Part shown: positions 1 to 64,000 of the stretch, one piece after another
Layout: every line of letters begins with the position of its first letter
Numbering within the stretch: position 1 is the first letter of the stretch
Origin: Eledone cirrhosa
Lineage: Eukaryota
Assembly: GCA_964016885.1 (NCBI GenBank)
Contig: OZ024751.1
Location: 27,528,001-27,592,000, forward strand
Direction of reading: 5' to 3'
Length of the DNA stretch: 64,000 nucleotides
Notes under the pieces: model-generated
The model's input: the letters and a program-made list of their open reading frames with translations, nothing else
Databases searched by the model: none
Told to the model about the DNA's origin: nothing
Position numbers and translations under genes: made by a program

Positions 1-185
1 AATCCAATTAGCCAGTCCTGTTTCTGACTATTAGCTTAACATGTGTGTAAAGTTTCATCATGATCGGATCACTGGTGTTGGCGCCAACTGGTTATACACA
101 GATATTGCCATTTATATAGTAGATAATATAAATACAATAATATAAAAGAGAGATGTTTGTTGGTTGGTTCCTTCGCACAAAAACA

Positions 186-370
186 TTAGTGGCTGGGGTA
201 GGGACCAGATTTTACTGGGTTTATTGTTGGAGAGAGGGGGTAGAATTAGTGGCTGGGGTAGGGACCAGATTTTACTGGGTTTATTGTTGGAGAGAGGGGG
301 TAGAATTAGTGGCTGGGGTAGGACCAGATTTTTCATGTGGCCTTGTCTTATTACCAGTTGTTGGAGAGAG
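186..370. repeat. 60-bp tandem repeat (~3 units)
   Basis: ttagtggctggggtagggaccagattttactggg... repeated. Confidence 0.85.
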
Positions 371-696
371 GCGGTACAATTTATATCTGGCTGTTCCTAT
401 TCTCAGGGTCACAAACCTGCATCCCAGTTATAACCCTAATAATAATTGTTTCTACTTTAGGCACAAGGCCAGCAAATACCCAGTACATTACTGGTACTTT
501 ATTTTATCGACCCCCATAAGGATGAAAGGCAAAGTTAAACTCAAAAGGATTTGAACTCAGACTGTAAAGGGACGTAACTATGCTAGAAAGCATGGCGTCC
601 AACCCTCTACCGATACTGCCAGAATTAACCAAGTTGTTATTGTTTTTTTACACAACTCCACTGTGATATTCTAATATTTCATTGAAATATTTTCAG

Positions 697-2763
697 ATGA
701 GTGAAAATGTAGCTGAGATCTTGACAACATCTAGCCAGCCTGCCTCAGGCCACCCAACTTCTGGCCAGTCTGCCTCAGGCCACCCAACTACTGACCAACC
801 TGCCTCAGAAGAACTAACTACTGACCAGCCTGCCTCAGGCCACCCAACTTCTGGCCAACCTGCCTCAGGCCACCCAACTTCTGGCCAACCTGCCTCAAGC
901 CACCCAACTACTGACCAAGCTGCCTCAGAAGAACTAACTACTGACCAGCCTGCCTCAGGCCACCCAACATCTAGCCAGCCTGCCTCAGGCCACCCAACTT
1001 CTGGCCAGCCTGCCTCAGGCCACCCAACTTTTGGCCAGCCTGCCTCAGGCCACCCAACTTCTGGCCAGCCTGCCTCAGGCCACCCAACTTCTGGCCAGCC
1101 TGCCTCAGGCCACCCAACTACTGACCAGCCTGCCTCAGGCCACCCAACTTCTGGCCAGCCTGCCTCAGGCCACCCAACTTCTGGCCAGCCTGCCTCAGGC
1201 CACCCAACTTCTGGCCAGCCTGCCTCAGGCCACCCAACTTCTAGCCAGCCTGCCTCAGGCCACCCAACTTCTAGCCAGCCTGCCTCAGGCCACCCAACTT
1301 CTGGCCAGCCTGCCTCAGGCCACCCAGCATCAAATCACCCTGTTTCAAGTCAACCAGTGTCTGACCACCCTGCTTCAAACTACCCGTCAGACAATGTAAG
1401 GTCAGAACACTCAGAAATTGATGAGAGACCACATATACCAGAGTTGTTATCTGATGACAGGGATGAATATGTATGTTGAATTCAAATTTCATTTTTATTT
1501 CTATCTCTTATTCTTTGCCCATTTATTCCTGAGTGGGTTTTGGGGGCAGACTCTTTAAACACTCCTTCCAGCGGGTCCTGTTAAAAGCATCCGTCTCCAA
1601 CTGATCTGGCTGAATCCCCATCTTTATTGGGGTCTAGCCCTTGGTCGGTTTTGCCCATAAAATCTCTCCAGCGATTCTTTTCTGAGACATTCTAACCACT
1701 TGCCCCTAGTATTGGAGCTGTGATCTCTCAATTCGAAGGAGCCTCATTTCAGCCACTTGTATTCGAGATTGTATCCTTTCGGTCATTACCCAAGATTCAT
1801 GACCATAGGGTTGACATGAGTACTAAGTTGAAGATAGTGAGTTTGGCTTTTGCACCTACTTCCTTTCTTCTGATTACTAAATGCTGAAGCTGGCGCATTA
1901 CTGCATCAGCTCCTGCAATTCTTCCTCTTAATTCAGCCTCCTGCCTTCCATCACTTGTGAATACAGCCCTGAGATACTTGAACTTCTCCACTTGCTTTAG
2001 TGGAACTCCATTCACATGTAGATTGCACTGCACAGGCTTCCTTGAGAGGACGAATGTCTCCGTTTTTGCTGCACTGATTTTCATTCCAGCCATGCAGCAC
2101 TCAGCATCAAACCTATTGAGTGCACCTTCTGTCGAGTTAAGTCGTCTGCTAACTGCAGCCAACTGATTTTACACCCACTTGTCATGATACCACTTCCAAC
2201 TCGGATGTGGATGGCAATCCTGTTTATCTCTTCTCTAACTAGATTTGTCAGCATGATTGACATGTGGTATAGTGTGGTTAAGGTGATTGACATGTGGTAT
2301 AGTATAGTTAAGGTGACTGACATGTGACAGGTACCAACAAGCTAATGTGATTAAGAAGTTCACTTTACAACTACATGACTTCAAGTTTACTGCGTGGTAC
2401 CTTGGACAAATGTTAGCTACTTTAACTTCAAGTTGACATACTTTGTAACTGAAATTTAGTAGACAGCAACCAACTGTGTTACCACCTAGAAAGATTTGCT
2501 ACTTATTTTATCAATCTCCATCAAACTGCTAAGTTACAGGACATAAAGAACACCAGTTTTTTAGGTGACTTCAGGAAAAGAAATCAAGAGAAGTGGACAC
2601 ATGTACATATATGTATGTAGGCTGTTGATGATTTCATCCAACCAATGGAAGCCCTTAGCAGCATCACCTCAAATTCCATTCTCCATCAAGTTTTACTTTT
2701 CTCAAATGCATCTGATGATTTAGACGTGTTTTCATCTTGAAACCTCTAGTATTGCAGTGTTGA

Positions 2764-2811
<48 letters not shown>

Positions 2812-4212
2812 GCAGTTTGCTTCAGCAGAGTTTCCATCTACCAACTTCCACTCACAAGTAATTGATTTACTCAAGATTATAGCAGAAGATAGTTGCCAAT
2901 TCTGCCACAAAAATAAAACCAAAGCTGAGACAACATTGTTACATAACTTAACCACACAGTATAGATACCTATTAACAATCTTCCCCAGATATTTCAAAAT
3001 TTAACCATTTTAATACGATAGCATGTGAAATTTCCCCTAATTCTACATTACAAAATTGTGTGTGATATGATGTTAGCAGGGTAAACAGACATTAAATGAT
3101 GATAATGATTTATCTAAAATTTGCCTTTCATCCTTACGGGGTCGATAAAATAAAGTACCAGTAAAGCACTGGAATAATTGCTGGCCTTGTGCCAAAAGAA
3201 GAAACAATTATCATTTTATAAGTTATGCTCCAAACACCAACTTAATAATGAGCAAGTTATATTATTAAATCCCTCGAAATACTTGATTGTTTTCAAAATT
3301 ATCAGCAGTGACTTTCAGAAATATGGTATCAAAACTTAATTATTTAAATAATTTTCATTGTACTAATTGCAACTTATCCTTTTTGATAGCAATCCAGCTG
3401 AAACTGATTCTGGTTCTATGAAACAAAGCCACCACTTTTAAAAGGCTCTTAAATCAAAGTTTTCCAGTGTAATTTTATATAAGAAACATGAAATAATGTT
3501 TTTAGTTAATCACTCAAAATCCTTCATTAATTAACTTTTTGTATTTCATTATAAATCTGGTGATGTAAGGGCAGCTAATGTTGTGTTATTTGTATTATTT
3601 ATTTAAGTCCAACTCTAGTGATGTCCAAGAAATACATGTTTCCTTTGGAAGAAGACCAAATCTACCATTTATATTAATTGATTCTGTGAGTAAACCAACA
3701 TTTCTCCATAGAAACATAATTTCATTTGTTCATTTCCAACTAATGCTTTTCAGCTTTAATTAGATCAACAATTTGGAGGTAAGGGACAAGTTAATTTTAC
3801 GAACCCCAGTGCATGACTGGTATTTGATTTTATCAACCCTGGAAGGATGAAAGGATAAGTTGACCTCATTAGGATTTGAACTTAGAATGTAAAGAGCCAG
3901 AACAAATTTGTCTGACACTTTAACCACTCTGCAAAGCCACTGACCTCTTTCTTGACTTTTTTTTTCAAAAATAATGAAATAGGATTTGTATCGTGTGTCC
4001 CCTGATTTTTAGACTAGATACACCACATGTGTGCCTCATGGGGATTTGTATCGTGTGTATCTCATGGCAGTCAGCAAAAGGGACAGGTATCAGGAAGGGC
4101 ATCCAGTCATAAGACATTACCTCATAATGTCAAAGTCCACACAGCCATGCCTGCACCTATAGAAACATATTTTCTCAATTTCCCCAATGTTTCATAAATT
4201 GACCAGATGTTA

Positions 4213-4267
<55 letters not shown>

Positions 4268-7200
4268 ATATGATATATATATATATATATGTTTATATAT
4301 ATGTGTGTGTGTGTGTATGATATATATATATATATATGTGTGTGTGTGCAGAAGGTTCAGTAAATCCGAAGGAAACTGGTGAGAATACCAAGACCAACAC
4401 TCGATGTAGAGCAGAGTGTATATAATAACAAAGTGGAGGTGTTACATAGGAGATTTATTGCTCAATCCTGGTTACAAATGTTTCTCAAGCAACTGGCTCG
4501 TGACCTGGGTTGGCACCCCAGACCAGACTCCAAGTCTGCTTGATCCTCAGACCAGTGTTAACACAATAAAAATCACATAAAATCTGTGGACAAACCAGCT
4601 AGACACAAACAAGCATATAGAATGACCAATCATGGACCTAGAATTCAACAGACACATATAACTTTAATATTAGAGTTCAATAAAGCAGACATAAAAATGA
4701 TGATAATAAACTAATGTGTATATTTTTCTGCAATTCTGCCAGTCTGAAGAAAGCACTGATTCCAATGATGTCAATGATGAGGTGCAGAGAGAACCCTCTC
4801 CTGGGGGGAGTGTTATCACAGCAGGAGGAAATGATGAAAACACTTCCAACAACAACAACCACGGTCCAACTGAAGAAACTCTACCGCCTCAAGCAAACAG
4901 TACACCCACTTCAGCTACTGATAATGTCTTTCAGACCCCTAAGAGGCGCCGAATTGATTCTCCAGCAAATCCAAATCCTCTCCAAGAAAGTAATTTGGAG
5001 GAAAACGACGAGGTAAGTTGAAAGAAGTACCATATATACTTGTGTACAAGACACATTCTTGGTTCATTATTTGACTCCCATATAAGGTATTGTAGGTCCA
5101 GTCATCATCATCATCATCATTTTTACATAGGTTGGACATGTCTTTCTCAGCGCGGTATCTCTCCACACGTTGCAATCATTTGTCATCTCCTCTGTGTGTC
5201 TCTGCCCAGGTCTTTCTTGGTCTACCTCTACCATGGCAACTTCCCACTGGGATTTCCTGGCACTTCATTGTCCATACATATCACATGTCCAAACTAATGC
5301 AGTCTTCTCTCCTGCACACCACCTCAGGTACCTCTTAAACCCAGCTTCTTCCTCATCTTGTCCAAACTCTGCCTTTCTCTCACACATTGCACATCCAATG
5401 GAACATGGTTACTTCATTTCTCTCCAGTCTACACATGTCCATTGTAGTCAGCCCATGTTTCACTACCATGTTGCACCACATGTTTCACTACCATGTTGCA
5501 CCACATGTTTCACTACCATGCAGCATCACACTTTGCACACAGGCATCATACAGCCTTCCTTTTGTAAGTAGGAAGAAACCTTTTGTTGTCAAAAGTGGGA
5601 GCAATTCTCTAAACTTCTTCCATCCTCTCCTTATTCTAGCTATTATATTCTCAGTATACTCTCCTCCGCTGCTAATTAGGTCACCTAGATAGCAGACGCC
5701 ACCCACATCTATGGGTTTTTCCTGTGATGAAAAGGTTTATATCATTAGCAGTCTTCCTCTTGATTACTCCTGTGTATCTTTTACATGCAAAGTTCTCCCC
5801 TCCTGTTAGTCTACTCCTTATCCCACTACATCTCTTGTGTACCCAAGATTTACATTGTGTACATTGTATGAATTTTATGCTTACTCCTTTTGTACTTATT
5901 GATCAGGGCTACTTCCCTAAAATAATCAGGGTCCTATCTTCTTTCCTGCTCACTAGCACTTTAGTTTTGGCTTAGCTTACTCTCAGACCCTTTGATTCCA
6001 AATTCTGTTTTCACACAGGGAACTTATTTTTTAGTTCTTTTATGAATTCAACAATAAGGACCAAATCATCTGCATAGAGAAGTTCCCATGGGCAGTTGTA
6101 AACTTCTCTGTTATGGCCTGGAGGACTAAGAACTGAATCTTGATGAACTCTTACCGGTACCTTGAATTACTCACTAAACTCATTTCCTACTCTCACTTTA
6201 CTGACAGCTGCTTTGTACATAGCTTGCACTGCTCTCACAAGCCATTCTTCTACACCTAGTTTCTTTAAAGACCACCAGATAATGGATTGAGGTACTTTGT
6301 CAAAGGCCTTTTCTAGATCCAGAAAAGCTAAATATAGTGACTTATTCTTGGCTAGGAACTTCTCATGTAGTTGCCTCACTAAAAGGAGGACATCTGTAGT
6401 ACTTTTCCCACGCATGAAACCAAACTGCATCTCATCTAATTTGACTCTTTCCCTAACCATGAAAAATTTTGGAAATGCTGCCATAATATGATAGGGGACC
6501 GCGAGGCATCCGGTAAATGGTAATGGGACCGCCGAGAAAAAAGTTTGGGAACCACTGATTTAGTGGGACCTGAGTATCTGTTACACTCCTATTTTACATA
6601 CAATATTCTTGGCTCAGATAAGGTTTTGTAGGTTCTATAGATGGGTCACACCTCATTTTACAGGTCCAGTAGATAAGCTCCACCCCCAATTTACATGTCC
6701 AATAGATAAGCCACACCTCCAATTTACAGGTTTAATAGATAAGCCACACCCCAATTTACTGGTTCAATAGATAAGCCCCACCCCAATTTACATGTCCAGT
6801 AGATTAGTCACACCCCCCAATTTACATGTCCAGTAGATAAGCCACATTTGACATGATTTGATGATATTGTTTTGTTGATTCCAATTTCTTGCAGAGCTGC
6901 TCAATTTGTTTCGAGCCGTGGACAACTTCAGGGAAACATCGACCAGCTTCTCTCAAATGTGGTCACCTGTTTGGTCAAAGGTAATTGCCTGTTTAATAGA
7001 AATGAAATGAAGGTGTATATGTAATATAAAGAAGGAATGTATATAATGAATATAGGGGTGTGTATATAATAGAAATAGTGTTAGTAGTACCATAGTAATT
7101 AGAGTCATGGCTGTGTGGTTGAAAGGTTCAGTACCACTGTGTGGGACATAGAATAAGTGGCATTTACTATAGTCTTAAGTTGCTTTCTGGTAGCCAGGGA

Positions 7201-9831
7201 AACTGCTAAAAAGATTTGCACGGGTCTCCTGACCTCCCAGACAGGCTGGGGCCTGCATCTCACATTCTACCAAGTGCATCGAAGTTATGTCTTTGACACA
7301 ACTGAAGGGTCCTCCCAACCCTTTGTTTGGCGAGCTTTCTATGGCTCGATGCCCTTCCTATCACCAACTGAGTATGTTTAGTGTGTTGATCACCAACACT
7401 AGGAAGGTCATCATGTCCTTGACATGACTAAAGGGGCTACTCCTTATTTGGCAAGCTTTCTAAGATACATAAATATATGTGTGTGCCAGTCATCACAAAT
7501 TTCATAACTAAAAACAAACCTGAAGCCTGTCTCAAACCTGGAGGCACATCAGGTTGGTGTTGGTGCCTTGTCCCAGTTTCTGTGACATGAAGTGACCGAG
7601 AGTGGAGGGGTCATCAGATTGGTGCCTTGTCCCATTTTCTGTTGCATGAAGTGACTGAGAGTACAAGTAGTTCAGCAAACATCAAAGATAGTTAAACTAA
7701 AGTACAGGTTGGTGTCAGGGAGAGCCTCTGACCCTTAGAAAACCTGCCTAAAAAGTCTCATCCTGCAAATCTCATAGAAAGAATGGTGATGATGGTGATT
7801 GATTGACAAACTTGTTAGTGCAGACAAGACATTAGAGACATTGACAAACTTGTGTGTCAGACAAGATAATAGAGAGGTTGACAAACTTGTTAGTGCCAGA
7901 CAAGACATTGGAGAGGTTGACAAACTTGTTAGTGCCAGACAAGACATTGGAGAGGTTGACAAACTTGTTAGTCTCAGACAAAATTTTTTGCAGCATTTAA
8001 TTATGGCTCTAAATTCTGGGTTCAAATCCTTTTGTTGATAAAATAAAACACCAATCATGTACTGGAGCCGATTTGACCAACTTTCCCTTTCCCCTTAATC
8101 TTCCTGATATCAAATGACCCCTGCTTCTATGATACTAAACTATTTACTTCTAAGTTTTTATATCCATCTAAAATCCTTTCATCAGAATTTTATACAAGAA
8201 CCGTTAAGTTATGTTCCAAACACCAGCTTAGTAATGAGAAAGTTTGTTATATTACTAAATCCAACCAAATTCTTGATCTTCTTCGCCCACTTATTCCTGA
8301 GAGGGTTGTCGGGGCCAGAGTCCTCAAACATTCCCTCAGGCGGATCCCCAGGTGAGACCAGCCAAGCTCATGGATGTTATCCAACCATCTACCCCTGGGT
8401 CTCCTGTCAGTTGGTTTGGCTCGTAAAATCTGTCCAGCGATTCTTTCCTAAGATATTCTAACCACATGTCCATAGTATTGGAACTGTGATCTCTCAATTC
8501 GTAACAACTCTACCTGGAGAGTCTCTCTGATATTTAAGATATGCACTTTATTGAGTAATGTTTCTCCAAAGATCCTCCAGGAGAACCCCATTTCAGCCGC
8601 TTGTATTCGCAATCGTATTCTTTTAGACATTATCAAGATTCATGACCATAGGTAAGGGTTGTCACAAAAACCGAATTGAAGATAGCGAGTTTGGCTTTTA
8701 CACCTACCTCCCTTCTTCTGATTACTGAATATTGAAGTTGGCGCATTACTGCACCAGCTCCTGCAATTCTTGCACTTAATTCTTGATTATTTTCAAAATC
8801 ATTTGGAACTCACATATATAAATGCAGTGCCTTTCATAATATATGATAATGAAAGAGTTAAATCTGCTGGCCTAGTGCCTAAAACTAGAAATTATTATTA
8901 TAATCATTATTAATATTTAATTTTCCTGAGGTCTACTTTGCCTTTCATCCTTCCAGAGTGAATAAAGTACCAGTTATGTATTGGGATCAATTTAATCAAC
9001 ATACCCTCCTTCATATTGCTGGCCTTGTTCCTAAATTATAATTCATTATTAACCCTTTTGAAGTGACTGCAGCATTAGGTGAAGTTATGACTGAGTTATT
9101 CTAATGGATAACTTGCTGCCACAGACCACATGACATGGAATGATTGGAAGGAATGGTGACCCCAATCTAAATGTGAATGGAGAGGCCTTATTAAATTATT
9201 GTTCTAGCAATGGATTCTCTATTATGAACTTCTTCCAAGACAGAGACATCCATAAATATACATGATGTCAGGAGAATCAGGGACAGACATCAATAAGAGA
9301 TTTTGTTATTGTCTCTGATCTCTTTGGTTCTGTGCTGAATAGAATACTTTAAAAGTGTTTCATTTGATGTTGAAAATAATCAAGAATTTGGAAGGTTTTA
9401 GTAAAATAACTGTTTCATTGATGTTTAAAACATAATAATTCTTGATAGAGTTATTCTCTTAGAGGGTCCAGATGGAGAGGGTTGCTTCTGGCCCTCTGGA
9501 AGGTGTGTCTCACCATTCTGACTCTACAATCTCCTCATCCCATCCATACAGGAATAAGTGGGTAAAGAACACAATAAAATTATGATAGAATGTTTTGATA
9601 TATATATGAAGGGTTTATGAGAGAAACAGATGTGGAGGCAAGTTACTATTAAAACTGGTTAATATTGTATTTCTTTATATTGTGTTAGCTGCATTGAAAG
9701 ATGGTTGAGAGGTGAAGGTCAGAAATGTCCACACTGTAACAGTAAAGCCAAAAGAACTGATATAAGGATCATATTTGCCAAAAGTATCCGGGTATGTACT
9801 TACTTTATTAAAGTAGAATTGTATGTCTATG

Positions 9832-9891
<60 letters not shown>

Positions 9892-12800
9892 GGCCATGTT
9901 CGATATGTAGAAAAGGAGTTGGTAAAAACTCTATAGAATGTACACAATGCAGATCTTGGGTACACAAGAGGTCTAGTGGGATAGCAGGCAAACTAACAGG
10001 AAAGGAAAACTTCATATGTAGTAGATGTTCAGGGAAATTTGATAGAAGTGTCAGTGTTAGGTACATTTTTCAAATGCAGGTGGGATCTATAGAGGTGGTT
10101 GATAGCTTCCGGTACCTAGGTGATCAGATTAGCAAGGGAGGAGGATGCTCCAATGCCATAGTATCTAGAATAAGGACAGGATGGAAGAAGTTTAGGGAGC
10201 TGCTTCCTCTGTTGACAACAAAAGGTTTCTCCCTATGAATGAAAGGTCGGTTGTATGATGACTGTGTGAGATATGGGCAGCAACTATAGAAGATATGCGA
10301 AGGCTGGAGAGAAATAAAGCAAGCCTGCTCCAATGTGCGTGAGTTGAGAGTGAAACTGTATATAAGAGGAATATACTATTGTGTGCAGGAGAGAAGACTG
10401 CGTTGGTACGGCCATGTCACGTGCATGGAAAATGACAGCTGGGTGAAGAAGTGCCAAGAAATCCCGGTGGAAGGAAGACGCAGTAGAGGAAGACCACGAA
10501 AAACATGAGCGGAGGTGGCGAGAGCTGACGTTTAATGTCCACTTTCCCTGCTAGCATGGGTTAAACAGGTGTTCAGGGACTAAAGTAAGGCTACTGATCT
10601 CCCAGATAGGTCAGGGGTCAGTATCTTGCTTACATGTATCTTCTTTATTATCGATCTCTGTTTACCAGCCACTGGACACATGTGAACGTGACAGAGCTTT
10701 ACAAGAACTGGCTCAAAGTAAGCAAAGGAATGGTGAGATCAAGATGGAAATGGCTGAACTTGGCTGCAAGTATCAAATGGAATGTTCCAAACTACGCACA
10801 GAACTTCAAGAGGCCAAAAACGAAATTAAATACCTCAGGTGACTTTCTTTCATTAATTATTCTGTAGAAACTATTTCTGATTATTTTGGCATGTGGCCTG
10901 GTGCTTAGGGTGGTGGACTCAATCGGAATCATAGGCTCATGTGTTTGGTTCCTTGATTGGGGAGTGTGTTGTGTTCTTGAATAAGATGCTTCTTTTTATA
11001 TTGCTTTTTCATATTGGGGTTGGGCCCCTATCATTAAAACACTTGAAAAACCACCTATGAGATGTAACCTTGTAAGAGGCCAGCATAGGTGGGCAGGTAC
11101 ACTGGTTTTCACCTGACTTCCATTTTTGGCTCTGGGACATTATTCTACCATTCCCTGACTTCTGCTGGCTAAACTTAGTGAAGGATAGGATGCTTGAAGT
11201 GGAGATGGGCACCACCAAGTCCTTCCAAGGTTCATTGAAATGCTATGATGAAACATCTATAGTGGCACTACTGCTGCAACAATAACTTCATTCATTAAGA
11301 TGGTATTGGAGGTGTGTGGCCTAGTGGTATGGGCATTGGACTTATAATCATAATGTCATGGGTTCAATTCCTAGACTGGGTTGAGAAAAACACATTGGTC
11401 CAGTATACTATGCTGGGGAGATGTCATGTTGAGAGAGGAGTCTTGTACTCACAGTCACTTCACGCCACAGAAACCGGGATCGGTCTGATGATAACCAGCT
11501 GGAGACGGACTTTAGATCTTTTGTGATTGTTCTTGATACAGTCAAACATCTACAGTGTCACCCTAGCAACTACAGTGTCATCCTAACAACTACAGTGTCA
11601 TCCTAACAACTACAGTGTCACCCTAATAACTACAGTGTCACCCTAATTACAGTGTCACCCTAATAACTACAGTGTCACCCTAGCAACTACAGTGTCACCC
11701 TAATAACTACAGTGTCACCCTAGCAACTACAGTGTCACCCTAACAACTACAGTGTCACCCTAATAACTACAGTGTCACCCTAGCAACTACAGTGTCACCC
11801 TAATTACAGTGTCACCCTAATAACTACAGTGTCACCCTAACAACTACAGTGTCACCCTAACAACTACAGTGTCATCCTAACAACTACAGTGTCACCCTAA
11901 TAACTACAGTGTCACCCTAGCAACTACAGTGTCACCCTAATTACAGTGTCACCCTAATAACTACAGTGTCACCCTAACAACTACAGTGTCACCCTAACAA
12001 CTACAGTGTCACCCTAACAACTACAGTGTCACCCTAATAACTACAGTGTCACCCTAACAACTACAGTGTCACCCTAACAACTACAGTGTCACCCTAATAA
12101 CTACAGTGTCACCCTAATAACTACAGTGTCACCCTAACAACTACAGTGTCACCCTAACAACTACAGTGTCACCCTAACAACTACAGTGTCACCCTAACAA
12201 CTACAGTGTCATCCTAACAACTACAGTGTCACCTAACAACTACAGTGTCACCTAACAACTACAGTGTCACCCTAACAACTACAGTGTCACCCCCTAACAA
12301 CTACAGTGTCATCCTAATAACTACAGTGTCATCCTAATAACTACAGTGTCACCCTAATTACAGTGTCACCCTAGCAACTACAGTGTCACCCTAACAACTA
12401 CAGTGTCACCCTAATAACTACAGTGTCACCCTAACAACTACAGTGTCACCCTAATAACTACAGTGTCACCCTAACAACTACAGTGTCATCCTAACAACTA
12501 CAGTGTCATCCTAACAACTACAGTGTCACCCTAACAACTACAGTGTCACCCTAATAACTACAGTGTCACCCTAACAACTACAGTGTCATCCTAACAACTA
12601 CAGTGTCACCCTAATAACTACAGTGTCACCCTAATAACTACAGTGTCACCCTAACAACTACAGTGTCACCCTAATAACTACAGTGTCACCCTAACAACTA
12701 CAGTGTCACCCTAATAACTACAGTGTCACCCTAACAACTACAGTGTCACCCTAACAACTACAGTGTCATCCTAACAACTACAGTGTCACCCTAACAACTA

Positions 12801-15800
12801 CAGTGTCACCCTAATAACTACAGTGTCATCCTAACAACTACAGTGTCATCCTAACAACTACAGTGTCACCCTAATAACTACTGTGTCACCCTAGCAACTA
12901 CAGTGTCACCCTAATTACAGTGTCACCCTAACAACTACAGTGTCACCCTAATAACTACAGTGTCACCCTAACAACTACAGTGTCACCCTAATAACTACAG
13001 TGTCACCCTAACAACTACAGTGTCACCCTAACTACAGTGTCACCCTAACTACAGTGTCACCCTAACAACTACAGTGTCACCCTAACAACTACAGTGTCAC
13101 CCTAACAACTACAGTGTCACCCTAACAACTACAGTGTCATCCTAACAACTACAGTGTCATCCTAACAACTACAGTGTCACCTAACAACTACAGTGTCACC
13201 TAACAACTACAGTGTCACCCTAACAACTACAGTGTCACCTAACAACTACAGTGTCACCCTAACAACTACAGTGTCATCCTAACAACTACAGTGTCATCCT
13301 AACAACTACAGTGTCACCCTAACAACTACAGTGTCATCCTAACAACTACAGTGTCATCCTAATAACTACAGTGTCACCTAACAACTACAGTGTCACCCTA
13401 ACAACTACAGTGTCACCTAACAACTACAGTGTCATCCTAACAACTACAGTGTCACCCTAACAACTACAGTGTCATCCTAATAACTGCAGTGTCACCCTAA
13501 CAACTACAGTGTCACCCTAACAACTACAGTGTCACCCTAACAACTACAGTGTCACCCTAACAACTACAGTGTCACCTAACAACTACAGTGTCACCCTAAC
13601 AACTACAGTGTCATCCTAACAACTACAGTGTCATCCTAACAACTACAGTGTCACCTAACAACTACAGTGTCACCCTAACAACTACAGTGTCACCTAACAA
13701 CTACAGTGTCACCCTAACAACTGCAGTGTCACCCTAACAACTACAGTGTCATCCTAACAACTGCAGTGTCACCCTAATAACTACAGTGTCACCCTAACAA
13801 CTACAGTGTCACCCTAACAACTACAGTGTCACCCTAATAACTACAGTGGCACCTAACAACTACAGTGTCACCCTAACAACTACAGTGTCATCCTAACAAC
13901 TGCAGTGTCACCCTAACAACTACAGTGTCACCCTAACAACTACAGTGTCACCCTAATAACTACAGTGGCACCTAACAACTACAGTGTCATCCTAACAACT
14001 GCAGTGTCACCCTAACAACTACAGTGTCACCCTAACAACTACAGTGTCACCCTAACAACTACAGTGTCACCCTAACAACTACAGTGTCATCCTAACAACT
14101 GCAGTGGCACCTAACAACTACAGTGTCATCCTAACAACTACAGTGTCATCCTAACAACTACAGTGTCATCCTAACAACTACAGTGTCATCCTAACAACTA
14201 CAGTGTCACCCTAACAACTACAGTGTCACCCTAACTACAGTGTCACCCTAACAACTACAGTGGCACCTAACAACTACAGTGTCATCCTAACAACTACAGT
14301 GTCACCCTAACAACTACAGTGGCACCTAACAACTACAGTGTCATCCTAACAACTACAGTGTCACCTAACAACTACAGTGGCACCTAACAACTACAGTGTC
14401 ATCCTAACAACTACAGTGTCACCCTAACAACTACAGTGGCACCTAACAACTACAGTGTCATCCTAACAACTACAGTGTCACCCTAATAACTACAGTGGCA
14501 CCTAACAACTACAGTGTCACCCTAATAACTACAGTGTCACCTAACAACTACAGTGTCACCCTAACAACTACAGTGTCACCCTAACAACTACAGTGGCACC
14601 TAACAACTACAGTGTCATCCTAACAACTACAGTGTCACCCTAACAACTACAGTGTCATCCTAACAACTACAGTGTCATCCTAACAACTACAGTGTCATCC
14701 TAACAACTACAGTGTCATCCTAACAACTACAGTGTCATCCTAACAACTACAGTGTCATCCTAACAACTACAGTGTCATCCTAACAACTACAGTGTCACCC
14801 TAACAACTACAGTGTCACCTAACAACTACAGTGTCACCCTAACAACTACAGTGTCATCCTAACAACTACAGTGTCATCCTAACAACTACAGTGTCATCCT
14901 AACAACTACAGTGTCATCCTAACAACTACAGTGTCATCCTAACAACTACAGTGTCACCCTAACAACTACAGTGTCACCCTAATAACTACAGTGTCACCCT
15001 AACAACTACAGTGTCACCCTAATAACTACAGTGTCACCCTAACAACTACAGTGTCACCCTAACTACAGTGTCACCCTAACTACAGTGTCACCCTAACAAC
15101 TACAGTGTCACCCTAACAACTACAGTGTCACCCTAACAACTACAGTGTCACCCTAACAACTACAGTGTCATCCTAACAACTACAGTGTCATCCTAACAAC
15201 TACAGTGTCACCTAACAACTACAGTGTCACCTAACAACTACAGTGTCACCCTAACAACTACAGTGTCACCTAACAACTACAGTGTCACCCTAACAACTAC
15301 AGTGTCATCCTAACAACTACAGTGTCATCCTAACAACTACAGTGTCACCCTAACAACTACAGTGTCATCCTAACAACTACAGTGTCATCCTAATAACTAC
15401 AGTGTCACCTAACAACTACAGTGTCACCCTAACAACTACAGTGTCACCTAACAACTACAGTGTCATCCTAACAACTACAGTGTCACCCTAACAACTACAG
15501 TGTCATCCTAATAACTGCAGTGTCACCCTAACAACTACAGTGTCACCCTAACAACTACAGTGTCACCCTAACAACTACAGTGTCACCCTAACAACTACAG
15601 TGTCACCTAACAACTACAGTGTCACCCTAACAACTACAGTGTCATCCTAACAACTACAGTGTCATCCTAACAACTACAGTGTCACCTAACAACTACAGTG
15701 TCACCCTAACAACTACAGTGTCACCTAACAACTACAGTGTCACCCTAACAACTGCAGTGTCACCCTAACAACTACAGTGTCATCCTAACAACTGCAGTGT

Positions 15801-18800
15801 CACCCTAATAACTACAGTGTCACCCTAACAACTACAGTGTCACCCTAACAACTACAGTGTCACCCTAATAACTACAGTGGCACCTAACAACTACAGTGTC
15901 ACCCTAACAACTACAGTGTCATCCTAACAACTGCAGTGTCACCCTAACAACTACAGTGTCACCCTAACAACTACAGTGTCACCCTAATAACTACAGTGGC
16001 ACCTAACAACTACAGTGTCATCCTAACAACTGCAGTGTCACCCTAACAACTACAGTGTCACCCTAACAACTACAGTGTCACCCTAACAACTACAGTGTCA
16101 CCCTAACAACTACAGTGTCATCCTAACAACTACAGTGGCACCTAACAACTACAGTGTCATCCTAACAACTACAGTGTCATCCTAACAACTACAGTGTCAT
16201 CCTAACAACTACAGTGTCATCCTAACAACTACAGTGTCACCCTAACAACTACAGTGTCACCCTAACTACAGTGTCACCCTAACAACTACAGTGGCACCTA
16301 ACAACTACAGTGTCATCCTAACAACTACAGTGTCACCCTAACAACTACAGTGGCACCTAACAACTACAGTGTCATCCTAACAACTACAGTGTCACCTAAC
16401 AACTACAGTGGCACCTAACAACTACAGTGTCATCCTAACAACTACAGTGTCACCCTAACAACTACAGTGGCACCTAACAACTACAGTGTCATCCTAACAA
16501 CTACAGTGTCACCCTAATAACTACAGTGGCACCTAACAACTACAGTGTCACCCTAATAACTACAGTGTCACCTAACAACTACAGTGTCACCCTAACAACT
16601 ACAGTGTCACCCTAACAACTACAGTGGCACCTAACAACTACAGTGTCATCCTAACAACTACAGTGTCACCCTAACAACTACAGTGTCATCCTAACAACTA
16701 CAGTGTCATCCTAACAACTACAGTGTCATCCTAACAACTACAGTGTCATCCTAACAACTACAGTGTCATCCTAACAACTACAGTGTCATCCTAACAACTA
16801 CAGTGTCATCCTAACAACTACAGTGTCACCCTAACAACTACAGTGTCACCTAACAACTACAGTGTCACCCTAACAACTACAGTGTCATCCTAACAACTAC
16901 AGTGTCATCCTAACAACTACAGTGTCATCCTAACAACTACAGTGTCATCCTAACAACTACAGTGTCATCCTAACAACTACAGTGTCATCCTAACAACTAG
17001 AGTGTCACCCTAACAACTACAGTGTCACCTAACAACTACAGTGTCATCCTAACAACTACAGTGTCACCCTAACAACTACAGTGTCACCTAACAACTACAG
17101 TGTCACCTAACAACTACAGTGTCATCCTAACAACTACAGTGTCATCCTAACAACTACAGTGTCACCCAACAACTACAGTGTCACCTAACAACTACAGTGT
17201 CATCCTAACAACTACAGTGTCATCCTAACAACTACAGTGTCATCCTAACAACTACAGTGTCACCCTAACAACTACAGTGTCACCTAACAACTACAGTGGC
17301 ACCTAACAACTACAGTGTCATCCTAACAACTACAGTGTCATCCTAACAACTACAGTGTCACCCTAACAACTACAGTGTCACCTAACAACTACAGTGTCAT
17401 CCTAACAACTACAGTGTCACCCTAACAACTACAGTGTCACCTAACAACTACAGTGTCACCTAACAACTACAGTGTCATCCTAACAACTACAGTGTCACCT
17501 AACAACTACAGTGTCATCCTAACAACTACAGTGTCACCTAACAACTACAGTGTCACCTAACAACTACAGTGTCATCCTAACAACTACAGTGTCATCCTAA
17601 CAACTACAGTGTCATCCTAACAACTACAGTGTCACCCTAACAACTACAGTGTCACCTAACAACTACAGTGTCACCTAACAACTACAGTGTCACCCTAACA
17701 ACTACAGTGTCATCCTAACAACTACAGTGTCATCCTAACAACTACAGTGTCACCCTAACAACTACAGTGTCATCCTAACAACTACAGTGTCACCCTAACA
17801 ACTACAGTGTCACCTAACAACTACAGTGTCACCTAACAACTACAGTGTCATCCTAACAACTACAGTGTCACCCTAACAACTACAGTGTCATCCTAACAAC
17901 TACAGTGTCACCCTAACAACTACAGTGTCACCCTAACAACTACAGTGTCACCCTAACAACTACAGTGTCATCCTAACAACTACAGTGTCACCCTAACAAC
18001 TACAGTGTCACCTAACAACTACAGTGTCATCCTAACAACTACAGTGTCACCTAACAACTACAGTGTCACCTAACAACTACAGTGTCATCCTAACAACTAG
18101 TGTCATCCTAACAACTACAGTGTCACCCTAATAACTACAGTGTCACCCTAACAACTACAGTGTCATCCTAACAACTACAGTGTCACCTAACAACTACAGT
18201 GTCACCCTAACAACTGCACCACAGGAACCTGATTCGTTAAGATGGTACCTTTTCCCCACTAATACTGATATGTTTATCAAATGTAATGAATTTTATTCTG
18301 TTGTAGGAGTCGGTTACATGATAACTGCAATAGTTCCTCTACAGATGTTTCACTCTCTCAGGAAGATTCTAGAACTAAAAGTCAAGAATCTTCTGGAAAA
18401 GGACAATATAAATGTGATAAAACAATCCTGATTTGGGAGGTAAGTGATCGTTTTCTTAGGAGACTACTTGAAACTGCCTCAGGTTCCATGATAGAAAACA
18501 ACAATCACCATCCATACACATGATATGTTCATATCAGTACAGTCTTCTCTTTTGTACACTGCATCTGATTTTTGTTATACTCAGTTTTCCTATCAGTTCA
18601 TTTATGCTTCATTCATTCATTCACATTAGCATTACCCCTCCAACAAACTATTCTAGCTTCGTATCTCTCCAGTTTTACTTAACCTATATGGATTACCACA
18701 GGAATCTATCTTCATTTAAAATTACTTATCAAATTTCTTTTTCATTGTATCACTTAATCTTTAAATTTATCACACCATTTCATTGCAGGCATATACTATC

Positions 18801-21800
18801 ATACCAGCCTAGGGTGTATATCTCAGCTGTGGTAGGGAGGGTTAGACTACACCCCAGCCTAGGGTGTATGTCTCAGCTGTGGTAGAGAGGGTTAGACTAC
18901 ACCCCAGCCTAGAGTGTATGTCACAGCTGTGGTAGGAAGGGTTAGACTACACCCCAGCCTAAGTGGTATATCTCACCTACATCTTATAGACAAAGTAGTG
19001 AAGACTTTACATGGAGGACAGCCAGAGACACTCACTGCACCAACCATTTGTTCTAATTCTTCTCCGACAGTGCCTAACGTTGGAGGCAGAGAATGTATCA
19101 CAGCAGGTAGTGTCCCAGGTTCTCTCAAACAGGAACACGACTATCCTGCTTGGGTACTTGCCATCAACACAGTTGAGACCGGCTGGCTTCATTGTAGTGG
19201 GGAAAGCCAATGAGGGCGGCATGTCAAAGGACCTAATCTTCACACTGTATTGTGTTATTATTATCGGTGGTTGATTGGCAAAATTGGTAGAGCATCAGAC
19301 ACCATGCTTTGTAGTATAGTCATGGCCCTTTACGTTCTGTGTTCAAATCCCGCCGAGGTTGAGTTTGCCTTTAATTCTTACGGGGTCGATAAATTAAAGT
19401 ACCAGTAACACACTGGGGTCGATTTAATCGACTTTCCCTCTCCCCCAAAATTGTTGGCCTTGTGCCTATATAAGAAGCCATTGATTATACCAGGCTGGTA
19501 CTGTATCCCCCTCCCCTCCTGAAAGGATGAAATACAAAGTTGACTTACACAGAATTAGGGTTCAAAGTGTAAAAACCCACAAGAAATATTGCAAGACTAT
19601 CAGTTGTGTTAATCTTCCATTATAAAAAGAAAAGGAATTCCAAGTGAAGTTTAATAAATGTCTAATATAATTTTAGGGTGGAAACTGTCGTGTTATGGCT
19701 TACAGTCCATTCTTGGGTATACTGGTTGTGTCGCAGCCCTCAACTATTCCATTGTTTCAAGGATTTGGTGTCAGAAAAGTGAGTAGATTCAATGTTTGTA
19801 TGATATTGAGATAGCTTCTTAGCAAATTTTTCAGGTTTATTACCTCTTAATATCCTGTACCTCATGAAACCACATTAGCAAAACATTCAATTACAAAACA
19901 GCACTATGTATAACATTAAAAATTAAATTCTTTGCTTCAATATTGTAAATTTCCACAGTAATCTATCCACGATTAATGACACTCTATATATATCTGAATC
20001 ATACCTGTTCTTAGACATTTCCTGCTAAATTATTACAGCATGTTAAGAGTAAATATTTAAACAACAGAATTTATACCTAAATGTTATGAAGTTTAATATA
20101 GAGATGTACATATGGCTGTGTGATTTGGGGTTCAATCCCACCATTTCGCACATTGGACATCTTCTATCATAGCTTTGGGCTGACCAGGAAAGTAGATGGA
20201 GACTGTGTGGAAGCCCATTGTGTATGTATGTGTATCTATATGAAGCTGAGTATATCACATGGTATATACTCAAAAGAAAAATAATTAAAAATTCATCATT
20301 TTACGTCTGCTTTTCCCTGCTGGTATGGGTTGGACAGGTCCTTTTCAACAATTTCAGATCAGCTCTCACCCCGTCCTCTACCACGTCTGTATATATATAT
20401 ATATGTATTTAAGTTTACTGTGTGTTTGTGTATATATGTTTATGTCCTGTAACTCAGTGGTTTATCAAATAAGTACTAGAGTTGATATAACCCACTCTCT
20501 TCAAGCCAGTGCTCCAGCATGGTTTCAGTAAAAAAATATACATATAAATATAGGTAAAGTGGTTGTGTAGGTATCTCAACAAAAAGCACCCGGTACTCAC
20601 TGTAGAAGTGGTTGGCGTTAGGAAGGGCATCCAACTGTAGAAACCAAGCCAAGATCAGTTCTGTGCAAGCGAATCACAGTCCCCCGACCTGATCCCTCAC
20701 AAAGGGACAGTCCGTCCTACCCATGCTAACATGGAAGATGGACATTAAATGAGGAGGAAGGGGAGGTATGTGCTGCTCTATATATATCTAGAAAATATAA
20801 ATTTAAGTAAAATACAAAATACAAAGCAACCATATTAATATATAAATATGTTAATATATAAATATATATCGCCTTTATTGTTTAACTTTACCTTTCATCC
20901 TTACGGGGTCGATAAAATAAAGTACCAGTAATGCACTGGGTAATTGCTGGCCTAGTGCCAACATTAGAAACCATTATTGTTTAATGTCTATCTTCCACAC
21001 TAGCATGGGTTAGACGGGAATTGTCCCACATGAGGCAAGATTGGTCGGGTGACCGTGCCTTGCTCGTATAGGACTATCTGACAGGTTTTCTACAGCTGGA
21101 TGCCCTTCCTAACACCAACCACTCTTACAGTGTGGACTGGGAGCCTTTTTTTTTTTTAATTTTATATATATATATATATATGTGTGTGAGTGTGTTTTCA
21201 GATCAGTGCGGTGGATTTTCGGACAACTGAATACGTCCCACTTCACTCTAAACTGATCCGGTCGATGTGTTTCCATCCAACCTATTCCGATGGGTTACTC
21301 CTGAGTTGTGCCATGGATAAAAAAATCAAGTTAACCAGTTTAATTAGCAATACAGTGGTTCAGCAGTAAGTATCACCTCTTGTTGTTTAACCCCAAGTCA
21401 GCCTCTGACCAGTGGTCTCCTAATCCTTCCCCTCTTGTTGTTTAGTCAGCCCCTGATGTCTGTTACAGACTGCTATGTTGGAAACTGCTGGAGTAAACCC
21501 ATATTCAAAGGAGTTCCAAGCATGACCATCACATCTGTTTTTTTTTTTTTTGTTTTCAGATATAGAATATTTGATTCCATTTTCTCCAATGCGTCCCGTC
21601 CCCTTCCTTGTATATAGAGTTGGGGGGAGATTAGCAGTTAATGTTTTAATACATCTGAACCCTACTGTTATATATTGAAACAATATGGAATGGTTTTTGA
21701 GCCTCATCACTGGTGAAATGTGCTAGCTTCGCATCTGAAAAGAGGGTAATAGCCCTGAAATATTAGGCTAAAACATTTCTTTTGTTTTATTTGTCATCCT

Positions 21801-24800
21801 TTGCCCTTCGTACTCTTCTACCGCACTGTACCAGTTTTTTGAAAATTATTAGTCTTTTATTATATATATAATGTACCAAATGCAAACTATGGGTACACTA
21901 GAGATGTAGTGGGGTCTCAGGCAGGCTAACAAAGAATGTAGGTTTTACATGTGGCCAGGGCACAGGGGCAGTAAGTAGCAACAGCTCTCAGGATACAATC
22001 ACCTTCAAATGCCCAGAGGGCTCAGTAGAAGTGGTAGATAGTTTCTGTTTCCTGGGTGACCAAATCAGTAGTGGCAGAGGGTGTTCTGAAAGCACACCTG
22101 TGAGATTGGGTTGGAGAAAATTCAGGGAGCTACTACTGCCACAAAAGGTTTTTCCCTCAAAATGAGGCAGACTGTATAATGCATGTATAAGAACAACAAT
22201 GTTGCACAGCAGTGAGACCTGGCACTGTGTGCAGAGGACCGGCGAAGATTGGAAAGTAATGAAGCCTCCATGCTCCAATGGATGTGCAATAGTAATATAT
22301 GTAAATGGCAAAGCATAAACGAACTCCTTGGATATTACATCACATGCTGTTGTTTTTTTCCAGATACGATGTCCCATTTCCTGCTTGGAGTTGTATATGG
22401 AACTCAGATGACCATAACTATTTCTTTGTTGGTATGCAGAATGGTTTTGTGTTGGAATATGATGTACGTAAGACTGATACATTTATTCATCAAATGAACA
22501 CTGAAGGAAGTCGTTCCCCGGTTGTTTCTTTACAGTACATTCCTGCTGCACCTTTTGCCCACTTCAGGTAAGATACTCATCAGCGTTTAGCATCCATTTT
22601 TCCACGCTTGCATCAATTAAACAGGTTGTCACATTATGAAACAATTCAGGTCAGGTGACCACGTCTTGCTCATATTGACCTATATTTTGGCTGGGTTTCT
22701 AGGGCTGAATGTCTTTTTGTTGTGTCACCAGCATATCCACCTTACAGGGAGTACTGGCTGCTTTTTGTCGTGTCACCAGCATGGGTGCCCCCCTCCCACT
22801 TCCCCAATGTTGATTGTTGGGTAAAGAAATTCCAAAGGAAGCTAGCTGCTGTAGAGGAAAACCAAGATAAAATGCTTGGCACTGGTGGTGAGAGGTGATC
22901 TGAAATCGCTGAAGCTGACTATGGAGCTGATGTATGGATGCTGTGTTAGGAAAGACATGTGTAATCCATGATGATGGTTGTATCCCTGCATGTCATTAGA
23001 GATGACTAAAAGGATTGGTGCCAGGAAGGGCATTCAGTTGTAAAACCTTGCTTTAGGCCTGGGTCTGCAAAAGCTCACTCCTACTCTAGCAAGGAAAGTT
23101 ACTTTAAAAGGCCTTGCTGCTGCTACATCTATGTCTAGACTACATTTAAATTAGACTTATCATCATTAGGCGAATAAGGATGAATGAAGAGTGATGGAAA
23201 TGAAAGTAGCATAACTATAGTTGGAGACCATTCTTAACACCACAGACTGTAACAGATACATTTAATTGTGGCACAATGACTGGAAAGGTCATGTAAAGAC
23301 TAAAAGTTCCTCGTGACCCTAAATTGACTCCACTTTATAGGTACAGGCTGTATTTTATCATGTCACCAACATTAGAGAGGTTGTGCTTTACATACTGTGA
23401 CCATGAGAATAAATAGAAGATATTTCTATTTGTCTGTTATGACAGAAAATGGCCTTAAGATGCTCATTGGATAGGTCTGTTAGTGGCCTACAATAGGTAT
23501 GTAGCTTGTGTAGCCCACAAGGCTAAACTTTGTATACATCTGTTGTGTCCCATGGTTTGTAATGTTGATCCTAACACTGTTTTGTTGTTTTGTTTATTTC
23601 TAGATCTGGTGGATTGTTAGTTGGTCAGTTAGATAGAATTAGTTTTTTTGAGAGAAAATCTAACAATGAATACCAAGTACATCTTCTTCCACTGGAAGGT
23701 AAGACTAAAAAAGACTGGATATTATATGGTCAGTCAACACTGGACATTATATGGACAGTCAACACTAACAAGTGTTTTAACCACATTTCATACCGTCCAA
23801 CTCAATTTGACTCTGGCTTAGCCATTTTATTAACATATTTAAATAATTTTGAAAATCATCATGAATTTTGTGAGATTTATTCAGTAATACAGCTTTCTCA
23901 TTATTATGCTGGTATTTGGAGCATAACTTAACAAAGGTTCTTACATAAAATTATAATGGAAGGTTTTTAAATATAGACAGTTTTGTATTATAAGTCCTCC
24001 TTGCACTTGCAGTACAAGCCCTCCTCCACACCTGCTATCAAAAATGCATCTGAGGCTCTCCCCTCTTCAGAGAGGTCTATTCTCTTGAGGTGGAGAAAAA
24101 ACTTTGCTGATCTCCTAAACCCAATCACATCTTGAGATGTGCACGAGGTGCATCTGAGAGTGGTGACTAATCTCTCAGAGATTGAGATTACAAGAGCAGT
24201 TAAAGAACTCAAATGTGGCAAGGCTACAGGGGAAGATGAAATCCAGCCCAAGGTGATAAAAAAACTTTAAGAGAGAAAGTATTCTCTGACTTACTCGTGT
24301 ATGCTGCATCTCTGGAAAGGCACCTCAGCAATGGCAATTGGGAGTGATAACCCTAATTTTGAAATTTGGAGGCAAGAGATTGTTCCAATTACAGAGGGAT
24401 CTGCTTGTTAAGCCTCCCCGGTAAAGTCTATGCAAAGAGATGCAGGGAGATTGTCAAGTCCAAACTAGCTGATGAACAAATACTGGAGGGAGTGTATGAG
24501 GACTCTGCCCATACGACCCTCAGGAATAAGTGAGTGAAGAAGAGTTTTGTATGGTAGAACCAGGGGGGAAAGTTTCAGGTGGTTTGCTATTAACTTCAAT
24601 AGCCATTACCGGTATTTTTAGCTGATTATGCAAAGATTTCAGAAGGGCTGGTGGGCCAGCACCTCTCGGCATCCTGACCCCACAGTGGTACCTGGCTCAA
24701 CACGATTACCTGAGGCTCGGCCTCCAAGTCTTTGAGACTGTCATGCTGTTACAGTGCTGGATGCCTTCCACACCATGTTACTCTCAAGATCATAAAGCAT

Positions 24801-26025
24801 GGCCTGGAAGATGCAGGCTTCCCTTCCCAGCTCGAGTCACCAGGGTTTGACCTTTGGGATGGTATGACAATCGTCCCGTCCCGCGGAGGTAGGCCCCCTC
24901 TTCTGGGATGCCACAGTGTTTGGCTACCAGCGCAGGCACTGCTGCCCTCCAAGCTGAAGAGTCAGTAGCAGTGGCTAATACTTGGCCCCCAGGGTAATGT
25001 ATACTCCATCCTGTTGACTGAGACCTAGAGGCAGAGGGTAAGTTAGTTGGAAGTGGAAGTTACTCATTTAGATATCACTTTATCTCTATTTCTTTAAAAT
25101 GATGTATATATATAGCTGCCATTTCTTTTTTTTTTTTACTTTCTAACAGGTAACTTAACAAGTTTATTTTTTGAAACTCACACAAGACAATTATTAGCAA
25201 GTTTTAGAAACTCTACCAAATACTCCAAAGTCCGACATATGGTGAGTAGAACAAAAGACAAGTTATTTATTGTATATATCTATCGATAAAAATATCATCT
25301 AAATTAATGGAGACCAAACTACATTGTACATCCCCACCTGTAAGATTGGTGTTAACCATGCCAATATTGGAATATATCAGGTGTTCCCTCCCTTCCCCCC
25401 TATTTTAAAGGATTCCCATTTAAAATTCTTTAACATAATTTTCTTGTTATATGTAAATTTCTCCAAATTCTTCATTAATCAATTGAAACAGTATTTCATT
25501 AGAAACCAATTAAGTTAACATATACCTTTTTTCTGTAGGTGTGTGAAATGACAACCAGTGCTTCTGATGAACACATTTGTAGCTGTAATGTTATCCAGAC
25601 ATTTTATGGTGAATCGCCTCAAACATTGCTCTCCAGAACATCACTTGTCCAACATCCTACTGACAAAAGCAGATTACTGATTTGTGTTGGAGAAGAATTA
25701 GCATGTGCAGTAAGTTTTTCCTTGCTAGGTTGTCACAGACCACGTCAGTTAATTGTATTAATATTTGTTTTATATACACTTTTACTAATTAAGCTAGTTG
25801 TAAAAATAAATGACTATTTTATTTTAGCTGTTAGTTAAGAATAATTCTCTGTATATCTTTATATTCCAGGTGAAAATATGGGATGGAAAAACTTTCCAGT
25901 TTACTCAAAAGATATCTTGTGGCACCCCTGTTCTAGATATTTGCTCCATCTCATCAAAAAACAATTCTTACCTCCTGGCTTTAACAGAAAAACAGGTGAA
26001 GCTCCATAAATGGTTTCAATGCTAA
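697..26025 (+). CDS. RFWD3: E3 ubiquitin ligase RFWD3 (RING finger + WD40), 13 coding exons, ~839 aa
   Basis: Exons with AG/GT borders and consistent phases: 697-1470, 4743-5012, 6895-6980, 9689-9791, 10669-10838, 18307-18439, 19677-19778, 21202-21365, 22364-22567, 23604-23698, 25150-25241, 25539-25709, 25870-26025 (sum 2520 nt, ends TAA). RING motif [34 protein letters not shown]...CPHC, then a coiled coil, then GNCRVMAY...SQP...GFGV and [11 protein letters not shown]...[15 protein letters not shown], matching RFWD3. The ATG at 697 directly follows an acceptor AG, so an upstream exon probably lies outside the window. Confidence 0.93.
724..1330 (+). repeat. Coding 30-bp minisatellite (~20 units; [10 protein letters not shown]) in RFWD3 exon 1
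   Basis: Unit ctggccagcctgcctcaggccacccaactt, in frame. Confidence 0.95.
1515..2165 (-). mobile_element. RTE-clade LINE 3' fragment
   Basis: [14 protein letters not shown]...[10 protein letters not shown], the RT C-terminal region. Confidence 0.85.
4468..4555 (-). ncRNA. Type I hammerhead ribozyme (Penelope/retrozyme-type), antisense in RFWD3 intron 1
   Basis: CUGGU-CUGAGGA-UCAAGCA...UGCUUGA-GAAAC-AUUU-GUA-ACCAG. Perfect 5-bp stem I, 7-bp stem II, intact catalytic core, minimal stem III, GUA cleavage triplet. Confidence 0.8.
5100..6480 (-). mobile_element. RTE-clade LINE fragment
   Basis: [12 protein letters not shown]...[16 protein letters not shown]; LLYADDLVL; YLGDLIS; (GAT)n tail. Confidence 0.9.
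6645..6850. repeat. ~38-bp minisatellite
   Basis: ccaatttacatgtccagtagataagccacac units. Confidence 0.8.
7803..7982. repeat. 39-bp minisatellite
   Basis: ttgacaaacttgttagtgccagacaagacattggagagg units. Confidence 0.85.
8280..8780 (-). mobile_element. RTE-clade LINE 3' fragment
   Basis: RIQAAEMGF...[14 protein letters not shown]. Confidence 0.8.
9888..10560 (+). mobile_element. RTE-clade LINE 3' fragment
   Basis: FRYLGDQI...[13 protein letters not shown]...RLRWYGHV...WVKKC. Confidence 0.85.
11311..11520 (+). mobile_element. tRNA-derived SINE
   Basis: A box TGGCCTAGTGG and B box GGTTCAATTCC; no full cloverleaf. Confidence 0.6.
11550..18213. repeat. 20-bp satellite (CTACAGTGTCACCCTAACAA)n, ~6.7 kb, in RFWD3 intron 5
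   Basis: Roughly 330 near-identical units with C/T, 1-nt and 3-nt deletion variants. Confidence 0.98.
18803..18975. repeat. ~53-bp minisatellite (~3.5 units)
   Basis: ccagcctagggtgtatgtctcagctgtggtag...gttagactacacc. Confidence 0.85.
19270..19480 (+). mobile_element. SINE, most complete copy of a family with a GATAAAATAAAGTACCAGT core
   Basis: B-box-like GTTCAAATCC followed by the core. Other copies at ~445-625 (-), 3120-3210, 3780-3930 (-), 8930-9040, 20885-20975, 35510-35675, 42020-42110, 52525-52660, 59830-59915 and 61750-61880. Confidence 0.75.
21930..22330 (+). mobile_element. RTE-clade LINE fragment
   Basis: FCFLGDQIS...WRKFRELL...[13 protein letters not shown]. Confidence 0.75.
23990..24540 (+). 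mobile_element. RTE-clade LINE fragment (pre-RT region)
   Basis: [12 protein letters not shown]...[16 protein letters not shown]...NYRGI. Confidence 0.75.
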
Positions 26026-27329
26026 TTCATCATTATCACATAGAATACCTCTTACCTGTTCCGGCCGAGGTCATGCTGGGGCATCAACATTTCTATTGTA
26101 AAAACAACTGCCTTCCTCAGAACTAATATATTAATCAATAACTGTCAAACTGTTTCTGTGGCAACAGCAGGAATTTGGTGTAAAACAAAAAAACTGCTAC
26201 ACATGAACTTGAAAATCATTTTTCACTAAAATATCTCACATTTCAAACTCTTTAATGAGGATCATTTTAAAATTTAATTTTGAATTAAAATTATTTTTTA
26301 AGAAACAATACGTTTTTAAATCAAGTCTAAATTGGGTTTTTGTTTGAAATTTGGATGCATTTACATTACTCTATGTATACTATTATATTTTCACAGTAAA
26401 GGCTTCACATAATATCAAATCTGAGATTTTGAGAACAATACCTTAACATCAGTTAGAGCCGGTTTGAACAGAAAGAGGTGAGAATTCTGGCCAGATATAG
26501 CTTCCCTGTGCATTGATACAATGAAGCACCCACAAAATTAACCATCTTACCAACAACCCTGATTTCCATGTGTCTAACACACGTGGACATGCCAACAAAG
26601 TCAGAAAACAGCACACATGAGTTGTTGAAGCATGGAACTACCTGCATCAGTTGTTAGCTGTCGAGACACTGCATCGTTTAAAACCTCCATGCTTCCTACA
26701 CTACACTTGATAGCCCACCTCCTCCATACACAGTTCATTTTCCTGACATTTGTACATTATTCTATGTACTATACATGCACCTTTGATAATAATACTTGAT
26801 ATATAAGGGTCAGTAAACATTATACCAGTGCTCCAGTCTTGGAAATTGTTTTATACTAAACATTTATGGAAAAAAAATGCTTGAATTTCCACATGTCAGT
26901 CACTGTAACATTGGGTATATCAATTTTGCCTTTTCTGCCACAAAAACATCGAGAGTTAATGTGATATGGAGCATAATGGTGTGGTATTTCTCAACCACAT
27001 TGCTGTAACATTTTCAATGGTGCCCTGGAGATCTTTGCTTTTGCTTTCAAAACAATCATCGTTGGATGAAATTTTAGAAATTGGAAGATAAATCAATTTT
27101 TTTTGTTATCGCTACTTTCACAAGCTAACGATATTTTAGTGTCGGCGACAGGCCAGTTTGAATTAATAAGGGAGAAATAATTTTGGCCACTTTTGAACGC
27201 TAAAGGGTTAATCACCACCACTAACATCTTAAAATACAAGGGTATTTAAAAATCCCACTTAACATCATCTTCAAAATAGTCACTCTGCTGTTTTAACACC
27301 ATTGCCAAGAACCAATCTTTGAACTGGAA

Positions 27330-27850
27330 TATTGGCGAGGAAAGCTGAGTGACAGTGCATGGTCGTGAAGACAGATCCGTCTTCATGAGGAGATGAATTC
27401 TCAACAAACTACGGATATCGTGGAGAGCTTTTCCACTGTTGCTTCATCTTCGGGTCATACCAGTAAGCCCCACCCTTGTCACCAGAGATGACATGAAGGA
27501 TCGGTCATCAGCAGCATGCTGATGAAGATATTGACAGACTTCAACTCGGTCGCCAGGTGGGGGACAAACTTGGCAGCAACACACCGATGTTCAATTCAGG
27601 CGTTAGGTTACCTGCACGGACCCAAACGACAGGCGAACACCAGCAATACCGTTGATTGTCCTCTGACGATCATCATACATAATTCTGGTTAATTTTCTCA
27701 TTTTCGCGCCACACCAAACATTGTCACTAGCAGATTCCCCAAGTTGAACACACAATTTCACGATGGCTGTTCCGTCAATGACAAAATCACAGCATGCACA
27801 ATTGTGTGTTGCCACACTTCAGAACTAGTCCAGAAACTTTGTTGCCCTGT
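27330..27850 (-). mobile_element. Degraded mariner transposase fragment
   Basis: Minus-strand peptides VAAKFVPHL and VISGDKGGAYWYDPKMKQQ resemble mariner A.WVP..L and TGDETW...YDPE.KQQ. Confidence 0.7.
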
Positions 27851-27934
27851 CTTTTACATAAGTGGTAGCAAAATCTATGTTAAGGACACTGAAATATAGA
27901 ATAGAGACAAGAAGCAAGGTAAAGATTAATGTCA

Positions 27935-27940
27935 TTTATT
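27935..27940 (-). terminator. RPL39 polyadenylation signal AATAAA
   Basis: TTTATT on +, ~50 nt after the RPL39 stop codon. Confidence 0.65.
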
Positions 27941-27990
27941 GTGGGGCAATGAGAATCTCCAGCAAACAGTAATTGGGTTTGTTTTCTGTC

Positions 27991-30900
27991 TTACATCTTC
28001 AGCTTAGTACGCCTCCAATGTCTCCTCTTGGCATTGTATCTGAAATAGAGAACATAGAAATCTTAACCAGGCTATGGCTTTTGTTATATCTATAATGAAA
28101 TACACAGAGACATTTGGAACAGCAAATGATTATATCAAATGTCAGGTTTTAATTTAAATTGGACCCTTTAACATTTAAACCAGCCAGTTCTCTCACCGCT
28201 TTCTCTTATAACCAGCTGTAACCGTCCACTCATACTGTTATGGTTTGTTATCAAAATGTGAGATAAAGTCTCTATCATGAAAATACAATAGTATATATAT
28301 AGAGTAAATGGTAACGGGTAAGGGTTAATAGAACTGGGTGGCTTGGTTTCATAAAAATATCCTGTACATTAATTAGCAAGACACCCTTGAAAAATACGAC
28401 TGCATCACATGAAAAATTAGAACCTTAACTTTAGTATTGGAAATGCTTACACTGATCTAATCAATCAGACTAAGAAACAAGTATTTGTATCAACCCACCT
28501 GAGAGGCTGTCATACCCCCAATCAAACCTCTTTACGCTGTCTTAATGAGCTCAAGGTAAATATAAACAGAAGTAATGGAAGAGAGAGTGATAGGCAGGTA
28601 CAAGGTTTTTTAAGAAGGACATTGAATAGGAAAAAACCCTAAACCTAAAGATGATATAATAGAAGTGATGTATATCAACAATCAATGAGTGGGACTGAGG
28701 AATACCGAGAGTTCGTAGTAAAACAGTGGTGAGTAAATATAGACATGCCATCTCTCAGACAGTTGTAGTGATGAGAGGGTTAAATAATAGATATCTAAAA
28801 ACTATTTCTTCTAACACAGTAGTGATGGTCAGAGGGTAAAATAGGTCTGTAATCTCTCACTACAGTGGTCAGAGGGTTAAATAGGTGTCATCTCTCACTA
28901 CAGTGGTCAGAGGGTTAAATAGGTGTCATCTCTCACTACAGTGGTCAGAGGGTTAAATAGGTGTCATCTCTCACTACAGTTAAGGTACAAAACATAAATT
29001 TGTTATTTTCTTGCTTATATATATTACCATTGCACTTTTAGCTATTTTAATTTCTATTAATAAAATAAAAGGCCTCGTCAGTTGTGTTAAAAACATGACA
29101 GCCTCCTAATGTTGATAAAAGCACCCAGTACATCATTGATAAGGACATCCAGCAGTATCAAAGGCATAACTCTGCTGCTAGTGCCATGGTAGAGATGTAA
29201 ACCCACCTGAGAGGTAGAGAAGAGCTGGCCAACCCTCAGGGACATTAAATGACCAAGATATCCAACTTGTGTTAATTTAGCATCACAACAAACCAGATTA
29301 AGTAAAAAAAAAAAAATCTTTGGCACTACAACGGAATTGGCTGTCAGAAGTGAAAGTAGAAGTAAGTGACGTCAAACCTTCGTTTATTTCTGTATCACCA
29401 CGATGATGCAAAACTTGGTTTTTCACTTTGGGATAATACACGCATTTGCAGCTTGAAAAATATGAATTCTACATTATACCCCAGCGTAAATGGAATTAAT
29501 CATCGCGATATTTCCATCGCTACTGCTACTACAGCAGATACCATTAATGAAAAAACATGGACTTAATCATGTATGTTATTAAAAGGTTCCCGAGTAGTAC
29601 AGTAAATTAAAGCCTTTACGAACGGAACTATGCAATGAAAGTATTTTTAATAAGTGTATCTCTTAGAAATTCGTAAATGGCTGTGTAAACCCTTACACTT
29701 TAAAACAAAATTACAAACCAATTATGTGGTCATTGAAGTTGCTAGAAATAGCAGGCAAATCATACCCTCTACCACATTAAAAAAAGAAAGAACGAAAACG
29801 GGAGTAACTCGTTAATATTTATTGAAATATTTGAAGCGTTACTGCTTCGGACGTGATAAAAAGGAAATTATATAGAGAATTTTAAATATTTCAAAAGCAC
29901 AATCGTCAAGGACTTTATATACTAATTCCTTTCTTTCTGTGTTCGTGGCAGCTGAGTATCAACCATCCATAAATAATTTTTACCCGCTAAGAATCTCAAT
30001 GGGGAAAATTTTCTTCAATTTCTGCCAGTATTACAAAACAAGGTTATCTTGTCGTTACCCGCGTTAAATTGTTTTTTTTTTAAAAAGAAAGTCGGTAGTG
30101 TCGGCCCCATTAACTTCATTTGTTTTCTAATTTGATAACTATGACTATGCATCAACATGGTGATTTCAAAGTTTATTTATTGGTTGTAATACGGAAATAA
30201 ATGAAGGTTTGACAAATGACATCACATTCTTCTACTTTCACTTCTGACAGCCAATTCCGTTGCAGTGCCAAATCTTTAACCCTTTGGCATTTAAATTGGC
30301 CATATCCAGCCAGAACTCTCACTTTTTGTTCAAACCGGCTGTAACTGGTCTTCATACCTATATCAAGGTATTCTCAAAATAAATAACATCAAAATCTCAG
30401 ATTTGATATTATGTGATGTAAAGCCTTTATTGTGAAGATACAATATAGAGTAATGTAAATGCTAAAGGGTTAAATTGTCAAGTTAGAACCCCCACCCCAC
30501 CCTCTATATATGGAAGATATATAAAAACTAACCTCGTTGTATTACCAGTCTTCATTCTGACCCACTGAGGAACTGGCCGATTCTGTTTCATTTTCTTTGC
30601 CAACTTCATTTTTGTTCTAAAAGATTTGTGGGCACCCTGAAAAATTAGAGAATTTACATAAATGTCAACTAATCTAGTTCTGTGAGGATAACAGGTGAGA
30701 CTAATTGTATTGAAAGTCAGTTTTACATCCACCTTTTCTTCAGACAGTTCATTGTTAGGGTTTCCTGAAAAGTATTCATCATATTCGTTAGCTAATTAAC
30801 CAGAAAGACAACAGTATAATTGTTGTAGTTATATTTTCAGAGATTGTAACACATCACTAACATCAGAAGCAGAACTAGTTAAGTTTCATCATAAAATACA

Positions 30901-33900
30901 ACTACAACATACCTTGCATTATAACGTGGATGACTTGTCTGACCCAAGCATGGTGTTAAACAGTGATAATTAGCAATAACAGCTAGTGCTAACTCTGAAA
31001 TACCCTAATGTTGAGGTAACATTCAGTTTAAAATATCCAGATTAAATATTCATATATATCTGGAGGTGTCACAGCAAAAAAGCACCCAGCCCACACTGTA
31101 AATGAGGTTGGTGTTAGGAAGGGCATCCAGCTGTAGAAATCGAGCCAGAATCAGTTCCCACCCCACCCTTGCAAGCAGAGAAAAGTGGTTGTAAAATGAT
31201 GAATGATCTGTATTCTCCATCACATTGTGTTAGTATTATCTCCAACTAAAACTTACATTAAATAAACATTCACCATGAGCGTGATTGTCTAGTGAACTAC
31301 ATACACCAACCACTAATAGTGACATAGTTGTAACCAGTCTGTCTACTACAACACATTGACAGTTGTGACCAGCCAAGCCAACTTGTGGCAGCACATATTT
31401 CTTTCAGAATCACCAACCACCCAACAATACACAACATCCAATTTTGTACAAGTTTAGACCAGACATCACCAACTCCTCTTTCTAATGCCTTTCCCCCACC
31501 TCTAATGTTTTGCCCAAGACCCACATACATATTTTACATATAAAAACCTGTAACCTAGAGATAACACCTCAATGACTCCCCCCCCCCCCCTGCACCTCCG
31601 ATACCTGAAAACTTGGCCCCTAGATCTATCTCTCCACACTGTGATTGGCATTAGGAAGGGAAACCAAACCAAAACCAGTTCTGTATGAACAGGACATGGT
31701 CATATAACCTGGCTTGTTTCACAATGAAGCAACGACACCCATATCTACAAATTTGAAATGAGACCCATATCTCCAATGGCTGATCTAAGCAAAAAATATT
31801 GATCTCATCATCAATATATCAAGTGTGAACATTGTAGATATATTTTCAGTCAGTTTAAACTCATCACTAAGATATCAGCAGCAGAACTAGTTGGAACATT
31901 TCATCATCAAATATAAACTACATCACACAATAATGTCCACCATTACTCAACTAGCAGACAATTATATTTCTACAACCATTGCAATTTTGTCCTAATTAGT
32001 TGTTGTCCCTTGGTCAGATAAGCCCTGAATATTGAACTCAAGTACCACAATAGAAAGCATCCTATCATAACTCCCTTCCACTGAGATCTCTCAGTACTTC
32101 TTCACCCAACACTCATCATCCATACCAGATTATTGCTAAAATACTTGAAATCCTGTCACCTATCATACAACCAAACATATGGGTCATTCCATGTCAAATC
32201 ACCCAGAGGGTCCCAGGTCACCCCCTCAAAAAAATCATACTAGCTCCTGTACCAATACGATGGAAAAATATCAAGTATTAGGTCAATATCTTCGATAGCT
32301 TTGAAATTGTAGGACTTTATAATATTAAGTAATTTTACGTTCTTCCGAACGAGTCTCTCGGACCAGATTGAGACAGCCATTTTCCCTCTAATATGACAAG
32401 AACAACTTTGAAATCATGTGTTTAGGACTAACTTTTTCTGTAGAGTTCAAATATCTTATCAAATCAAGCGTATCTTGAATATTTTTCCATCTACAGGCCT
32501 TTGAAAATTCGACCAGACATTACCAACTCCTCTTTCTAATGCCTTTCCCTCACTTCTAATGTTTTAAAGTTTTGCCCAAGACCCACATAAATATTTTACA
32601 TATAAAAACCTATAACCTAAAGATAACACCGCAATGCACCTCCCATACCTGAAAACTTGGCCCCTAGATCTATCTCTCCACACTATGCGGTTGGAATTAG
32701 GAAGGGAAACGAAACCCAGTTCTGTATGAACAGGACATGGTCATATAACCTGGCTTGTTTCACAATGAAGCAACGACACCAAGTCCACATATATATCTTA
32801 CATATAAACATTTGAAACGACACCCATATCTCCAATGGCTGATCTAAGCAAAAAAATATTGATCTCATCATCAATATATCAAGTGTGAACATTGTAGATA
32901 TATTTTCAGTCAGTTTAAACTCATCACTAAGATATCAGCAGCAGAACTAGTTGGAACATTTCATCATCAAATATAAACTACATCACACAATAATGTCCAC
33001 TATTACTCAACTAGCAGACAATTATACTTCTACAACCATTGCAGTTTTGTCCTAATTAGTTGTTGTCCCTTGGTCAGATAAGCCCTGAATATTGAACTCA
33101 AATACCACAATAGAAAGCATCCTATCATAACTCCCTTCCACTGAGATCTCTCAGTACTTCTTCACCCAACACTCATCATCCATACCAGATTATTGCTAAA
33201 ATACTTAAAATCCTGTCAACAACCAAACAATATCCATATGTAACTAAAATATACAACTGTATGTCAACTTTGTGGTCTTCAAACACAAGTCAACCATGGC
33301 TAACTTCTATCTCCACGTGGATTTGAAATTACCACAAAAATAACAAAAAAAAAGTCAAATGAATTCTGCTAGGAAATTAAATTGGAACGTTATGAATATA
33401 TACACACACATTTATATAGAGAGAGATAAATATGTGTGTATATATATATATTCTACCAGCCGAAATACGATTCTCACTGTATATATATATATATATCGTT
33501 TGAAACGGTCTGAGGCTCATTTAAACAAAAGTAATGATCTCGTTATCATCAATACACACACACGTAAATTATTTCTTGGTTACTAACCTTCTTTTATCAA
33601 TTTTGAATATTTTAGACACCAACGGAGGAGTTAAAAACCATCAAATGACAATTTCATATAAAACATTTCTGTCGTTTAATTAAATAGGAAAGTAAATTAA
33701 CTCAACGTCCTGTACCACATCAAACAGTATTCTTATATTCCCAACGATGTCGGTCGGTTAAAGTACATTTTAATTAATATAATAAACAAGAAATATTTTC
33801 TAAATAATCCCACAACGTAGTAAATATATTTTCAACTCTACGAGAATCTATAATAAACTGAATATTTCACTAAAATCCACCTTATTGTTACAGAATGTTG

Positions 33901-34122
33901 TGTAGACATCATCTAACTTTTATAATAGAAACATTAAATACAAAAACGAATCATCTGTTCTGATATATAACTACACATGGTTGTGGTATTTATTAAAAAA
34001 AAAATGCTAAAATAATCACATATTTAGAATTGTTAAGGTTTAATTTGTAATACAGAGACATTTTAACAGACGGATTGTTGCTAATTAATGTAAAAAGTGA
34101 AAGATATATTTCAACTTACCAT
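27991..34122 (-). CDS. RPL39: 60S ribosomal protein L39 (eL39), 3 coding exons, 51 aa
   Basis: Exons: ATG at 34122-34120 followed by GTAAGT; 30636-30533 ([34 protein letters not shown]); 28039-27991 ([16 protein letters not shown]-stop). The 3/104/49-nt layout is the conserved RPL39 structure. Confidence 0.97.
28825..28980. repeat. 39-bp minisatellite in RPL39 intron 2
   Basis: tctctcactacagtggtcagagggttaaataggtgtca units. Confidence 0.85.
29322..30269. mobile_element. Non-autonomous DNA transposon, Merlin-like (long TIRs, 8-bp TSD)
   Basis: ~80-bp imperfect TIRs beginning GGCACT. TSD AAATCTTT at 29314-29321 and 30270-30277. Confidence 0.75.
30280..30469. mobile_element. piggyBac-like MITE
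   Basis: TTAA|CCCTTTGGCATTTA ... TAAATGCTAAAGGG|TTAA. Confidence 0.7.
30712..30787 (-). ncRNA. Candidate box C/D snoRNA, target unknown
   Basis: ATGATGA (30782-30776), CTGA (30743-30740) and CTGA (30720-30717). Span is 66 nt, with the D box ~80 nt from the RPL39 exon-2 acceptor. C' box and terminal stem are weak. Confidence 0.5.
30832..30898 (-). ncRNA. SNORD38: Box C/D snoRNA, U38/SNORD38 (snR61)-like, copy 1, RPL39 intron 1
   Basis: Minus strand reads tatttt-ATGATGA-aacttaactagttctgctt-CTGA-tgtta-GTGATGt-gttacaatct-CTGA-aaata: C, D', C' and D boxes plus a terminal stem. The D' guide CUAGUUCUGCU is complementary to the conserved 28S AGCAGAACUGG, the U38 target. Confidence 0.8.
31839..31915 (-). 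ncRNA. SNORD38: Box C/D snoRNA, U38/SNORD38-like, copy 2
   Basis: tatatttg-ATGATGA-aatgttccaactagttctgctg-CTGA-tatctta-GTGATGA-gtttaaactga-CTGA-aaatata. All four boxes are canonical, there is a terminal stem, and the guide is the same as copy 1. Confidence 0.85.
32899..32975 (-). ncRNA. SNORD38: Box C/D snoRNA, U38/SNORD38-like, copy 3
   Basis: Identical to copy 2; carried within a ~700-bp local duplication. Confidence 0.85.
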
Positions 34123-34154
34123 CTTTACGTCTTCGTTCTAATAAACGAGAAACC

Positions 34155-34161
34155 GGAAAGA
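34155..34161 (-). promoter_or_regulatory. TCT/5'TOP initiator of RPL39, overlapping an ETS-like CCGGAA site
   Basis: Minus strand reads TCTTTCCGGTTTCTCG, ~35 nt upstream of the ATG. This is the typical ribosomal-protein TCT core promoter. Confidence 0.65.
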
Positions 34162-34359
34162 CTGATTTTCTACCAACGGAAGTAGAAACCGGACTGACAT
34201 TTCATCTAATTTGAATAATAGAAATTATATTTTCAAAAACTCATCAAAATTTTACTTTCAAAATAACAAAAACATATATAAATTAGTTTTGAATTTATTA
34301 AAATGAAAAATTTATGAGAACGAGATTTATAATATGTGTAAATATTCTGCGAGATTAGT

Positions 34360-34373
34360 GCGCGTCTAGCAAC
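34360..34373. promoter_or_regulatory. RFX X-box-like half site (CTAGCAAC) in the putative AGBL2/3 promoter
   Basis: GCGCGTCTAGCAAC in a locally CpG-richer patch ~200 bp from the RPL39 start. Only the right half-site matches. Confidence 0.35.
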
Positions 34374-34857
34374 GAGTTGTTTTAAGCCCGGGAGTCTTGA
34401 ATTCATAAATAATCATACTTTGAAGGTTTGTTCCCACATAAACATTGTCTTATATAGTTTACTGAGGAAACTCATCCGATCTCTTCATTAGAACTTTCTC
34501 CTCTGTATTCTGTTATATATATATATATATATATAAATATTTGTTATATATATAAACAATGTATTATATAATATATATATATGTATGTGTTAATTAAGGA
34601 AAAAGATGATATTAACTTTATAAATTAATAATATTTGAAACTTTCGAAGTTCTACCAGTTCTACTAGTGTTGAAACAGAAACAATTGAATCGTGGTAAGA
34701 AACTCAATATATTTCAAAACAACAATATATGTGGAAGTATGACCTATAGAAAGTTAATCACTGATATAAGATTCTAAAGCTGTACATGAGCTTGCTCCTC
34801 TATATATTGGTAAACTGATTTGTGTGAATGTCACAAGTGTGTTTGATATAAAGTAAA

Positions 34858-35302
34858 AATGGACTTCTCATGGTGCCAAGTACTAGAATGAAGGGCTGCA
34901 GTGAGGTGGGTTCTATAAGTCAGTCCCTGGTCCCTGGAATGGACTTCTCATGGTACCAAGTACTAGAATGAAGGGCTGTAGTGAGGTGGGTTCTATAAGT
35001 CAGTCCCTGGTAACTGGAATGGACTTCTCATGGTACCAAGTACTAGAACGAAGGGCTGCAGTGAGGTGGGTTCTATAAGTTAGTCCCTGGTAACTGGAAT
35101 GGACTTCTCATGGTACCAAGTACTAGAATGAAGGGCTGCAGTGAGGTGGGTTCTATAAGTCAGTCCCTGATCCCTGGAATGGACTTCTCATGGTACCAAG
35201 TACTAGAACAAAGGGCTGCAGTGAGGTGGGTTCTATAAGTTAGTCCCTGGTGACTGGAATGGACTTCTCATGGTACCAACTACTAGAATGAAGGGCTGTA
35301 GT
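34858..35302. repeat. ~80-bp minisatellite (~5.5 units)
   Basis: aatggacttctcatggtaccaagtactagaatgaagggctgcagtgagg... units. Confidence 0.92.
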
Positions 35303-36051
35303 GTTGGTATGTCAGCTCCAGCTTTCTATCTTTATATCAACTGTTCTGTGTGTCAGTTTTCAGATATCCCAGCAAGTTCTTGGGTTTATAAATGAATGAC
35401 AAGGGTAGCTGTAAGCAATTTTTTAATTGCGTGGATCTATGGTGTTATAAAAGTTATTATAACAGCAGTGGATTGCCAGTATCACTTGATCATTGGACAA
35501 TGTTTTGTGGTGTATAGTTACGTCCCTTTATGTTCTGAGTTCAAATCCTGCTGAGGTTAGCTTTTTATCGTTAGGAGGCTGATAAGATAAAGTACCAGTA
35601 ATACATTGGGATCTATTTCATTGACTTTCCCATTCCCGAAAATTGTTGGCCTTGTGCCTAAATCAGAAACCATTATAACAATTCCCCAGTATTTTAAAAT
35701 GAGAATCTAGAGCGGAGGAAAAGACTTGACACCCTTGAAAATTAAAATAATGATTGATGAAAACTAGAAAGACTTTGAAAAGTACTATAACTTCTCTGAC
35801 AAAAGCTAACTGGGTCTTTAAAACATCCCAAACATCCATTTCCTATCAGCTCAGCCAATTGTTCATTAATATTTTTTCTGCTGAGCCCACTGGGTGTTCA
35901 AACCCAAATGCTGGGATGGTCATCCACTTCAGTTCCTTGGTGACAATGAAACTATCAGAATGTTAGATTTATAAATTAAGTCCCTCAATAGATGCTGACT
36001 ATATTTCAGGTATCAAAGAAAATATCACTTTGGGCTATGAACCTGCTTCAT

Positions 36052-36271
36052 TAACAACAACAACAGCAGCAATACTAACAATGCCACTACTGCCAATCAC
36101 AACACCACCACCAACAACAACATCACCAACAACAACACCACCACCACTAACAACAACACCACCACCACTAACAACAACACCACCACCAACAGCAATACCA
36201 CCACCAACAGCATCACCAACAACAACACCACCACCACCAACAATAACAACAACACCACCACCAACAGCAAT

Positions 36272-36302
<31 letters not shown>

Positions 36303-36493
36303 CTAACAACACCACCACCAACAGCAATACCACCACCAACAACAACACCACCACCAACAACACCACCACCACCGACAACACCAACACCACCAACAACACC
36401 AACACCACCAACAACACCACCACCAACAACAACACCATCACCACCAGCAATAACACCACCACCACCAACAACAACACCACCACCAACAGCAAT

Positions 36494-36524
<31 letters not shown>

Positions 36525-37805
36525 CTAACAACACCACCACCAACAGCAATACCACCACCAACAACAACACCACCACCAACAACACCACCACCACCGACAA
36601 CACCAACACCACCAACAACACCAACACCACCAACAACACCACCACCACCGACAACACCAACACCACCAACAACAACACCACCACCAACAACACCACCACC
36701 ACCGACAACACCAACACCACCAACAACACCAACAACACCACCACCAACAACAACACCACCAGCAATAACACCACCACCACCAACAACAACACCACCACCA
36801 GCAATAACACCACCACCACCAACAACAACACCACCACCAACAATAACACCATCACCACCAACAACAACACCACCACCACCACCACCAACATCACCACCAC
36901 GGGCTACCAACACCACCACCACCAACAACACCACCACCACCACCAATAACACCACCACCACCAACAATAACACCACCACCAACAACAACACCACCACCAA
37001 CAACACCACCACCACCACCAATAACACCACCACCACCAACAACAACACCATCACCAACAACACCATCACCACCACCAATAACACCACCACCACCAACAAC
37101 AACACCACCACCAACAACACCATCACCACCACCAATAACACCACCACCACCAACAACAACACCACCACCAACAACAACACCATCACCACCACCAACAACA
37201 ACACCACCACCAACAACAACACCACCACCACCAACAACAACACCATCACCACCACCAACAACACCACCACCACCACCAACAACAACACCACCACCACCAA
37301 CAACAACACCATCACCACCACCAACAACACCACCACCACCACCAACAACAACACCATCACCACCACCAACAACAACACCACCACCAACAACAACACCACC
37401 ACCACCAACAACAACACCATCACCACCACCAACAACACCACCACCACCACCAACAACAACACCACCACCACCAACAACAACACCATCACCACCACCAACA
37501 ACACCACCACCACCACCAACAACAACACCACCACCAACAACAACACCATCACCACCACCAACAACAACACCACCACCAACAACAACACCACCACCACCAA
37601 CAACAACACCATCACCACCACCAACAACACCACCACCACCACCACTAACAACACCACCACCACCAACATTAACACCAACACCAACAACACCACCACCACC
37701 AACAACACCACCACCACCAACATTAACACCACCACCACCACCAACATCACCACCACGGGCTACCAACAATAACACCACGGGCCACCAACAATAACAATAA
37801 CAACA
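36052..37805. repeat. Compound (CCA/ACA/CAA)n trinucleotide microsatellite
   Basis: 1.75 kb consisting almost entirely of A and C; produces the long PT/TN and V/G ORFs in the track. Confidence 0.95.
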
Positions 37806-39082
37806 ATGTCAGATGTCAAAACTGAATTCTGAAGATATTCAGAGATTATATGTCAACTATTTTAGGCTTGTCTTAGTCTCTGCTGTCTAAACAATTATTA
37901 TTATTATAAGAAATCATTATTATTATTGTTGTTGTTGTTGTTTCTTCGCTCAGCTTCTAACGTTGGAGATGTATTACAGTTAGCTGTTCACAACCAGTGA
38001 ACTGAGGTAACATCCCTTATTTTTCAAGTACTCTCTGGAGTATTCAAGGTGTTCTAAGCTGTTTTTGTAAGTATTCCATCCATATTGCAATCTCTATTTG
38101 TTTAATGTATTATTATTATAGCCAGGCTTATATATTATTGTAAATGATTCTGGCTTCTCCCATCTAAAAATATAAGAATCCTGTTAGCTCTCCTCTAAAA
38201 TAATTGATCAAAAACGAAAGGAGTCAATAATGAGATGAGACGTAACAGTCTTTCTATTAGTCTTTCCATTCCTGATATAAGCTACTAGTCACAACTACTG
38301 GCAGAAGGAGGTGGGATTTGAACTCAGAAACCAGATCACATACTACAAAGCACCACATTTAACTGACAATTCTACTAATTTACCACCCTTGGACTGGTAC
38401 TTAATTTATTGACCCCAGGAGGGTGAAAGGCAGTTTACCTTGGTGAAATGTTAAACCAAAGTGCAGTGAGTCATAATATTTAATCTGATGTCCCTAAAGA
38501 TTCTATCAATTCATCTCCTGATCAAATAGGCCTATGGGGAAAAGCCAGCTCTCCAGCCATGACTATCCTGTCCTTTTAGTTAGTTTTTCCAAAGCCTATA
38601 GGTTTATCAAGCCAAAGATTATCCTGATATCATGAGGGGGTGACTGCAAGTTCACCATTTTGTCACAAGTTTAAAACAACTGGAGTGGATGGCTAATATT
38701 AATGTTCTATTTCAGCTGATTGAACTGCACATGAAATGAAGTGTCTTGCACACAGCTCACCATCTGAGCCAGGGATCAAACACAGCAACTGAGTCCAACA
38801 TTCTAACCACCAAACCATGCACCTTTAAGTCTCTTTAGGTGTATATAGGACTACATTTATCCAAAATGGTGTTGTGTGATTTAAAGGATATTTGGCTGCT
38901 ATTTTTAACACATCCATTGACCACAATGGCTTGCCTTCACATGTTTACTACATGTTGACAATATAACATGCATAAGAAGCTCAGCAAATTTAAATATTTA
39001 AATGATTATTGTATTCACTTTCTTTTTAACTCTTTCTTCTAAAGTCTGGCTCTCCCTTCTCAATCACTCCTCCCCTTGCTAT

Positions 39083-39129
<47 letters not shown>

Positions 39130-39176
39130 AAATATATCTATGTATATATTTAGTATGTAAATGTATGTAATTTTAG

Positions 39177-63864
<24,688 letters not shown>

Positions 63865-64000
63865 TGTTGTTTTCACTGTTGTTGTTGCTGCTGCTGCTGT
63901 TGTTGTCATGGTTGTTGTTGTTGATGTTGTCATGGTTGTTGTTGTTATGTTGTTATTGTTATTGACGATGATGATGATGTTTAGCCTCAGATTAGCCAAG

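Follow-up and report, generated by a model that had tools for sequence, protein, structure and literature searches.

The window, by which we mean the whole 64-kb stretch of Eledone cirrhosa DNA analysed here, carries the RFWD3 gene on its plus strand, as indicated by RING exons at 6895 and 9663 and by a match to the WD40_RFWD3 domain (PF23419) at 22305–22568 (E = 4.8e-26). An earlier note on this DNA had placed a hammerhead motif in an intron of RFWD3, on the antisense strand, and this orientation bears it out. In the first coding exon seen for RFWD3 (697–1470, plus strand), a 30-bp repeat that encodes a 10-residue unit occurs about 20 times; a 20-bp unit, repeated 338 times, makes up a 6.7-kb array at 11545–18215 within the gene span; and a 1.65-kb (CAC/CAA) array is found at 36103–37756. 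The features considered in the following are:

4742–5012, plus strand: RFWD3 exon flanking the element, which lies antisense in the intron before it
4347–4660, minus strand: 3' end (pLTR/3'UTR) left by 5' truncation of a family-A Penelope-like element (PLE) from the Hydra clade; defined by copy alignment
4211–4346: insertion target of the element, a (TA)n/(CA)n microsatellite that adjoins its 3' end
4468–4555, minus strand: motif of a type I hammerhead, with cleavage predicted to fall between 4473 and 4472
4555–4551 (CUGGU), 4550–4544 (CUGAGGA) and 4543–4537 (UCAAGCA), minus strand: 5' arm of the hammerhead, read from the sequence
4536–4492, minus strand: 45-nt stem II insert, followed by UGCUUGA at 4491–4485
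4484–4480 (GAAAC), 4475–4473 (GUA) and 4472–4468 (ACCAG), minus strand: 3' arm of the hammerhead, read from the sequence
4485–4543, minus strand: rod-like stem II of 59 nt, from pairing prediction and family alignment
4474–4481, minus strand: stem III (ACAUUUGU), short and almost a palindrome, with pairing predicted from one ribozyme to another
4454–4459, minus strand: AATAAA, located 6–14 nt 3' of the cut site in all eight families
52155–52418, plus strand: endonuclease C-terminal fragment of another Hydra-clade family, the query that led to the other families

Re-reading of the minus strand returned the hammerhead letters and positions of the earlier note, with an intact core: CUGANGA, GAAA, A15.1–U16.1 and H17 are all present in the window copy, together with three stems, of which stem I is open. 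A hammerhead descriptor matched once in the 64-kb window, loose matches in dinucleotide shuffles amounting to 0.025 per 64 kb and an equally strong match occurring in none of 40 such shuffles, and the 88-nt fragment folds modestly better than shuffled sequences (z = -1.38). The Rfam comparison proposed in the note did not turn out in its favour, as no hammerhead model was among the 14 matches of the window at E ≤ 10. At the level of sequence, the type I hammerhead motif, a candidate ribozyme, is confirmed as real. The term well formed applies to its core, but U10.1–A11.1 replaces the conserved G–C pair; G10.1–C11.1 is highly conserved in type I hammerheads, without being absolute. The 7 bp of stem II described as perfect do pair in the window copy, but they are partly private to it, position 4540 being G (in a G·U or G–C pair) and not A in 28 of 30 aligned family-A copies. 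Stem III is indeed short and of the dimer type, and can be drawn with 3 bp and a 2-nt loop (ACA-UU-UGU).

The 3.0-Gb genome was searched with 4345–4700, which gave 787 first-look candidates; the best 40 were scored and 30 loci, including the window copy, were fetched, the others matching at 83–92%. Paralogs in the genome keep the core and the large stem II, and between families the helices show compensatory changes, in agreement with what the earlier note had expected. Family-A copies all terminate alike on the 3' side, where (TA)n or (CA)n comes next, have variable 5' ends, and are often accompanied by an inverted partial copy. The window copy has its 5' edge at about 4659–4672 and ends in ...TTCTGCA; both the AATAAA (4459–4454, minus strand) and the (CA/TA)n microsatellite (repeat tract at 4211–4339) previously noticed 3' of the motif were found. 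That this copy is a recent one was not upheld, since it lies 6.5% from the family-A column majority, within a range of 3.9–11.7% over the 30 copies. Its private changes inside stem II are located at 4540, 4510, 4504 and 4492. In contigs from one sample, a comparison bearing on variants and multiplicity only, the family letter is the main letter at 4540, 4504 and 4492, and summed depth reaches about 10,000, compared with about 7 in the exon. Divergence within family A is 2.8–2.9% in the core, about 8% in the flanks and 9.8% in stem II; because the copies were picked by similarity, the low core value is given no weight.

Longer family-A copies run 5' into a broken ORF, on the strand of the ribozyme and 5' of it, with the RT C-terminus, thumb, CxCX5C linker, GIY-YIG, CxLC and CxH, the domain motifs of this family having been read by eye from broken frames. 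The ribozyme lies 3' of same-strand RT-thumb, CxCX5C, GIY-YIG, CxLC and CxH remnants in L008, L050 and L054, and an RT followed by a C-terminal GIY-YIG, with CxCX5C, with CxxC and CxH around E/N, and lacking CCHH, was seen in L044, L046, L050, L051 and L053. Hallmarks of the Hydra clade are RT-thumb, CxCX5C, GIY-YIG, CxLC/CxxC and CxH, and a (TA)n target (Craig 2021, PMC8557442). This domain set is present also in the D/E copies L145 and L148, and the copies furthermore display (TA)n insertion, 5' truncation, and tandem and inverted pLTR copies. L148, from the sister family E, is near full length, with clear N-terminal RWR and DKT motifs, and has 17 database homologs (32–49% identity), mostly with Hydra motifs. 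The corresponding RWK/DKT places are decayed in the family-A copies L334 and L335; the latter includes the start codon of family A, with a short remnant of the 3' terminus in front of it. Pfam gave no match for eight PLE fragments. In a 170-residue RT tree covering our own loci and database homologs with Hydra motifs, families A, J and E group at only 89/79, family J carrying an F-type ribozyme. With a long linker insertion and a long 3'UTR, about 4.5 kb separate the two pLTR ribozymes of L331, compared with less than 3 kb for published Hydra elements in the available text (PMC8557442).

The domain order and motifs rule out an assignment to Neptune or Naiad. The 'half core' of Naiad_Ovul (PMC8557442, File S5, inspected by eye) was also discarded, its GAAAC being placed about 24 nt before CUGAUGA in a permuted arrangement lacking such a rod. 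As between the two homes suggested by the earlier note, that of a type I hammerhead of a PLE was borne out, family copies adjoining an RT-endonuclease ORF, and that of a retrozyme was abandoned because family copies sit 3' of this ORF. Non-LTR retrozymes of animals share a PLE-derived type I hammerhead, but, as far as the available text describes them, they are tandem non-coding units (bioRxiv 10.64898/2026.07.22.740005), whereas the window holds one long-stem match, in one truncated end from a family that bears an ORF. We hold with high confidence to the element-family membership, the upstream ORF, the (TA)n insertion, one ribozyme per pLTR in full-length copies, and the compensatory changes in the rod.

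The protein search with the other Hydra fragment of the window gave 34,042 candidates, of which the best 150 were scored, and further families B, C, D and E were found, with equal spacing and different sequence. At least eight sequence families in the genome share the long stem II. The pattern CTGANGAN{50,75}GAAACNNNNGTHAC has 2,351 genome matches compared with 57 for the reversed control. A short-spacer pattern has 202 compared with 34, a count biased by the ending of the pattern, from which the number of short hammerheads cannot fairly be judged; some of these matches are derivatives with internal deletions. A metagenome pattern scan gave 15 matches, none forming the stems. In all, 107 distinct motifs were extracted, and 94 of them, falling into eight families, were aligned on sequence anchors with pairing ignored; the 13 left out comprise five without a family and eight with a damaged anchor or a shifted length. 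The 10.1–11.1 pair is U–A in A, G–C or G·U in B, C, F and G, and a mismatch in D, E and H. Family E cores often read CUGA-NN-GA, with an extra nucleotide, or CCGA (upstream pLTRs of L282–L321; L148, 5831–5925).

With regard to stem II, the parts of the rod in the window copy are:

4543–4536/4485–4492, minus strand: helix P2a
4532–4530/4496–4494, minus strand: helix P2b, UGG/CCA
4529–4528/4497, minus strand: AG/G internal loop
4527–4526/4499–4498, minus strand: UC/GA, followed by a bulge at 4500
4525–4517/4501–4509, minus strand: P2d, the distal helix

In this copy, the rod helices have pairing probabilities of 0.45–1.0, and the AGACU/AGUCU branch proposed in the earlier note has a probability of 0.0, which rules out a branched stem II. 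The unusual size of the stem stands, being kept in paralogs, but as modelled it forms a rod without branches, interrupted by a conserved internal loop. From the core outward, the families share a plan of up to 9 bp, a 2-nt 5' bulge, 3 bp, the AG/G loop and UC/GA, followed by a 1-nt 3' bulge, the distal helix and a loop, and the stem II region measures 59–61 nt. The letters of the AGUC/GAG loop are near-invariant among the 94 copies (AG in 86, UC in 80, GA in 75 and G in 88). This loop may resemble the bulged-G (loop E) motif.

When each family is represented by its majority letters, 97 of the 112 variable cells of stem II are paired, the mean with swapped families being 77.8; this is the best of the 40,320 family orders, the other 40,319 all being lower. 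With insert helices only, 67 of 72 cells pair, and 12 of the 40,320 orders are as high. Across families, P2b.1 is U–A, C–G or U·G, and P2b.2 is G–C or A–U. In a MAFFT alignment of 40 of the 107 motifs, 86.1% of cells are paired compared with 74.0% after shuffling (0 of 500 as high), falling to 26–41% when the alignment is slid, and the covariation score is 0.417 compared with 0.209 for shuffles (0 of 500 as high). Two of the five covariation measures are not above shuffles, namely double-change pairs (73 of 500) and further pair types (195 of 500), and RNAalifold gave no consensus pairs for the same 40 sequences. Copies of B, C, G and H folded alone are mostly without P2b (median probability 0.00–0.05). 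As the families are related, the compensatory changes represent few events, not eight. The missing RNAalifold consensus, the internally deleted derivatives and the long loop 2 variants of Selaginella PLE-X1 (PMC8557442, File S2) could be taken to mean that the long stem II goes back to an ancestral insertion which is neutral and which loop 2 tolerates, the basal pairs alone being of importance. We regard this as highly improbable in view of the double-sided changes in P2b and distal P2a and of the invariant loop letters, in families whose medoids are about 41–68% alike among the values listed.

Stem III is a palindrome or near-palindrome which, as modelled, cannot close as a monomer hairpin, its monomer pairing probability being 0.02 or less and its self-duplex energy -2.9 kcal/mol; its 15.3–16.3 pair covaries (A–U in 21 of 40 and G–C in 14 of 40). 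Among 40 copies of family D/E that include the ORF start, 33 have their 5'UTR joined to a directly repeated copy of the 3' end, and in L331 each end bears a long-stem ribozyme, so that one transcript can hold two ribozymes. AATAAA is absent from some copies. Only in family A is it paired into the distal part of stem I, and the masking of AAUAAA was thus rejected as a general trait (0.85 in family A, 0.0–0.52 in the other seven).

The 33 pLTR 5' boundaries of family D/E were sought as fossils of cleavage. Nineteen lie upstream of the whole ribozyme, 7 inside it, 7 downstream, and none at the cut or within 3 nt of it; the genome therefore holds no cleavage fossil, and the scatter of the boundaries implies templates that are uncleaved or re-ligated, as with the Anolis element. 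Such boundaries would also suit a hammerhead that is catalytically marginal, the rod serving retrotransposition itself through template recognition, RT initiation about 125–140 nt downstream, or translation of the ORF after the upstream pLTR. The extra nucleotide frequent in family E cores points the same way, as do ribozyme mutants of the Anolis PLE, which still insert in vitro, the mutations having had no effect on insertion in the available account (PMC11167929). This explanation nevertheless seems to us quite unlikely: the core, which was in part a selection criterion, and the covarying palindromic stem III are retained in all families, and re-ligated circles would likewise erase the boundary signal.

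The explanation that we favour, and consider somewhat more probable than its competitors taken together, is that the window holds the truncated 3' end of a Hydra-clade PLE whose type I hammerhead core would bear an unbranched stem II rod of 60 nt kept across families, and that the AGUC/GAG loop of this rod is predicted to dock the element's own protein, aiding a slow, dimer-based self-cleavage. In an active element, one transcript would carry two hammerheads, which probably pair through the palindromic stem III and cut weakly. That the RT-endonuclease protein, and not another stretch of RNA, is what contacts the loop we judge to be an even call; the suggestion arises because an invariant internal loop within covarying helices looks like a binding site. 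Two PLE systems provide the analogy, as far as the available texts go: the minimal hammerheads of Schistosoma PLEs cleave weakly and only as dimers (PMC4209133), and the Anolis PLE hammerhead cleaves only with its own protein (PMC11167929). In a bolder form, which is tentative and on balance doubtful, the 60-nt domain would have been grafted on the hammerhead in a PLE subclade, AGUC/GAG being the binding site of a telomerase-related RT and self-cleavage being switched by protein.

The constancy of the arms could also speak for a rod acting through RNA only. Core-to-P2b distances are 9 nt on the 3' arm in the 94 aligned copies, this same 9 nt being the alignment anchor, and 11–12 nt on the 5' arm in 92 of 94, suggesting a fixed geometry. 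The rod would then be an auxiliary domain, its bulge and internal loop contacting stem I, either in its internal loop or in its distal helix, and this contact would replace the usual loop 1–loop 2 contact and speed up protein-free cleavage. We hold this to be unlikely, since the sequence and length of stem I and the distance to AATAAA (6–14 nt) vary between families while the loop motif is fixed, and some 12 bp separate the motif from the core, more than the 4 bp of the usual hammerhead stem II. Family-A stem I does continue beyond an internal loop, and natural hammerheads depend on contacts between stems I and II (PMC3088659, available text), both of which speak for the RNA contact.

Hammerheads of PLEs, including Hydra-1_Obim of octopus Hydra elements, have already been published (PMC8557442). 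Those of the Hydra clade resemble the present ones in being of type I, near the 3' end, with a C-terminal GIY-YIG, a (TA)n target and a palindromic stem III of 3–4 bp with a tiny loop. In the available text, however, their stem II has 3–7 bp and a loop of 3–10 nt, whereas it spans 59–61 nt with a conserved internal loop here, and the Hydra-1_oBim ribozyme (File S2) is unlike our families in sequence. The minimal hammerheads that Cervera & de la Pena described in PLEs (2014, PMC4209133) likewise have a helix I of 4–5 bp, an enlarged basal helix II of 7–8 bp, a dimer-type helix III and thousands of dispersed truncated copies, but an extended rod is not described in the available text, and family A is without their G10.1–C11.1 pair and extra nucleotide after A9. 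Closer in size are PLE-X1_sMoe and PLE-X1_sTam, PLE hammerheads with a long loop 2 (about 30–35 nt) flagged as non-canonical; these are from endonuclease-less plant elements, and neither AGUC/GAG nor cross-family covariation is given in the available material (PMC8557442, File S2). Anolis Poseidon PAc, also with a pLTR hammerhead, offers a model for protein-assisted cleavage and an uncleaved template, but it belongs to a different PLE clade, its ribozyme overlaps the ORF start, and the available text shows it without a long stem II (PMC11167929). The 'long helix II' of viral type I hammerheads amounts to 6–8 bp (PMC13725137, in part), and the available parts of Perreault 2011 and of a 2019 review mention no such long stem II domain. 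A search of the text of openly accessible papers returned no description of the long rod, and this architecture of stem II appears to be new.

PLE hammerheads cleave poorly by themselves, and for one of them a requirement for its own protein has been established. A conserved, covarying domain with an invariant loop would provide a mutational handle on protein–RNA recognition and assisted cleavage in PLEs and, if the proposed docking is true, a natural protein-regulated hammerhead, with thousands of copies missed by standard descriptors and Rfam. Searches limited to a short stem II find too few natural hammerheads, in this one genome more than 2,000 too few. With regard to the host gene, the location of the copy in RFWD3 looks incidental. 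As it is antisense to the gene, the host pre-mRNA carries the non-catalytic strand, and this single, ORF-less copy is very probably inert and unable to cut the RFWD3 pre-mRNA; it is probably without consequence.

Other elements were seen in the course of the analysis. In the window, a decayed short hammerhead-like motif with a CUGAUGU core lies at 52884–52936 (plus strand; weak model match, E = 0.0008), and a GIY-YIG-like frame of a different PLE type (TYIGETAQ...) extends over 51486–51863 (plus strand; no Pfam match). Another Hydra family has a pLTR-ORF-pLTR layout, at 1497–1576 and 5950–6029 of L332 (minus strand) and at 1424–1503 and 5723–5802 of L333 (plus strand), and the stem II region of its hammerhead, 47 nt long, is of another kind: its base can pair in two alternative ways and, judged by eye, a pseudoknot is possible. 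Finally, at 578–4036 of L153 (minus strand, reverse-strand coordinates) an unrelated non-LTR element has an endonuclease-RT frame that stays open for 1,153 residues, and pieces related to it recur in several loci.
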